Origin: a virus
DNA length: 64,000 nt
Virus record (IMG/VR): IMGVR_UViG_3300028821_000038
Coordinates: 98,315-162,314 of that record
Strand: one strand, 5' to 3'
Positions 1-64,000 of the stretch are shown here, piece after piece; within the stretch, counting starts at the first letter, position 1; each line of letters begins with the position of its first letter. The notes beneath the pieces are model-generated. The model ran no database searches and was not told the DNA's origin. It saw only the letters and a list, made by a program, of their open reading frames with translations. Position numbers and translations under genes: made by a program.

Positions 1-167
1 AGCTTGCAATAGAAGAAGAATGCGAGGAAATTGTATTTGAGTTGGAGGAAGGTGATTTATCCCTTAATAAAGCAGGGACAGATAGGTTTGAGTATAGAAT
101 CTACGAAAGGTTTAAAAAAAGAGTAGATGAGTACACAAAAAAACTTCAAGAAAAGGAAATAAAATGA
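1..167 (+). CDS. 3' end of hypothetical protein (partial)
   Basis: Frame open from position 3 (LAIEEECEEIVFELEEG...KKLQEKEIK) to TGA 165-167. Confidence 0.6.
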   Translation, partial: LAIEEECEEIVFELEEGDLSLNKAGTDRFEYRIYERFKKRVDEYTKKLQEKEIK

Positions 168-295
168 AAGAGTAAATTAGAAAAATAGTAGAAGAAATCC
201 CCGAAGATGCTGCATTCTTTATAGTCTACAAACACGAAGACGGTCACAATGGGATGAGCAGCACAGGGGATATGAATCCTATAGTATATCGTTGA
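164..295 (+). pseudogene. small gene remnant with TAA at codon 4
   Basis: AAGGA RBS, ATGA overlap, ATG AAA GAG TAA then the frame continues IRKIVEEIPEDAAFFIVYKHEDGHNG... to TGA 293-295. Confidence 0.35.
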
Positions 296-330
296 GGTAT
301 CTTCTGGGGTAGTTGTCCGTGGCAGTTGTC

Positions 331-396
331 TTCAAAAAAAAGACTAAGAAGCCGGTAGGCAAGCTACCTGCTGCTTCTTAGCCAGTTTTTTTTGAA
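331..396. terminator. long inverted repeat, possible bidirectional terminator
   Basis: ttcaaaaaaaagactaagaagc-cggtag...ctacc-tgctgcttcttagccagttttttttgaa; A/T tracts on both sides. Confidence 0.55.
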
Positions 397-399
397 ACC

Positions 400-1025
400 A
401 GTCTTCCAAGACCGAGGTTTCTTTTTTTTATTTATTTTTTTTTATTTTTTTTTGCCAAGAATTTTTTATGCGAGGATAAAAAGAAAGGCAGATAAGATTA
501 AGAGAAAATAAAGCTTTGCTAAGAGAACCTTTTGATTGGAGATTTAGGAAATTAAGCATAGTGAGCCCCTGTCGAGTGTCTTTTTACAGACCAGAGAACA
601 CTATACTCAAAAGAACCTCCGTCATGTCGAAATGAGGTTTCTTCGCAGCTGCCGTCGCAGCGATAGCATTTCCGTGGGGTTGCCCGGTCACGGTGACTTC
701 CATATGCAGTGCACTTAGGAAGACGCTACCAAGTGAGTGGCCCGTATACCCCACTAAAACCAACCAAAATAGGCCAGGACAACGGCTTTGCTATCCCCCG
801 TCGGGGAAAATCGCATATCCTTTTCAGCTTTAGGCTTTCGCCCCGTGCTGCCCCCCGCAGGGTTGTGGACTTCTACTATTTAGGAGGGATTTGCAAGATT
901 TGATTTTTTTTGTTATAATTCAAACCTCACAAAACGCTTGGCCCAGCTTCAGTTGGTTGGCTCTCTTGAGCCGTGGGGAAGCTGGGTCAAAACTCCCTAG
1001 GACGCTCACAAAACGCCCCGAAACT
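400..1025 (-). ncRNA. putative long structured non-coding RNA
   Basis: No credible ORF; GC-rich with many hairpins; GNRA loops on minus strand (GGC-GAAA-GCC 833-842, GG-GCAA-CC 677-685); minus-strand -10 TATACT at 1031-1036. Confidence 0.4.
891..919 (+). promoter_or_regulatory. sigma70-type promoter
   Basis: TTGCAA(891-896)-17 bp-TATAAT(914-919) with extended TG. Confidence 0.7.
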
Positions 1026-1030
1026 TCGAA
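926..1030 (+). ncRNA. putative short (antisense) RNA
   Basis: Directly downstream of the 891-919 promoter; 13-bp stem ttggcccagcttc(938-950)/gaagctgggtcaa(978-990); ctcacaaaacgc repeated at 926 and 1005; no ORF. Confidence 0.4.
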
Positions 1031-1182
1031 AGTATAACCAATCATCCTTAATCAATCTTTAGCGGATATCTTTGTGCCATATTCAATATGGTTTAAGGTT
1101 AAAGAGGTGTTTTTTTAATATTTTTACATATTGAAAAGTGTATATTTCAAAATATTAATCAATAAAATCCGACACAAATTTT

Positions 1183-1471
1183 CTCCATAAGTACGTCTAG
1201 GCGTAGTAATGTAAAGCTCCCTATTATCGGGCTTTGAAGGCCACAAGTACCTCTAGGTGTAGTAATACAACTACCTCTAGGCGTAGTAATGAAGAAAGCC
1301 CTATATTTGGGGATTTGGCGAAATCTTAAACGAAAATACACTAAAAAATACACCAAAAATACTCCATAAGTACGTCTAGGCGTAGCAATGAAGAGGCCCC
1401 GTAAAAAGGGAGTTTGCAGTCCACAACTACCTCTAGGCGTAGTAATACAAGTACGCCTAGGCGAAGTAATG
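1183..1471. repeat. six near-palindromic 22-bp repeats (iteron/operator-like), putative origin
   Basis: AA(G/C)TAC(G/C)(T/C)CTAGG(C/T)G(T/A)AG(T/C)AAT at 1189, 1245, 1269, 1368, 1425, 1449; (1+2) unit duplicated with ~180-bp period; AT-rich flank 1100-1180. Confidence 0.9.
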
Positions 1472-1572
1472 GAAAATTGCTAAATTTCTTTATATTTTTA
1501 GATTATTTTCGATGCTTAAGCGAAATGTTGTATATCGCAGTTTTTGATATAATAAACAAAAAAGGATTCCAT

Positions 1573-2043
1573 ATGAAGAAAAAAGAAAGCGTTTCGAAAC
1601 AACTAAGAGAGAAAATAAAAAGGCTCAAAAAAGAAGAGCTTGCTTATGCCGCCCTCCCTGGTGCTCTTCCTCTTGGGGCTGCTCCTGTAGCTGGAATGGC
1701 AATGGGTAACAGAAGTGGGCATAAAACAGCAGGATTCTTCCTGGGGCCATCTGGTGTTCTTGGTGCTGAGGATAAGAATACAGGCAAAAATCACGCTGCT
1801 GAGGCTATTATTGGTCCCGCGCTTGGAGCAGGGATTGTGGGCGGACTTGCTGGTGTTAAAAATTCTGCAGGTTCACCTCTTAGTAGAGCACGCCTAGCAT
1901 CTATTATGGCGACTGGTGGTCTTCTTGGTGGGGCTGCTGGAGGTACATTTTCTTATTATATGGGAAAAGGTCTAGGTAAAAAATATAGCAAAAATGAGGC
2001 GGCTTTGGAGGATATCAATCCAAAATATATTTCTAAAAAATAA
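1573..2043 (+). CDS. cationic Gly/Ala-rich protein with glycine-zipper-like hydrophobic segments
   Basis: ATG 1573 after AAAGGA and TGATATAAT; GAGIVGGLAG and GGLLGGAAGG helices. Confidence 0.75.
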   Translation: MKKKESVSKQLREKIKRLKKEELAYAALPGALPLGAAPVAGMAMGNRSGHKTAGFFLGPSGVLGAEDKNTGKNHAAEAIIGPALGAGIVGGLAGVKNSAGSPLSRARLASIMATGGLLGGAAGGTFSYYMGKGLGKKYSKNEAALEDINPKYISKK

Positions 2044-2050
2044 ATACAAT

Positions 2051-2087
2051 GGGGCCGCATTGCGCCCCTTCTTCTCTTCTCGTTTTT
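2051..2087 (+). terminator. intrinsic terminator
   Basis: ggggccgc-att-gcgcccc followed by pyrimidine/T run. Confidence 0.5.
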
Positions 2088-2201
2088 AATCTTCTTTTTA
2101 CTACTTATTAGTCGTTTGGTTTTGTGATGATTTAGATGGTATATATCATTGGATAGGAATGTTTGCTAGAAATAGCCAATATTATTTATAAAGGAGAAGA
2201 A

Positions 2202-2465
2202 ATGAATTATAAAGATGTGTATGAGACGCAAGGGAAAATAGGGCAGTTCTGCAATGCCCTTAAAGAATATGCGGATCCGGTCGATCTTATGACCGGTATC
2301 GTAACATCAATGACTTATGAGGTTGCTGTAGAGGTTTACTGCCCCAAGAAAAACAGCAACCTCGTAGTTATTGCCCTTGGGGGCAAGAAGCAGGTTATAG
2401 AGGCGCGCCTGTTTCTAGAAGGTGTTAGAGATATAGATATCGTCTACACGCTTGAGTTAAAGTAG
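2202..2465 (+). CDS. hypothetical protein
   Basis: AAGGAG RBS before ATG 2202; upstream TGGTATATAT promoter-like motif. Confidence 0.7.
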   Translation: MNYKDVYETQGKIGQFCNALKEYADPVDLMTGIVTSMTYEVAVEVYCPKKNSNLVVIALGGKKQVIEARLFLEGVRDIDIVYTLELK

Positions 2466-2545
2466 GCTATCTATATCTTGCCTGAGATGGCTAGGGTGTT
2501 TCGAAATGAAGAGCACGCCAAAAATTCAAATAAAAGGAGAATACC

Positions 2546-2719
2546 ATGTATGACGAGTTAAACCAAAGGGCCGCAGAAGCGACAGATAAATTCGATGATG
2601 TGGAAAGCATCATCAAAAACTTCCTCGACGAAATAGAGGATGAAGAAGAGGACATTGAGATGGAATTTATTCCCGAAGGAATAGAGTGGTTTGATCTCAT
2701 GGGATACTGGGAAATATAA
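2546..2719 (+). CDS. 57-aa highly acidic protein (missing from ORF track)
   Basis: AAAAGGAGA RBS; MYDELNQRAAEATDKFDDVESIIKNFLDEIEDEEEDIEMEFIPEGIEWFDLMGYWEI; followed by hairpin and T-run. Confidence 0.75.
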   Translation: MYDELNQRAAEATDKFDDVESIIKNFLDEIEDEEEDIEMEFIPEGIEWFDLMGYWEI

Positions 2720-2800
2720 CCACTCTATGGGGGTTTCCCCCTCCCAGTTCTTTTTTAGCATACATTAGGTATTATCGCTCAAAAAATATAAAGGACGAAT

Positions 2801-3403
2801 ATGAGTAAAAGCACAGAATATCTATATGGGTGTATACCCTCCGATTTTATATATATGAATTACTTGGAAGCTTTACGGTATAAGAGAGACAAAGCGAAGG
2901 CGTTGTACTTCAAGCTAAAGAAGAGCATAGAGGAAGGCGGTGGGACATTCGAGAAGAGAAAAAGAGAGTTTCATGTTTACAATGCATGGAAATTTAATGA
3001 GAAATTAATTGATGAAGTGGAGCAGGATATGGACAATAATGATTATGATACGGAATTGGATATGGAAATATATAAAAAGACGAAGAGTTGTCTATTGAAT
3101 AAGATAAATGATATTCTTGATAGTTCATGGAATCTTGATAGGCTCCTGAAAAACAAGTATTGGAATATTGGATGTCCGGTTGTGAAGATATTGACCGAAA
3201 TACCTGTAGGCAAGAATCAAACCAGAAGAGATATATACCTTAGACTCATCAATATAATATGGAAAGATAAAGATAGTGTTTTGATGGGAGGAGAGTATGG
3301 TTCGTTTCTTAGTTTCACAGATAAGAAGCTAAAAGAAATGATTAAAAATGTGAAAAATGGGCAAGATATAAACTTTTGGCCACATATTAATTCCGAAAAA
3401 TGA
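2801..3403 (+). CDS. hypothetical protein
   Basis: 200-aa ORF, AAAGGA RBS. Confidence 0.75.
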   Translation: MSKSTEYLYGCIPSDFIYMNYLEALRYKRDKAKALYFKLKKSIEEGGGTFEKRKREFHVYNAWKFNEKLIDEVEQDMDNNDYDTELDMEIYKKTKSCLLNKINDILDSSWNLDRLLKNKYWNIGCPVVKILTEIPVGKNQTRRDIYLRLINIIWKDKDSVLMGGEYGSFLSFTDKKLKEMIKNVKNGQDINFWPHINSEK

Positions 3404-3470
3404 TTTTTTTGTAGTATAATTTTCTCAAGGGATTTGTCCCTATTCACAAAAAAGACGAAAAGGACTTAAT

Positions 3471-4373
3471 ATGGATCTTATAAAAATTGCTCATTCTCCC
3501 GAGTTTTCCTACCTTGAAAAGGTGGCTACTATAGTTGATGAGTTTGCAGCTGGAAATATCGATGGTTCTACTGCGGATGCGATAGCTATGGATGTGGGAA
3601 TAGACCCAGAGGATCTTCTATCTGTATATAATCTGGCCTATGGTGAGGATGGATACGAAGACTACGATATGGAGAAGACTGCCGCTGATGAATCTCTCAA
3701 AATTCTTGAAAAAGTAGCAGCAGATCCTGAAGCGACATATCTCGACAAGGTTGCTTCTGTCGCCTATTCTTATGCAGCAGGAGCCCTTACAGGTAATGAG
3801 GCTGATGCGATAGCTATGAATATCGGTGTAGACCCCGAAGATGTTGGTGATTATTTCATCTCTACTTATATGGACGGCGATATGGAGAAGACTGCCGCTG
3901 ATGAATCTCTCGAGTTTCTGGAGAAAATAGCTTACAGTCCCGATTCTACATATCTTGAAAAGGCTGCCGCTGTTGTAGATGCTTTTGCAGCAGGAGCCCT
4001 TACAGGTAATGAGGCTGATGATATAGCCATGAATATGGGTGTGGATCCTAGTGACCTTGTAGATGTGTTTAGAATTGCATATGGTGATGAACTTGACAAA
4101 GAAGCCGGTGTTATAGATGCCGTGAAGAATTTTGGTGGTCATTTGTCCGGTAGAAATGTAAAAAACGCTGAAGAAGCACTCGCGAATGCAGGCCCAAAAA
4201 ATAAATTTTACACGCCTAGTGGTTACAAAAAGGCTCTTCAAGAGATAGATGATGCTAAGCAGGCACTTGAACACGCAAAGAAAATGCAACGCATAAGTAG
4301 GATAGGTGCTGGTGTAGGTGCTGGTGCCCTTGCTGGAGCCGGTATTTACGCTGCTACAAGAAAAAGGCGATAA
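3471..4373 (+). CDS. repeat-containing acidic/basic bipartite protein, putative head-internal precursor
   Basis: Three ~71-aa acidic repeats, nine [LM]xKxA motifs, basic Gly-rich C-terminus GAGVGAGALAGAGIYAATRKRR. Confidence 0.8.
   Translation: MDLIKIAHSPEFSYLEKVATIVDEFAAGNIDGSTADAIAMDVGIDPEDLLSVYNLAYGEDGYEDYDMEKTAADESLKILEKVAADPEATYLDKVASVAYSYAAGALTGNEADAIAMNIGVDPEDVGDYFISTYMDGDMEKTAADESLEFLEKIAYSPDSTYLEKAAAVVDAFAAGALTGNEADDIAMNMGVDPSDLVDVFRIAYGDELDKEAGVIDAVKNFGGHLSGRNVKNAEEALANAGPKNKFYTPSGYKKALQEIDDAKQALEHAKKMQRISRIGAGVGAGALAGAGIYAATRKRR
3665..4020 (+). repeat. intragenic tandem duplication, 213-nt period
   Basis: Identical blocks cgatatggagaagactgccgctgatgaatctctc (3665, 3878) and tgcagcaggagcccttacaggtaatgaggctgatg (3773, 3986). 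Confidence 0.85.
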
Positions 4374-4376
4374 TTA

Positions 4377-4562
4377 ATGTCTCTTGGAGATTTGCAAAAA
4401 AGAGCGGGTATTGCCCGCCAGCTTGGAAACAATATGCTGGCGGGAGCGAAAAGAGGAATTGGAAATTTTAGAAAAAATATAAAATCTCCTATCGAAACCC
4501 TTAAGAGGGGTTTTGGGTCTCCAAGAAAAAGCGCCCATGGCGAATCGCAGAGAGTAGTATGA
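4377..4562 (+). CDS. small basic KxA-motif protein
   Basis: MSLGDLQKRAG start parallels MTLGQLEKNSG of the next gene. Confidence 0.6.
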   Translation: MSLGDLQKRAGIARQLGNNMLAGAKRGIGNFRKNIKSPIETLKRGFGSPRKSAHGESQRVV

Positions 4563-4610
4563 GATAGCCAGAAGATTAGGATCAAGATTTAAACAGAGGA
4601 GATATGGAAA

Positions 4611-5267
4611 ATGACACTAGGACAATTAGAGAAAAATTCAGGATTCATTAAAGATGCTTGGAATGCTAGACCCAAGAAGACTATACTTGAGACAATAGTG
4701 CCGGAAATACATGGTGACATGAAGAAGTACCGAAAAGCTGCCAAACAATATAACAAGGCACAAACAGGTTATATGAAGGCTGAAGTAAAATATGCACAAG
4801 GTAAAGCCAACAAGAAAATCGTAGGTAAACATGAGTTAGCACGCCGAAAAGCAATATTAAAACAACGCAAAAAAGAACTCAAACAGCTTAAAAAAATGAA
4901 AGGTGAAAGAGCAAAAGCTATCTTCTCGGGCGACTGGAAGCGAACAAAAGAGGATATTGGAAAGGTGACCAGTGCTGGTTCCAAGGTGCTAAGAAGAGCA
5001 GGAGAAGGTATAGGAAAAGGCGTTAAGGATTTCGGAGAAAGCATAGGAAGGGGTTATGCAGGTGCTAAAGGTATGCTTAAGAGACAAGAAGTTGCCCCAC
5101 CGCCACCGCCAACTCTCGGCCAGAAGGTGAAGGATTTCTATACAAGAGACTTCAGGGAAGGCGGAGCTAAAGGTTACGCCAAAGGTGCAGCCAAGGTTCT
5201 TGGAACTGGTGCTGGAATGGGCGGTGCAGGATATGGAGCTTACCAGGCAACCCAGCGTCACAGATAA
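4611..5267 (+). CDS. very basic Gly-rich KxS-motif protein
   Basis: AGGAG RBS; MTLGQLEKNSG; C-terminal GTGAGMGGAGYGAYQ. Confidence 0.75.
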   Translation: MTLGQLEKNSGFIKDAWNARPKKTILETIVPEIHGDMKKYRKAAKQYNKAQTGYMKAEVKYAQGKANKKIVGKHELARRKAILKQRKKELKQLKKMKGERAKAIFSGDWKRTKEDIGKVTSAGSKVLRRAGEGIGKGVKDFGESIGRGYAGAKGMLKRQEVAPPPPPTLGQKVKDFYTRDFREGGAKGYAKGAAKVLGTGAGMGGAGYGAYQATQRHR

Positions 5268-5279
5268 GCAAAACAACTC

Positions 5280-5306
5280 AGCGGGGGCCTCCCGCTAAAC
5301 TTTTAT
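5280..5306 (+). terminator. intrinsic terminator
   Basis: agcggg-ggcct-cccgct followed by aaactttttatt. Confidence 0.5.
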
Positions 5307-5411
5307 TCCCCTAATATGGTATCTATTTATGGTGTCCAGCCGGCGCACCAAGTTTTAGCCTACATTTTTTGGTATTATCTGTATAGTATTTTTTTAGCTT
5401 AGGATTTTAAT

Positions 5412-7346
5412 GTGGCTGATGTAAAAAGAAAAAGAGCATTCCCTATAGATGTAGATATGGCGTATTCCAAGTACAGAGAGTTTTGGGATAAGGACTATAG
5501 TGAGATATTTCTGACGATGGCTGGTATTGGTGATGTGTGGGAGTCGCCAAGTGGTAATTTCGAGAATAGTTTCGTGGGTATTTCTACAATAGGCGGCATT
5601 GAAATTTACAAAGACAAAATCTATATAGTGCAAGGCTATGGTATGCAAACCATAGTGAAGGTCATAAGCCCACAGGGTATTGAAATATACGGTATTGGAC
5701 CTACAGGAATATTGATGAAGTCCTGTAATAGAGGGCTGCAGGGCAACCTGACTGTGCTAAACGATGATGAATTAATCGTTGGCTATATGTATGTAAATCT
5801 AAAGAGGTTGTTTTCAGCGCCATATGGAATAGACCTGGGCAGCCTATATGGCAATAAGTATTGGAAGATAAGCAATTCAAGAGTAAGCTCTGTCGCCTGG
5901 GTTAGTGGTGTTCAGGATTTGGGAGGTTGGTCTATCGCTCTATTCAAGAGGGCTGCTATGGAGGACTGTTTTGATTGCGATATAAAGAAGAAATTGGCGG
6001 CAGAAAACAAAGCTTTTGAATGTGAGCAGATAGACAACTCATTCAATCTTCATGGATTCTCTTTTGCGAAGAAGGCAACTCGTTCCATGATAGCCACAGG
6101 CGTAAGTATGTCTATATCAAGAATGGGGGGCTTGGAGTTAATGGATGATATCAAGCCACCCAGTGGAGATGGCGTAACCTGTCTGCAGGCCATAGCTAAG
6201 TATCAGAAGGTGTTCAAAAAACAGAAGCCATCTGCCTCCGAAATAGGAAATGTTGGAAACTTGATATCAGAGAAGTGCAGCTCATATATGATGCGGTATG
6301 TCGTGGAGATATCCAGCTATAGAGAAAGCGTTGACCAGATGTATGAGAATTATGTGGAAAAAAGCATCAGGGGTGATGCTGACGCCAATGAATGGCTTAT
6401 ACAAAACAGCAGGGATGTAGTGTCGTTGATTGCTCCTGCTCTTAGTGACATAACCGCCACCGCGATAGACAATAACACAATAGACCTTCTTTTTGAGGAT
6501 ATTGTGTGGTGGGCGCCAATATGGTTTATTGCAAACCCAGACAAGGTGCTGGAAGGCCAGATTGGGGCGGCATACAACACAGCTAGGCTTATAGATAGAG
6601 ACAACTTTATAAAGGCACTGAAAAATGCCGCGATGAGTGCTCCTCCGCTCCCTAGTGATTCACCATTCAAGGTGAAGTGGGTACTTGCGTCTCCTGCTGG
6701 TACCAAGCCTGCCAAATTTGTAAAAAACACGGCGACTTTCTATAGTTTTCCAATGGGTATATGCTATTCAGCAGATATTATTGCCCGAGCAGATAGAGAT
6801 GCGTTCGATTGGATATGTGAAGTGGAGACCAGGGCTGACGGAATGCTTATATGGGCGTGGAAGAATGTATCGCCACTCAATGAGAAATTCGATATGGTTC
6901 TAAAGTGTTTCAAGGTTACAAATGATGGCCAATTTACAGAAATTGCCTCTACTCATGTAGGGAGATGGGGAACTCCGCTGTCTGGTTCCGCAAAGGCTGT
7001 AGCTGTATCTCCGGATAACACTTTTTTTGTGGTTAGGGATTACTACCTGAAGAATAGCAAAACCGGGCCGATAGCATTTACCGAGGTGAAGGTCAATATA
7101 AATGCGGATATGACCGAAATACTAAATCTCCCCATAGTGAACCACTACGCCAATATAGATGAGGTCACATTGGACTACATGCAAACCAACATACATCACT
7201 GGAATGATGGCTTGTTCGAGTCTGACTGGTCTGATTTTGATCTTGACGACAATACGGTTAGAATGATGACTGGGCAGAGTATAGATTACCTATCGTTCGT
7301 GAAGGGGTACTCTGCTTATAAAGTTGGGGAATTAGGAAGTTGGTGA
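5412..7346 (+). CDS. putative virion structural protein
   Basis: 644-aa ORF heading the tail cluster; no recognised domain. Confidence 0.7.
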   Translation: MADVKRKRAFPIDVDMAYSKYREFWDKDYSEIFLTMAGIGDVWESPSGNFENSFVGISTIGGIEIYKDKIYIVQGYGMQTIVKVISPQGIEIYGIGPTGILMKSCNRGLQGNLTVLNDDELIVGYMYVNLKRLFSAPYGIDLGSLYGNKYWKISNSRVSSVAWVSGVQDLGGWSIALFKRAAMEDCFDCDIKKKLAAENKAFECEQIDNSFNLHGFSFAKKATRSMIATGVSMSISRMGGLELMDDIKPPSGDGVTCLQAIAKYQKVFKKQKPSASEIGNVGNLISEKCSSYMMRYVVEISSYRESVDQMYENYVEKSIRGDADANEWLIQNSRDVVSLIAPALSDITATAIDNNTIDLLFEDIVWWAPIWFIANPDKVLEGQIGAAYNTARLIDRDNFIKALKNAAMSAPPLPSDSPFKVKWVLASPAGTKPAKFVKNTATFYSFPMGICYSADIIARADRDAFDWICEVETRADGMLIWAWKNVSPLNEKFDMVLKCFKVTNDGQFTEIASTHVGRWGTPLSGSAKAVAVSPDNTFFVVRDYYLKNSKTGPIAFTEVKVNINADMTEILNLPIVNHYANIDEVTLDYMQTNIHHWNDGLFESDWSDFDLDDNTVRMMTGQSIDYLSFVKGYSAYKVGELGSW

Positions 7347-9268
7347 TGACTAGAAAAGATGCTTTCGCTGTAGGACATTTCGGTTTCTTTAGGGATGCTG
7401 ATTTGACAATGAAATTGTCCGATGAAAACCTGTATGACCAGATAGGTGCAAATGGGTGGATAGAGTTATGGTTTGGCGGCAGTGATTTATGGCTCCCGGA
7501 TTCTGGAACATATGCGGTGCATGTAACCACTCCAACTACATTTTTTTGGGATATAGTGGACGAGAATGGCAAAAGGACCAAGACTGGCTTTAGTGCCATA
7601 CAGGTGCCATACAATATCAATATGGAGTCTCACTATGGCGATATCATTCCAGAGAATCCCGATGAAGTGTTCGACTATACCATAAGTAATCCTGCTCAAG
7701 ATGTCGTTCCTCTTATATGCTCTAACTTATGGTTCTACACGAACTATTTTTCAGACCAATACTATAGATATAACCTGCTTGTGCTTAATGTGAATCAGCC
7801 GCCGTGGCCGAATGAGATAGATGTAGATATTCGTCCTATGAATGACAACCTAAAGCTCTATCCTGGAGAGTATATTGTTGGATATAGGCCTAAGATAGAG
7901 TATATGAACCAGTTAGCGGTGGTAAAGACAATAAAATCTGGGGATGATGGGAAAATATTGTTCCGACTGAAGGTTGATTTGAATTTTTTATCAGAAAACC
8001 CGACTGCAAAGAGATATTTGCGTGTTTTTACCCCTTCATGGGATAAAGTTGAGGTACTTTTGTTCCCTAGAAGCCCCAATGATATCCTGTGGCACAAAAA
8101 CAGGAGGTTTGTGAATGAGTATTTCAGGTATATTTTATATAACGGAATCATGCAGTATTTGCCGCCAAATAACCTCCTAGATAGGGCAGAAGAGGTATAT
8201 CGAGAGTTTATGGAGGCCAGTAATTATATTTTGAAGCTGGATTCATCGAATATGAGGCTCGTTGCCAGAGATATAGACCGGATTTTAGTAGGAGAGAAGA
8301 TAAAATTGGTCGGATATAGTGCCCTAATAGCTCCATACTTCTTAAAATGGGTGAATCAGCACTTGGTTGACAAAGTATATTACGACCAGTGGGATATTTT
8401 ATACCACATTGTGCTCACTACGCAATACTACAAGGGTTTTGATAGGTTAGATGACTATATGGGCAATATGGTGGGCAATATAGATAAAAATACCGGTCTT
8501 CCTGCTGTGTGGGATGGCGACATAGAGATTGTTGATGGCCAATATGTAATCGCCAATGGCGGGGAGATACAGAAGATTCCAGAATGGGCTATAGAAGAGC
8601 CCATCAAGATAGTCACTAAAGATGGGGTGAAGCAGTATGAGGATGGATATGTTCCGACTAGCGCCAAAGAATATCTCAATCCGAAGCCTGGATACCTATA
8701 TGAAGGTGATACTGGCAGTGGCATATACAAGATAATGGTCGCTGAAAGACCTGTAGATGTTTTTTGCGATATGGAGAGTGATGGCGGGGGCTGGATGTAT
8801 CTTATTGTCAGCCATGCGACAGAAATCGACTATATCAAGCAGCTTGGTGATACATATTCGATAGAGCAAACTCTGTATAGAAGCGAGGATTATGGTGTAG
8901 GGTGGGGCGATAATACCGGTAATTGGTATGGGATTCAGTTCTACAATATGCCTTTTACCGAGATATCGGTCTATCTTAGCGGTGAATATGACAATCCCGA
9001 GGAGGGCACAGGGTATCTGGAGATGATTACCGGTGCATCCGGTGTGGTTGTATCTTTCAAGGATGAAAATACCGATGCCGAGTCGGGACAGACCCTTATA
9101 GTGGATGGTACTGAGATTTTTCGCAACCAAAAAGAAAATCTAGTAAAATACAAGGTAGTTTCACACCAGAACAATACTGGGGGAGTGAACAATCTGGTGG
9201 TTAGGATGAGGGGCGATGAGGATGTCCCATATACAAAAAGATATATCTATATGTTGGCAGTGAGATAA
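7346..9268 (+). CDS. tail protein with fibrinogen-C-like domain
   Basis: TGATG coupling; PTSAKEY...SGIYKI...VDVFCDMESDGGGW fibrinogen-related motif; N-terminal FGFFRDADLT module. Confidence 0.75.
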   Translation: MTRKDAFAVGHFGFFRDADLTMKLSDENLYDQIGANGWIELWFGGSDLWLPDSGTYAVHVTTPTTFFWDIVDENGKRTKTGFSAIQVPYNINMESHYGDIIPENPDEVFDYTISNPAQDVVPLICSNLWFYTNYFSDQYYRYNLLVLNVNQPPWPNEIDVDIRPMNDNLKLYPGEYIVGYRPKIEYMNQLAVVKTIKSGDDGKILFRLKVDLNFLSENPTAKRYLRVFTPSWDKVEVLLFPRSPNDILWHKNRRFVNEYFRYILYNGIMQYLPPNNLLDRAEEVYREFMEASNYILKLDSSNMRLVARDIDRILVGEKIKLVGYSALIAPYFLKWVNQHLVDKVYYDQWDILYHIVLTTQYYKGFDRLDDYMGNMVGNIDKNTGLPAVWDGDIEIVDGQYVIANGGEIQKIPEWAIEEPIKIVTKDGVKQYEDGYVPTSAKEYLNPKPGYLYEGDTGSGIYKIMVAERPVDVFCDMESDGGGWMYLIVSHATEIDYIKQLGDTYSIEQTLYRSEDYGVGWGDNTGNWYGIQFYNMPFTEISVYLSGEYDNPEEGTGYLEMITGASGVVVSFKDENTDAESGQTLIVDGTEIFRNQKENLVKYKVVSHQNNTGGVNNLVVRMRGDEDVPYTKRYIYMLAVR

Positions 9269-9278
9269 AGGAGAAACA

Positions 9279-9875
9279 ATGGCAAGCAAACCTGGAATCT
9301 ACTTGAGAGGCGGCGCAAAAGATGATTTTAACGATCCGGGGCATGAAATTGGGGATAGAGAACTGGTGATTGCGACGGATACTATGGAGCTTGGCACCAG
9401 TAATGGCTTTTTTATTCCTGGTGGCAAAGTGAGGAATGTCTATTTCGCACAAACTCCCGCAGAGAGACAAGAGATCACATCGTCTGAGCCGGTGGTAATA
9501 GACGGTCTTAGTCTAAATATAACTCCAGAGTTTCAGAATAGCAGCTTTATTGTGACCGCGACAGTGCTGGGAACTTTTACATATACGTCATCTTTGCTTG
9601 TGTATCTAAATGGCGCCAATATAGCATCCCACGATTCAAACAATGTGTATCAGGGGAGTCTTGTAACCACATATCACGGCAACAACACCACCAACAATAT
9701 GTATTCATACAATTTGCAAGCTATGATATCCCCTCAAACTACACAACCAATCACAATCGATATAAGAGCACTAAGTCATTGGGGTACTTCAACATATACG
9801 ACATATATAAACGATAGGGCCGGAAACGATATGAGGTGTGTGTCTTCTATGGTTGTTTACGAGGTGCTGTCATGA
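9279..9875 (+). CDS. putative tail fibre protein
   Basis: AAGGAG RBS; N-terminal ELVIATDT...G trimer-like motif; beta-rich C-terminal head ending SSMVVYEV. Confidence 0.6.
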   Translation: MASKPGIYLRGGAKDDFNDPGHEIGDRELVIATDTMELGTSNGFFIPGGKVRNVYFAQTPAERQEITSSEPVVIDGLSLNITPEFQNSSFIVTATVLGTFTYTSSLLVYLNGANIASHDSNNVYQGSLVTTYHGNNTTNNMYSYNLQAMISPQTTQPITIDIRALSHWGTSTYTTYINDRAGNDMRCVSSMVVYEVLS

Positions 9876-12808
9876 AGCTGACCGAAATACTGAAGGATAT
9901 GTTTAAATCAGATGGAGGAGAAGTCTGGGTTGGTGGTGTGCGAATAGATGGTTTAGTGCTGGACAATACAAAAGACCCTGTTGTTATTGCGCCTGTTTCT
10001 TCTTATGTTAATCAGATGGGACTTACAATAAAACCGTCCATTAGCTCTGGATATCCAGGTGATATAATCAAGCTATATGCCTCCAGTGATGTTGATTTCG
10101 ATACTTATGAGTGGTCTATAGAGTCCGGGGATGCAAGATTTGTAGATGACATCAATATTGGCGAGGTTGTTGGGATAATTTCAGATGTTGTAAACAGTGT
10201 ATCTGTGTCTCTGCGCGCTCAAAAAGATGATGTGGTAGACGAGGTTAATTGTATTGTGGATTATGTTACCGGTTTTTTTAGCGAAAACACAGCAATTGTC
10301 GGGCCGTCCTTGATAGACTATACAGATCCGGTAAGGTATGAAATATCAAGCACAGTGGAGCCAGACAGTGTGTCTTGGGAAATTATAGGAGGTGGTACAA
10401 TAGATGTCGATACCGATCCAAAGATTGCTTTTGTGACCGCAGATGACTCTGGAGATGATATTCTCCTAAAAGCCACTCTATCTAAAGCATATTACAACGA
10501 TATTGCCGTAAGTAAGGGTGTGAGTGTGGATAAATGTGGGCTTGCATCTGGGACTGTAGAGCGTCCTGCTATCTTGTATCCAGAAGACTGGTCGTATGAA
10601 AAACAGTCTAAAATACGGATAAGTCCGTTTCATGGAGTCAGTGCACCGGGCGGCACCAACTTTCAAATTACCCCAGTAGAAGTAAATGACTGGCTTAATC
10701 CAATATATGATGAAACGCTAGATTTTACTAAAGAAATACCAATCTCTATGGAATGGTTCGTTGAGGATTACTCGAATTACTATGTAAGAGTTCAATATAT
10801 TGATGACCAGGGGAAAAGATCTGAATGGAGTGATCCTGTAGTTATTTTTGTAAATACTTGGAGTTGTACTGCTACGGTTCATATACCAGATATATTCAAC
10901 GATGGAAGTTGTATCTTATCATACACCTTAATGCATGATGCACATGACACCGGAAATAAATATCATGGATATTGGTATGGTGGTGAGAAGTATGAAAACT
11001 CTCCTCTTATTTATGGCGCCAGATTCGATACCGGAAACTATATTTTATCAGACTATGATTTTTCGGGGAACTATACTGTGTCTTTTTATGTGAAGTTATA
11101 CAGTTTCAACGATCAATGGGTGACATTATTTAGAAACGATAATCATCAAGCTGCACTAAAGAATGGTAATTGGGCGCTATGGTGTCATGATGGAAGCCCT
11201 TCTGATACTGTTGATTCCGGAGTGTCTGCCGAATTAAATAGGTGGTATCATGTTGTCTATTCTGTTTGGGGTAATGTAGTCAAAATATATATTGACGGAG
11301 AGTTGGTTTTGGATGAGACAACTAATAATTTCTCCGATAAAGCCACTGGAGATCTAATTTTAGGATATTGGGATAATGGCTCTCCAACTCAAAATCTTAA
11401 TGGTGTAATGAATAATTTCAGGGTATTCAGGAAGCAATTATCCGATGATGAGATAGTTAAATTGTCAAATGAAACATTTCCCCTAGTTGCGGACAGGGCG
11501 GATTTGTTTTTGGATGATTCCGCCGTAGTATTGCTGGGATTTGATGGGAACTTGAATGATGCAACCGGTATCTATAATGGGGTGTGGAATGGAACCGGAA
11601 GTTATGATTATGGGAAGATTGTATCTGGCGCTAATTTCGACGGAAGTAATTCTATAGATATAAGTGTAAATATGGATATTACTGCTAAGACGATTACTTT
11701 TTTTATGAAAAAGACCTCATCTGGAGATGCCATAATATTATGTTCCGATTCCAGTGAGGAGTATATTATAGTTACTGGTGATAGCAATAATTACGGCAGT
11801 GTTCCCAAGTCATCTATTGCATATGTTACAGAAAACTCATCCTCAAAAGCCTTCTACTGTTCATACACAAGGGATTCTGGCAAATTTATATTTGTAGCAT
11901 TTGTGATATCTGATAACACAGATGAATGCGAATTGTATTTTGATGGGATTAAGCAGAGCGCCACAAATAATATAGCCAATCTGCAACAGGTAGAGTTTGT
12001 AAAAATAGGGGCCAACCAAGACAATTCATATAAATTTCAAGGTGTTTTAGATCAGCTAAGAATTTTTAACAGGGCACTTACAAATGAGGAAATTCAGTGT
12101 TTGTATTACGAGAAACCAGGACTTGAATTTGCACAAAACCCTGATCCGTTCTATGATAATTCAGGGGTTGTGCTATATATGTTTGAGGATAATGCCAATG
12201 ATGAGTTTGGGCTACATGATGGGGTGTGGTCAGGAACTGAGCAGTATGAAGATGGGGTGGTAGCAGATGGGAGAGCGGCGTATTTTGATGGTGGTAGTGC
12301 TATCGGTATAGGAAATTCAGAGGAGCTGATACCTGGAGGCACATCATTTACTATATCTTTTTGGGTAAAAATAAATAGTCTCAATGGTAACGATGATAGG
12401 ATAATTGGTACAGAGTATTATAACGGCGGTTTTACGGTTAGTAGTGGATACGATGGTGATAATTTTACATTTTCCATTGATTCGGATGGGACCTGGGTGC
12501 ACACTACATTCGGAACAGATTTTATCTCTAGCAATTTTGTAAATGCCGTTGCAATATATGATTCAACTACTGAAACTCTAAAAACATATGTAAATGGGGT
12601 AGAGATAGCATCAAATTCTGTTTCTAATGCATGGCACTATTCCAGAAGCGATGGTTGTTTTTATATTGGGGGAGATGCAAAAAATAACTCTTCATGTACA
12701 GATCCTGAGAATACTATTAGCGGCTATGTGGATAATTTCAGGATACTGAATAGAGCCTTGAGCGATGAAGAAGTTCTTGAGATATACAACAATGAAAAAC
12801 CTCAGTAA
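9872..12808 (+). CDS. large adhesin with three LamG/concanavalin-A-like domains
   Basis: ATGA overlap; Ig/FN3-like YYVRVQY..SEWSD segment; three repeats D(I/L/P)FxDxS...T(V/I)(S/T)F...(NN/DQ/DN)(F/L)R(V/I)(F/L)...L(S/T)xxE. Confidence 0.8.
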   Translation: MKLTEILKDMFKSDGGEVWVGGVRIDGLVLDNTKDPVVIAPVSSYVNQMGLTIKPSISSGYPGDIIKLYASSDVDFDTYEWSIESGDARFVDDINIGEVVGIISDVVNSVSVSLRAQKDDVVDEVNCIVDYVTGFFSENTAIVGPSLIDYTDPVRYEISSTVEPDSVSWEIIGGGTIDVDTDPKIAFVTADDSGDDILLKATLSKAYYNDIAVSKGVSVDKCGLASGTVERPAILYPEDWSYEKQSKIRISPFHGVSAPGGTNFQITPVEVNDWLNPIYDETLDFTKEIPISMEWFVEDYSNYYVRVQYIDDQGKRSEWSDPVVIFVNTWSCTATVHIPDIFNDGSCILSYTLMHDAHDTGNKYHGYWYGGEKYENSPLIYGARFDTGNYILSDYDFSGNYTVSFYVKLYSFNDQWVTLFRNDNHQAALKNGNWALWCHDGSPSDTVDSGVSAELNRWYHVVYSVWGNVVKIYIDGELVLDETTNNFSDKATGDLILGYWDNGSPTQNLNGVMNNFRVFRKQLSDDEIVKLSNETFPLVADRADLFLDDSAVVLLGFDGNLNDATGIYNGVWNGTGSYDYGKIVSGANFDGSNSIDISVNMDITAKTITFFMKKTSSGDAIILCSDSSEEYIIVTGDSNNYGSVPKSSIAYVTENSSSKAFYCSYTRDSGKFIFVAFVISDNTDECELYFDGIKQSATNNIANLQQVEFVKIGANQDNSYKFQGVLDQLRIFNRALTNEEIQCLYYEKPGLEFAQNPDPFYDNSGVVLYMFEDNANDEFGLHDGVWSGTEQYEDGVVADGRAAYFDGGSAIGIGNSEELIPGGTSFTISFWVKINSLNGNDDRIIGTEYYNGGFTVSSGYDGDNFTFSIDSDGTWVHTTFGTDFISSNFVNAVAIYDSTTETLKTYVNGVEIASNSVSNAWHYSRSDGCFYIGGDAKNNSSCTDPENTISGYVDNFRILNRALSDEEVLEIYNNEKPQ

Positions 12809-12857
12809 GGTTCAGTATTTCGATACAATATGGTATTAATTTTCTGAAAGGCTGCTT

Positions 12858-13133
12858 ATGGATTATGAGAAGTTGTATATGGCGATATTGGCGCTTGTAA
12901 TCATTATTGCCACTTTTTATCTTGGAGATAGGCTTTTGACTAGTACTATCCCCCTGGAAAACAGAGATATTCTAAATGTTGCTCTGGGTATGATTCTTGG
13001 TTTAAGTGGAACTGTTGTTGGATACTACTTTGGAAGTTCTAAAAGCAGTAGCGACAAACAGAAGATAATCAAATATAAAGAAGAGATAAAAAAACCTAAA
13101 AAGATGGAAAAAACAGATGCCAGCGAAACTTGA
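12858..13133 (+). CDS. holin-like two-TM membrane protein
   Basis: Two hydrophobic segments, GYYFGSSKSS motif, charged C-tail. Confidence 0.6.
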   Translation: MDYEKLYMAILALVIIIATFYLGDRLLTSTIPLENRDILNVALGMILGLSGTVVGYYFGSSKSSSDKQKIIKYKEEIKKPKKMEKTDASET

Positions 13134-13476
13134 AAGGAAGAGTGAATCTTCAGCATGGGCTATATGTAGGTCTTCACTGGGGCTTACAAAGACAGCTTTG
13201 GCGCCCGGTGGTCCTATATACAACAACCTTCAAAGGAAGGCTGCAGCAATAGAATGGCAGCACTGGCCATCCCCAAGGGATACTTTTATTAATGATGATA
13301 ATGTGCATAGCATGTTTCAGGCCGAGAAGGTGTTTAGTGCAAGGGAAGCAAAGCTAAAAAGAATAAGGGCTGATTTGGCCAGACTGAATCTTAGAACCCA
13401 TCCTGGTGCAAAAAAGAAGGTTGCATCAGGGTTGGGCAGTATGTTCACAAAAGCAATGAAGATGTTTACAAGGTAG
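13117..13476 (+). CDS. basic KxA-motif protein
   Basis: LGLTKTAL and KKVASG motifs. Confidence 0.6.
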   Translation: MPAKLERKSESSAWAICRSSLGLTKTALAPGGPIYNNLQRKAAAIEWQHWPSPRDTFINDDNVHSMFQAEKVFSAREAKLKRIRADLARLNLRTHPGAKKKVASGLGSMFTKAMKMFTR

Positions 13477-13480
13477 GGTT

Positions 13481-14047
13481 ATGTGGAAAGAAGTTAGTGG
13501 TTTCCAGGAATATGAAGTCCACCCAAAACATGGAGTTAGGCGAAAGGGTAAAGATAAAACACTGAAGCCTAGAACATGGCTTGGATACCCAAAAGTCACT
13601 CTTATGAGAGATGGCAGAAAGCATGAAGTTAGGGTTCATAGGCTAATTGCAGAACATTTTATTGAGAACCCCAACAATCTTCCTATAGTTAACCATAAAG
13701 ACTCCAATAGGTCAAATTACAATGTGGATAACCTTGAATGGGTTGACAATAGCGGAAATCAATTACATAGATGGCATACTAAAAAGCAAGGATTAAAGAA
13801 GATAAAATACAGACCAGAGTATGGACTTGCTAAGGTTGCTTATCGAGCTCAAGATGCAGGATACGGACCAAATAAAGAGTCTGAAAAAAAGTGTAAAGGA
13901 TTATCCAGAGTAGAGAAAATTGGTCTTGGTGCGGCCATTGGAGGTGGATTGTCATACTTGGCATCAAAAAAATTCAAACTTGTGTCATCTCCTATGGAGC
14001 ATGTGGCTGCTGGCGGTATTGGTGCATTACTTGGCGCTCAGGCTTAG
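13481..14047 (+). CDS. HNH homing endonuclease (NUMOD4/HNH-type) fused to a Gly-rich KxA module
   Basis: WKEVSGFQEYEV; VHRLIAEHF; VNHKDSNRSNYNVDNLEW; C-terminal YGLAKVA...GLGAAIGGGL. Confidence 0.85.
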   Translation: MWKEVSGFQEYEVHPKHGVRRKGKDKTLKPRTWLGYPKVTLMRDGRKHEVRVHRLIAEHFIENPNNLPIVNHKDSNRSNYNVDNLEWVDNSGNQLHRWHTKKQGLKKIKYRPEYGLAKVAYRAQDAGYGPNKESEKKCKGLSRVEKIGLGAAIGGGLSYLASKKFKLVSSPMEHVAAGGIGALLGAQA

Positions 14048-14151
14048 GTATAGTTGATACCTTGGCTTGTAATATTATGTATTTTTTTATATTCCTAAAA
14101 AAAGGATAAAATATATTTAGAATATGACTATCAAAAATGCAAGGAGCAAAA

Positions 14152-14409
14152 ATGAGATATGGATTAGGCAAATTAGCTGAGGAAATGGAAAATGAGGGGC
14201 TTGGACTTGGACAACCCGGGCGAGCCGATATAAAACATTCTGCAGGTGCGGCTATTGGCGGTATTTCCAGTTATGGGCTAATGAGGAAACTTAACTTTGG
14301 AAGGCTCCCCAGTGCATTGGCCGGTATTGCTGGTGGTGTAGGTGGCGCCATAGGTGTTGACAAACTTCAACAGTACAAAAACAGAAAATTATCAAATAGA
14401 TTTCAATAG
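14152..14409 (+). CDS. Gly-zipper KxA-motif protein
   Basis: AAGGAG RBS; MRYGLGKLAEE; GAAIGG and LAGIAGGVGGAIG. Confidence 0.7.
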   Translation: MRYGLGKLAEEMENEGLGLGQPGRADIKHSAGAAIGGISSYGLMRKLNFGRLPSALAGIAGGVGGAIGVDKLQQYKNRKLSNRFQ

Positions 14410-14421
14410 GAAGGATTTGTA

Positions 14422-14715
14422 ATGGTATCCAGCCGTAAACTTACAAAAAAAGAGCTGATGATAAAAAATAGAGTTAGAGATATAGCAAGCAGAAAGGGGC
14501 TCCTGTACAAGGAAACCCTGATGAAAAAAGCTGCTCCTTTTACATATCTCGGAGGTGCTGCGAAGGGTGCAGTCAGAAACACCACTAAAAAAGGTGGCGT
14601 GCATCTTGGTAATGCATATGCAAAGTCTTCAAAACCTGATAGAATATCATGGGGAAGAGTCGCGACAGGTGTTGGTCTCGGTGGACTTGGAGTCGGTATG
14701 TATACACTTAGATAA
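14422..14715 (+). CDS. basic protein with C-terminal Gly-rich helix
   Basis: LMKKAAP; GVGLGGLGVGMY. Confidence 0.65.
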   Translation: MVSSRKLTKKELMIKNRVRDIASRKGLLYKETLMKKAAPFTYLGGAAKGAVRNTTKKGGVHLGNAYAKSSKPDRISWGRVATGVGLGGLGVGMYTLR

Positions 14716-14722
14716 GGATGAG

Positions 14723-14968
14723 ATGATGAATAAAATGAAAAAATATATGCTGGAAAAGATTGTTGCATGGTTGGTGGGAGGATCGTTGTTTGAAGATATA
14801 AAACAAGTTGTTGTCACCTTAATGAATAGCGAGATGCCTGGAGAGAGAAAGAGAGAGATTGCTCTTAGAAGAATCAAGGCTATGGCGGCGGATTCTGCTA
14901 CTTTTATGCTTAATTTGGCTATAGAGGCAGCGGTTGTGGTACTGAAGCAGGAGAGCAATAAGTCATGA
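14723..14968 (+). CDS. small lysis-region protein
   Basis: ATG 14723 after AAGGA; coupled to the next gene. Confidence 0.55.
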   Translation: MMNKMKKYMLEKIVAWLVGGSLFEDIKQVVVTLMNSEMPGERKREIALRRIKAMAADSATFMLNLAIEAAVVVLKQESNKS

Positions 14969-15234
14969 ATATAGCTTCATTGATATACGCGGCAATAAAC
15001 TTTGCATCTAAATTGTTCACATCGAACAAGGCAGCCAGAATAATCAAGCAGCAACAAGAGATAGCTGAGCTCACTGCAATGCTTGCGGATTGCAAAAGTG
15101 CCCTCCGTAAACAAAAAGAAGAGATGGAGAGGGATATGAAGCTTGCCGAGATTCGGTGTAAAAGCAAAATATCAGAGCTGAAAGACAATGCCGATAATGA
15201 AGTTGTAGTTGGTGGAAGGAGTATAAGCGGATGA
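14965..15234 (+). CDS. putative inner-membrane spanin (Rz-like)
   Basis: N-terminal hydrophobic segment plus coiled coil; overlaps lipoprotein gene. Confidence 0.5.
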   Translation: MNIASLIYAAINFASKLFTSNKAARIIKQQQEIAELTAMLADCKSALRKQKEEMERDMKLAEIRCKSKISELKDNADNEVVVGGRSISG

Positions 15235-15494
15235 AGAGCATTCTTATTACAGGTGTGGTTCTTCTTTTTCTGGGTGGCTGCGCTAGCACTCAGCCTCGGA
15301 ATATAGTTGTAGATTGCCCTAAGAAAGTATGCAATTGCAAGTGCCCTACATTTGACAGAAAGCTTCATATTCAAATAGCTGATTATGACGAGAAATATGG
15401 GCTTATATCATGGGAGGATGTAGGCAAGATTGAAAAATTCCTTAAAGCCAAGCACGAATTTAATGTGGGAGTGATGAGGCTTAACGGAAAATAA
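15231..15494 (+). CDS. lipoprotein, putative o-spanin (Rz1-like)
   Basis: Signal peptide with lipobox LGG-C; Cys/Pro-rich mature part. Confidence 0.6.
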   Translation: MKSILITGVVLLFLGGCASTQPRNIVVDCPKKVCNCKCPTFDRKLHIQIADYDEKYGLISWEDVGKIEKFLKAKHEFNVGVMRLNGK

Positions 15495-15502
15495 GGACTA
15501 AT

Positions 15503-15916
15503 ATGGTTGACCTAAACGATATTCATATTGTTGAAAGGATTCTCGATGCTACAGGCATTACCCAGAGAGAGCTTATAGTAATTATTCTACTGCTTATACT
15601 GGGCGCTATCGGATATGTCTCTATGCTTATGTATAGGTTCAAGCATGATTGCAAAAGTGTGTCGTGTGGAGACATTAAAAAAATACGAGAATTGTCCACA
15701 GAGATGCAGAATGTAATAGATGAGATTTCCGAAGATGTTAGAATTGGCAGAGTTGAGAATAGAGAGTATATGGGAAATTTATCTAAAAACATAGAGAAGC
15801 TCGAGGATGATATAGAGGATTTGAAAAAGAAGTCGTATGAATTGAGCGGCGTAATCTTTACTACAACAGCATATGCTGGTGTTGATAGAAAAAGGATACA
15901 GCATCATGAAACTTGA
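15503..15916 (+). CDS. single-TM coiled-coil protein
   Basis: LIVIILLLILGAIGYV helix then heptad-rich region. Confidence 0.65.
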   Translation: MVDLNDIHIVERILDATGITQRELIVIILLLILGAIGYVSMLMYRFKHDCKSVSCGDIKKIRELSTEMQNVIDEISEDVRIGRVENREYMGNLSKNIEKLEDDIEDLKKKSYELSGVIFTTTAYAGVDRKRIQHHET

Positions 15917-16628
15917 ATACAGACCATACTCTGAGAATAATATATTATTTAGGATTAGTTCTACTAAGGCGCTGGAAAGGTTTAAGGCACAACAGTTTTT
16001 TGTTTTATCCGAAATAAACAGTGGTTCATATAAATTTTCAAAAACCTCAAGAGAACTTGCGATACTTTTTACGGATGTTATGTTTGGGTGGCTATTATCA
16101 GTTGAGCACTACTTAATAAGAAGTGATTCGAGTGTGTTTATTGAAGAACATAAGAATACTATACTAGATAAGCTTAAGGAGTCTATCTTGTATATAAATA
16201 ATATAGTATCAGAGAATAAGGATATATTTGATAATCGTGAATCGCGCATTGTTATAGATAATGTTTCTTTGAGGCATGAGTATGTGGAGAGATTCTTTAA
16301 AGAATTGGTTGGTGAATATATTGCAGATGCTTTTTCTGCAATAGCTGCAATACTTACCGAGAGTATAGATAGCTTCCGATTTGAGCTTTATGAGGTTGAC
16401 TATTTGATAAATTGTAAAAAAAATCCATTTATCTGCATTACTGATTTTATGCTGAATATATATACTCAATATAGGTACTGCATAGCAGTAGATAGAGCAT
16501 CCCTATATAAAAAAGTATTCAAAGTTGATTCTTTTAAGGTAAAAAATTACTCATCGGCATCTGTGATATCATCTCAGGTTAATTGCTTGAGAGATAACGG
16601 AATCAAGGTGACAAATGTTATGGCATAA
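15906..16628 (+). CDS. hypothetical protein
   Basis: ATG 15906 after AAGGA; overlaps neighbours. Confidence 0.65.
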   Translation: MKLEYRPYSENNILFRISSTKALERFKAQQFFVLSEINSGSYKFSKTSRELAILFTDVMFGWLLSVEHYLIRSDSSVFIEEHKNTILDKLKESILYINNIVSENKDIFDNRESRIVIDNVSLRHEYVERFFKELVGEYIADAFSAIAAILTESIDSFRFELYEVDYLINCKKNPFICITDFMLNIYTQYRYCIAVDRASLYKKVFKVDSFKVKNYSSASVISSQVNCLRDNGIKVTNVMA

Positions 16629-16821
16629 AGCAGGATTGGCGCTTATAAAACTATCCAATGCAAAACATAGGGGCCCATTTTATTATATAAATAGAAACAA
16701 AAGGCTTGGCCGTAGGCCAAAAATGATGAGTGCCAAAGATTATGCAAAATTTAAGGTTACGCTCAGGATAGCTAGACAGCGTGCAAAAACAAGGTCAAGA
16801 GGAAGAAGGCAAATGAGATGA
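16615..16821 (+). CDS. small Arg/Lys-rich protein
   Basis: LIKLSN motif; RQRAKTRSRGRR; coupled to both neighbours. Confidence 0.55.
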   Translation: MLWHKAGLALIKLSNAKHRGPFYYINRNKRLGRRPKMMSAKDYAKFKVTLRIARQRAKTRSRGRRQMR

Positions 16822-18470
16822 ACCTTGACTGGGGTTTTTACTATGATTCATGGCTAATAGATAAAATACCGGATGTTGTAAATATTAAAGTAGAAGAGCA
16901 TCCAGAGGGAATAGTGTTCAATCCTCCAGAGTTGGAGTTCTACTTTGGGGCAAATCCCATATACCTATACGGTGAAGGTAAATTATTTCACGAGGTATTA
17001 TTTTGCCCTGATGGGATAGTGTTCTACCCCAGTTTTCTGGGGAGACCCGGATTTGAGTTCGTTGATGAGATCTCATTTAGCATCGATTTCAAAGAAGATG
17101 AGCATTTTGATGGTACCCCGACTGTTTCTCACCATATAGGCTATATAGATGCTACGAGATATATTCAATTAATAATGAATAAGCTATATGGGGTTGGTAA
17201 CAATGAATATGTCAAGGTTAAAACTCCCTCTACCAGATTGAGATATGTCACCAACACTGATATTACTCTACAAGATGCCAGTTGGCGAAGCGAAGCCGTG
17301 TTTTACGATGCATCTGATATGGCTCAGAATGGTTGTAAGTTTTATACCACGATGTCTGTTGACGAGGGCGATATTGGGATACGAAACGAGATAAATGGAG
17401 CTATGCACGAGGTGGTTTCGCCTGGGGCTATAGTCTTAAAAAAAGGCTTGTTCTACTCAGATGTGCTTTTGAAATACTCGTATATCGAGGCGCCCAGTGA
17501 AATAGTAGGGCTGGTTGGGTCAGATAGATTCTATATGATGTTTACTACTCTTCCTGAGTTTAGATTTGGAACTCTCTTTGATTTTGGCTCTACAAACAAT
17601 GCTACTGGGCCAAATTATGGATTTAGACTTGATATCAATGGTAGCTATGCAACGCTGTATCTAAATGATGGGAATTTACATATATTTGATATTCCGTACG
17701 ATGATGTGGATTTTAATTTCTCCCACAGGTGGCTTATTGGGCGAGGAGACGGAGGGCTCGTTGTGTCTATAGATGGAAGGACATATCTGAGTGCTGACAT
17801 CTCGGATGTGGGTAATGTTTTATATAACCCATCTTTTAAGAATTATATTTCACTAATACATTCCGCGCCTGATGCGTCTGTACAGACTGGGGATATTGAA
17901 GAGCTTGCTATATTTAACAATATGCCTGATGAAGAACAATATGATCTATCATCGTTCTATAACGGAACTTTGCCGATGTTGAAGAAGGGTGGAGTTGATG
18001 AGGCTATTTTAGATAATACACCGGTAATGCTCTCGTACAGTCTTACATATGACAAGCCTACCTATTTCTTCATCCCCAACTTCTTTGGAGGGGAGTTTGA
18101 TAAGTTTTTCATAGTGAACGAGGCCGGAGAAGTGAAGGTTATCACCGATGGCAAGGCGCTTGGTGACTACTATATAACGGATATGATTCCAATAAAAGAT
18201 AAAAGCCTGAAGGTGCCGATTGGATACCAGGTGTATCAGGTTACAACTAAAAATCAGGAGCCGTTGTTTTTTGAGGATATACCCACCAAAATACCAGCAA
18301 TAACCAAGCTGACTTCCGATACACATATTCCTATTAGAGGAAAAATAAAATTCAAGTTACCGTTCTTCTATAATATTCCCACCACATATAATATGTCGCT
18401 AAATATGAAGGCGTTGTCCAAATTTATTGTGTATTCGTTTAAAAAATATAAAACGGAAGAGCACATTTGA
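16818..18470 (+). CDS. tail protein, shared N-module plus LamG-like region
   Basis: WGFYYDSWL...EFYFGA; GDIEELAIFN. Confidence 0.7.
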   Translation: MNLDWGFYYDSWLIDKIPDVVNIKVEEHPEGIVFNPPELEFYFGANPIYLYGEGKLFHEVLFCPDGIVFYPSFLGRPGFEFVDEISFSIDFKEDEHFDGTPTVSHHIGYIDATRYIQLIMNKLYGVGNNEYVKVKTPSTRLRYVTNTDITLQDASWRSEAVFYDASDMAQNGCKFYTTMSVDEGDIGIRNEINGAMHEVVSPGAIVLKKGLFYSDVLLKYSYIEAPSEIVGLVGSDRFYMMFTTLPEFRFGTLFDFGSTNNATGPNYGFRLDINGSYATLYLNDGNLHIFDIPYDDVDFNFSHRWLIGRGDGGLVVSIDGRTYLSADISDVGNVLYNPSFKNYISLIHSAPDASVQTGDIEELAIFNNMPDEEQYDLSSFYNGTLPMLKKGGVDEAILDNTPVMLSYSLTYDKPTYFFIPNFFGGEFDKFFIVNEAGEVKVITDGKALGDYYITDMIPIKDKSLKVPIGYQVYQVTTKNQEPLFFEDIPTKIPAITKLTSDTHIPIRGKIKFKLPFFYNIPTTYNMSLNMKALSKFIVYSFKKYKTEEHI

Positions 18471-18507
18471 TATACTTCTAGTATAACTTTACCGAAAAAG
18501 GATTATC

Positions 18508-18756
18508 ATGAAGAATCTTGTACTTTTAGGACTTATAGCCTTTAGTGCCCTATATGCAAGGCAATATGCGGTTGGAAAAGCAAATATATGCAAGCCCGCA
18601 AGGGGATATTTTGATTTCAATCTATCAGATAACACAATACCGAAGAATTTTTTATGTGTAAATAATCAATGGTTCTTGTATCGTCCTAATGGAGGATTTG
18701 TACCAACTGGAGCGGGGTGTGCGTGTGTAGACAAGAGGCCAAATAACAGAAAATAA
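18508..18756 (+). CDS. small secreted four-Cys protein
   Basis: Signal peptide MKNLVLLGLIAFSALYA; own promoter-like TATAAC upstream. Confidence 0.65.
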   Translation: MKNLVLLGLIAFSALYARQYAVGKANICKPARGYFDFNLSDNTIPKNFLCVNNQWFLYRPNGGFVPTGAGCACVDKRPNNRK

Positions 18757-18773
18757 CAATTAAAAGGAATAAG

Positions 18774-19616
18774 ATGGAATCATTAGGTTTTAAGTTGTTT
18801 AAAGACCCTGATCTAATATTCCCGTTGGTTGCGGGTGATTTAAAGATTGCACTAAATGCCATCTCCCAGAGAGAGCAGATGGTTACGGTATATTTTGGAG
18901 CATGGGATTCATATGACGCAAGTACTAAATCATACAAAAGAACCAAAGTGACTCTTGGGGAGAATGACACCCTACTTTGGACACTTGTGCGACTTGTGGA
19001 CGATGGTACTGGAAACACAGTAGAAGAGCAGGCTGTGGAATTTGTAGGAAGTGTTGCCGTTACCGCACCTGATGAGGATAATATAATAGAACTAAACCCC
19101 AATAATCCAGTGGCTAACTTTTATTACAAAGACAGCTCTGATTACAAGGTTACAACTGTAGATGAGCATACCTTGTGGTGCAACTTCAATATTGGTGAAT
19201 ATAAATTTGGATGGTCAACATCCACCAATGAAGCGGCTGGTGGTTTTAGATTGGCAAAAAGAGATCCAAACGACCCAGCCAATGAAATCATTATGACTAG
19301 AGAAATGAGATATGGAAATGGCATTGACCATCCTGATAGGTATACTACTTTCAGCCATGGTGATGACTTGCCTACAGACGGATGGTATGTTAAAGATTTC
19401 TGGGCATATACATATCCCAATGGAGATAATGATGATGTGCAGGAAAACGATATTATTCCTCGCCTCAGAACCCTGCAATCCGGCGTGGCAAATGCGATAA
19501 GAATAGATATCCTGTTTAGGATTCCAGATGGATATACTGGTACCGGCCAAGATTTCAGTTTTAGACTGAAAGTATTTGGCTTGAAAAATGTACTTGTAGA
19601 GACAGTGGAGCTGTAA
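18774..19616 (+). CDS. tail protein, shared N-module family
   Basis: LGFKLFKDPDL...VYFGA; C-terminal LQSGVANAIRI. Confidence 0.75.
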   Translation: MESLGFKLFKDPDLIFPLVAGDLKIALNAISQREQMVTVYFGAWDSYDASTKSYKRTKVTLGENDTLLWTLVRLVDDGTGNTVEEQAVEFVGSVAVTAPDEDNIIELNPNNPVANFYYKDSSDYKVTTVDEHTLWCNFNIGEYKFGWSTSTNEAAGGFRLAKRDPNDPANEIIMTREMRYGNGIDHPDRYTTFSHGDDLPTDGWYVKDFWAYTYPNGDNDDVQENDIIPRLRTLQSGVANAIRIDILFRIPDGYTGTGQDFSFRLKVFGLKNVLVETVEL

Positions 19617-19617
19617 G

Positions 19618-19758
19618 ATGGGTATCTATCAAGAGTTCGGAAGAAGATGGAATAAGGCGCAGATGCTTAAGCGCAGAATGATGCAAGCCGAGCGGCTCGG
19701 CAACACCAAGAGAGTCAGAGGGTTGGCCTCTCAAGGATTGCCCTCAATAAAAGATTAA
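19618..19758 (+). CDS. 46-aa basic protein (missing from ORF track)
   Basis: MGIYQEFGRRWNKAQMLKRRMMQAERLGNTKRVRGLASQGLPSIKD fills the gap exactly. Confidence 0.5.
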   Translation: MGIYQEFGRRWNKAQMLKRRMMQAERLGNTKRVRGLASQGLPSIKD

Positions 19759-19773
19759 CCAAGGAGTTAGGAC

Positions 19774-20457
19774 GTGCAGACCGTTAGTTTATATGATGAG
19801 GGAGTTCGGTTTTTTCATGACCCGGACCTACACTATGAGATAACCGCCGATAATTCGGTCAGAGTTGACCCCGCGACTGGGGAATGCGTTATGTATCTTG
19901 GTATCAGAGATTATATCGTTGATGGCGAAAGGATGCGTAAAAGAATAGAAATGATGGCGGGTGCCCCAATGCTATTCCTGGAGCCTATAGACATAAATGG
20001 AAATAGAAAGTGGGATGGTGTTGTAAATATCACATGGGAGCCCAATGGGGAGTATAAAAATTACCAAGAGCATTGTGTTAGCGATCCGGAAAAGATTTCA
20101 GAGCATTATGATCCTGATACCGCCATGACAAATGACAACACGGTGGTTAGGGCAGCTTTTGTATTTGCATATGATGATTATGTGAAGTATGTAATTAAAA
20201 AAGAGGGCGCTGCCGATAGATATGTTTCTGCCTACAATGTAACATCTGTAGTCCTGAATCAGAATGAGTATATATGCTCTGTGATATCTACAAATGGAGA
20301 TAGATTCTTGTCGGTTCTGGAGTCGGGACGCGAAAATGCTATTAAGGTAACGATTACTTTCGATTTGGCTTATGACTTTACCGATGACCAGCGCGGTGTG
20401 AATCTGTTTACCATGAGTGATACTATTGCGCAGATAACAGAGACCAAGCTGACATAG
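19774..20457 (+). CDS. tail protein, shared N-module family
   Basis: GVRFFHDPDL...MYLGI; C-terminal LESGRENAIKV. Confidence 0.75.
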   Translation: MQTVSLYDEGVRFFHDPDLHYEITADNSVRVDPATGECVMYLGIRDYIVDGERMRKRIEMMAGAPMLFLEPIDINGNRKWDGVVNITWEPNGEYKNYQEHCVSDPEKISEHYDPDTAMTNDNTVVRAAFVFAYDDYVKYVIKKEGAADRYVSAYNVTSVVLNQNEYICSVISTNGDRFLSVLESGRENAIKVTITFDLAYDFTDDQRGVNLFTMSDTIAQITETKLT

Positions 20458-20467
20458 GAGGTGTTTC

Positions 20468-22264
20468 GTGATTGTTGGTAAAACCCTTAAAGACCTTGGC
20501 TTCGACCTGTATTATGACAAGTATGGCACCTGTAAGGTGCTTGATACTGACAAAATTAGCATCCAACCAGGGGAGACTTTGGATTTGTGGCTTATTGGAA
20601 GACCTACACAGAAAGAGGATGGAAGGTGGTACCATAAAACCTGCCGGTTTGTAGGTGATGCTCCATTCTTTATCGCAGGGATGTATCAGGTAGAAGACAG
20701 GTTCAATGATATATATATAGGGGCAGATACCAGCGCCACCTCAAAGACTATGAGTGGTAAAATAGAAGAGGTCGCGGTATGGCATCGAGCGCTAAGTGGC
20801 GCCGAAATTACCAACTATCACACCAATTTAGTCGGGATGATAGGGAGTGGTACCGGTTATAAATATCAAGATGCCGAGGAGGCATTTGCAGATGGCCTAA
20901 ATGACTACTATATTCCCGCAGATTTTCAGCTGTTTGGGCTCCCCTATAGGGATATGAGGTACGATACCAACTTTATAAAGAGTCGATTATTCGATATTGG
21001 GAGTGGAAAACACGGTAATGCTGTGATAATGGATAGATACAATGATGAAATGCACATTCAATCAACAAAGCTTTCCTATGACATCACTTTGAATGTTAGG
21101 TTTTTATTAAACGAGAGGAAGGATTTTACGGTTTTTTCCTCCGATGGAATAGGTAAGCTTTATTACGATGAAGAATCAGGAGTGTTTACCCTTGAGATTA
21201 ACCCACTGTATGCCCCAAAAGAAACATATAGTTTTTCATATTTCGGTATTGCTGTTCACACTTGGTATGATTTGGCGATGACCATAGAAAATGGCGCAAT
21301 CAATATATACATAAATGGCGAAAATGTATTCAGTAGGTCATACTCTTCCCCAATAAGGGGTGCAAAAAAACTAAAGTGCAATATGTCGAACATTGAAAGC
21401 ATAAGCGTGTATGGCCTGACAAGTGTCGTATCAAAGGAGGTCAGGGATAGCAGATTTGTAGAGAGTGAAACTATGAATAGCTATCTTGGAGATGGAATAG
21501 AGGTTGAGCTGGCTGAAATCGAAGATGCTATGGAGTTACTGTTTGACAAGGATAACGATAATAGTGCTTGGGTTGGATTGGGAAATACAGATTTGCAAAA
21601 ATCATACAAATATGAGTTTAGTATGGATGATAGCGATGAAGCTGCCGAGCATTTCGTATTCAAGAGCAATAGAGGGATTATAACAGTAGATATTCCATCA
21701 AATAAAATCAAGTATCAACATCAAAATATTGATAGTATACCTGGAGATTATAATTATGATATTCCGTTCCATGGATTTGCAAATATAATCACTACCGCAT
21801 GCCCGGTCAAAATATCAGTCAAATATAAAGATCAATTTGACATTTTCGAGGAATTATCCCCATATATATTTGTTATGAGTGGCTCCAGAATTATAGAGCA
21901 CGAGTATGCCGTAGAGCCATCTGAATACCCTGGAGATTTAAAGGACGCAGGAAAAAAATTCGATAGAGATTTAAGGTTGGGATGGTTTAATTATCGGAGA
22001 TATGTGAGAGTACTATTCTCTAATAGTGGTGGCATATTTGATTTTCAGTCGGTAGAATTAAATGATGGTATATTTGTGCCGATATCGTATGAGGTAGCAG
22101 CCCAAGCATATTATATTAACGATTACAGCACTCTATATTTTGCTAAATATTCTGTTTTTAGAACTGACTATGTGAATTTTGATTCAGAGTGGCCAAAGGG
22201 AGAAGCTAAGCAATACATAGACTCATTTGTAGAAAGATACAATTCCAGAAAAAAAGTATTGTAA
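20468..22264 (+). CDS. tail protein, shared N-module plus LamG-like domain
   Basis: LGFDLYYD; GKIEEVAVWHRALS; WYDLAMT...IYING. Confidence 0.75.
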   Translation: MIVGKTLKDLGFDLYYDKYGTCKVLDTDKISIQPGETLDLWLIGRPTQKEDGRWYHKTCRFVGDAPFFIAGMYQVEDRFNDIYIGADTSATSKTMSGKIEEVAVWHRALSGAEITNYHTNLVGMIGSGTGYKYQDAEEAFADGLNDYYIPADFQLFGLPYRDMRYDTNFIKSRLFDIGSGKHGNAVIMDRYNDEMHIQSTKLSYDITLNVRFLLNERKDFTVFSSDGIGKLYYDEESGVFTLEINPLYAPKETYSFSYFGIAVHTWYDLAMTIENGAINIYINGENVFSRSYSSPIRGAKKLKCNMSNIESISVYGLTSVVSKEVRDSRFVESETMNSYLGDGIEVELAEIEDAMELLFDKDNDNSAWVGLGNTDLQKSYKYEFSMDDSDEAAEHFVFKSNRGIITVDIPSNKIKYQHQNIDSIPGDYNYDIPFHGFANIITTACPVKISVKYKDQFDIFEELSPYIFVMSGSRIIEHEYAVEPSEYPGDLKDAGKKFDRDLRLGWFNYRRYVRVLFSNSGGIFDFQSVELNDGIFVPISYEVAAQAYYINDYSTLYFAKYSVFRTDYVNFDSEWPKGEAKQYIDSFVERYNSRKKVL

Positions 22265-22277
22265 CCTTAGGAGAAAT

Positions 22278-24014
22278 ATGGCAGAGCTTATCGGAGATCT
22301 TCAGGATAAAGGGTTTGGTTTCTTCTTGGATGAGAACCTTACAGTTGAACTGATAGACCAAAGCATTATAGATATTGGAAATGATGGAGAGCTAAGTGTC
22401 TATTTTGGAGCGAAATCATATATATCGTCCAACCTTAGAAAAGGTAAGGTTTTCAGCTTTGTAGAGGGGTACCGATATTTAATGTTGGACCTAGTGGAGG
22501 ATAATTCCGGCGAATACTTCAGAAACTTCGATAACATAGAAAGTATGTCTCTGGAGGTTATTCTCGATTCGAGACGACTCTTGATGAATATACTCCACAA
22601 GTACATAGACAGCGAAACCTGGATTACCTTGGAACTGTTAAACAAATACGGCATGGTGGGCAATAGTAAAGATAATGCAAAAGCCATGAGGACATGTCTA
22701 TGTGAACCTGATAGAATACAGGAAGTATCGTGTGATGGTGCCGCGATATGTCAAACCTGGGAATGGAAACCTACAGGATACTGGGGTACTGGGTGGCCCG
22801 AACAATACAGTTTTTACCTTGACTTCTTTCAAGATGAGAATAGTGTTTATAAATCGATATGGGAACAATATATCGAGAATGACTATATCAAAGGAGCTAA
22901 GACTAGATCATACTTGACATATGGAAGTCGAACTCCATACGGAAGTGGGGTTTGGAACTATAACTATCAGCATGATGTATACCCGCAGCACGATGCAGTA
23001 TTGGCATATCGATGGCATTATGGTGGTTTTGATATTACGCCATACGAGATGAGGGTTTTGAAACCTGAAATATACAATAGGTTCTCCCAATGGTACAGTC
23101 AATATAGGCCCGGTAGCAGTACTTTTAGGTTTGTGGCCGATGAATATACTGTTATGGGATATACCGATATTGCCAAGACAGACACTAACACGATATACGA
23201 TAGGCAAAAGCATATAATAGAAGACTTGTTGGGGCCGCTTAGATACACCGAGGACCAGTATGGGAATAGGACATACTACTATGGAGATTTGAGCGGAATA
23301 CAATTTTCGATATTGTATAACGATGATTTTATGAACTACAGCGAGGCATATATCAATAGCCCAGACTTTAGGGAGATATGCGAAGACAATAAGCTATATG
23401 TAGAAGATGCATTCTTTTCTATAGAGAAATCATATGGGAAATTGGGCGGAAGAACAATATTCAATGGTGGCGTAGGCAACGAGTCTGACTACTTTATGCC
23501 ACTTAGAGATTTTCTGCGGTCTCGCGGTTGGACATTCGAGTATTTCGTGGAAGAGCTTCATAATATCGAATTTGATAGGTGGAGTAGCGCTTTGAAGGAT
23601 GCGCTGGTAATAGGCCTAGAAGATGTATTGGTTAGAGATTTTACTGAGTTCTACGATAAAGACCACCGCGCTCCATTTGATGGGATAGAGTTTTATTGTC
23701 CTATCGTCATCACAGATAGACCGGTTGAGATATATAAAAAGAAGGCAATAATCGATTCCGATGGAAACGAGAGCATCGTCGATTCTGGTATCGTGCTGCT
23801 GAATCCTGGTGAATTTAAGTGTCCGATAGACAAAGATGAATTTATATGGAGTATTAAGGCATACACCTACAACACCTTCATCACTGAATATATGAAGGTG
23901 AAGATATCTATGTCTATAAAAAGCTCGTTTCCTACTGAGGACTTTTTGAATTTTAGGGCCATAAATAGCGATTACACCTTTATCGAGGAGTACCATTTTG
24001 AGTACTCAATCTGA
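22278..24014 (+). CDS. tail protein, shared N-module family
   Basis: KGFGFFLDENLT...VYFGA. Confidence 0.75.
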   Translation: MAELIGDLQDKGFGFFLDENLTVELIDQSIIDIGNDGELSVYFGAKSYISSNLRKGKVFSFVEGYRYLMLDLVEDNSGEYFRNFDNIESMSLEVILDSRRLLMNILHKYIDSETWITLELLNKYGMVGNSKDNAKAMRTCLCEPDRIQEVSCDGAAICQTWEWKPTGYWGTGWPEQYSFYLDFFQDENSVYKSIWEQYIENDYIKGAKTRSYLTYGSRTPYGSGVWNYNYQHDVYPQHDAVLAYRWHYGGFDITPYEMRVLKPEIYNRFSQWYSQYRPGSSTFRFVADEYTVMGYTDIAKTDTNTIYDRQKHIIEDLLGPLRYTEDQYGNRTYYYGDLSGIQFSILYNDDFMNYSEAYINSPDFREICEDNKLYVEDAFFSIEKSYGKLGGRTIFNGGVGNESDYFMPLRDFLRSRGWTFEYFVEELHNIEFDRWSSALKDALVIGLEDVLVRDFTEFYDKDHRAPFDGIEFYCPIVITDRPVEIYKKKAIIDSDGNESIVDSGIVLLNPGEFKCPIDKDEFIWSIKAYTYNTFITEYMKVKISMSIKSSFPTEDFLNFRAINSDYTFIEEYHFEYSI

Positions 24015-25317
24015 TAGCTGTATCCAGCTCGAGTTGCCACAGCCCCAACCATTTATCGCGCAAAAGAAAGACCCTGAACCGCCAACAGTATTTGTAGACA
24101 CCAGTATGGGGTATATCGCTAAAACAGGAAGCATTACTCCAGGGTATATGAACACAACAAATAGGTTCTTCTCTATCGCGGAGAATGGCGGATTCAATGC
24201 ATTTGTTACAGATGAGACGGTTGGTATAGGGTTCTTTGTGGAAAAGGTGCTGTATGCCGTCCTGAATGTTGATACTGAGGATTTCTTCGGTATTGAGTTG
24301 GAGGAGCATGTAGAGCGCTCTATAGTTACCTTCGCAAGGGTATCCAGAGATACTTTTCTTCTTGTTGTATGCGCCAATATAGACCCTGCTACAGGCAAAA
24401 TACTATATATCTCCAAGACAATTACAATAGACTCTTTGTATTGCTCTATGCAGACCAGGGTTATTCCAAATATGGCGCCACAAAACATCAAGGATGAGTA
24501 TTCCAATATAATCGATGATGATTTGAATGTTGTGAAGCATACCAGTGAGCTTGGGAGAGTGGTGGATCCAGCTGAATACAATGGTAGTTATGGCTTTGCA
24601 GATTTGAGAGAGGTTGAGATCACCACCGATAGCGATACTAGACCGATATATGAAGCTGTTTTGGAGGATTTGAAATCGACAATTCCGGGCTTATCTGATT
24701 CTGTGCAGAGCGATATAGCCTTGTATTCTATATGGAGTGACTATATCAGGGGTGGCTTGTTTTTGGTGTTGTTATGTCAGGATAAATTGATCACAATCAA
24801 GGATACCGATACGGGGATAGAGAAAGAAACCTTCATGTTCGATAGCGCTCTATCTATGTATGAGTTTGACAATATATATTTTCCATATGTAATGCCCGCG
24901 ACAAGAGATACTCTAAAGACTGATTATGTGTTTTGTCCATATGGTGTATTGAAGGAGAACTACTACTATAAGCACCTGTTTGTAAACAGGATAGAAGATA
25001 GCGATGGGGGGCAATTTATAAAACTGTATGTATTGGAATTGCCCAGCGGAGGGGATAAATATGTCCCTATTGTGTCAAACGGCAAGATGGTATCATTATA
25101 CTCTCTGGATGTCAGTGAGGTGTCGGATTCTGGCGCAGAGAGAAGTATATTTTTTGGAAATGCTATCGGCATAAATACTGACATTGTGGTGGATACTACC
25201 GTGTGCGCATACAACTACGCAACCTATATAGATAAATCAGTGACCGAAAGAAACCAGACAACTGATATAATAAGCGTTAGAACTATGTGTGAGTTTGTAG
25301 ATTATTTATATTTTTAG
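23998..25317 (+). CDS. putative virion structural protein
   Basis: 439-aa ORF in the tail operon; start uncertain. Confidence 0.65.
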   Translation: MSTQSDSCIQLELPQPQPFIAQKKDPEPPTVFVDTSMGYIAKTGSITPGYMNTTNRFFSIAENGGFNAFVTDETVGIGFFVEKVLYAVLNVDTEDFFGIELEEHVERSIVTFARVSRDTFLLVVCANIDPATGKILYISKTITIDSLYCSMQTRVIPNMAPQNIKDEYSNIIDDDLNVVKHTSELGRVVDPAEYNGSYGFADLREVEITTDSDTRPIYEAVLEDLKSTIPGLSDSVQSDIALYSIWSDYIRGGLFLVLLCQDKLITIKDTDTGIEKETFMFDSALSMYEFDNIYFPYVMPATRDTLKTDYVFCPYGVLKENYYYKHLFVNRIEDSDGGQFIKLYVLELPSGGDKYVPIVSNGKMVSLYSLDVSEVSDSGAERSIFFGNAIGINTDIVVDTTVCAYNYATYIDKSVTERNQTTDIISVRTMCEFVDYLYF

Positions 25318-25325
25318 GATGTAAT

Positions 25326-26951
25326 ATGAGCGGAGTTCCAATAAATGCCTATCTTGATGCCAATCTTACCAAGAAGCTGGAGAGTTTTGTTATAAATGCT
25401 ATACCGCAGCAGACTTACCGGTCTGACTTCAATTTGATTTATATCGCAAATATCGATACAAGCGTAGATGAGAATGGAAATCTTATCCAGACCTATATCA
25501 CATCCGATGACTCTATATTTTTGGCCATAACCAATGACTTTGGGCATATAGACTATACAAACATCAAGACAATTCATGTTGCCGGTGCGTATGAGACCGA
25601 TTTTGAGACGACATCTTTCTATCCAGATCCAGTAGATTTACCAAGATTTGCCAATTATTACGAGGGCAATGAGGTTCCCGTAGGAGGGGGCATACTAAAT
25701 GTCGCCTTCTGTCCTTTTGGGGTTAATAAAGTAGAGCTTTTGAACGGCGATATTGTGCATGTGTATGGCAATGGAAAGATAAAAATTACCACTGAGCAGC
25801 GCGGTTTCAAAGGGTATCAGCAGATTCCAAAGGTAGACAGGATCTTGTCGAATGGATACTATAAAATAATCAAGCTTGCGATATACAGTAGATACTCTGA
25901 GTTTCAGAGACGAAAATACAGCTTGAACCTCTTTAGCCCCACCATGAAGTTTCATTCCGAGAGTATAGAGGGGCAGCTCCCAATAACAGAAGAGAGATTG
26001 CTTGGGTATTTTACCAACGATGTGACTCATGATGATAATACCGGATACAAATTCATAAAAAACCATAAAGATAGCTCTCTGTTTTTGTGTGATGTGACAT
26101 CAGGCAGGCAAAGCTTGCTTACAGGAATAGGCGATATGGTCAAGGTGACAAAGACCGGCTTTATAGATTTATCGAATCTGGGCGCCAACATTGGAGATGA
26201 ATTTAGTATCCATATGAATGTGCTGTTGGAGTCATATGCACCGAGGGGTACGATTCTATTTGAAGCAGGATATGGTGTAACCGATAGTGGATATCAGACT
26301 CATAAAATAACACTCTGGGTGAACAACGCAGGAGAGCTGTGTTTCAACACTCAATACAACGATGAGTTTCAAAACACGAAGCATAAAATAGACCTTCAAA
26401 AAGAGCACATCATAACTTTTACAATAGAAAACCAGAAGTTCGACGAAGAAGATGATGATGAATATGTTGTGTTTATCCACCTGAATGGCTCTCAGATATG
26501 GCCATCATCGGAGATGCTTACCAAGACCCAAAAAACATATTTGTGGCGCGCCAAGGAGGCGTGGAGGGTGTACAACGATGTATGTATGAAGTTGCCGGCC
26601 CCGCATCCAGTGCAAGGGGGCGTGGATGCTAAACAGGTTTGCGTTAAAAAGCTTCTTGCGGAGACCGGATTTGTAACATATGAGAATGTAATGAAGGTTT
26701 ACGAGCTATACCTTAAAAGGCCAGTTGCCAGCAATGTCGATTTGGATGAGATAAAAATAGGCTCTTCCGATGAGACAACAATAGAGAAGATGTTCTTTGG
26801 GCAGGATTCTGAGAAAGATTTGCTTGATGATGAGTATTATATGGAGGGGCAGTTTTCAGAAATAGCGGTATTCTCTCCTGGATTATCCAAGGATGAAATA
26901 GAGCAGATACATCTTCTGAATATAATCAGAATACCAACGATTATGCTATAG
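25326..26951 (+). CDS. tail protein with LamG-like domain
   Basis: NAYLDANLT; FSIHMNV...GQFSEIAVFSPGLSKDEI. Confidence 0.7.
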   Translation: MSGVPINAYLDANLTKKLESFVINAIPQQTYRSDFNLIYIANIDTSVDENGNLIQTYITSDDSIFLAITNDFGHIDYTNIKTIHVAGAYETDFETTSFYPDPVDLPRFANYYEGNEVPVGGGILNVAFCPFGVNKVELLNGDIVHVYGNGKIKITTEQRGFKGYQQIPKVDRILSNGYYKIIKLAIYSRYSEFQRRKYSLNLFSPTMKFHSESIEGQLPITEERLLGYFTNDVTHDDNTGYKFIKNHKDSSLFLCDVTSGRQSLLTGIGDMVKVTKTGFIDLSNLGANIGDEFSIHMNVLLESYAPRGTILFEAGYGVTDSGYQTHKITLWVNNAGELCFNTQYNDEFQNTKHKIDLQKEHIITFTIENQKFDEEDDDEYVVFIHLNGSQIWPSSEMLTKTQKTYLWRAKEAWRVYNDVCMKLPAPHPVQGGVDAKQVCVKKLLAETGFVTYENVMKVYELYLKRPVASNVDLDEIKIGSSDETTIEKMFFGQDSEKDLLDDEYYMEGQFSEIAVFSPGLSKDEIEQIHLLNIIRIPTIML

Positions 26952-26958
26952 GATTGAT

Positions 26959-27813
26959 ATGCAGGCAACCATCTTTAGATTCACCATACACCTGAAGGAT
27001 AGTTCAAAATATATCTACCCTGGTGATTACAAGATGATAGGGATTGATATACCTTGGCGTGTCGAGAGGCTTCGCCCTATCCTGCATGATTATTCGCTGA
27101 CATCCAGCGTTAGGTTTAACGACAATGAGCCGGGCTATATCTATGATAGCATAGATGATTTTTGCGATGCCAATGACCTGTCTAGATTTAGAGCGTATAT
27201 TAATGGGGTCTATGGTTTCATGTCTTTGTTTGGTGTAGATAGTGAGGAGTATTCCGGTGCGATTACTCCAAACTACCTGATACGGGATTCGAATTATATA
27301 GACCTTATCGCGGTGGCGTGGTTTGATGGTGGGGTTCCTGGGAATATACACAATCTGTATCTGTGTAGAGGTTTTAGATATAAGAACCTAATAGGATTCA
27401 ATACTGAAAAAACGTCAAGCGCGATGGGTTATTCGTTTTATACCTTTGAGCCATATGAGTATGACAAATCCCTGATAGGAGAGCCCTACTCAAGAGTAAG
27501 TGTGGTTAGCGGTAGAGTTGTAGATTTTAGAGTCTCTGCATTTAAGAAGATTATCGAGAGTGGGCATATTTCCCAGTATGAGGATTTCGGTGTAGAAAAG
27601 TGTAATCTTATGGATTCTTACGGCGATATGGTGCTATCGTATATAGAATTAGCCAGGTTTGATGATTTTAGTTTGAGGTTTGGAATGATACAGATGCACT
27701 CTTTAGTGGAAGTGGAATTTGAGCTCAATAGATTTGGTATAATTGTTGCAAATATGCTTGTTGATATGGATGAAATGAAGTATGAGATAGGCAGATTGCA
27801 AGTGGATATATAA
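26959..27813 (+). CDS. hypothetical virion protein
   Basis: 284-aa ORF in operon. Confidence 0.65.
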   Translation: MQATIFRFTIHLKDSSKYIYPGDYKMIGIDIPWRVERLRPILHDYSLTSSVRFNDNEPGYIYDSIDDFCDANDLSRFRAYINGVYGFMSLFGVDSEEYSGAITPNYLIRDSNYIDLIAVAWFDGGVPGNIHNLYLCRGFRYKNLIGFNTEKTSSAMGYSFYTFEPYEYDKSLIGEPYSRVSVVSGRVVDFRVSAFKKIIESGHISQYEDFGVEKCNLMDSYGDMVLSYIELARFDDFSLRFGMIQMHSLVEVEFELNRFGIIVANMLVDMDEMKYEIGRLQVDI

Positions 27814-27828
27814 AAAAATCAAGGATAT

Positions 27829-28800
27829 ATGATGGCGATTTTATTTGATGAGGTAAAGTACTATAAGTCTCAGAGGGTTGATTTTGACGATCCAACCAAC
27901 AATGGTATGGGCCCCGGAGACCAGATAGTGAATGACGCTATGAATAGTATTTTTCCGGAAGTATCTGCTACAGATAGGGAAAATGGACTTGAACGAATAG
28001 CCAAGATATTTGTTTCCAACGAGTCACAGGACCGTCTGATGTCTGAGACGATTTTCTATTTGAAGCAGGATGTTTTTGCACCAGACATTATGACAATATT
28101 TGAGGCAACCGAAAAAGAGTATATCTCTTTCAAGAATAGAGACGATCTGGATGGCGACTCCTCGCCTATTACCGCCGGAACCGAGATTTTTATAACCGAT
28201 ATAGCGCCAGATACCAATGATGCAAATGACCTGGTTGGTAGAAGAATCCTGATAGGGAGTCTCGAAACTGTCGTAGATACCGCGCCAACAGCATCCAGTA
28301 TTACACTCGAGGATGATATTAACTTCTTTGTGGCTGCCGATACCCCGATAAATACAGTGGATATGTACGACTTCCTTGAGAGCGATGAAGATTTCCAGAA
28401 TATGAAAGAGTATGCAAATGCCATATCAATGGGAAGTATTTCTAGCGGTACCACTGTTGTGAATGTGTCTGACAGTGATGTAGATTTCTTTGAGGTTGGC
28501 GACAATATAGTATTGATAGACCAATATTTTAGGGTTATACACAGGGCGGCTATAACCGATATACAGCAAAATAGTGGCGACCCCAGCTTGTATGATATTA
28601 CAATGGACAAAGAGTACACAAGCGCATATACGGTTCCCGCTACACAGGGGTATATCGCCAATGGCTTCAAGCAGGATTTGCTTCCGGGCAGAAAAAAGTC
28701 GCTGTGGATAAAGCTTAAGGTGCAAGCCAGCAGCGCAATAGACACTGAAGTTATAAATCAATTCCAGCTTGGTGTGCATTTTGACGACCTAGAAGCATAG
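27829..28800 (+). CDS. putative tail-tip protein
   Basis: NSIFPEVSATDRENG..R.AKIFVSN resembles a motif common in phage tail genes. Confidence 0.6.
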   Translation: MMAILFDEVKYYKSQRVDFDDPTNNGMGPGDQIVNDAMNSIFPEVSATDRENGLERIAKIFVSNESQDRLMSETIFYLKQDVFAPDIMTIFEATEKEYISFKNRDDLDGDSSPITAGTEIFITDIAPDTNDANDLVGRRILIGSLETVVDTAPTASSITLEDDINFFVAADTPINTVDMYDFLESDEDFQNMKEYANAISMGSISSGTTVVNVSDSDVDFFEVGDNIVLIDQYFRVIHRAAITDIQQNSGDPSLYDITMDKEYTSAYTVPATQGYIANGFKQDLLPGRKKSLWIKLKVQASSAIDTEVINQFQLGVHFDDLEA

Positions 28801-28818
28801 TGAAAGAAGGAGACCTCG

Positions 28819-30648
28819 ATGAGGAGTTTCTTTCTTTCGTCTTCGTTTAGAGTTGGAGCCTATGCAGATTTTTCCATATCATCCAGTTTCAAGATTCATA
28901 AATATGTAGATTATGGTCTAGTATCCAGCTTTAATAATGGTTCCTATTCTGATTTTAGCCTAAAATCAGAATATATGGACCTCAGCGGAGACTGGTCTCT
29001 TGCGTCTAGTATCACATATTGTATGAGGCCTGATTTTTACCTGAAATCAAGCTATAGCAATACGAAAGAGCAAAGAGATTTTTACCTATCATCATCTTTA
29101 CTGTTTTTGCCATTTAGTGATTTTTCCTATGTTGATACGGTTGTCTTTGCCGGTGTGGGGAGTATGGGGCTGAAGTCGTCATACAGAAAAAGCGCAAGAG
29201 TGGAGAATGGGATTCGTTCATACATTCAGAAGAGAGGATATGACGATTTCTCATTGAAGAGCGCTGTTGTATTCAAAGAGAAGCCAAGCACGATGGATTT
29301 TGCTCTTGAATCTCTGTATGCAGAATATCCCGCAGAAAGCCCCCCAAATATAGAGGATTTGGAGAGTTATATTTCCACCACACTTCATATTTCCTTAGAG
29401 ACTGGGGCTTATGAATTTGAGCTGATGCCATTCGTTGTTCTTGGTGTCAATACTGGAATTTATGACCTTAATCCAGTGTATGTCCCAGAGGCATTCTGTA
29501 AGGTGGTTTCATTCGGGATTCTTGCCAGCATATACAGCACAGATATAAATGTCTCTGTCGCCACATCAGCCTCTTTTAACGATGGAAGATGGGATTTGTG
29601 TGAACTTGAGGTGTCTCCTGCTGAAATGCAAGATTTCAGCTCACCAATAATGAGTTTTTCATACTCCTCAAATCTGGTTGATATTGTAGAGTATGAAGGG
29701 GATCATTTTGAGCTTCCTATCAAGATATTCTCGATTGATTCTATGGTGTGGAATGATACCTTCATCAATCCTGGTTTGCTTACAAAAAATGTGAAGTTCG
29801 TCGATGAACCATTCCCCAGGATGTTTGATTTCGTACTGGTTATCCCCGATAAGAACTATGTAGAAATATCTGGTTTTAAAGCAATGTTTAAAGTTGGGGA
29901 TATAGACAACATGTTCCTATTGGAGTCGGGCGTATCTGCATATAGTTATCCGCATGACCCATACCTAAACAAAGCCTATATAGAGGATTCTTTCTTCCCT
30001 GATGTCGCCAAGATTCCTGTACAGAATAGTGTAAAATGGCTCATTGATTCCGTGTATACCGATATCATTGATTGCGATATAACGGTGCAGTTGGCGAAGC
30101 ACACATCAGATGCTGGAAGTTTTCAAGTGGAAGATATTGTGCGTGATAAGGTAAATTTTACACCGGAGGATGCGCTATCTGTTGGTAATGATGCATATAA
30201 GCTGAAAGATAGCAAGATGACACCCATAATGGGGGATTTTGACCTTCTTTTTGTGGATGATGCATCTGGTATATCTTTGTATTCTATTCAGGTTATCACA
30301 ACTGTAGCATTAGCCCCATCGAAGGCACCAGAGGTGGTGGAGCTTTCGGATGGGATATATGGGCTTGTTACTGTTTCACTTCCTGCGGATTTTGACGATT
30401 CTATATATAGATGTGCCGAGGTGATATTGCTGGAGGCGTGTTGTATAGATTTAAATGACGCCGTATTTAGATTTGCATCGATTTCGTTTGGTATGTTGCT
30501 GGAAAATTTATATGCCGATGGAACCTTTACTCTAAAAGTAAAAAGTGATCTCAATGGGCTATATAGTGACTGGTGTCTCCTGTCGTATCTTAGCTACAAT
30601 ACAGGAGATTTTGTATCTGAAAAAATAGAATTGGAAGTTGCGGTATGA
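28819..30648 (+). CDS. structural protein with N-terminal ~14-aa DFxLxSS repeats
   Basis: SFFLSSS/DFSISSS/DYGLVSS/DFSLKSE/DWSLASS/DFYLKSS/DFYLSSS. Confidence 0.7.
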   Translation: MRSFFLSSSFRVGAYADFSISSSFKIHKYVDYGLVSSFNNGSYSDFSLKSEYMDLSGDWSLASSITYCMRPDFYLKSSYSNTKEQRDFYLSSSLLFLPFSDFSYVDTVVFAGVGSMGLKSSYRKSARVENGIRSYIQKRGYDDFSLKSAVVFKEKPSTMDFALESLYAEYPAESPPNIEDLESYISTTLHISLETGAYEFELMPFVVLGVNTGIYDLNPVYVPEAFCKVVSFGILASIYSTDINVSVATSASFNDGRWDLCELEVSPAEMQDFSSPIMSFSYSSNLVDIVEYEGDHFELPIKIFSIDSMVWNDTFINPGLLTKNVKFVDEPFPRMFDFVLVIPDKNYVEISGFKAMFKVGDIDNMFLLESGVSAYSYPHDPYLNKAYIEDSFFPDVAKIPVQNSVKWLIDSVYTDIIDCDITVQLAKHTSDAGSFQVEDIVRDKVNFTPEDALSVGNDAYKLKDSKMTPIMGDFDLLFVDDASGISLYSIQVITTVALAPSKAPEVVELSDGIYGLVTVSLPADFDDSIYRCAEVILLEACCIDLNDAVFRFASISFGMLLENLYADGTFTLKVKSDLNGLYSDWCLLSYLSYNTGDFVSEKIELEVAV

Positions 30649-33600
30649 CTTTTACAGATCTACAGCCCATATATTCGACCGGCCAGGAATTTACGCTAAA
30701 AGTATATAGTGTATATGGCTTGTTGTCTGTTTTTTCCGAGGTGTCTGTAAATAAGTTCAATAATGTGCAGGGTATATCTAGTGGAGATATCTTTTTCTCT
30801 ATAGAGGCATTTGAGACAACCCGAGGTCGATTAATGAGTCTCAATGATTCCTCTTATGATTTTATAGAGATAGAGACTGTCAGTTATGCTGAAAATATGA
30901 CGCTTAGTGATTATGTATCCCCGGTATACCTTGTAAATTACAAAGAGAGCACAAGATACACTATATTTAATACCGATTCAAAGACCATCTTCTCTTTAGA
31001 TAGGGTGCTTTTTTATAGTAAAAAGGTGAAGATATCGCCCACAGGCTATACTATAGCTACTATTTTCAGGTTCTCGAAAAAGAAGCTAATCGATACAGTA
31101 TTCCCCCATATCTTACATAAGGCTGTAAAAGCTAAAAAGGTATTTCTTAGTCAGTTGTTTTATGTCGGAGTTCCATATGTTAGGAAAGTGTATTTAGAGC
31201 CATCATATACCCATATAAACCCATACATTAAGAAGCAACAGACATCCCATAATTTCATAGATGTGATTTCTCTTCCATTGATTGAGATGTCCAGTACCGC
31301 ATGGCTGTCAAAGTGTGTTGTTACCGATGAGGAGTCCTTGTTTATTAGGGAGCCTGTGGGGTGTACCAGTTGTGACTTGGATTCTGTCATATTTCCATTG
31401 GTGTCGTTTGATTATGAGTTGTCTGGCGACAGCTTATATGAATTTGCAGAGTTTAAGGTTGGGGGCGAGAACCTGTCGGATGCACTATATTATTTTACAT
31501 TCAAGACAGACCCTATATCCTTGGATGACTATATATCGGAAGAGGTAGTTGTTGTACCGATTGTATACGGAAATCCATACTACACCATAGTGGAATTACG
31601 GGATTATTATGGCCCAGAAGGAATATATGATTTTGGGTATATCAATGGAGGCGAGCACTCCTCTCTCTTGGATTCCATATATGAGCTCGCTACTTTTATA
31701 GACCATAAAGATATTGGGCCGGTATACAGTATAAACGTCTCGATGTATGTTTCGGAGGCTAAATATAGCGAGTTAAAAGGAATGACAGTTCCATTATTAG
31801 AGCTTCATGGCGATTTTGAGGGGATTAAACCTATATCTCTGAAGACTCTATACTCACCAAATGCTATTTTTGATTATAGGCAATATCCATACAAAAGAAC
31901 AGACGGTTTGTATCGCGATATTTTCGTTGATAAACCGGATTTTGTGGTACACCCTGCTACCCCATGGATAAACAATGAAACCGGACTCAGGAAAATAGGC
32001 GATACCAAATATGAGGGATATATCTCTTTCGATTCTGGTATTAGAGTAGTGCAGGTAGAACCCACAAAATATACAGTAATTCTGATGGATTGGGAGCCGG
32101 CGTTCATTATGCCTACCCCGTATTCACTAGACAGGAAGCATTATCCTATACTATGGCTTAAAAATTTATTGACTGACGATTTTATGATTATAGCGCTGGG
32201 AACATATGATGCAAACTTCGTACATGTCCATTTTGGCGACTATATGGATGGATATTCCGAGAAATACAGATTCAATGTAGAAGGCGAGGAATTGATAGAG
32301 GCGGCCAAATATAGTGGAGTCCATGCCATTATAGATAGCCGCAAATTAGAGCGCGCAATAAACTACACAACATCCAATAGATACCTCAAAGCCGCCAAGA
32401 TAATGTATGATGTTCGAAACGGCCTTATCTATAGCGATAGTGTTATTAAAGATGCGATGAGATATCTGCGCTCCATGGGGGAATACCTAACGGCCTTTTA
32501 TTATATTGATGAAAATGGAAACCGGATATATGCTAACGCCAATCCGTTGATTCTAAGGAGAATTATAGATAACAAAACCGCGGCACTCGATGGAAGAGAT
32601 GTGTTTTCGCCACCAACATTATACACAGCAACAGCTTTTGGCGAGACGGTGGAATTTTACTATCAGGAGCTAAGTGATATTCCGTATGGCGGAGTAAGAG
32701 AAGACTATGTGACCGATATTTCTTTCTGCAAGTTAGCTCCATCAATGTACCTAATGTCTAATGTCGTTCATGGTGTATCTGTTTCAGACTCTAAATATAC
32801 TAAGGTGTTGACTTTGTGCAATATGCACAATATGTGTGGCGCAAAACACCTTATAGGGAATCAGTACGATGGTATATTGAGTGTTGCCACAATGAGCATT
32901 TCCCGCCCACTTGAAATATCAGAGAGAAGTCCTGTGGTATGCCATGATTGCACTGGTGTATATCGCCCCACGGAGCCATATACTCTTGAATATATTGAGG
33001 AGTATATTTCGACAGCAGGATTTGAAGTAGAGATACAAAACTACGACTTGAATAGCGTGTATCTCGATGGAACTATCACGGTAAGCACTGGAGCTTATCT
33101 CTCAGATGTATATGTTAACGGAATGATGTATATAGGGCTCAAGAATCTGGAGGATTCCATATATAACCTTGCGCCGATAGTTGTAGCTATGCCAGATAAA
33201 ATTCTGAGTGACACATACAGCTCTTTCAATATACACCTCCATTTGAATCTAAAGAGAGATATGGTTGGCGGATATTATTCTGTTATGTTGCCTGCTGGAG
33301 TAGATATCGGCTTTATGAATATGGCCGACATAAAGACTGAGTATGAAGTTATATGGATGAAGATGTTCTTCCCTGCCATCTACGATAAAGCCGACATAAC
33401 CGAGCCTATCTACAGTGTTCATATTACAGAACAAGACTTCTCTGTCCAAATGGTGATGCCATATAGCTATGTGGATGAACATATTACGACGGAGGCGATG
33501 CCAGCGAAGAGTTCTACGCCAATGATAAAAGAAAAGAAAGCAGGAAAAGATGGTGCTGGTGGCGGAGATAGGGTAGTTAAGAAGCCAGAAGACAAGGTAT

Positions 33601-34112
33601 GCGGACCAGAAAGGACGATGACATACCTTGATTATGTTGGTTTTGATTATATGTTCGCGGATAATCTAAATAGACTATATGGAATGTATCCAAAATCAGC
33701 AAAGGAGATATTATTCTCTGGGGTGGCTCAAGTTGCAACAAACACTTCTTTCTCGAAAGGAAGATTGCTGTCAGAATCAGATCTCCTGAAGAGAAGCATT
33801 GTGGATTCGACGATATACTATATAGACAACCTTGGAGACGCTGTGGATTGGAAAATAGAAGAGTTTTCTCTTGATATATCTGATTTTGAGGGGATGGCTC
33901 TATCGGCAGAAGATTATGATGCAATAGATTCTGTTTTCCGAGACTCGATGAAGTTTGTCTTGAATACGATGGGAGAAGAAGGACTACAAAAAGAGATAAC
34001 CGAAGAGGTCAATATGTTCCCTCAGTATCCAGATCGTCCAATCCCAGACAATTCACTATCCACTACAGTTAAGGTACACCAATTCTTCATAGTGGAGGAA
34101 GAAAATGTATAA
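30645..34112 (+). CDS. large putative tail protein (1155 aa)
   Basis: Longest ORF, ATGA coupling, beta-rich composition. Confidence 0.7.
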   Translation: MTFTDLQPIYSTGQEFTLKVYSVYGLLSVFSEVSVNKFNNVQGISSGDIFFSIEAFETTRGRLMSLNDSSYDFIEIETVSYAENMTLSDYVSPVYLVNYKESTRYTIFNTDSKTIFSLDRVLFYSKKVKISPTGYTIATIFRFSKKKLIDTVFPHILHKAVKAKKVFLSQLFYVGVPYVRKVYLEPSYTHINPYIKKQQTSHNFIDVISLPLIEMSSTAWLSKCVVTDEESLFIREPVGCTSCDLDSVIFPLVSFDYELSGDSLYEFAEFKVGGENLSDALYYFTFKTDPISLDDYISEEVVVVPIVYGNPYYTIVELRDYYGPEGIYDFGYINGGEHSSLLDSIYELATFIDHKDIGPVYSINVSMYVSEAKYSELKGMTVPLLELHGDFEGIKPISLKTLYSPNAIFDYRQYPYKRTDGLYRDIFVDKPDFVVHPATPWINNETGLRKIGDTKYEGYISFDSGIRVVQVEPTKYTVILMDWEPAFIMPTPYSLDRKHYPILWLKNLLTDDFMIIALGTYDANFVHVHFGDYMDGYSEKYRFNVEGEELIEAAKYSGVHAIIDSRKLERAINYTTSNRYLKAAKIMYDVRNGLIYSDSVIKDAMRYLRSMGEYLTAFYYIDENGNRIYANANPLILRRIIDNKTAALDGRDVFSPPTLYTATAFGETVEFYYQELSDIPYGGVREDYVTDISFCKLAPSMYLMSNVVHGVSVSDSKYTKVLTLCNMHNMCGAKHLIGNQYDGILSVATMSISRPLEISERSPVVCHDCTGVYRPTEPYTLEYIEEYISTAGFEVEIQNYDLNSVYLDGTITVSTGAYLSDVYVNGMMYIGLKNLEDSIYNLAPIVVAMPDKILSDTYSSFNIHLHLNLKRDMVGGYYSVMLPAGVDIGFMNMADIKTEYEVIWMKMFFPAIYDKADITEPIYSVHITEQDFSVQMVMPYSYVDEHITTEAMPAKSSTPMIKEKKAGKDGAGGGDRVVKKPEDKVCGPERTMTYLDYVGFDYMFADNLNRLYGMYPKSAKEILFSGVAQVATNTSFSKGRLLSESDLLKRSIVDSTIYYIDNLGDAVDWKIEEFSLDISDFEGMALSAEDYDAIDSVFRDSMKFVLNTMGEEGLQKEITEEVNMFPQYPDRPIPDNSLSTTVKVHQFFIVEEENV

Positions 34113-34902
34113 GATAAAGGGTGGTAAGCTCAAGATATTTTCGAAGTATATCGAGATACAGCCGGGGCAACATACTGTATATGTCGATATGGACAGTGGT
34201 AGTGTTTCGTATACAGGCGAAGATGGATATGTTCCTGTGGTCGAATATCGTCTCGATGAGTTCGATGGCACTTTTGAAATAGTTAATGACTATGTAGGAG
34301 AACTTGGGGAGCAGGGCGTCCGCCCTCCTACAGAGGGGCTTACCTGGATGGATGGCAGGTTGATATCTAAGGGACCACTTAGTGATGGAAATACAAATAT
34401 CGCAGATGTAAATGTCGCGCTGGATGGGTTTGCTTTTGCTTTCAATTACACCTCTATTGCTCACACTGCACAAGCATTAAAGCCGTACAGGTGGACGGGA
34501 GGGCGAGTATGCTCTTCTCATGGGATGTTTGACCCAGGCGCATCGAATACATCGTACACCGCGATGCCCGGCGCTGGCTCTTGCGGTAGGGGGTTTGCTG
34601 ATACTTATGGAAGCGGAGTTGGTCAAATGGCAGATACAGCTGCTCTGCTTGGAGCGCCTATTTCTGGTGCTAATTCTGCCGCGAGGGCGTCGGACTGGGA
34701 ATATGTAGGGAATAACTTTAGTATAGTGTTCTCTTATAGGACTTTTAGAAAATATGTGAGCTTCGCTAAGGGAATGGCTGGTGTCTTTGAATGCTCATTG
34801 GGGCCTTTTGGCGGGAAAGAGTCTGATGCCGAGCCAGATGGAGATGTTGGTAATATTAGATTAAAATCGTTTCAAATGTCTATGTACAATTTGTCGCAAT
34901 AA
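34105..34902 (+). CDS. putative virion protein
   Basis: GGAGG RBS; Gly-rich. Confidence 0.65.
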   Translation: MYKIKGGKLKIFSKYIEIQPGQHTVYVDMDSGSVSYTGEDGYVPVVEYRLDEFDGTFEIVNDYVGELGEQGVRPPTEGLTWMDGRLISKGPLSDGNTNIADVNVALDGFAFAFNYTSIAHTAQALKPYRWTGGRVCSSHGMFDPGASNTSYTAMPGAGSCGRGFADTYGSGVGQMADTAALLGAPISGANSAARASDWEYVGNNFSIVFSYRTFRKYVSFAKGMAGVFECSLGPFGGKESDAEPDGDVGNIRLKSFQMSMYNLSQ

Positions 34903-34913
34903 CGGGAGTTGGT

Positions 34914-36173
34914 ATGTCGATTTCAGATAGAGTCAATCATGATGTTAGGTTTTTTCATGACATTTGGGAGGCAGAGGAATACGATACGGCTAGTGTTAAA
35001 ATACCACATGAATATAACCCAAGGGATAACTATGTAGTGGTAGAGTTCAAGATGCCGTCCATAAAAAGGCAGATACCACAAAGATCCTTTGATGCTATTG
35101 TAGATCAGATGTTTAATATTGGAATGCATCAGTTGAATTATAAAAAAGTAGACAATTCTGAATTTCACACCATGCTAAAGAAGGAGGGGTGGGGTAACAT
35201 TACTAAAATCAGGCGTAGATTTGGAGATGATGTCTATACTTTCTATATCTCTGAAAAGAGGAAGATGAGGGGTTTTGTCGAGGATTATTATATGGCTATA
35301 ATGGTATTTCTTGGGTATCCCCAAAGAGATTATATGCGTCGGGCACCATGCTACAACATTGATCCAAAATGTATTAAGTGTTACGATTTTCTCGCAAGCC
35401 CCGTACTTGATTGGCTGGATGACCCAGAGCCCTATAAAACCACCCTGTATAAATACTTCTTTACACTGCCCGGGGAATTACAGCGTCTATGTATTGCGTA
35501 CTCTAGGGAGATAGCCCGAACACCGGGGACATGCTTTTTGCCGGAGGAACCAGATTACTATATCGTAGATGAGAGTATGAAGTATTTTAATGGTGGCACA
35601 GACAATATTGAAAAGTGGAAAAATATGGTTTTATCAGAAAGGCGGCTTGAAGATAGGATAATGTACCACCTTGAGGTGGGGCCTCCAGATAGGGTTGATT
35701 ATGGAGATGGACCTTCTTTGCCGCCAGATGGAGAGGAGGGTACCGTCAGGAAGCAGTCATTTAGGGGATATGGTTCTCCAGTGATGCTAACTAGATATAA
35801 TTATCGTACTAGTGATACGGTTCCAGATGTGCTTTTGGATGCAATAAGTAGAAATGACTTTGACGCACTTTGGTATGCAGATATGAGGTCATTCAATGCA
35901 AGAAACTCGATAAGTAAGTATTTGTTTAACCATTGGCAGGATGTATGTATGGTCGCAGACGATGGGTGGGTGTGTGGTTGGAATATGGACCAAACTATCG
36001 GCGTTGCATCGGATTTGAGCGGGTATTCAGAGGAGCAGGCTATTCAACTTGCTACTGCATACGGATACGAGACAAGCAGTGGTAGCACCGACAGGATATA
36101 CACTTTGCAGCAAGACAAAATTCAGGGCTATGAATATGAGGAATATGTTGAAAAATATATTAAGCCCGCGTAA
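34914..36173 (+). CDS. putative virion protein
   Basis: N-terminal DVRFFHD resembles the shared module. Confidence 0.65.
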   Translation: MSISDRVNHDVRFFHDIWEAEEYDTASVKIPHEYNPRDNYVVVEFKMPSIKRQIPQRSFDAIVDQMFNIGMHQLNYKKVDNSEFHTMLKKEGWGNITKIRRRFGDDVYTFYISEKRKMRGFVEDYYMAIMVFLGYPQRDYMRRAPCYNIDPKCIKCYDFLASPVLDWLDDPEPYKTTLYKYFFTLPGELQRLCIAYSREIARTPGTCFLPEEPDYYIVDESMKYFNGGTDNIEKWKNMVLSERRLEDRIMYHLEVGPPDRVDYGDGPSLPPDGEEGTVRKQSFRGYGSPVMLTRYNYRTSDTVPDVLLDAISRNDFDALWYADMRSFNARNSISKYLFNHWQDVCMVADDGWVCGWNMDQTIGVASDLSGYSEEQAIQLATAYGYETSSGSTDRIYTLQQDKIQGYEYEEYVEKYIKPA

Positions 36174-36215
36174 AAATAGATACAATATACTATAAAAACC
36201 CAATAGGAGACTGGT

Positions 36216-37256
36216 ATGATTGATATACAAAACGATTCAAATTTTGCATTCCTGAATATGGCATATGGAGGCGAGATGCCAATAGAGCTGGAGAAGGTTG
36301 CAATGGAAGCCTCTCAAGGCTATGATTTAGATAGATATGTTGATGGTGCATTTGCAGACCAGGAAAATAGAAAATTCCCTATATTCACTCCTGAAATGGC
36401 GGTGCTTAGCGCAGCATATATGCAGCATCAGGATATAGATCCTCTTGTGAAAGAGGCTTGCGAGAGAGCTTTACAGGATTGGGGTATAGAAGGTATATCT
36501 TTGGATAAACAGGAGAGAGAAGAACAATACCTGGAACTTCCCAAGGAGGCCTTTCTATTGAAAGAGGCTCAAAAATTCCCGGTGATAGACAGAGACACTC
36601 TTGAAAAATCAGCATATGCAGTCAAGTCTTCACTGGGACAAATGGACATTCCGCAAAGAGTAGAAGCTTGTACGAATCTTTACAAGAAAGCTGTTTATGA
36701 ATACGATGTTGATCCAACCGAGCTGGGAGAGGATATCGTTAGCTATGCACAGGAGGCTCCATGTAGCCTAGTGAAGCTTGCTATGTCCATCAATGAGAGA
36801 TACGCAGAAACAGGCGAGCAGGGGTATCAAGATTACCTCGAAAAATTAAGTGCTTATGCTACGCAACACAAGGATGAATCATATATCTTTGATAAGTCGC
36901 TAATGTCTGGTATGGCCGTCGAACTATATTACCTAGACAAAGAGGCTGGCATACAGGGTGAGTTTGATGCAATTAGAGATGTATTTAACTCACCATTCTA
37001 TGTGAATGAAAACGGGGAGCTTGAAAAGGCCGCCACAGTAAGTAGTGTGGTGATTGGGGATTATTATATCCCAGAGCAAGCTCTTGAGAAAGTGGCACGA
37101 GAAGAGTTTGCGGAAGCATTCCCAGGGCTTGATGAAGAAGTGTATGTAGGAGACGATCTTGACCCAGATAAGCTGGTACAGGTAGTGGACGAAGTTTTGA
37201 TTATCCCGGAGTCTAAAAATCAAGTAGGGGAGTTTTTGAATCAGTATGTTAACTAA
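36216..37256 (+). CDS. acidic multi-KxA protein, putative scaffold/head-assembly protein
   Basis: LEKVA, LEKSA, LVKLA, LEKLS, LDKEA, LEKAA, LEKVA; internal repeat AFAD..RKFPI / AFLL..QKFPV. Confidence 0.7.
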   Translation: MIDIQNDSNFAFLNMAYGGEMPIELEKVAMEASQGYDLDRYVDGAFADQENRKFPIFTPEMAVLSAAYMQHQDIDPLVKEACERALQDWGIEGISLDKQEREEQYLELPKEAFLLKEAQKFPVIDRDTLEKSAYAVKSSLGQMDIPQRVEACTNLYKKAVYEYDVDPTELGEDIVSYAQEAPCSLVKLAMSINERYAETGEQGYQDYLEKLSAYATQHKDESYIFDKSLMSGMAVELYYLDKEAGIQGEFDAIRDVFNSPFYVNENGELEKAATVSSVVIGDYYIPEQALEKVAREEFAEAFPGLDEEVYVGDDLDPDKLVQVVDEVLIIPESKNQVGEFLNQYVN

Positions 37257-38202
37257 GGCGACATATAGTTCTCCCGATATAGAGGTTTCTCAAGCAGGAA
37301 ACCTCTCATGCATTATAAATGTTGATTTTGGGGAGGCTTTACAAAAATACGGCTCTATGGCAATGTTTTTTGTATCGGTAGATGACCATATTATTGATAC
37401 AGAATACCGTGAGTTGGCTGCAGAGTTTTCTTTAGATGCCGAATATGTGTTCAATAATGAGGATGTGCAAAATGTGCACTATCTGAAATATGTAAATTTT
37501 GTACCGTGCATAGAGGAGTTTGGATGTCGAAATATAGAGCATGAGCCTGATCCTTTTGGGGATGAGAGTGGCTTATTGCTGATTACCGGCAACAATACAT
37601 GCGAAGATGCCTGCAAAAATTATACTGTACATGAATACATAGAAGGGTATGCCGACGGTATATATAATCAGGCGATAGATTTAGGAAGTGTCAAGAATAC
37701 AAATCGATACCTCAAGATATACAATCTTGAATTGTTTGAGGGGATGACTTTTTCTATGTGGTTCAATTTGCCTGATGGGGCATCTAGTGATGTTGAGTAT
37801 TTTACATTCTTTTCACTAGCTGATTACTTTAAGGTGAAACATCTTGCGCTTCAGTATATTCCGTCTAGTGAAATGATTCGTATTTTTGTAAACGGGACAG
37901 CATATAGCGGAAAGGTAGGGAGTATTCCAGAGGGGGAGTGGCATTTTATCTCCCTTGTTATAGATAACACAGTGGCAACAGTATTCATAAATAACTCCAG
38001 GTTCGAGATTCCCATAAAGCAGATGTCATTGAATTACTCCAAAAACAATGTATTTATTGTGGCACAGGAACAGGATAGGGTTGGTGGATATTTCGATGAA
38101 AACCAATGTTTGTTTGGCAAAATAGACCAGATTAGAATATTTAAAAAGCCCTTAAGTTGTGATAGAATTGCAATGATTAGGGAAGAGAAAATAAAATATT
38201 AG
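37246..38202 (+). CDS. LamG-domain protein
   Basis: PDPFGDES; TFSMWFN; WHFISLV; GKIDQIRIFKKPLS. Confidence 0.75.
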   Translation: MLTKATYSSPDIEVSQAGNLSCIINVDFGEALQKYGSMAMFFVSVDDHIIDTEYRELAAEFSLDAEYVFNNEDVQNVHYLKYVNFVPCIEEFGCRNIEHEPDPFGDESGLLLITGNNTCEDACKNYTVHEYIEGYADGIYNQAIDLGSVKNTNRYLKIYNLELFEGMTFSMWFNLPDGASSDVEYFTFFSLADYFKVKHLALQYIPSSEMIRIFVNGTAYSGKVGSIPEGEWHFISLVIDNTVATVFINNSRFEIPIKQMSLNYSKNNVFIVAQEQDRVGGYFDENQCLFGKIDQIRIFKKPLSCDRIAMIREEKIKY

Positions 38203-38205
38203 AGG

Positions 38206-38234
38206 TTGACAACAAGTAGCAAATTTGTTATACT
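38206..38234 (+). promoter_or_regulatory. IS607 left-end promoter
   Basis: TTGACA-17 bp-TATACT with extended TG. Confidence 0.75.
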
Positions 38235-38263
38235 TCTTTAACAAATGTTAATAGGAGTAACAA

Positions 38264-38851
38264 ATGTACGTACCTTCCAGGGTGGCGGCCCGTCGCCTGG
38301 GAGTGCATCCAAATACTTTAAGGAGGTGGGCAGATGAAGGCAAGATCGAAGCAATCAGAACAGAATCCGGCCAGCGTCGCTATGATGTGGACGCCTACCT
38401 CGGGAAGCACTCCCGCCTCCGCACTGTCTGCTATTGCCGCGTCAGTAGTTATAAGCAAAAAGACGACCTCGAACGGCAGGTCGAGTTCATGCGAAAGCGA
38501 TACCCCGAAGCGGAAATTGTCAAGGACGTCGCCTCGGGGCTCAACTTCCGCCGCAAAGGGCTTAAAGCCATATTGGAATCCGCGCTTGGGGGAGATCGCA
38601 TCGAGCTTGTGGTTGCCCACCGAGACCGACTTGCACGCTTCGGCTTCGACCTTATTGAATGGATTATCGAACGCAGCGGTGGCCGGGTCGTGGTTCTGGA
38701 CAAGACTGAGCTTTCCCCGGAACAGGAACTCACAAAAGACCTGCTCAGTATCCTACACGTCTTCTCTGCCCGGCTACACGGACTTAGAAGTTACAAAGAC
38801 CAGGTTAAACAGGCTCTATCCGACAAAGGAGCAACGAAAGATTCTGCTTGA
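38264..38851 (+). CDS. tnpA: IS607 transposase (MerR-like HTH plus serine recombinase)
   Basis: AARRLGVHPNTLRRW HTH; YCRVSS.KQKDDLERQ catalytic motif; DRLARFG. Confidence 0.95.
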   Translation: MYVPSRVAARRLGVHPNTLRRWADEGKIEAIRTESGQRRYDVDAYLGKHSRLRTVCYCRVSSYKQKDDLERQVEFMRKRYPEAEIVKDVASGLNFRRKGLKAILESALGGDRIELVVAHRDRLARFGFDLIEWIIERSGGRVVVLDKTELSPEQELTKDLLSILHVFSARLHGLRSYKDQVKQALSDKGATKDSA

Positions 38852-39920
38852 ATGGATCGGGGCGTCCCGCTTCGTTTATAATCTTACTGTCGAAAAGCTG
38901 CAAGCCCATAGCGGGCCTACTCCCAATTGGATGGCGTTCTGGAAAAACGAGGTCGCCCCGGAGCTTCCGGAGTGGTGCGATCCGATTTCATTCCAGGTCA
39001 AAAAGATCGCCGTCCGGGATGCCATCAATGCGTTGAAAGAGGGGAAAAAGCGAGTCAAAAAAGGCATTATTCCGTACTTCAAGCTCCACTTCCGCAGCAG
39101 AAAGAGCCCCGTGCAATCCTGCTTTATTCCTTCAAGCGCCATCAAAGAATCGGGAATCTATCCCAGGGTTTCCGGCAAGGGCCTTCGGTACGCCGAGCCT
39201 TTGCCGGAGTCCCCTATGGACTCCCGCCTGATCTTCCGTGGTGGAAAATTCTACCTTGCCTTACCGAGAAAAGAAGTATGCGCCGTAGCCGAGAACCAAG
39301 GGCGGCGTATCGTCTCTATCGACCCGGGCATCCGTAGTTTTCACACCTTCTACTCCCCAATCGGAGTGGCCGGAAGCATCGGGCGTGACGACTTTTCCCG
39401 TATCGTGCGCCTTGCTCAGCATCTTGACGATCTGCTCTCCAGGACTTCCAAAGCAGGCAAGCAGCGTCGCCGGAGAATGTACCGGGCTGCGGATCGTATG
39501 CGCGAAAAGATTCGTAACCTGATCGACGAGCTACACCACAAGACCGCCCGGTTTTACGTCGATAATTTTGATGTGATTCTGCTGCCGGCCTTCGAGACCT
39601 CGGAGATGGCGCGAAAAGCCACTCGGAAGATTCGCAGCAAGTCGGTCCGGTCTATGATGACCTTCGCGCATTACCGCTTCGCCCAGTTTTTGAAGCATAA
39701 AGCGTTCGAGACCGGAAAAGTCGTTCTAACCGTTACCGAAGAGTACACCTCCAAAACGAATCCATATACTGGAGAGCTGATGACTATCGGTTCCCGCCGC
39801 AGGGTTCGGATCGGTGACGATTGGGTTGATAGAGACCACTTAGGCGCATTCGGGATTTTCCTGAAAGCTTTGGGAGATTTCCCCGACCACTTTCGGGTGG
39901 TCGCAGTTAACGAAAGTTAA
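38334..39920 (+). CDS. tnpB: TnpB RNA-guided nuclease, Fanzor2-like
   Basis: RLYPTKEQ; RuvC-I SIDPG; ILLP.F; VTEEYTSK; DRD; AGGAGG 7 nt before ATG 38334. Confidence 0.9.
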   Translation: MKARSKQSEQNPASVAMMWTPTSGSTPASALSAIAASVVISKKTTSNGRSSSCESDTPKRKLSRTSPRGSTSAAKGLKPYWNPRLGEIASSLWLPTETDLHASASTLLNGLSNAAVAGSWFWTRLSFPRNRNSQKTCSVSYTSSLPGYTDLEVTKTRLNRLYPTKEQRKILLEWIGASRFVYNLTVEKLQAHSGPTPNWMAFWKNEVAPELPEWCDPISFQVKKIAVRDAINALKEGKKRVKKGIIPYFKLHFRSRKSPVQSCFIPSSAIKESGIYPRVSGKGLRYAEPLPESPMDSRLIFRGGKFYLALPRKEVCAVAENQGRRIVSIDPGIRSFHTFYSPIGVAGSIGRDDFSRIVRLAQHLDDLLSRTSKAGKQRRRRMYRAADRMREKIRNLIDELHHKTARFYVDNFDVILLPAFETSEMARKATRKIRSKSVRSMMTFAHYRFAQFLKHKAFETGKVVLTVTEEYTSKTNPYTGELMTIGSRRRVRIGDDWVDRDHLGAFGIFLKALGDFPDHFRVVAVNES

Positions 39921-39940
39921 GAAAAAAGGATCGGACTGAT

Positions 39941-40675
39941 ATGACGGGAGCTGCAAAAGATATAATTAGAATTTCATACAGGCTTGATACACTAAAGCAA
40001 TTCATAGGAAACATCAAGAAAGAGTCATATTTGGCCGCTTTTAGTGATGAGAATTTTTCCGGATTTGTGTTGTACTATGTTGCAGATAAATATTTCGGTG
40101 ATATATATGAGCTTGAGATAGAAACGATAAACATCACAATGGAAAAATACCCCAAAAACAGAGACAAGCTAAAAGCTCTTGTGTCTACTATGCAAAGCGA
40201 TGCTGTATGGACTAATGCTTTTGCTTTTTCTACTGCGGTATCTGCCTTTAATAATCTGGATATAGATCCAACCCTGATCCCTTCGAGAAAACCCGATGAG
40301 TTAGCGTGGGGAATGGCTAATATAGCAGGTCTTGAAGGTGCCATAGGTATGCCATTCAAAACAAAGGTACTTGGTACAATCGCGGCATCCTTAATGGATG
40401 ATGGATGGACTGCACCTCCGCTATTCTTGATGTTCAAAAATGTGAGTGATTACTTTGACAATGATGAGTATATTGAAAATATAAAGCAGACCATAGGCCA
40501 TCTAACCCTAAAGGATATAGTATCCATGAATGATTTTTCAGGACTAGGGATAGATGGAAGGCCAGATCTTAAAAATTATTTAGCCAGAACACAGGAGTAC
40601 GCACATGGGATATTGAAGAAATATAACAAGTTGCAATTTGATTGGGAAACTGCAATTAGTGGCGGCGTTGCATAA
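39941..40675 (+). CDS. hypothetical protein upstream of terminase
   Basis: 244-aa ORF. Confidence 0.7.
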   Translation: MTGAAKDIIRISYRLDTLKQFIGNIKKESYLAAFSDENFSGFVLYYVADKYFGDIYELEIETINITMEKYPKNRDKLKALVSTMQSDAVWTNAFAFSTAVSAFNNLDIDPTLIPSRKPDELAWGMANIAGLEGAIGMPFKTKVLGTIAASLMDDGWTAPPLFLMFKNVSDYFDNDEYIENIKQTIGHLTLKDIVSMNDFSGLGIDGRPDLKNYLARTQEYAHGILKKYNKLQFDWETAISGGVA

Positions 40676-40686
40676 GGAGAATAGGT

Positions 40687-42255
40687 ATGCCTAAGAGGAT
40701 TACCCAGTCACAGTTTGCTCAGGCTACATTGGAACTTAAAGGGAAGCCTTTTGGGTTTACTCTGCACGCGCCCTTTAGGGAGATATACGATTGGCCCAAG
40801 AGGCGAATATTACTCAAGACTGCACGACAGGTTGGGAAATCTACCTTTTTGTCTGCTCATTCTCTTACAAAATGTGCTACCAAAAGTCATAGGAGAGTAT
40901 TTTATGCTTCCACTTCAGAGAAGCAGGCCCGGGAATTTGCCAGGGTAAAACTAAATGAATTGCTTAGCAGAAGTCCAAGAATAAGAAATATTCTTTTAAA
41001 TAAGAGTGTGGGGGATATAAACGATTCCGTTTTTGAGAAGCAATTTTCAAATGGCTCAGGAATCACTGTTTCATATATGAAAGAAAATGCGGACCGAACC
41101 CGCGGGTACTCAGCTGATGATTTGATGCTCGATGAAGTGCAGGATATGGATCCGTCCGAAATTCCGATTGTAGAAGAGATCCTGTCTGCTTCACTGGATC
41201 CTTCCAGGTTTTATACTGGAACCCCTAAGACACTCGATAACCATATTGAGCACAAATGGCAACTATCTACCAAGCACGAAGTATTTTTTAGATGCAAATC
41301 ATGTCGCAAGCTCAATAGTATTGGCTATAGAAATATAGGCAAAAAGGGGCCAATATGCACTAGTTGTGGTGGTCTATTGGATATAGCTGGAGAACATATA
41401 TGGGTGCCAACATATGATAGGACGGGGCCAGAGCCCTACTATCTTGGTGCTAGGGTTCCACAGCCAGCTCTATTGCTACATGCGGGCTTTCCCGAAAAAT
41501 GGAAAGATTTGCTCTTTAAATATGAAACATATGACGAATCAAAATTCTCAAATGAGGTGCTGGGCTTATCTCATAGTACTGGTACTAGATTTCTCACTCT
41601 CGATGACATTATCAACCATTGTAACGGTGAGGTGTGCCTGGACATGCCTACAGAGCGGACATTCCGACTGTATGATATGCTTGTAATGGGAATAGACTGG
41701 TCTGGGGATGGTGTGAGTGAGGTTTCAAGAAATGCTGTTGTCATTTTAGGGAGGAGAGCAGGTGATCCAAAACAGAGATTGCAAGTGGTTTACAAGAAAA
41801 TATTCCCTAGGGGGGATATGCTGAAGATTGTAAAAGACATAGTGATGATTGCCAATTTGTTCAGGGTAAGGGTTGTGGGCGCAGATGCAGGAGAGGGTGC
41901 ACTAAACAACTCGTATATAGCTGATTCACTGGGTGCCCACAGGGTACAGCCCTTTAGATATGGGGCATATGATCTTCCTATTAGAATGTCCAAGGATATG
42001 CGGACAGTATATCTGGATAAGACTAGCGCAATAGATGATATTTTCAAGAAGATTAAAGAGGGGCAATTTATATTTCCCCCATATGAAACATTCAAACAGG
42101 AGACTAGTGATATCTTGGCTGAATTTGAAATGGTTACCAACAGCGGGAGAAAGGTGTATACTCACAGTCCAAACGATCCGGACGACTGGCTTCACGCTTT
42201 GACATTTGCATACAATGCGTACAAGATTGCGGTAGGAGCGGTCAAGTTCTATTAA
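40687..42255 (+). CDS. terL: terminase large subunit
   Basis: Walker A ARQVGKST, Walker B LMLDE, GTP coupling motif, CxxC pairs, nuclease GIDW ... PDDWLHA. Confidence 0.9.
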   Translation: MPKRITQSQFAQATLELKGKPFGFTLHAPFREIYDWPKRRILLKTARQVGKSTFLSAHSLTKCATKSHRRVFYASTSEKQAREFARVKLNELLSRSPRIRNILLNKSVGDINDSVFEKQFSNGSGITVSYMKENADRTRGYSADDLMLDEVQDMDPSEIPIVEEILSASLDPSRFYTGTPKTLDNHIEHKWQLSTKHEVFFRCKSCRKLNSIGYRNIGKKGPICTSCGGLLDIAGEHIWVPTYDRTGPEPYYLGARVPQPALLLHAGFPEKWKDLLFKYETYDESKFSNEVLGLSHSTGTRFLTLDDIINHCNGEVCLDMPTERTFRLYDMLVMGIDWSGDGVSEVSRNAVVILGRRAGDPKQRLQVVYKKIFPRGDMLKIVKDIVMIANLFRVRVVGADAGEGALNNSYIADSLGAHRVQPFRYGAYDLPIRMSKDMRTVYLDKTSAIDDIFKKIKEGQFIFPPYETFKQETSDILAEFEMVTNSGRKVYTHSPNDPDDWLHALTFAYNAYKIAVGAVKFY

Positions 42256-42302
42256 GTGTTGTTTTGATATGCTGCATATATACTTTGAGTTTGGAGGAAT
42301 AT

Positions 42303-43160
42303 ATGGCCAATAAGTAGTATCAGCCATTTATAAAATGGGTAGGCGGCAAGAGAGGATTGCTTGAGCAGTTGCTTCCGTTTTTTCCTTACGGGTTTAATAG
42401 ATACCATGAGCCGTTTGTTGGGGGTGGTGCCGTTTTTTTTGAGTTGTATTCTTGGGGTCTTCTAAAGAATAAAGATGTTTATCTGTCAGATATCAACAGT
42501 GAGCTTGTGAATGCATATCTGGTAGTAAGAGACAAGCCCGATGATCTACTTGAGAAACTAAAGGCACACAAAGAGCAGCACTCTAAAGAGTTCTATTATA
42601 AAATCAGAGAGTTAGACCGGGCTGATGATTTTAAGAACTTGCCTGATGTAGATAGAGCTGCAAGATTTATCTATCTCAATAAAACATGCTTCAATGGCCT
42701 CTACAGAGTAAATAAGAAGGGATACTTCAATACTCCAGTAGGTTCATATAAAAATCCAAATATCGTGGATACTGATACTATTCTAAATGCAAGCGAGGCA
42801 TTGCAGGGGGTACACATAGAGTGTAGAGGGTTTGAAGAGGTGATAAATAATGCAGATAAAGGTGATCTTGTATATCTGGATCCTCCATATTATCCGCTTA
42901 GCACTACATCCAGCTTTACATCATATGATAGTAATTGTTTTCTCGAGGATGAGCAATATAAGCTTTATGAAGTTTTTGATAAATTGTTCACCAAAGGATG
43001 CTATGTAATAGAAAGCAATTCTTACACAGAGTTTATTAAAAGGTTGTATTTTAAGTTTCATATAGAAACAGTATACGCCAATAGAAGCGTCAACTCGAAG
43101 CCCAACAATAGGGGCCCTATTCCAGAGGTGGTGATTGTTGGAGGTATATCATTGGTATAG
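42303..43160 (+). pseudogene. dam: Dam-type DNA adenine methyltransferase with in-frame TAG at codon 5
   Basis: GGAGG RBS; MANK*YQPFIKWVGGKRG; EPFVGGGAV; LNKTCFNGLYRVN; DPPY. Confidence 0.8.
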
Positions 43161-43246
43161 GCTTGAGTTTTATTTGGGAGTGTTTTTTTGGGCGCACAAA
43201 AGTATTTTGTAGATATGCTGCCAACATTGTACAATATTAAAAAAAT

Positions 43247-44077
43247 ATGGAGTACCAGATGAACACTGTCAATAAGAGAAAAAACAACGATTCAAGTGGC
43301 AGATCTGTTATAGCTGCACTTGGGGGGCTTGCTGCTTCGAAAGCCAGCAAGGAAGTACATCACGGTATTATGAGTAGAGGACTCAAAAAATTGCATTTTG
43401 AGGGAGATACCCCTCTGTCAAAAAAAGAGATAGAGGATATTAGAAAGGCTGTCGGGGCAGACCCAAAACTTCCTGTTCTTACAAATAATACCGAGCTTCT
43501 TAATCACCTTATGGATAGTTGGTATAAACAGTTCAGGAAAATTGGCTATGACGAAAAAAAGGCAGAAGCTCTTGCTGAGAAAAACGCAAAAGAAATGTTT
43601 AAGCGGAGTCATGGAGGTCCTCATTATCATAGGCTTTTCGGTTATATCTATCAAGGGGGGGAGGGAGGAAACAGTCCTACCGCTTTGGCTCATGAGTTTA
43701 CACATAGCACATCTCCTACAATAATGAATATTTCGCATATAGCTTCGAGTGTGCTTAAAACCCCCGCTACTATTTATGCTGGATATAAAGCTATTAATGA
43801 TGACAATGGATTAAGCAAAAAAGAGGCAGCTGGGCTTGCTGCCGTAATGGCACCTATGCTTGCAGAAGAAACCAGGGCCAACCATGGTGCGTATAAAGCA
43901 ATGAAAAAATTACACGGAAAGCTAACTTCCGAGATGAAAAACATGCTTCTATTGTCTGAAGGGTCATATGTGCTAGGCGCTACTGCTCCATTCATTGCGT
44001 ATGGTTTAGCCAGAGGAGGAAAGAAGGCTTATGATAAATTTTTTAAAAACGATAAGAAGGGCAGGGAAAAATCTTGA
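43247..44077 (+). CDS. HExxH zinc-metallopeptidase-like membrane protein
   Basis: LAHEFTH plus PMLAEETRAN; hydrophobic helices. Confidence 0.7.
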   Translation: MEYQMNTVNKRKNNDSSGRSVIAALGGLAASKASKEVHHGIMSRGLKKLHFEGDTPLSKKEIEDIRKAVGADPKLPVLTNNTELLNHLMDSWYKQFRKIGYDEKKAEALAEKNAKEMFKRSHGGPHYHRLFGYIYQGGEGGNSPTALAHEFTHSTSPTIMNISHIASSVLKTPATIYAGYKAINDDNGLSKKEAAGLAAVMAPMLAEETRANHGAYKAMKKLHGKLTSEMKNMLLLSEGSYVLGATAPFIAYGLARGGKKAYDKFFKNDKKGREKS

Positions 44078-44898
44078 AAAAAAGAAACAAAAAAGATGAA
44101 GAGTATTTAGATACTGCTGTGACTACAGGTGGGAAGGGGCTTGCTGGATATCTTGCTATGAATGGGGCGAATATGGCTTTTAGTTCCACCAACAAAGGTC
44201 TAGGCCGTATAGGGCAATACGGCACAGGAGTACCAGTTACCGAGTCCGACATACACAAAATAAAAAAGATTGTCGGTGCTAGAGAGGATATGCCTGTATA
44301 TACATCTTCTTCTGAAATATACAACGCCAAAAAAGATGTATTTTATAACAGGGCCAAAAAGATACTTGCAGATGCAGTCAAAAAAGGCAACCCTAAGAGT
44401 ATAATGACCGAGGAAAATTATAAAGGGGTTGCGAAGCAGTTGGCTAAACATGAAGCATCGAATACTCACTATAGCCCATCGTTTGACCATGTGGTGATTT
44501 CCAAGGATTACCATAACGATCCTCTTGCGATAGCGCATGAATTGACTCATTCTACAGCGTCAAAAATCGGAACACGCCTTTACGGTCTGTCTAGGAGGCT
44601 GCATGCTCCGGCAGCACTTTATGCTGGATATAAGGGTGCCAGTGATGATGGTATGGATAAAAAGGATGCGGCAATCGTGGGGGCCGCTGTCTTGCCTATG
44701 CTCGCAGAGGAGACCAGGGCGAATATCAATGGCTACAAAGCAGCAAAAAAGCTATACGGTAAGCTGCCCTCCAAATCATTAGCTACACTTATCGATTCGC
44801 AAGGTAGCTATATGGCATATGGCGCAGTTCCTCTGGCAGCATACGGGCTTGGTAGATTGTTCAATAAAGGTTACCATAAAGCTATGGATGAAAAATGA
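44074..44898 (+). CDS. HExxH zinc-metallopeptidase-like membrane protein (paralog)
   Basis: IAHELTH plus PMLAEETRAN; YAGYK shared with upstream gene. Confidence 0.7.
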   Translation: MKKRNKKDEEYLDTAVTTGGKGLAGYLAMNGANMAFSSTNKGLGRIGQYGTGVPVTESDIHKIKKIVGAREDMPVYTSSSEIYNAKKDVFYNRAKKILADAVKKGNPKSIMTEENYKGVAKQLAKHEASNTHYSPSFDHVVISKDYHNDPLAIAHELTHSTASKIGTRLYGLSRRLHAPAALYAGYKGASDDGMDKKDAAIVGAAVLPMLAEETRANINGYKAAKKLYGKLPSKSLATLIDSQGSYMAYGAVPLAAYGLGRLFNKGYHKAMDEK

Positions 44899-44930
44899 TA
44901 TAATCTTAAAAACCATTTAAGGGGTAAATT

Positions 44931-45173
44931 ATGGCAGTTGAACTTGAAAAAATAGCAAAACTTCTTGAGGACGCATACGATAGGATTTCTGCGCTTGAGC
45001 AGGAGAATGAGAGATTGCAAAGCGGAGTTTCTTTACCAAAAGAGGCAAAACAGGACATTTTTGGGGATAATGACGAGCCTGGTGATATATTTACAATGGG
45101 GCATGTCGCCGAAATACACTCTGAAAATGGTGTGTCTGCTGATGCAAGATTGGATGAATTTTTAGCCGGATAG
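44931..45173 (+). CDS. small acidic KxA protein, possible scaffold
   Basis: MAVELEKIAK, coiled coil, just upstream of head genes. Confidence 0.65.
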   Translation: MAVELEKIAKLLEDAYDRISALEQENERLQSGVSLPKEAKQDIFGDNDEPGDIFTMGHVAEIHSENGVSADARLDEFLAG

Positions 45174-45207
45174 TGTCTTTTTTTTCTTTTGTCTTCCTTG
45201 CCCCATT

Positions 45208-45234
45208 AAAAAAGTACGATTATTCGTACTTTTT
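45208..45234. promoter_or_regulatory. palindrome upstream of the capsid operon (terminator or operator)
   Basis: aaaaagtacga-ttat-tcgtacttttt. Confidence 0.5.
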
Positions 45235-45299
45235 CTATTTATTTAAGTTTTAATATACAATTATTTTGTTTATTAAACAAAAAAATAAAAAGGAAAGAC

Positions 45300-45695
45300 A
45301 TGAAGAATATAGAAATTGTTTGCGGGTACCGCTCGTTCGGACACGAAGATGTCTATGCTTCTGATCCTGCTGTGGTTGTTGTAGAGGGTGATATTATAGA
45401 GCCCTCTGGTGCAAAAGTAACACTGTCTGGCTCCACGGTTCACAAAGAGTGCGGCATTGTTATTGAAAGAAACTATATCAATGGCCAACCCAAAGATAGT
45501 GGGAAGATCCCGGTATATGTTTCCAACTTTGTCGTTAGAACATCAAGATATACTCCCGCTACCTATGCTCCAAATGATCCTATAACTGTTACCGATGGAC
45601 TTCCCGCTAAAGGGACTGTTGGCACGGATGCAATATGGGGTTATGTTGTTGCTGTAAATCAAGATGGAACACTCGATATTAGAGTGAATTACTAA
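45300..45695 (+). CDS. putative capsid decoration protein
   Basis: 131 aa, beta-rich, immediately upstream of the probable MCP. Confidence 0.55.
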   Translation: MKNIEIVCGYRSFGHEDVYASDPAVVVVEGDIIEPSGAKVTLSGSTVHKECGIVIERNYINGQPKDSGKIPVYVSNFVVRTSRYTPATYAPNDPITVTDGLPAKGTVGTDAIWGYVVAVNQDGTLDIRVNY

Positions 45696-45709
45696 GAAGG
45701 AGTTGAGAG

Positions 45710-46645
45710 ATGACTACTGAAACACCAAGTGTAAAACAAACCAATGCGACTTTGGTTAGAAAGATATATCAGTCTCCTGAACTCCTGAAAGAGGCGATGG
45801 AGAACTCTACCTACTTTATTCGTGAGAAAGTCCGTGAACTTGGATTTGCGAGAAAGCTGATAGAGCCTATCTTTGTAACCGCTGCAGACCTCGACAGAAC
45901 TGTTGAAAATGATCAGCCTACCATTATCCTCGAAAAAGATATGGAGGCCAAGGCGTACACTCTCCCGTTCCGTGGACAAGGTGAGAGTAAATACTGGGAA
46001 GGCGATAAATTCCTTATCACATTCCAAAAAGTAGAGTCTGATCACTTCAATAAGTCTAAATTTGAGATGATGAACAGCAAGACCGACTATAAGACGCTTC
46101 TTCAAAAGCGTATAGTTGAAGAGATGTTCAAAACCGAAGATGAGACTATGCTGGCGGCATTTAACAAGGTTATTGCGGATGCAGAAAATACAGCACCCGG
46201 AACACAGTTCCAGCAAGTGACTGGTGGACTCACCAAGACAAACATCAAAATTCTGATTCAGATGCTTTCCAAGCTCAGAATGCTTCCTCCTGCTGGCGGA
46301 CCGAAGCCCAAAATTCTGATGAACCAGACCCTGAAGATGGAACTCATTGAGCTCGGTATGATCGAGATTGGTGATAGCAATGTTGGTAAGTATTGGAATG
46401 AAGGAACAGTGGGTGTAAGCTCTCTGTTTGGAGTACCTGTTGTGGATACCATCAAGAACGATCTTGTAAAAGACGACGAGATGTATATAATTGCACCGCA
46501 GGACTACTTCGGAAGATTCTTTATTCTCCAGGACCACACAATGGTTATCAAGACCGAAGCTGATATGATTAACTTTTGGTCGTATTCTTCCATGGGTCTT
46601 GGACTTGCAAACACAAAAGGCGTTGCAAAGATACAACTGGTATAA
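45710..46645 (+). CDS. probable major capsid protein (HK97-like fold)
   Basis: Strong RBS; C-ending codon bias suggesting high expression; last gene of head operon before a strong terminator; ILMN...LFGVPVV...MGLGLANTKGVAKIQL termini. Confidence 0.7.
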   Translation: MTTETPSVKQTNATLVRKIYQSPELLKEAMENSTYFIREKVRELGFARKLIEPIFVTAADLDRTVENDQPTIILEKDMEAKAYTLPFRGQGESKYWEGDKFLITFQKVESDHFNKSKFEMMNSKTDYKTLLQKRIVEEMFKTEDETMLAAFNKVIADAENTAPGTQFQQVTGGLTKTNIKILIQMLSKLRMLPPAGGPKPKILMNQTLKMELIELGMIEIGDSNVGKYWNEGTVGVSSLFGVPVVDTIKNDLVKDDEMYIIAPQDYFGRFFILQDHTMVIKTEADMINFWSYSSMGLGLANTKGVAKIQLV

Positions 46646-46666
46646 AACACCTATAATCTGGGCTAA

Positions 46667-46705
46667 AATAAGGAAGAGAGATTATTTCTCTCTCCCTTAT
46701 TATTT
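46667..46705. terminator. terminator at convergence of the two gene arms
   Basis: aataaggaagagag-attattt-ctctctcccttatt. Confidence 0.65.
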
Positions 46706-46851
46706 GCAAAAGTCCATTATAAATACTGCGTTCCCACAGTCCCATATTGGAATTTTTGCCTGCTATATAGGAATCTACTATGTCTTGTTTTCCCTATTTT
46801 ATAAGGTGAAATTTGAAGAGATTTTGAATTTCTAAAAGAGAAGAAATTCTT

Positions 46852-47163
46852 TTATAGCCACAATCGTCTACACCTAGCCAATATATAAATTAACCATCGA
46901 AAAATTTTTTTTAGAAAAATATCAGCAGAATTTTTCTTCCTCCATATCTCTGGATCGTATGTCGTCGAGTCTGCAAGCGCCCTTGCAGCAGGGACTCTTT
47001 TCTTTTCACATCCATCAAAACCCGTCCTCTCACATTTGGAATAAGCCTCGATATTTCGCCAATATTCGTAGTATTCTTCTCTACGCATTCTCGCGAGAGT
47101 ATCTTCTTTTGATCTTTCTTTTAAAAATTGATGAATCCTTGACTTTTTTTTCTTATTGGGCAT
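46852..47163 (-). CDS. basic hypothetical protein
   Basis: AAGGAG RBS before MPNKKKK. Confidence 0.6.
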   Translation of the reverse strand: MPNKKKKSRIHQFLKERSKEDTLARMRREEYYEYWRNIEAYSKCERTGFDGCEKKRVPAARALADSTTYDPEIWRKKNSADIFLKKIFRWLIYILARCRRLWL

Positions 47164-47188
47164 TTTATCTCCTTGTAAATTTTTAATT

Positions 47189-47476
47189 TTATCTCTTTTG
47201 AATTTCTTCAAGAGTTATTATAAAATTAATTCGAATGTAAGAGGGCAACCCTTCTAAGCAATGCTCAATATGGTTTAAATCAATATTATATACTAATCCA
47301 TAGAAAGGATAATTTCTATCTGATGCGCACTTTTTCGTTATTGTATCCCAGGTGCTAAGTTTCGGGTCTAGTTTTATGTCTAATCCCGAAACCATTCCAA
47401 TTTTCACCATATCAAACCTATGTAAAATTTTAGTGGCAAGTTCCCTAATTGGTCTTTTTATTCTTATATGAGCCAA
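47189..47476 (-). CDS. hypothetical protein
   Basis: ORF in minus-strand operon; start uncertain. Confidence 0.5.
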   Translation of the reverse strand: MAHIRIKRPIRELATKILHRFDMVKIGMVSGLDIKLDPKLSTWDTITKKCASDRNYPFYGLVYNIDLNHIEHCLEGLPSYIRINFIITLEEIQKR

Positions 47477-47518
47477 CCAAAGTGAAACCGCACCAATTCT
47501 TATAAAAGAACCACAATC

Positions 47519-48025
47519 CTACGCAAAATCCTTCGAATATTTACCGAGTAGAAATAAAAGCCTTTCTTTACTTTTGTCGTCAACTTCATGGGAAAGTATA
47601 AGATTCAATAGAAAGAGTTCATTTTGCTTGAGGAAACTTAAAGCCTCTTTTTTAATCTCTTCACGTGCGTCCCTTACTTCTTTCCAGAAATCAAGATCGG
47701 TTGTGACATAATGAGGTAAATTCTGTTCAACAAGTCCTTCTAAGAGCTCGGTCGTTATATTAATTCGATATTTTAATTTAAGAGATTCTAAAATCGAATT
47801 GAAAACTTGTTGTCTATCTTGAAACAGATAAAATGTTAATTTTTTATACACCTCATCAATTTTATTTTTTGGATCCATTTTCTCTCCTTTTTTGTGATCA
47901 ATTTGGTCTTTGGTGTTAGGGGTGCCTTCTTGGATGGGGGATATCTCGTTATTTATTAGAACTTCAGCATGTGAAACGGGGCAGCTAAGCGTGTGTCTTA
48001 TTTGGGATATATCTTTATTCGTCAT
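47519..48025 (-). CDS. hypothetical protein
   Basis: TAATG coupling at 48025; alternative internal start MDPKNK with AGGAG RBS. Confidence 0.55.
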   Translation of the reverse strand: MTNKDISQIRHTLSCPVSHAEVLINNEISPIQEGTPNTKDQIDHKKGEKMDPKNKIDEVYKKLTFYLFQDRQQVFNSILESLKLKYRINITTELLEGLVEQNLPHYVTTDLDFWKEVRDAREEIKKEALSFLKQNELFLLNLILSHEVDDKSKERLLFLLGKYSKDFA

Positions 48026-48450
48026 TATTTCTCTAATTTCTTTACTGCTTCTTTCGCCCACTCTGGGTACTCCCCTTCAAACGGTGCATAATGGTCAAAC
48101 TCGCCAGCGTTCCTTTGTCCGTTGTTTGCGTTATATGTTGCACAATTCACCGCATCATAAAATTTTAATATTCTACCAAACTCTGTATTATCGTCCCAAC
48201 ACCATACGAGCTCTTTATCTTGAGGAATCCACTCTTCCCAAGCAATATCCATTTCAGATATTCCAGAAAGAGTTATCCGCCCATCATGAGTAAATTTTAT
48301 CATAGTCCACTCATTAAGCCTTTTTGTATATAATGCTCCGTGAATTGGGTAGTCTCCTCCCGCAGTTGTATTGTATATCTGAACAGGTCGCCCGTCTCCT
48401 AAATAGTATTTTTTGCCTACTTCAATAGGGAGTCTAACTGGTATCTTCAT
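48025..48450 (-). CDS. hypothetical protein, tandem paralog
   Basis: MKIPVRLPIEVGKKYY...DKELVWCWD...HYAPFEGE.PEWAKE. Confidence 0.75.
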   Translation of the reverse strand: MKIPVRLPIEVGKKYYLGDGRPVQIYNTTAGGDYPIHGALYTKRLNEWTMIKFTHDGRITLSGISEMDIAWEEWIPQDKELVWCWDDNTEFGRILKFYDAVNCATYNANNGQRNAGEFDHYAPFEGEYPEWAKEAVKKLEK

Positions 48451-48452
48451 AA

Positions 48453-48893
48453 TCAATCCTCCAATTTCTTTACAGTTTCTTTCGCCCATTCGGGATGCTC
48501 TCCCTCAAACGGAGCGTAGTGCTCATACTCACCTCCGTCCCTTTCTCCAGTCATTGTGAATATACATTGATTCACTGCATCATAAAATCCTAAAACTCTG
48601 CCAGCAATATAACCTTTGTCCCAACACCACACCAACTCTTTATCAGAAGGAGTCCACTCCTCATACATTATATTTGTTCGTTCCTCCCAACCATTTTGAC
48701 ATTTTCCTTCACAAGAAAAGGCTTTCTCAATCCATAGTTTCTCACATTTTTCAAAGACTGCTCCATGAATTGGAAAGACTCCTCCAGCGTCCGTTGCGTA
48801 GATGCGCACTTCTCTTCCGTCTTCCGTGTAGTATTTCTTCCCTACCTCAATAGGGAATTTAACTGGTATCTTCATTAGTGTATCATAGAACAT
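48453..48893 (-). CDS. hypothetical protein, tandem paralog
   Basis: MKIPVKFPIEVGKKYY...DKELVWCWD...HYAPFEGE.PEWAKE. Confidence 0.75.
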   Translation of the reverse strand: MFYDTLMKIPVKFPIEVGKKYYTEDGREVRIYATDAGGVFPIHGAVFEKCEKLWIEKAFSCEGKCQNGWEERTNIMYEEWTPSDKELVWCWDKGYIAGRVLGFYDAVNQCIFTMTGERDGGEYEHYAPFEGEHPEWAKETVKKLED

Positions 48894-48911
48894 CTTTACT
48901 CCTTTTTTAAC

Positions 48912-49220
48912 TCATTCTCCGCTCGACTCTTTAAAGTTTTCACAGTATCCCTCGGGATTTTTTTGAATATTATAGAGTTCACAATGCCAGATTTGTTTGC
49001 CCTCGACCCCCTTTCCTTCTAATATTATTTTTGAGCAATGTCCACAATCTTTACAGACTGCCTTCTTGTTAGACTCCTTGTCAAGATATAGGCGATATTC
49101 TCCTACTTTGAAGGGAGTCTGTTTGTCTTTTTGCTCCAAGAGGCTCAACACATCCTTGGCAAGTTCCATCAGCTCATCTACTTTCAACTTACCAAATAGT
49201 TCAATAAGTTCCATCATCAT
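48912..49220 (-). CDS. Cys-rich (Zn-binding) protein, paralog of 57081-57524
   Basis: PFKVGEYRLYLDKES; CKDCGHC...C...GYCE. Confidence 0.7.
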   Translation of the reverse strand: MMMELIELFGKLKVDELMELAKDVLSLLEQKDKQTPFKVGEYRLYLDKESNKKAVCKDCGHCSKIILEGKGVEGKQIWHCELYNIQKNPEGYCENFKESSGE

Positions 49221-49317
49221 CCTCCTTTTTGTGTTTCTAATCTTTTTGTCTTATTATATTACTCACATAAGTTGGTGGTTACCATAGTGGTATTTTTACA
49301 CCATTCTACCCACAATC

Positions 49318-49608
49318 TTATCCTAAACTCCACTCGATTTTGTCAAGACTCATTATATAGTTTTGATGAGATTCCACTGTTATTTTCATTGCATCAACAT
49401 CTTCCGAAGAGTGAAATGCTCCCTGTGTGTGTGACTTGACCCATGCTAGATATAGAGCACGGGTATCTTTCCAGTGCCTCTTTTTGTACTCTCCCTTCTT
49501 ATTTTTTTTGTAACTATATAGGCACATTTCTGTTACCCATGTAGGGGTTTGCCACAGGTTTACTTCCTCTCCGGTCTTCTTGACCGTGGCCTCTAAATTC
49601 ATGCTCAT
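49318..49608 (-). CDS. hypothetical protein
   Basis: AGGAG RBS, coupled. Confidence 0.65.
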   Translation of the reverse strand: MSMNLEATVKKTGEEVNLWQTPTWVTEMCLYSYKKNKKGEYKKRHWKDTRALYLAWVKSHTQGAFHSSEDVDAMKITVESHQNYIMSLDKIEWSLG

Positions 49609-50207
49609 ATTGTCTCCTTTCTATAGTGTTCTATTAGCTTTTGTCGAAGCTCCTCTATTGATGATGGGATTGTAGTATCTTTTGTTTTCAACACAAAAGG
49701 TTGGGCTACCCTTGTTAAGGTGAATCCGTTATCCCAAAATTTTGCATCACACCCATCCGAGATATAGTCAAATACTTTGTAGAATATTTGACCTTTCACC
49801 ACTGTATAGCTGTGGAATATCTTTAGGGATATTCCCGTTGCGGTCTCAATAAATACCCAATCAAATTTTTTAAGCGGGAGTTTGTTAAACATCTCCTCTG
49901 CTTTCTGCTCAGAGATTTTCCCCCTTTCTTGCATAATAGGCAGAGTGTAACCCTCTGCAAATTTTAAAGGTACTCTGAGACCTTTGTAGGGTTCTCTCCA
50001 GACAGCCAAAGTGTCAAGGTTGTTAAACTTAAAATTTTCCCAAGATTGGGCGGCCGTCTTGTCAGCCCACACTCTCTTAAACTCCTCTTCGGTCATTAGA
50101 TATGACCACACCTCATCCTCTTCCTTCATTGAAAAAGCAATATAGGTAGTTCCTTCATCATTTATAAAGTAACCCTCAAAATTTTGTATTCTTTCTATCA
50201 TTAGCAT
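49605..50207 (-). CDS. hypothetical protein, paralog of 57759-58376
   Basis: FDWVFIET...FDYISDGCD. Confidence 0.7.
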   Translation of the reverse strand: MLMIERIQNFEGYFINDEGTTYIAFSMKEEDEVWSYLMTEEEFKRVWADKTAAQSWENFKFNNLDTLAVWREPYKGLRVPLKFAEGYTLPIMQERGKISEQKAEEMFNKLPLKKFDWVFIETATGISLKIFHSYTVVKGQIFYKVFDYISDGCDAKFWDNGFTLTRVAQPFVLKTKDTTIPSSIEELRQKLIEHYRKETI

Positions 50208-50302
50208 TTCTTACTCCTTCAAAAAAATTTATAACAGGGTTGGCGGATTTCTCCGCAACTCTCTTCCGGTTGTTTAGGAGAGTGCAATTCGGAGATATTT
50301 TC

Positions 50303-50617
50303 TTAAATCTCCTCCACTTCTTTCTGTTCTTCATCCTCCTTACATATGGTAAAAGATTGCTTTATTTCTTTTATAACCATTATTAATATATACAGAAGAA
50401 TTATGATTATTCCAATATCCTTATAGTATCCAAAAGACGATGATGCTTGTGTCGCTATTGTTATACCAAACAGGTGCACGGCAATGTACCCTATTCCAGC
50501 GAAAATAATACTTAATGCAAGTATTATTAATATTGTAAATATAGCTATTTTGATAATCTCTTTGATTGTTTCTACAGAACTCTTTAAAAATTTTCTCCAT
50601 TTGAATGAACAGTTCAT
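50303..50617 (-). CDS. two-TM membrane protein
   Basis: Two long Ile-rich helices. Confidence 0.65.
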   Translation of the reverse strand: MNCSFKWRKFLKSSVETIKEIIKIAIFTILIILALSIIFAGIGYIAVHLFGITIATQASSSFGYYKDIGIIIILLYILIMVIKEIKQSFTICKEDEEQKEVEEI

Positions 50618-50655
50618 TTTTTTTCCTTAATGATTTGGTGTATCAGTATGCGCAA

Positions 50656-51321
50656 CTATGTCTCTTGTTGACTCTTCAGTTTCTCCAGTTCGTCCTCTAT
50701 GTACTTTATATATTTTTTAAAAGTCTTATAGTGTATCATCTGCCCGCCCTTGCCACACTGTGGGCTTATCAACTTATTAAGCCTATTCATGACTGTAGAC
50801 AGTTGCTTAATAAGTATAAACTCTGTAGCACTCAGCCCAAATTTATCTAAGAGGCGTTTCAGTAATAGTCCTGCCTCTGGCATGGAGCTCTCGTCGTATA
50901 TGCAGTCCTCTTGTAACAAGGTGTTTAGGGCGGTATGCTTGAACATCATTACCCCAACCTTGAATTCGCCAGCACAAGAAACAAGTTCTCGCTCTACTGC
51001 GCGAGCGATATACTTAATGCCGTCTTCTTTTGTCAGGCCATGGGGCTCTTCCTTCATTATTAAGAGTCGAGTATCTATAAGATTAAAGAATATCTTTTCA
51101 AATTTTGATACCGATTCCGTTGCCTTTATATTCGAGAATGTACCATATCCGTCGTACTCCCCAGTCATGATAGGACTAGCTATGTAAAACATACTCTCTG
51201 GGTAGCAAACTCCCGAAGCATCTATTTCTTTTTTTCGTTGTTCTATGAATATAAAGTCTACCTTTTCCCCCTCTAAGATCGGGAGTTGTGTTATTGCGCA
51301 GGTTCCGTTCCAGCATCCCAT
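50656..51321 (-). CDS. phage hypothetical protein
   Basis: AGGAGG RBS; MGCWNGTCAITQLPI...PIMTGEYDGYG. Confidence 0.7.
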   Translation of the reverse strand: MGCWNGTCAITQLPILEGEKVDFIFIEQRKKEIDASGVCYPESMFYIASPIMTGEYDGYGTFSNIKATESVSKFEKIFFNLIDTRLLIMKEEPHGLTKEDGIKYIARAVERELVSCAGEFKVGVMMFKHTALNTLLQEDCIYDESSMPEAGLLLKRLLDKFGLSATEFILIKQLSTVMNRLNKLISPQCGKGGQMIHYKTFKKYIKYIEDELEKLKSQQET

Positions 51322-51469
51322 AGTACCTCCTTTATATGATGTCGTATGCGTATGACTTTCTGTATTCGTCAATATTTTTTCTAGCTCGTTTTGCTCTAAT
51401 TTTTTTTAGCCTTTTTTTCTCTTTTGAAATAGAAAAAGTGGCACCACCCCAACAGATAAAGCTCTATCA

Positions 51470-52123
51470 TTATTTATCCTTTACATTATATTTCAGCCCA
51501 TCCTCCTTTGTGTGTTTTTTGGACTTTTGAAATCCCATTATCGCATAATTCAAAATGTCCACAAACATATCTGGATTATTTTCCACCTCCTTGGCTATCT
51601 TTGCTAGGAATTTTGTTTTTTCGCTGTAGTCCATCTTTACTATATTGTCGTTAATATAAATAGAGCCATGCTCATCATCTTGCACATCACTCCATTTTAA
51701 GTGGCCATTTACAATACCATTTCTTGGCGCAATAATCTTGTCTATAAGATACTGCATCCATTCAATATAATGATAAAAACCTCTGGTTGGATCCCTTGTG
51801 ATGTACATCACATTTTCATCTGTGGAATCAACAACCCAATGGAGCCACAGGCTGGGTTGAGTGACAGGTGGTATGTTTGGCTCGACAACACTTGGATCAT
51901 TGAAGTTTTGACCACAACATGCTTGCCAGGGCCATTTGTAGTCGGGGTAGAACAATTCCCCTTGTACCCCATATTCCTCTGAGGGCTTAGGCAAATATTC
52001 TTCAACCTTTGTTAGGTCTCTAGCCATCCTTCTGGTGCGAGCAAGGCCATTGATAAGTTTTGCAGCCTCATCGCAATCACTTTTTGTCTTGAAAGTTGCT
52101 ATTATTTTCCCTGTGATCATCAT
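51470..52123 (-). CDS. hypothetical protein, paralog of 52600-53136
   Basis: INGLARTRRMARDL; PP..QP.LWL.W; FY.Y.EWM.Y. Confidence 0.75.
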   Translation of the reverse strand: MMITGKIIATFKTKSDCDEAAKLINGLARTRRMARDLTKVEEYLPKPSEEYGVQGELFYPDYKWPWQACCGQNFNDPSVVEPNIPPVTQPSLWLHWVVDSTDENVMYITRDPTRGFYHYIEWMQYLIDKIIAPRNGIVNGHLKWSDVQDDEHGSIYINDNIVKMDYSEKTKFLAKIAKEVENNPDMFVDILNYAIMGFQKSKKHTKEDGLKYNVKDK

Positions 52124-52136
52124 TGCGTTATTCCTT

Positions 52137-52589
52137 TTAGTTTTTATGCACTTCATCACCACAGCACTCGATGAAGCCAAATGAGGCTTCCATCTCCTCG
52201 TGTGGGATGCTATACTCAATAAGTATCTCCTTAAGCTTTATATGATCTTTGCTATTTTCCATATTTTTGTGCTCAAGGATACGCTTACTTCCTTGTTGGA
52301 CCATATCGATGGCGAACAGGGCGCCAATATCTTTGACATACATAAACTGTACATCTTCTCTGGAGCTCTCCGATAGGGCAGACTCTAGTATCTCAGGGAT
52401 AGTAAAGTCTGCTGATAGTTTTTTCTTTTTCAACATACCTCTGCATTTATTGCAATACAAGCCATCTAATTTTTTTTTAAAATTATCGCAGAATTTATTT
52501 ATGCAGGTATTGCGAGTGCATTGTGTTGATATTATCGGGGATTTTATTTTGAATATTTTTCCCGAAACTACAGTAGTATAGATTTCCAT
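52137..52589 (-). CDS. Cys-containing hypothetical protein
   Basis: AAGGA RBS; CTRNTC..C, CNKC. Confidence 0.6.
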   Translation of the reverse strand: MEIYTTVVSGKIFKIKSPIISTQCTRNTCINKFCDNFKKKLDGLYCNKCRGMLKKKKLSADFTIPEILESALSESSREDVQFMYVKDIGALFAIDMVQQGSKRILEHKNMENSKDHIKLKEILIEYSIPHEEMEASFGFIECCGDEVHKN

Positions 52590-52599
52590 TTTTCCTTCC

Positions 52600-53136
52600 T
52601 TAATCATAAGTAATGCATTCATACTCTACTTTAACAGTATTGTCTTCGTGGAGTACTATTGAGCCTATATCGTAACAATCATCTCCACGCCACTTAATAG
52701 TGCCATTGGCTACCCCTCCTCTTGGGGTGATAATTCTATCGATGATGTATTTCATCCATTCTACATAATTGTAGAATTTTTCATTTCCGTCCCACTCTAT
52801 TGCCATTTTAAGGTCGTCATCCTCAGATGGCTTAGCGACCCACTGCAACCAATCCCCTGGCTGACTTCTTGGTGGACGCATTTCGACAACACTAGGATCT
52901 GTGGCGTCCTGCCCGCAATACAACCACCATGGCCATTCTTCGGTCGGATAGAAAAACTCACCATCCTCTCCGTACTCAGTCCACGGCACAGGAAGGTGCT
53001 CTTGTACCTTAGATAGGTCACGCCTCATTCGGCGTGTACCTGCAAGGCCATTGATTACCTCTGCGGCGCTGTCTCTGTTATTTTTGTCTTTAAATATGAC
53101 CTCTACGCGTCCGCTGAATGTTGTATCGTATCCCAT
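52600..53136 (-). CDS. hypothetical protein, paralog of 51470-52123
   Basis: MGYDTTFSG; INGLAGTRRMRRDL; WDGNEKFYNYVEWMKY. Confidence 0.75.
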   Translation of the reverse strand: MGYDTTFSGRVEVIFKDKNNRDSAAEVINGLAGTRRMRRDLSKVQEHLPVPWTEYGEDGEFFYPTEEWPWWLYCGQDATDPSVVEMRPPRSQPGDWLQWVAKPSEDDDLKMAIEWDGNEKFYNYVEWMKYIIDRIITPRGGVANGTIKWRGDDCYDIGSIVLHEDNTVKVEYECITYD

Positions 53137-53255
53137 TTTATTTCTCCTCTATATCAATGTGGCTTAAGATATATACCTTTCACTGGATATATGTATCCAT
53201 TAGTGCTCTTGTTTGTATATTTTAGTCCATTTATTTTGATGGACGCCTCTTCTAC

Positions 53256-53576
53256 TTAACACCCGTTCACGAAAGGAACATAACTAACCACTTTCCCACA
53301 TTTAGAGCATGTATATAGTGAACACCCTGCGTTCCAATTTTCACCCATGTTGCACCGCCCGTCATCCTCGGCCTCGTCTCTTATTATATCCATACCAAGA
53401 TCCTCTGAGGCTTTTTTTCTTAAGTCCTCATCGTAGTATCTGCTGCGCTCCTCGATATTGAGATTTTCTAATTGTTCATCATATATCCGATATCCATTAT
53501 GAACACAATTATCACACGTGTAAGTAATATCGATCAGCATTTTTTCCGATCCACATTCACATTTCAGTCTTGACAT
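53256..53576 (-). CDS. zinc-ribbon protein
   Basis: CECG, CDNC, CSKCG. Confidence 0.65.
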   Translation of the reverse strand: MSRLKCECGSEKMLIDITYTCDNCVHNGYRIYDEQLENLNIEERSRYYDEDLRKKASEDLGMDIIRDEAEDDGRCNMGENWNAGCSLYTCSKCGKVVSYVPFVNGC

Positions 53577-53611
53577 TTTTGTTATCCTTCGTTTGGTGTT
53601 GTATACTTACA

Positions 53612-53998
53612 TCAATTTTCATTACAGATCTCCTCAACCAAGTCATATTCGTGCTCTTCATATCCTAGATAGTGTCCATTTTCCATCCAAGAAATAGCTC
53701 TTGAGATGCCCTCCATGGAACCTCTAAAACGGTAAGAAGTTATATTTTGTATTTTGGATTCTATGAAAACTTCCTTTCCTCCTCTAGTTTTGTAGTAATG
53801 TCCTACTTTAACCTCTACTCCCGCCACTTTTACATCAATGACTCGGCTCATAGTTATGTTGTAGCGCCCATCATTACTGATTATAGCTGACTCATCAATA
53901 GTCTGCTCTTGCAACTCCTCCATAATTCTCTGGAGTCCCTCTTCGGTATCATATTTAACCTCATACTCAACTACTTGAATTATTTTTCTCTTCTTCAT
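53612..53998 (-). CDS. hypothetical protein
   Basis: GGAGG RBS; C-terminal VGHYYKTRGG...DLVEE domain resembling 48025/48453 N-termini. Confidence 0.65.
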   Translation of the reverse strand: MKKRKIIQVVEYEVKYDTEEGLQRIMEELQEQTIDESAIISNDGRYNITMSRVIDVKVAGVEVKVGHYYKTRGGKEVFIESKIQNITSYRFRGSMEGISRAISWMENGHYLGYEEHEYDLVEEICNEN

Positions 53999-54017
53999 TG
54001 GGTTCCCTCCTCTTTCT

Positions 54018-54821
54018 TTATGATATAAAATTTGACGCTTCAATCCACTCTGTGAGTCCGTTGGACAGTTTTTTGACCACAAAGGTCCTCCCTGCTATAT
54101 CTGCATATCGTGAACCGTATATCTTTACGGCATCACGAAACTCTCGTGAATATTCTGCATCAAAATCGTTTTGGCAGGCAATATCCGCCTTGCTGGGGTA
54201 TATAGAGGGAGAGAGATTGTGAAAAATTAGCGCTTTGCTGAGCCATTTGTTTGTTTTTTGCATAATAGTTGACTCGAGCAGGAAATTAGCCTTTGTGTCG
54301 CCACTGATGGCAATCACCACATCATAGCTACACCTTAATATCACGCTATAGCTTTCGCTCTTATAGACGCATTGGATGCTGTCTATTGTTCGTATATCTC
54401 CCATATTTTGTGTGCCAAACGAGTTTATATCATTAGTCGCTATTGAATATAAATTTATAAAATGTTTTTTATGCGTCGAAGATGATATATATTCAGTCTG
54501 TGTGTCCTTGATTAGCTCTTTCATTAATTCTGGATTAGGACACACTATACTGACATGAGAATCCTTATTGATATATTTTTTAAACTTCAATAAAGCTCTC
54601 AGTGAGCCCATATGTTCATCATCTATTCTTGGGATGATAATGATTTTTATGTTATTTATGAACCCATCATAGTAGCGGTTGAGCTCTTTTAGCTTATGGA
54701 ACACATTGTATCCACATCCCACAAGTACCGCACTGTTTCCTGACTTGATATAGAAAGATGGATTTGTTAAATCTGAGTCAAAAACACCTCCATCGCCTAC
54801 CACATGCACCTTTAGATCCAT
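54018..54821 (-). CDS. metallo-beta-lactamase-fold protein with degenerate metal motif
   Basis: VGDGGVF..TNPSF..LVGCG..IIIPRIDDEHMGSL..ISGDT..LIFH. Confidence 0.65.
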   Translation of the reverse strand: MDLKVHVVGDGGVFDSDLTNPSFYIKSGNSAVLVGCGYNVFHKLKELNRYYDGFINNIKIIIIPRIDDEHMGSLRALLKFKKYINKDSHVSIVCPNPELMKELIKDTQTEYISSSTHKKHFINLYSIATNDINSFGTQNMGDIRTIDSIQCVYKSESYSVILRCSYDVVIAISGDTKANFLLESTIMQKTNKWLSKALIFHNLSPSIYPSKADIACQNDFDAEYSREFRDAVKIYGSRYADIAGRTFVVKKLSNGLTEWIEASNFIS

Positions 54822-54960
54822 ACTTGTTCCTCCTTCTTTTTTTAAGTTTTTCTTCATATTTTTTCTTCTCGAATTCTTTTTGGGCATCTATATACAGAAA
54901 GTAGACGCTAACTGTAATAATTTCCCATATTACAACGAGAAACACACTTAGAAGACTCAT
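54778..54960 (-). CDS. small single-TM protein
   Basis: MSLLSVFLVVIWEIITVSVYFLY plus basic tail. Confidence 0.5.
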   Translation of the reverse strand: MSLLSVFLVVIWEIITVSVYFLYIDAQKEFEKKKYEEKLKKRRRNKYGSKGACGRRWRCF

Positions 54961-54994
54961 TGGTAATCCTTTTTTGTAAATTTGACTACCAATA

Positions 54995-55189
54995 TTATAT
55001 ATCATAAACCGGGACATATTGTGAGTGTTTGTTGGATATACAATCCTTGTAATCCAACATCCATACCATAGTGTCCGGCATCTTGTGATGTCCAAGATAC
55101 CGCAGGCAAATGGTTTTCTTTGTGCAGTCTTCTCCTTTGCAATATGTGAAGTCTAGACTTGGAAATCTTATATTGTTTCTCTTTTCCAT
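54995..55189 (-). CDS. small Cys-rich protein
   Basis: DFTYCKGEDC.KK..CLRY. Confidence 0.6.
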   Translation of the reverse strand: MEKRNNIRFPSLDFTYCKGEDCTKKTICLRYLGHHKMPDTMVWMLDYKDCISNKHSQYVPVYDI

Positions 55190-55764
55190 TGGTTATCTTT
55201 TGTTGTCTTCTCTATTATCTCTTTTGGTATGTACCATGGCACATCATTGGTTTCTCTAATGTATGCGTCTCTTAAAGGGTATACCTCGATAATTCTGTCT
55301 TGAGGCATTTCATCTTCCATGCTAGGAGTAAACCCCCCAGTGCATTTGATGTTTCCATCTGCATCAACTCCAAACTCCTCTTTCATTTTTTCCCATTTTT
55401 TTATTTTAACTTTCATTTTTCCTCCTCTATCACTTTTTAAATCATAATCCATAGCCCTGCCTTCGCGAATCAACAGGAGTTTGTCTATGAATGAGAGTAG
55501 TTCATCTCTACCATCGCCACTCATTCCCGTGATCATAAAATCCCTCACTTTGCGTATCTCTTCTTTGTCCGGAATGCCGATCTCATCCATTATAATAGAT
55601 GAGAGCCTTTGTGTCCCTTCTTTTTTAAGCTCCTCCACGATATCAAACCTTGCAGCATCTACTTCTTCTTTGGAGATAGATAGATCTACACTTGCAGAGG
55701 GACGCATCCTATACAAGATGTGCCCACCTTTTTCTACTTTTGTTTCATCAATCTCTAACATCAC
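55168..55764 (-). CDS. hypothetical protein, apparent two-gene fusion
   Basis: Internal GGAGG RBS and ATG at 55416 starting MKVKIKKWEKM, paralog of 57536-57775. Confidence 0.65.
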   Translation of the reverse strand: MMLEIDETKVEKGGHILYRMRPSASVDLSISKEEVDAARFDIVEELKKEGTQRLSSIIMDEIGIPDKEEIRKVRDFMITGMSGDGRDELLSFIDKLLLIREGRAMDYDLKSDRGGKMKVKIKKWEKMKEEFGVDADGNIKCTGGFTPSMEDEMPQDRIIEVYPLRDAYIRETNDVPWYIPKEIIEKTTKDNQWKRETI

Positions 55765-55776
55765 TCCCCTTTTTCA

Positions 55777-56109
55777 TCAACCAATATCATGTTTCCTAGG
55801 ATTTATCTCTTCTTCATAGTCACTATATTCTGCAAGAGCACTCGTTAATTCTTTCATTTTTGACTTTGCGAGTCCTCTGTAGAACATAAGCGAATCTTTG
55901 TTTATTTTTGATAGCAACCCCATAAGCTCTTCACTTAGCTCTGGAGAGCTTGTTTCAATACAATAATCAGGTTCTCTTGTAGAGTCACCACCTTTGTACA
56001 CCTCTATTGTGAGGCCGGCTCCAGAAAAAAACTTTCTTGTTTTTGTGTCGTTATCTATTTTTTTCTGCATAGCAATACACTCTTTTAGCTTTTGTGCTAT
56101 ATTGTACAT
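55777..56109 (-). CDS. hypothetical protein
   Basis: GGAG RBS. Confidence 0.6.
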   Translation of the reverse strand: MYNIAQKLKECIAMQKKIDNDTKTRKFFSGAGLTIEVYKGGDSTREPDYCIETSSPELSEELMGLLSKINKDSLMFYRGLAKSKMKELTSALAEYSDYEEEINPRKHDIG

Positions 56110-56125
56110 TTTTTCCTCCCAATCT

Positions 56126-56344
56126 TTACATTTTAATGTCTAGGAGTATGGAAATCTCCTTATAAGGACAATTGTTCTTGTGTCTCATCTCAACAATGTC
56201 GAGACAAAACCGTGGGGTTGTTTGGCCGCATAACGGACAAATAGATACAGTCTTATACTGAGGATAGGTGCGTATAGGACTGATGCCCTTAGCCATTTTC
56301 ATAAATTTTGTTCCCAGTTCTCCCAGTTCCTTGGATTCTGCCAT
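56126..56344 (-). CDS. small Zn-finger-like protein
   Basis: CPLCG...H...C. Confidence 0.6.
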   Translation of the reverse strand: MAESKELGELGTKFMKMAKGISPIRTYPQYKTVSICPLCGQTTPRFCLDIVEMRHKNNCPYKEISILLDIKM

Positions 56345-56379
56345 TTTTACTTTTCTCCTTTCTTTTTTATTGTTTGGTT

Positions 56380-56879
56380 TTATACTTCGACCCATATTGG
56401 GCCTCCTCCCGACATTTCTTTTGTTGTAAATGTCTTTAATGCCAGATTTGAGGAATTAGAGCCATATGGCATTATTGCTTCCCGAAACTCTTTTGAATAC
56501 TCTGCTTCAATGTCATTTTGACAAGCAATATCAGACCTGCTCGGATATTTTGAAGAGGACAGGACATGAAAGACAAGCGCGTGACTGAGCCAATTCTTAG
56601 ATTCTGCCCTGACAGCCGACTCAAACAGCAGGTTAGCTTTAGTGTCACCACTGATCGCAATGACTGCTGGCTTGTTACTATAGGTGCTTAGCACCACACC
56701 ATAGCTTTTGCTTTTGTAGACACCCTTAATGGGTGTGTGTCGTCTAACAATTTCAGCATGAGTTCTGAATCAGGGGACATCACAGTTATGTGACAGTCTT
56801 CGTCTATATGCCTCTTGTATTTCAACAAAGCTCTTAGCGAACCCATATGTTCGTCGTCCATCCTGTGATACTTATCCAT
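56380..56879 (-). pseudogene. fragmented copy of the MBL-fold gene at 54018-54821
   Basis: DDEHMGSLRALLK and VIAISGDTKAN...DIACQND.AEYS in different frames; N-terminus and middle missing. Confidence 0.75.
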
Positions 56880-57080
56880 TTTCCAAGTGTTGTTTCCGAT
56901 ACGCTACACCCGTCATCGACATATAAACACACTATCTTAAATGTTCTGCCGATTACCTCTATTGTTTCACTCATAATTCATCCTTCTTGCTTGTTATGCA
57001 AAAACATTGCTACAGCTTACCAATTTCACCATAAAGCCACAGATTAGAACCTTCTGAGATTATTAGATAGTCCCAACCTA

Positions 57081-57524
57081 TTATTGAAAATCATTTCGTT
57101 TGTATCTATCATACCGGTTCTTGAAGCTTTCGCAGTAGCCTTCAGCATTTTTTTTGATATTGTACAGGTCACAATACCAAAATTTTCTACCCTCAACCCC
57201 CTTCCCTTGTAGTGTCATCCTTGAGGAATGTCCACAATCTTTGCAGGACACCTTTTCTCTTACTTCGTCAGCAAGATACCGCTTTATAATTTCATCCAGA
57301 CTCACTACATTATCAAGTTCTGCATCGAGAATGTTTTTAGCATTCCTCCTGTTGATTGCTTTGGTGATCCTTTTGGATTCCTTGTCGAGGTATAGGCGAT
57401 ACTCACCTACCTTGAAGGGGGGGTGTTTGTCTTTTTGCTCAAGGAGGCTCAACACTTCCTTGGCATGCTCCATCAACTCGTCCGCTTCCATCCTACCTAG
57501 TAAGTCAATTAGTTTCATCGTCAT
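57081..57524 (-). CDS. Cys-rich protein, paralog of 48912-49220 with an insertion
   Basis: PFKVGEYRLYLDKES; CKDCGH; GKGVEG. Confidence 0.7.
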   Translation of the reverse strand: MTMKLIDLLGRMEADELMEHAKEVLSLLEQKDKHPPFKVGEYRLYLDKESKRITKAINRRNAKNILDAELDNVVSLDEIIKRYLADEVREKVSCKDCGHSSRMTLQGKGVEGRKFWYCDLYNIKKNAEGYCESFKNRYDRYKRNDFQ

Positions 57525-57535
57525 CCTTTTCCCTC

Positions 57536-57775
57536 CTAATTTTTAATTACTTCTTTGATCATTTCTTTTGTGATGTTCCATTGTCCATATGGGACGACCC
57601 ATACACCAAACTCGGGAGGATTTCCTTTTAAGTCTATAACTCTATCATTCGGAAGTTCTTCCTCTATTAAATCAGAGAAGCAGTATGGTGTTTCGGGAGA
57701 GCAGTCTATAATGCCATCCTCGGCCTTACCGTACTCCTTCTCCATTTCTTCCCAGGTTTTAATCTTTACCTTCAA
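57536..57775 (-). CDS. hypothetical protein
   Basis: KVKIKTWEEMEKEYG; paralog of the 55416 module. Confidence 0.65.
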   Translation of the reverse strand: MKVKIKTWEEMEKEYGKAEDGIIDCSPETPYCFSDLIEEELPNDRVIDLKGNPPEFGVWVVPYGQWNITKEMIKEVIKN

Positions 57776-58376
57776 TTTCCATAACCCCCTTTTTTAATAA
57801 TTCTCTTTCCAAACTCATATTTTCTGGAAATATACAGTTGGACATACGCGATATCATTTTTTTTGCATGACTGCTTAGTGTGTAGTGATTGTCATCAAAA
57901 AAGCATATATCTACTCCATTACTTATCACATCAAAGCATTTGGCGTATATAGCTCCTTTATGGGACCACCACTCGTTGAATATCTGTATAGAAAAAGACA
58001 TGGATGTTTCTACTACAACCCAATCAAATCTCCTTGGAGTCATAATTGTGAACATATCCCTGGCGTTCTCGTGAGATAAGCCCTTGGGTGAAAAATCAAA
58101 CTGGGATACTTCACCCACAGGGTATATATATTTATCTCTTTCCATAATAGGGGGAAGCTTCTTGGGATTTGTCCATATCTTTCTCACCTCTCTTTTGCCT
58201 TCATGTAGTCTATCATTTTCTTCCTTAGTAAGAAGATAGAATCTGGATATTTTATCAAGGTGTTTTTTGATAAGGAAGTACACCTTGCCACTATCTTCTA
58301 TTTTTATGATATTTTCATTTTCTGTAAAGCTTGTGCACACAATGCCGTCTGCTTCTGTCCTAATTTTGGGAGTCAT
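57759..58376 (-). CDS. hypothetical protein, paralog of 49605-50207
   Basis: FDWVVVET...FDVISNGVD. Confidence 0.7.
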   Translation of the reverse strand: MTPKIRTEADGIVCTSFTENENIIKIEDSGKVYFLIKKHLDKISRFYLLTKEENDRLHEGKREVRKIWTNPKKLPPIMERDKYIYPVGEVSQFDFSPKGLSHENARDMFTIMTPRRFDWVVVETSMSFSIQIFNEWWSHKGAIYAKCFDVISNGVDICFFDDNHYTLSSHAKKMISRMSNCIFPENMSLERELLKKGVMEIEGKD

Positions 58377-58686
58377 TTTCGTCCTTTCCTTTTATAGTAT
58401 CTATAGAGGATTCCCAGTCAAAAAAGCCTCGATGCTTCCATCTTTCTGCTTTTGATATGATTAGATTTTTAATCCATTCTGCACTGCTTTTTTTGTACCT
58501 TTCGTTGGATAGTGAAATGGCAGCAATTGCTATAGTTTCCATATCAGAAGCTCTCTGGGTTTCCTCTTTTATTGCAGACAATATCCCGTGACTACATGCC
58601 TCATTGATATCCTTGTAGAGAGATGGGTCTTGCTCTACTTCTTGTTTTATCTTTTTTAAGAATCTATATCTTTCTTCATGGTTCAT
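58360..58686 (-). CDS. hypothetical protein
   Basis: RFLKKIKQEVEQDP resembles the C-terminus of 51470-52123 (KFLAKIAKEVENNP). Confidence 0.6.
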   Translation of the reverse strand: MNHEERYRFLKKIKQEVEQDPSLYKDINEACSHGILSAIKEETQRASDMETIAIAAISLSNERYKKSSAEWIKNLIISKAERWKHRGFFDWESSIDTIKGKDENDSQN

Positions 58687-58830
58687 TTTTACCCCTATAG
58701 CCTATTCTTTTTATTTCATTGACAATCTCATCAAACAGAACCTCCTCTTTCCTTGAAATAATGAGGCCAATTTGATCCCTTGAGAACAGTGACTATTTAT
58801 CCATTTGTAGTCGACTCTGTTGTACAAAAC

Positions 58831-60471
58831 TTATAGAATATTTCTAGTTCGTCTAGGCTTATGTTGAATATCTGCTTCTTCTCCTTTTTGGTTTTGTTTT
58901 TTAAGTCTTGATATAGCCTGCAATACGACCCTTTTTGTGAAGTTGTTGTAATCGTATAACAACACATCGCCACGTATGCCACCAATTCTCTTGGTGTTAA
59001 TCCCATATTTTCTGCAAAACTCCTTTGTTCCTGCCATGCAATTTCCACTTTGAATACTATCCTCTATACCAACAAATACATTGTGGGCCATTCTCATAAG
59101 GTATGTATTATCCATTTTAGTTTTTTTTCGTTTATTTATGGCCTCTATCGCTTTACGGTATAGCTTTTTGGGGGTTGTGTTTAGCAACTCTCTTAGTTCA
59201 AAGTGGTATTCTTCACCTTGGTATAAAATTGCATACAGCTCCATCGCAGCCCATGGATATGGTATGCTTTTTATGATATCTCCACTATTATCCCGCGCGA
59301 TTTTTTTTAGTTGGTTAAGGTGTTTATATTTTCCAAATATTCTCCCCTTTTTATCCATATTTTCACGCAAGAACTTTTCATATGCGGCGGCTACTGCCCC
59401 TTTTACAGTGCACGGAGAATCTGGGAGCATTTCTTGTATTTGATTTTTGGTAATCCATAGGGATTCATATTCCTTTTTTAATATTGTAATATTAAACCTA
59501 TCGTCTTTATCGTACTCTGAAAAATATGTATCTCCAATCATCAAGAGGTTGTTTATTCTGCCATCAATCTCGACAGCGCGGTGGGTTTCTGCTATAAATG
59601 AGATCATTTTCTCCATTATCTCATCTATATTGGAATTGGTTATCCATATCCAATATTCCTGCTCTTCTATCTCGTCCTTGTTTTTATAAGAGAGGCAAAT
59701 GTAGACCTGTTCACATTTCCTTGAGATATACCAATCCTTTCCTTTTCTGTGATATGTAACCACCTTATCATATGGATCTATTTCGTCGAAATATTCTTTC
59801 ATGCATTCAAATTCCATCTCCCAAAATGATTCTATTGCATCATTATTGTAATTTTCAACCCTCCCATTGATGTGATGCGTATATGCATCTGACCATTTGA
59901 AGGTTATGTCTGACCCATGAAATAAATCATAATTATTGCAACATGTGTCATTGTTGAAAACTATACAATTTTCCGGTTTGTCATATTCAGTTTCCATAAA
60001 ATCTTCTACCAGCTCATACCCCATCTTGCTGATTGCGGCCTTTATTGCGGCTTTTTGATCATCGAGGGTGGCACTATACTGGAAGATATCGAGCTCTCCC
60101 TTGTATGTTGGCCTTTTCGATACGGCGATATATTCTATCCCTTTAAAATTGCTTTCTATAATTTGGTTGATATCAAATTTTCTAAGTGACTCTTCGAAGG
60201 TCTCGTCTGTGTATGTGTATGTCTCCAATCTTAGTTCTTTATTCCTAATACTTATTGACTCTACAAACACATTGTCTGAGCCAACATTATTAACAAATCT
60301 TTTAACTCGGTTTCTTTTTTCTTCAGCATAATCACTGTCTTCAGGGTGATTGATTCCGTACCCGTAGACAGTTAGTGTAGAACCTTCGTATAGCCTAACG
60401 ACTCCATCCGAAGATGGAATCACAATAGCGAGATTGGCAATATTTTTTTTTGTTATTTCAAGGTTAGTCAT
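58831..60471 (-). CDS. large hypothetical protein
   Basis: 546 aa, AGGAGG RBS; C-terminal DSIQSGNCMAGT motif. Confidence 0.75.
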   Translation of the reverse strand: MTNLEITKKNIANLAIVIPSSDGVVRLYEGSTLTVYGYGINHPEDSDYAEEKRNRVKRFVNNVGSDNVFVESISIRNKELRLETYTYTDETFEESLRKFDINQIIESNFKGIEYIAVSKRPTYKGELDIFQYSATLDDQKAAIKAAISKMGYELVEDFMETEYDKPENCIVFNNDTCCNNYDLFHGSDITFKWSDAYTHHINGRVENYNNDAIESFWEMEFECMKEYFDEIDPYDKVVTYHRKGKDWYISRKCEQVYICLSYKNKDEIEEQEYWIWITNSNIDEIMEKMISFIAETHRAVEIDGRINNLLMIGDTYFSEYDKDDRFNITILKKEYESLWITKNQIQEMLPDSPCTVKGAVAAAYEKFLRENMDKKGRIFGKYKHLNQLKKIARDNSGDIIKSIPYPWAAMELYAILYQGEEYHFELRELLNTTPKKLYRKAIEAINKRKKTKMDNTYLMRMAHNVFVGIEDSIQSGNCMAGTKEFCRKYGINTKRIGGIRGDVLLYDYNNFTKRVVLQAISRLKKQNQKGEEADIQHKPRRTRNIL

Positions 60472-61093
60472 ATTGTCCTCCTTTTTTATTTATAACAAAT
60501 AGACCATCGTGTATATACGGCCAATGTGGGATACTGTAGTACTTGATGGGGTATGGCACCAAGGCGTTAAAAAAGGCGTCATTGGCGCAGCATCCGCCCA
60601 GCCATTCCCCAATGTATAGCATTTGAGCCCCAGGTTTCATAGCCATCCATATATCCCTTGCGAGATCGTTGTAGTATGGAGGCCATGATAGTATGATTGT
60701 GTCATATTCCTTGGCGATTTTCACAGGATCTTCTCTAAAGTCAATCCCGTAGTCAAAATCGTCACAGTCAAATACATGCTCTTTGGGGCCATTGGCATAT
60801 ACTGTCATGCCTGCATCCCTGAGTTTCTTTGACAAAAAGCCGGAGCCGGCTATGATGTCAACGGTCTTGCCCATAGATAGGGCAACTATATTGCTAATCA
60901 ACTCATCACTTACGATACACCATGAGAGTTGAGAAATATATTCTTTCCTAAGCATCACATTGTCTGCCTGTAAAAGAATGTATTGCGCGTCTGTTATTTC
61001 GTCCTCTTTAATTTTCTTGAAGACTCTAGCAACTCGCTCCTCGTTAAAGCAAACATCATCATGCGCAAAAATCTTGTTTATAGTGCTTTTCAA
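60464..61093 (-). CDS. SAM-dependent methyltransferase-like protein
   Basis: VDIIAGSGFL motif I; ILSWPPY; LYIGE..GGCCA. Confidence 0.65.
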   Translation of the reverse strand: MKSTINKIFAHDDVCFNEERVARVFKKIKEDEITDAQYILLQADNVMLRKEYISQLSWCIVSDELISNIVALSMGKTVDIIAGSGFLSKKLRDAGMTVYANGPKEHVFDCDDFDYGIDFREDPVKIAKEYDTIILSWPPYYNDLARDIWMAMKPGAQMLYIGEWLGGCCANDAFFNALVPYPIKYYSIPHWPYIHDGLFVINKKGGQYD

Positions 61094-61114
61094 AGCATCC
61101 TCCTTTATTTGATA

Positions 61115-61130
61115 TCATATATATATACCA
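61115..61130 (-). promoter_or_regulatory. early-type promoter motif TGGTATATATATATGA
   Basis: Same motif at 63544-63560, variant at 61643-61659, partial copy at ~2137 (+). Confidence 0.6.
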
Positions 61131-61187
61131 TTTAAAAAGACCTTCTGTTGTGCAAGCTAAAAAAAATACTTCCTAAAAAAGAAGGCT

Positions 61188-61242
61188 AAAAAAACAGGGG
61201 TTGGATGCTCTGCCGTGGCTCGTGCAGGCCTCCTGTTTTTTT
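61188..61242. terminator. bidirectional terminator-like inverted repeat
   Basis: aaaaaaacagggg...cctcctgttttttt. Confidence 0.55.
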
Positions 61243-61335
61243 ATCTCGCGGGATATGTGAGCCAAAGCATATCCCGCCCGCTTTTCTTGTCCTTCAATGT
61301 GTCATCAGGGAGCGGAAACCCATTGACACACGCCT

Positions 61336-61551
61336 TTATTGCGCAGGTGGTTCTGCGGGTTTTAGCGCCTTTTTCTTGGCGCAGTACCTCTTTGCCCACT
61401 CCTCCATATGGACACCGTTGATGTGGCCCATTAGGCCACCTACTGTTTTTTTCTCTGCTAGTCTACCATCTTGGTAGACTAGTAGTGTTGCTATAAAGTG
61501 GCCCGATGGGCCACCAGTTATATTTGTCCATTCATACGTCAGGCTTGCCAT
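61336..61551 (-). CDS. small hypothetical protein
   Basis: AGGAGG RBS before MASLTYEW. Confidence 0.65.
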   Translation of the reverse strand: MASLTYEWTNITGGPSGHFIATLLVYQDGRLAEKKTVGGLMGHINGVHMEEWAKRYCAKKKALKPAEPPAQ

Positions 61552-61573
61552 TTTTTCCTCCTTTTTATTGGAA

Positions 61574-61630
61574 GCCCCGGCATGGGGCACCCATAATTAA
61601 GCGGGTGTTAGCTGACATTTTAGTCAGCAC
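61574..61630 (-). ncRNA. three-hairpin leader RNA element, copy A
   Basis: GCUGAC-UAAAAU-GUCAGC / CACCCG-CUUAAUUA-UGGGUG / CCCC-AUGCC-GGGG. Confidence 0.6.
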
Positions 61631-61733
61631 ATATCTTTCTTGTCATGTTTATCTACCAGCTTTTTTTTAAAAAGTTCACCCTTTTCGTCCTTGAGAAAAA
61701 TGGGGGCTAGAGAAAAGAAAAAGCTTTTTTGAG

Positions 61734-61784
61734 GCCCCTGATTGAGGCACTCTTATTAAGTGGGGCCGACATTTCAGCCGGCGC
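61734..61784 (-). ncRNA. three-hairpin RNA element, copy B
   Basis: GCCGGC-UGAAAU-GUCGGC / CACUU-AAUAA-GAGUG / CCUC-AAUCA-GGGG. Confidence 0.55.
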
Positions 61785-61856
61785 ATAAAGAGCAGCATGT
61801 TGCACTCCAAAAAAGAGGCATTTGTATTGCGCCCCTCTTTTGGCGCTTTGGTGGGG

Positions 61857-62234
61857 TTATTTTTTAAACCGAACAGCAGTCCCCACCTTTACTCCTTCGG
61901 CATATAGCACTTTGCCGTCGGAGCCAAACACCTTCCTGCCGGGGGACACGACATCATCCCTGTCTTTTAGGTGCTCGGGGCACTCTGGATGTCCTTGAAA
62001 TCTATGGAGAGCATCCAGAATGAATAGGGGAACTATGTATTTGATCCCCTTTTTTTTGGGTGGGAGATGGAGTATGTCTTGGTAAATCTGAACATACTCC
62101 ACAACTTCGCCTTGTCCTCCCACCGCCATATTTTCTGATACAAGCAGTGGCTTCTGCTTGTTGGCGGGGAAGGTAACCACCCCACTTTTCCCTTTTATCT
62201 TTATGGGGTGGTCGGTGAGGTTGATGTATTTCAC
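61857..62234 (-). CDS. phage hypothetical protein
   Basis: AGGAGG RBS, GTG start; INLTDHPI...LPP...YIV...RDDVVSPG. Confidence 0.7.
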   Translation of the reverse strand: MKYINLTDHPIKIKGKSGVVTFPANKQKPLLVSENMAVGGQGEVVEYVQIYQDILHLPPKKKGIKYIVPLFILDALHRFQGHPECPEHLKDRDDVVSPGRKVFGSDGKVLYAEGVKVGTAVRFKK

Positions 62235-62286
62235 TTCTCACCTCCTTTTTGTTTTTTTATTTTTTTTGAAATTACGCATAGCATGC

Positions 62287-62745
62287 TTACATTCTTATTT
62301 TGACGCCGATTAATTCCTCTATCTTGTTATAGAGGACCTCCCAGAAATGTTTTTTATCTGGATGTTGAGCACGACGTAATACAACAAGCTCCGCATATTC
62401 AAGCGGAAGCTTGTCAATTATCCATATTTCATGTGTCTCCGTATATTTGCGACCGTAATTGTCGGTCGCTTCCTCTTCTGTTTCCGTTTTTACCCTAGGA
62501 AGGGCTGCTAAATATTTGGCAGCCTCCTTTCGCTGCTTCAGAAGTCTTTCAGCAGCACCACTTTGCTCCATCAGAGACTTATATAGTGTTTCATTTATTT
62601 CTCCGCCAGCGCCAGTGGTAAGGTCGTCGATATTGATGTTCTGGGGAATTGGCCTCAGTTCCATTCCCCAAGCATTCTCTTTAATCTTCCTTATCATTTC
62701 CGCATAAGCTGCCGCTTTATACGGATTGTATCCAGAGCCAAACAT
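62287..62745 (-). CDS. hypothetical protein
   Basis: AGGAG RBS. Confidence 0.7.
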   Translation of the reverse strand: MFGSGYNPYKAAAYAEMIRKIKENAWGMELRPIPQNINIDDLTTGAGGEINETLYKSLMEQSGAAERLLKQRKEAAKYLAALPRVKTETEEEATDNYGRKYTETHEIWIIDKLPLEYAELVVLRRAQHPDKKHFWEVLYNKIEELIGVKIRM

Positions 62746-62756
62746 TTTTTCTCCTT

Positions 62757-63452
62757 TTAATCAGGCTTTATTTCAAATAAATTGAACTCATTTGCCATTT
62801 TGAATTGCTGCAGAAGTCGTTTAAATTTCTTTTCGCTTCTTACTACAGCTGCTTCAATTTTTTGAATTCCTTCTTCGAACTTAGTCCCGTTCTCTAGGCA
62901 CTCGCGAATAATTTCGTCAGCGCCATAGTAGTGCATATACACTTTCTCGCTACGGTTAGCTAATTCCGTAGCTTTTCCTAGTGCTTCTTTGTATGCTTTC
63001 AATTCATCACCATTAAGCGTCTCTTCTTTTATTTTCTTTGTCAACAATATTTCATCGTTGACCATGAATAGCACTTCATCCCACCCTTGTCTTTTGAAGT
63101 GCTCTTTGATTATATCTTTATGCTCCCACACGGAGCTTTTATGCTCCTGTGGGATAATTATATACTTTTTTCTAATAACGCTTTTTATTGGCGCTCCCTC
63201 AAGTGGGAAGCGCCATTGTTCAATATTTTTTTCTTCGTCCCTAAATTGCTCCAACAAAACAATATCTATTGGAGCTACTTTTGCCCATTTATGGACATAT
63301 AGTCCCTTTGGGCCCTCCCTGATGTCATCTTCATAAACGAAGACGACATCAAGGCCCTCATTCCAGTAGTGTTTTATAAACACTACATTTTTCCCTCTCT
63401 TCCCTAGGGCTCCACCCCTAGGGAACTCTTTAAAAATTTTTAGTTTTATCAT
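62757..63452 (-). CDS. hypothetical protein
   Basis: AGGAGG RBS; first gene after leader copy C. Confidence 0.7.
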   Translation of the reverse strand: MIKLKIFKEFPRGGALGKRGKNVVFIKHYWNEGLDVVFVYEDDIREGPKGLYVHKWAKVAPIDIVLLEQFRDEEKNIEQWRFPLEGAPIKSVIRKKYIIIPQEHKSSVWEHKDIIKEHFKRQGWDEVLFMVNDEILLTKKIKEETLNGDELKAYKEALGKATELANRSEKVYMHYYGADEIIRECLENGTKFEEGIQKIEAAVVRSEKKFKRLLQQFKMANEFNLFEIKPD

Positions 63453-63476
63453 TTTTTCCTCCTTTCATATAGAAGA

Positions 63477-63533
63477 GTCCATGACGTGGGCACCCGTAAT
63501 TAATCGGGTGTTGGCCAACATTTCAGTTAGCGC
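63477..63533 (-). ncRNA. three-hairpin leader RNA element, copy C
   Basis: GCUAAC-UGAAAU-GUUGGC / CACCCG-AUUAAUUA-CGGGUG / CCA-CGUCA-UGG. Confidence 0.6.
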
Positions 63534-63706
63534 ATTCTTACAATCATATATATATACCAGCTTTTTAAATTAAGAAAATTTACTTTTTTCGTCCTTATAA
63601 AAATAAGGGGGGGAGCTATTATGAATTTAAAAAATAATAGATATGTAAAAAAGACTTCCCTAAAATCCATTCGGCCTTGGCGAGGCCGTTGGCAGAATGT
63701 AGCCTA

Positions 63707-63738
63707 AAAAAAAATAGGGGCCTCCTACCCCCCCTATT
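63707..63738 (-). terminator. intrinsic terminator after the MYG1-like gene
   Basis: Minus strand aatagggg...cccctatttttttt. Confidence 0.6.
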
Positions 63739-63739
63739 C

Positions 63740-64000
63740 CTAGAGAGATATGTCAAAGATCTCTTTGACGTATCTCTCCATTGAAGCCCGTTCAGGGGCG
63801 ACAGCAAAAAACTTGCCCGCATGAACGAACTTCATGTAGTCGCGGGGCTCTAGACCGCGACCAACTCTCTCGAAAGATCCAGGCTCTGCTGGAGCCACCT
63901 GGATCTTCCAGTCTCCCGCCTTATCATCTTCCCAGACGACCGCCTCTACGTCTGGGTTGATGACACCGTTGAATACTTTCTGCCAGTGCCTCATGTGCCC
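63740..64000 (-). CDS. C-terminus of a MYG1-like (UPF0160) protein, partial
   Basis: WKIQVAP..PGSFE and FVHAGKFFAV match the MYG1-family C-terminal pattern. Confidence 0.55.
   Translation of the reverse strand, partial: GHMRHWQKVFNGVINPDVEAVVWEDDKAGDWKIQVAPAEPGSFERVGRGLEPRDYMKFVHAGKFFAVAPERASMERYVKEIFDISL

Follow-up and report, generated by a model that had tools for sequence, protein, structure and literature searches.

A repeated structured RNA-like element beside ribosome-binding sites in the early gene region of a hydrothermal vent phage

A phage from a hydrothermal vent, with a genome of about 164 kb that encodes its own multisubunit RNA polymerase, carries in its early gene region several copies of a non-coding, RNA-like element. 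Three short hairpins (P1, P2 and P3) with conserved pairing form its core, and in every gene-linked copy a fourth helix, P4, is predicted to cover the Shine-Dalgarno (SD) sequence of the next gene. In our opinion, this element acts in cis, as a leader or intercistronic RNA regulating the translation or the mRNA stability of early genes, and we give this reading a probability of about 50%. The window considered here is the whole stretch of 64,000 nucleotides that was analysed, and the repeated cassette with the element copies is found where the leftward early genes of the phage begin.

Three copies, A, B and C, were reported in an earlier note and were found again on the minus strand with all the features described at the positions given. 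Copy A (61570-61634) contains P1 at 61611-61628, P2 at 61588-61607 and P3 at 61575-61587 and is recognized by folding and by an element model, R1 (88 bits). Copy C (63472-63537), with P1 at 63514-63531, P2 at 63491-63510 and P3 at 63478-63490, was recognized by the same model (84 bits), by its fold and by pair counts. Copy B (61730-61788, 67 bits) is an orphan with no ribosome-binding site or gene behind it. Copies D, E, F and G, the helix P4 and the role of the copies at module junctions were all missing from that note. Copy D is an inverted fragment (41 bits with R1) located in a leader. Copy E is cut off at the start of the contig, where a 98-nt block of cassette A recurs together with its promoter-like motif, and is 98% identical to A over 98–100 nt. 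Copy F, upstream of a 126-aa gene, is diverged and has a mosaic structure, since it shares with A only P3, P4 and the translation start. Copy G is a full copy in the contig of a related phage, L099, and was found with 70.5 bits (E = 3e-17) by a model from which it had been left out.

P1 consists of 6 bp with the loop URAAAU in the full copies, P2 of 6–7 bp with an A/U-rich loop and P3 of 4–5 bp with a loop that is 5 nt long in every copy, as had been noticed before. The pattern of the first hairpin, GCYRRC-TRAAAT-GTYRGC, is present exactly three times in the window (61611-61628, 61765-61782 and 63514-63531) against 0.08 expected, and none of 100 shuffled sequences reached three. The second hairpin is CACCCG/YGGGUG with the loop (C/A)UUAAUUA in A and C, while B has a 5-nt deletion and a shifted register, CACUU/GAGUG. 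B has an intact P1 in which changes are compensated, a P2 that is shorter and in a shifted register, and the loop AAUCA in P3; P1 and P3 have been kept here despite the absence of a gene behind this copy. The G-U pairs are valid on the minus strand only.

Counting of the pairs in A, B and C showed 93.5% of the cells paired and a change on both sides in three pairs. With G added, 95.2% of the cells are paired, 4 of 16 pairs are changed on both sides and 10 extra pair types appear. The pairing score of this set was equalled in 7 of 500 shuffles, a test in which related rows may beat shuffles even without structure, and when the 3' partner was slid by 1–3 columns only 23–43% of the cells remained paired. 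One-sided changes in P1, and likewise those in A, C and G, all lead to G-U pairs on the sense strand. Between A and C, the P1-P2 part is about 80% identical and the flanking spacers have about half identity in an alignment read by eye, with 5 of 5 stem substitutions keeping the pairing. A population variant at 61593, seen in one run, converts a G-U pair in P2 of copy A into G-C. Compared with shuffled sequences, the full leaders fold with z-scores of −3.4 (A), −3.1 (C) and −1.8 (B). The power of this covariation is low because there are only four full copies, which come from two closely related phages. Taken together, these comparisons of sequences indicate that the P1-P3 structure is under selection. 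Conservation is higher in the loops of P1 and P2 than in that of P3. A T-loop is a five-nucleotide loop with a reverse-Hoogsteen pair between U1 and A5 and an intercalation gap; the sequence URAAA is compatible with it, and the weak relative in contig L095 has A, not U, at the first loop position. A leader peptide was also considered and rejected, because the reading frames are not conserved: in A, C and D the frame opened by the upstream AUG runs for two codons before a stop, and indels interrupt the frames.

The interpretation in the earlier note is borne out in part: the pair counts and the searches support a repeated, structure-conserving and non-coding RNA-like element outside Rfam. No family of Rfam 15 matched anywhere in the window at gathering thresholds, and at E <= 10 the core P1-P3 of every copy in the region 60500-64000 remained unmatched; the lone sub-threshold match, STnc230 (24 bits against a threshold of 50), touches the ribosome-binding site region of copy C only. 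The region had no blastn match among 50,697 phage records, and exact-pattern scans of IMG/VR with three element patterns were equally empty. A pattern of the promoter block gave 42 matches in IMG/VR, approximately the estimated chance level, and the element was absent from all 42. A pattern scan of metagenomes gave 16 matches to the demanded hairpin only; in both of the two inspected the rest of the element was absent, and one lay in an apparent coding region. Eight matches to a P3 pattern in a genome collection, mostly in high-GC bacteria, were taken as chance. Ten contigs related by their large terminase (33–74% identity) contained no real match to R1, and a single match of 9.8 bits among them was rejected as a terminator-like hairpin. 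Searches for related loci with the 231-aa, 546-aa and MYG1-like proteins returned nothing useful, and further contigs with the 231-aa gene were 100% identical, so that no variation was gained from them. A second model, R2, which included G, did not raise the weak candidates in L095/L094 (8–12 bits) and L101/L102 (8.5–12.6 bits), which are possibly distant analogues at most. Among the sequencing runs with the phage, none is listed as an RNA run, and their contigs are near-identical; the 5' end of one contig, L085, is an adapter-like artefact. The family is thus narrowly distributed, being found in two closely related uncultured phages.

The promoter-like 14-mer GGTATATATATATG occurs six times in the genome without mismatch, always pointing towards the genes downstream of it, and heads other units too. 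In cassette C it is found as an exact match at 63545..63558 (minus strand), and in cassette A a motif scan found it as GGTAGATAAACATG, with 3 mismatches, at 61644..61657 (minus strand). The block AAGGACGAAAA, found five times as an exact sense-strand match within the early region, lies upstream of the promoters of C (63586..63596) and A (61682..61692), exactly matched on the minus strand in both. As the earlier note had stated, A and C are situated between this shared block (AAGGACGAAAA ... AAGCTGGTAKATA, two exact matches) and AGGAGG with an ATG. We infer the transcription start sites from the position of the motif. Cassette C is preceded by an intrinsic terminator, GGGGG-UAGGAGG-CCCCU followed by U9 (63716..63732, minus strand; terminator scan and fold), which is predicted to end the upstream MYG1-like gene and to insulate the cassette. 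It serves a 231-aa ORFan gene (62757..63452, minus strand), followed by genes of 152 and 125 aa down to 61857. Behind cassette A stands a 71-aa gene (61336..61551, minus strand), also an ORFan, and the genes served by the element are ORFans in general. On the same strand, a terminator-like hairpin of about 14 bp with a U tract (61805..61846, by folding) follows the 125-aa gene upstream of B. In the minimum-energy fold, the 3' arm of P3 of B may instead enter a terminator-like pairing, GGGGC/GCCCC followed by AUUUUU (61696..61738, minus strand), and this alternative lies just upstream of promoter A.

The tie between the element and a promoter, proposed before, holds for A, C and E but does not extend to G, F and F', which are intercistronic and have no motif, to the geneless B or to the inverted D. 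Small units with the element each have a promoter-like motif of their own. Conversely, the third copy of the 14-mer (61116..61129, minus strand) heads a long operon (genes of 209 aa, 546 aa and further ones) with a short leader from which the element is absent, and the orthologous promoter in L091 likewise lacks it. It may be concluded that the constant partner of the element is the downstream ribosome-binding site, not the promoter.

P4 directly abuts P3 and is formed by a CUUCC-like tract pairing with the GGAGG SD sequence of the next gene; the minimum-energy folds of all gene-linked copies (A, C, G, F and F') contain it. In copy A it is CUUCC/GGAGG with an 8-nt loop (61557..61574, minus strand) beside the ATG at 61549-61551, and in copy C it is UCUUCU/GGAGGA, also with an 8-nt loop (63457..63476, minus strand), beside the ATG at 63450-63452, both in the minimum-energy and centroid folds. 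The register of P4 slips between the copies, and a column-wise count of P3/P4 pairs over A, G, F, F' and C gave no result because the helices slip register in the alignment; P4 is moreover unable to show compensatory change because the SD sequence is constrained. A helix of 4–5 bp between the P3 loop and the AUG region is possible in 5 of 5 gene-linked copies, a complementarity to be read against the 3–16% of all 5-mers that pair equally well in each copy; it does not discriminate between copies, as the loop of C fits both start types. In L096, a more distant relative, the orthologous 231-aa gene has a simple hairpin leader only.

The gene order differs between the two phages where the copies sit. 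In L099 a homolog of the 125-aa gene is followed by G, an unrelated 170-aa gene, F', a 127-aa gene and MYG1. In this phage, one series runs through the 125-aa gene, B, the promoter with A and the 71-aa gene, and another through E, a 114-aa gene, F, the 126-aa gene, MYG1, C and the genes of 231, 152 and 125 aa. The 170-aa gene of L099 thus stands in place of the 114-aa gene between G/E and F, and at G/B the module adjoining the 125-aa gene is not the same in the two phages. From these orders, the copies look like marks of gene-module swap points.

Under the leader reading, the copies would form that part of a repeated regulatory cassette which is transcribed without coding for protein, and the element would act in cis on the mRNA to set the level or timing of translation of the downstream early gene. 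The SD sequence and the AUG would be occluded by the P3/P4 region, a lock that could be opened by a protein, by temperature or by the ribosome itself, and the 5' end of the message would possibly be protected by the element. P1 and P2 with their conserved loops would be the likely recognition part. Transcription of the element, its regulatory effect and any trans-acting partner are what we infer here. Counted against this reading were the shortness of the helices (4–7 bp) in a phage whose host may be thermophilic, the keeping of P1 and P3 in the geneless B, and the position of D, inverted yet in a leader. The slipping register of P4, the unspecific fit of the P3 loop, the low power of the covariation and the simple leader in L096 count in the same direction. 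A more far-reaching version, which seems to us unlikely, is that P1 and P2 dock a factor of phage or host origin, be it a protein, a small ligand or the RNA polymerase itself, which switches the P3/P4 lock on the SD sequence and start codon or makes transcription termination-resistant; the element would then represent a new class of trans-controlled early-gene switch and a portable gene-shuffling unit.

Among the rival explanations, the one that survives best, although likewise unlikely, is that the copies are a scar of recombination, i.e. duplicated promoter and ribosome-binding site cassettes homogenised by gene conversion, with hairpins that have no function beyond weak insulation. The near identity of A and E (98% over about 100 nt) fits this explanation, as do the orphan B, the inverted fragment D, the mosaic F with only P3, P4 and the translation start of A, and the composition of G, whose 5' half matches B more closely (22/27) and whose 3' half matches A more closely (32/39). 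However, four pairs are changed on both sides, and the one-sided changes in P1, as well as all those in A, C and G, keep the one-strand pairing; these changes count against a scar because neither gene conversion nor drift predicts them. A comparison of A with C also shows the element to be more conserved than its flanks, and G is intact in another phage, where the promoter is absent.

A processing site, at which an endoribonuclease of the host or of the phage would cleave the polycistronic early transcripts to give individual stable messages, appears rather improbable. In the early region of phage T7, RNase III sites divide polycistronic transcripts in this way. The spread of positions is T7-like, with copies in leaders (A, C and E), in intercistronic spaces (F and G) and at the 3' end of a unit (B), and the stronger conservation of the P1 and P2 loops relative to the P3 loop agrees with it. 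The likeness to T7 is thus in the several related structured elements at leader, intercistronic and 3'-terminal positions, but each T7 site is one hairpin that measures about 20 bp or more and contains an internal loop, and the longest helix here, of 6–7 bp, is far below a classical RNase III substrate.

Processive antitermination, which the earlier note had proposed beside a leader function, is not supported here and seems still less probable. It would work either through the RNA by itself, as in put, or as in nut, with P1 as a boxB-type hairpin to which a phage protein binds, and would let the host or phage polymerase read through terminators between the early cassettes. A, C and E, lying 12–14 nt downstream of the promoter-like motif, fit a put-type placement with the promoter upstream and terminators downstream, and there are 12 terminator-like hairpins between cassettes against 3.4 ± 2.1 expected. 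P1 can be drawn in a boxB-like form, with U-U closing a GAAA loop. In B, a 9-mer identical to an rrn-type boxA, TGCTCTTTA, stands 3 nt upstream of P1, and the TAAAAT loop of P1 in A is at about +22 to +27, reminiscent of a -10-like word of putL. Nevertheless, G, F and F' have no promoter motif, G and F being intercistronic, and the long operon that antitermination was supposed to drive starts from its own element-free promoter at 61116-61129 and contains no convincing minus-strand intrinsic terminators. B does follow the terminator-like hairpin described above, as the earlier note had stated. The boxA-like word is no commoner than chance allows: among the copies it is in B only, and it occurs twice in the window against 0.81 expected, with 17 of 100 shuffles reaching two. 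The loop of A is UAAAAU, not GNRA, and the search for an arginine-rich N-like protein, i.e. one with an arginine-rich N-terminus, among the early ORFs gave out-of-frame ORFs only. The phage, moreover, has its own RNA polymerase.

It is very improbable that P1 (GCTGAC-N6-GTCAGC) and P2 (CACCCG-N8-CGGGTG) are DNA operators through which a phage regulator blocks or activates the adjacent promoter: both come close to perfect palindromes and stand at roughly +15 to +60 relative to promoter-like motifs, and D, working as such a site in either orientation, is again in a leader, downstream of the -10-like word TGATATAGT, but the half-site changes are matched between the arms, as pairing predicts, the imperfections of P1-P2 are without exception G-U pairs valid on a single strand, P3 and P4 differ in kind from such palindromic sites, and G and F have no promoter to regulate.

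Of known RNA elements, the nut site of lambda consists of boxA and boxB, the latter being a short stem with a GNRA-like loop bound by the arginine-rich N protein. P1 resembles boxB in its short stem closed by U and its GAAA-type loop, and the boxA-like word is just upstream of B; that word is, however, absent from A, C, D and G, P2-P4 have no counterpart in nut, and no N-like protein was seen. The put RNA of HK022, about 70 nt long, has two long irregular stem-loops and a triplex, binds the zinc-binding domain of the β' subunit of RNA polymerase and suppresses termination without protein factors, and putL has a -10-like word near +23 to +28 (PMC9378689). Both putL/putR and the present element occur as several structured copies of about 60–70 nt per phage downstream of early promoters, with a -10-like word near +22 to +28. 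The likeness to put that had been suggested nevertheless fails in architecture, since the present core has three short regular hairpins, or four with P4 (4–7 bp), and some copies are far from a promoter.

SD-sequestering leaders include RNA thermometers, the expression platforms of riboswitches and the translational operators of T4 RegA and gene 32. In common with these, a pyrimidine tract pairs here with the SD sequence directly downstream of a structured, sensor-like region, although the element matches no Rfam family in sequence or structure. If leader control is true, the element would be a new cis-regulatory RNA motif of phages, originating from little-studied vent phages with a multisubunit RNA polymerase. 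Its practical weight is limited, because the family has been seen in just two uncultured phages that are close relatives.

The other relevant comparison is with PeSLs (promoter-early stem-loops), mobile regulatory cassettes of T4-type phages, in which an intergenic promoter, stem-loop(s) with G/C tracts, an SD sequence and a start codon are repeated among small ORFan early genes, at boundaries where genes have been inserted, replaced or rearranged from one related phage to another (Arbiol et al. 2010, PMC2839356; Comeau et al. 2014, PMC4122927). A repeated intergenic composite of promoter, stem-loop and SD-start among ORFan early genes is also found here, with its copies at replacement or rearrangement boundaries between L099 and this phage. 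The copies are long and similar and so would provide homology for recombination, and gene modules would therefore be exchanged there, as with PeSLs. The differences are in the phage lineage (a vent phage with a multisubunit RNA polymerase), in the promoter, which is GGTATATATATATG, a scan for TTGACA/TATAAT-type sites at the cassette promoters having found none, and in the position of P1-P3 downstream of the promoter and without a U tract, not as a terminator or attenuator; the promoters are preceded by separate G/C-tract terminators. The hairpins here also have compensatory changes and end in an SD-sequestering helix, and the element occurs free of a promoter as well. If this is true, the idea of PeSLs as regulatory cassettes that double as recombination points shuffling ORFan early genes would be extended beyond T4-like phages, to cassettes whose conserved part is a structured RNA instead of a promoter-terminator.

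The three copies of a three-hairpin element (P1-P3) described in the earlier note are indeed present on the minus strand, at window positions 61570-61634 (A), 61730-61788 (B) and 63472-63537 (C), and the pattern of the first hairpin was observed in the window 3 times against 0.08 expected. An Rfam search at the element gave no match even at E <= 10. Further copies were found with a covariance model based on A, B and C. Copy D (contig positions 740-791, 41 bits with this model) is inverted and partial and, though inverted, still lies within the leader of a 193-aa gene. Copy E occupies the contig's first 98 nt, where the sequence is 98% identical to promoter A together with the P1 5' arm, and is truncated at the contig edge. 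The diverged copy F, located upstream of a 126-aa gene in the extension provided by an ENA contig from this phage, has P3, the anti-Shine-Dalgarno tract and the translation start in common with A. Contig L099 belongs to a related phage, whose homolog of the 126-aa protein is 73% identical, and contains copy G (70.5 bits, E 3e-17, when G was left out of the model) and F', the ortholog of F.

In the predicted folds of A and C, P1 has 6 bp and the loop URAAAU, P2 has 6 bp and the loop (C/A)UUAAUUA, and P3 has 4-5 bp and a 5-nt loop; in B, P1 and P3 are kept and P2 is shortened and shifted. Pair statistics cover the four full copies A, C, B and G. Paired cells make up 95.2%, and of the 16 pairs, 4 have changes in both partners (two belong to P1, one to P2, where it is seen as G-C, G-U and A-U, and one to P3). 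Extra pair types number 10, the observed pair conservation was reached in 7 of 500 shuffles, and sliding of the 3' partner lowered pairing to 23-43%. Every one-sided change in P1, and every one in A, C and G, leads to G-U on the sense strand; a variant at 61593 in one run converts a G-U pair in P2 of A into G-C. Between A and C, P1-P2 are about 80% identical with pairing kept at all five stem substitutions, and the spacers on either side of the element are about half identical in an alignment read by eye. F and F' have five or six differences, every one in a loop or linker. As the four full copies come from just two closely related phages and the power is therefore low, the P1-P3 structure is considered supported, not proven.

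A pyrimidine tract (CUUCC, UCUUCU or CUUCU) directly follows P3 on its 3' side in every gene-linked copy and is predicted to pair with the GGAGG Shine-Dalgarno sequence in a fourth hairpin, P4, which did not figure in the earlier note. Its loop measures 8 nt in A, C and G, but 9-11 nt for F and F'; P4 is present in the minimum-energy fold of all five, and there are no linkers between P2, P3 and P4. The P3 loop could also pair over 4-5 bp with the region around the AUG in 5 of 5 copies; this is only a hint, because 3-16% of random 5-mers per copy do equally well and the loop of C fits both start types.

The same phage was assembled with 100% identity from several samples, and sequencing runs that contain it are labelled as hydrothermal-vent and subsurface metagenomes. 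In the IMG/VR contig of 162,314 bp, whose last 64 kb form the window, minus-strand genes extend from about window position 46000 to the contig end and over its initial 1.3 kb; these genes carry strong AGGAGG ribosome-binding sites, and most of them are ORFans. One early-operon gene (window 54018-54887) matches the Anti-Pycsar Apyc1 family, and an MYG1-like exonuclease gene (L083:930-1721) lies directly upstream of cassette C. The ENA contig (L083:1-1460) continues 1460 nt past the window end and starts with a ribosome-binding site at its first base. Two independent assemblies, of 162,314 bp and 163,736 bp, each have a breakpoint within an element copy: the first base of one contig falls in the P1 5' arm, and that of the other coincides with the start of the next ribosome-binding site. 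Since both broke in this repeat, a circular or circularly permuted genome is probable. The gap is perhaps short, about 60 nt on the assumption that E is like A, and if so the completeness estimate of 82% is too low. An adapter-like ATGACCGCCACTCCCGGCGGTCGAGTGATTTAGAGAC, found at the ends of several contigs from different runs (including L085:1-127), is probably a library artefact and not phage DNA.

Copies A, C and E are placed 12-14 nt downstream of the 14-mer GGTATATATATATG or its variant GGTAGATAAACATG. The genome contains six exact copies of this 14-mer, each facing its downstream genes and without a -35 box; promoter-like motifs in the window are at 61116-61129, 61644-61657 and 63545-63558. 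Four of the six head other units, and that at 61116-61129 heads the long operon without an element. Variants head leaders in related phages (GGTATATATTTATAG at L095:62-76 and TGGTATATAAC at L091:413-423). By a promoter scan, the motif does not conform to the sigma-70 consensus; as the phage encodes a multisubunit RNA polymerase, with beta and beta' Pfam domains matched in one 1447-aa frame, the 14-mer could be used by the host or the phage enzyme. Another word, AAGGACGAAAA, has five exact occurrences on the sense strand of the early region (window 61682-61692, 63586-63596 and 58377-58387; contig about 730-741): it precedes the 14-mer by about 30 nt at promoters A, C and E, is next to inverted D, and serves as the ribosome-binding site and spacer of a 205-aa gene. 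In a relative (L091:361-372), its reverse complement precedes the orthologous promoter by about 50 nt. In copy A, ATGACA and TAAAAT (the P1 loop), separated by 18 nt on the minus strand (61617-61646), match a sigma-70-like promoter at 10 of 12 positions and could also serve as a promoter-proximal pause signal; in B, C and D, TAAAAT is replaced by TGAAAT. The tie to an early promoter suggested earlier thus holds for A, C and E, but G, about 20 nt past the stop codon of a 125-aa-gene homolog, has no 14-mer, and F and F' are intercistronic. As a general rule it fails: B has neither a ribosome-binding site nor a gene behind it, D is inverted, and the long-operon promoter lacks the element.

In contig L101 of a more distant relative (519-577, 1220-1279 and 3068-3129; also L102), an element of three hairpins, CUGAG-UGAAAAU-CUCAG, CCGGCU-UUAA(U)A-AGUCGG and CCCCU...AGGGG, is present three times; every copy begins at the stop codon of a different gene and is followed by a terminator and a sigma-70-like promoter; layout and loops are like those of P1-P3, yet the model scores are only 8.5-12.6 bits. 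The leader behind GGTATATATTTATAG (L095:99-175 and L094:8907-8982) contains GCC-AGAAAU-GGU, UCCC-GAUUAAUAA-GGGA and GGC-GAAA-GCC, shares the 10-mer CCCGATTAAT and the P2 flanks with C, and is a possible distant homolog (11.9 bits, E 0.3). Another repeated hairpin (L095:770-800 and 870-900) has a compensatory change, CAUC-AAGCUG-GAUG versus CGCC-AAGCUG-GGCG, and each copy is followed by GUAAAACG, resembling the promoter block AAGCTGGTAGATAAAC of cassette A.

It may be concluded that the element is real, structure-conserving and non-coding, has no library match, goes with the region where translation of early genes starts, and is located at module junctions. In our opinion, it would be a cis-acting leader or intercistronic RNA tuning translation or stability, with a probability of about one half. 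Rival explanations are a processing site, neutral homology of cassettes, antitermination and a DNA operator. Antitermination driving the long early operon, as proposed in the earlier note, fits the position of the element, and terminator-like hairpins are enriched between cassettes (12 against 3.4 expected), but nothing beyond position was found for it: every unit has its own promoter, that of the long operon is element-free, a scan of this operon gave no convincing minus-strand terminators, the boxA-like 9-mer is indeed present in B but in no other copy and at chance level, and no N-like protein was found.

Among known systems, put RNAs have two long irregular stem-loops (PMC9378689), which are absent from this element. 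Closer are the PeSL cassettes of T4-type phages, in which a promoter, a G/C-tract stem-loop, a Shine-Dalgarno sequence and a start codon are found among ORFan early genes (PMC2839356). The related phage has the order 125-aa homolog, G, unrelated 170-aa gene, F', 127-aa gene and MYG1-like gene, and this phage has E, 114-aa gene, F, 126-aa gene, MYG1-like gene, terminator, C, and the 231-, 152- and 125-aa genes, then terminator, B, promoter A, A and the 71-aa gene. From these orders, two element copies flank the site of a gene replacement, and the neighbours linked to the 125-aa gene at an element copy differ between the two phages; the 5' half of G is closer to B and its 3' half to A. The element is a kind of mobile regulatory cassette, so far from two uncultured phages only. 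G/C-tract terminators precede promoters in this phage too, and the exchange of genes at element copies is the behaviour described for the T4-type PeSL cassettes (PMC2839356).
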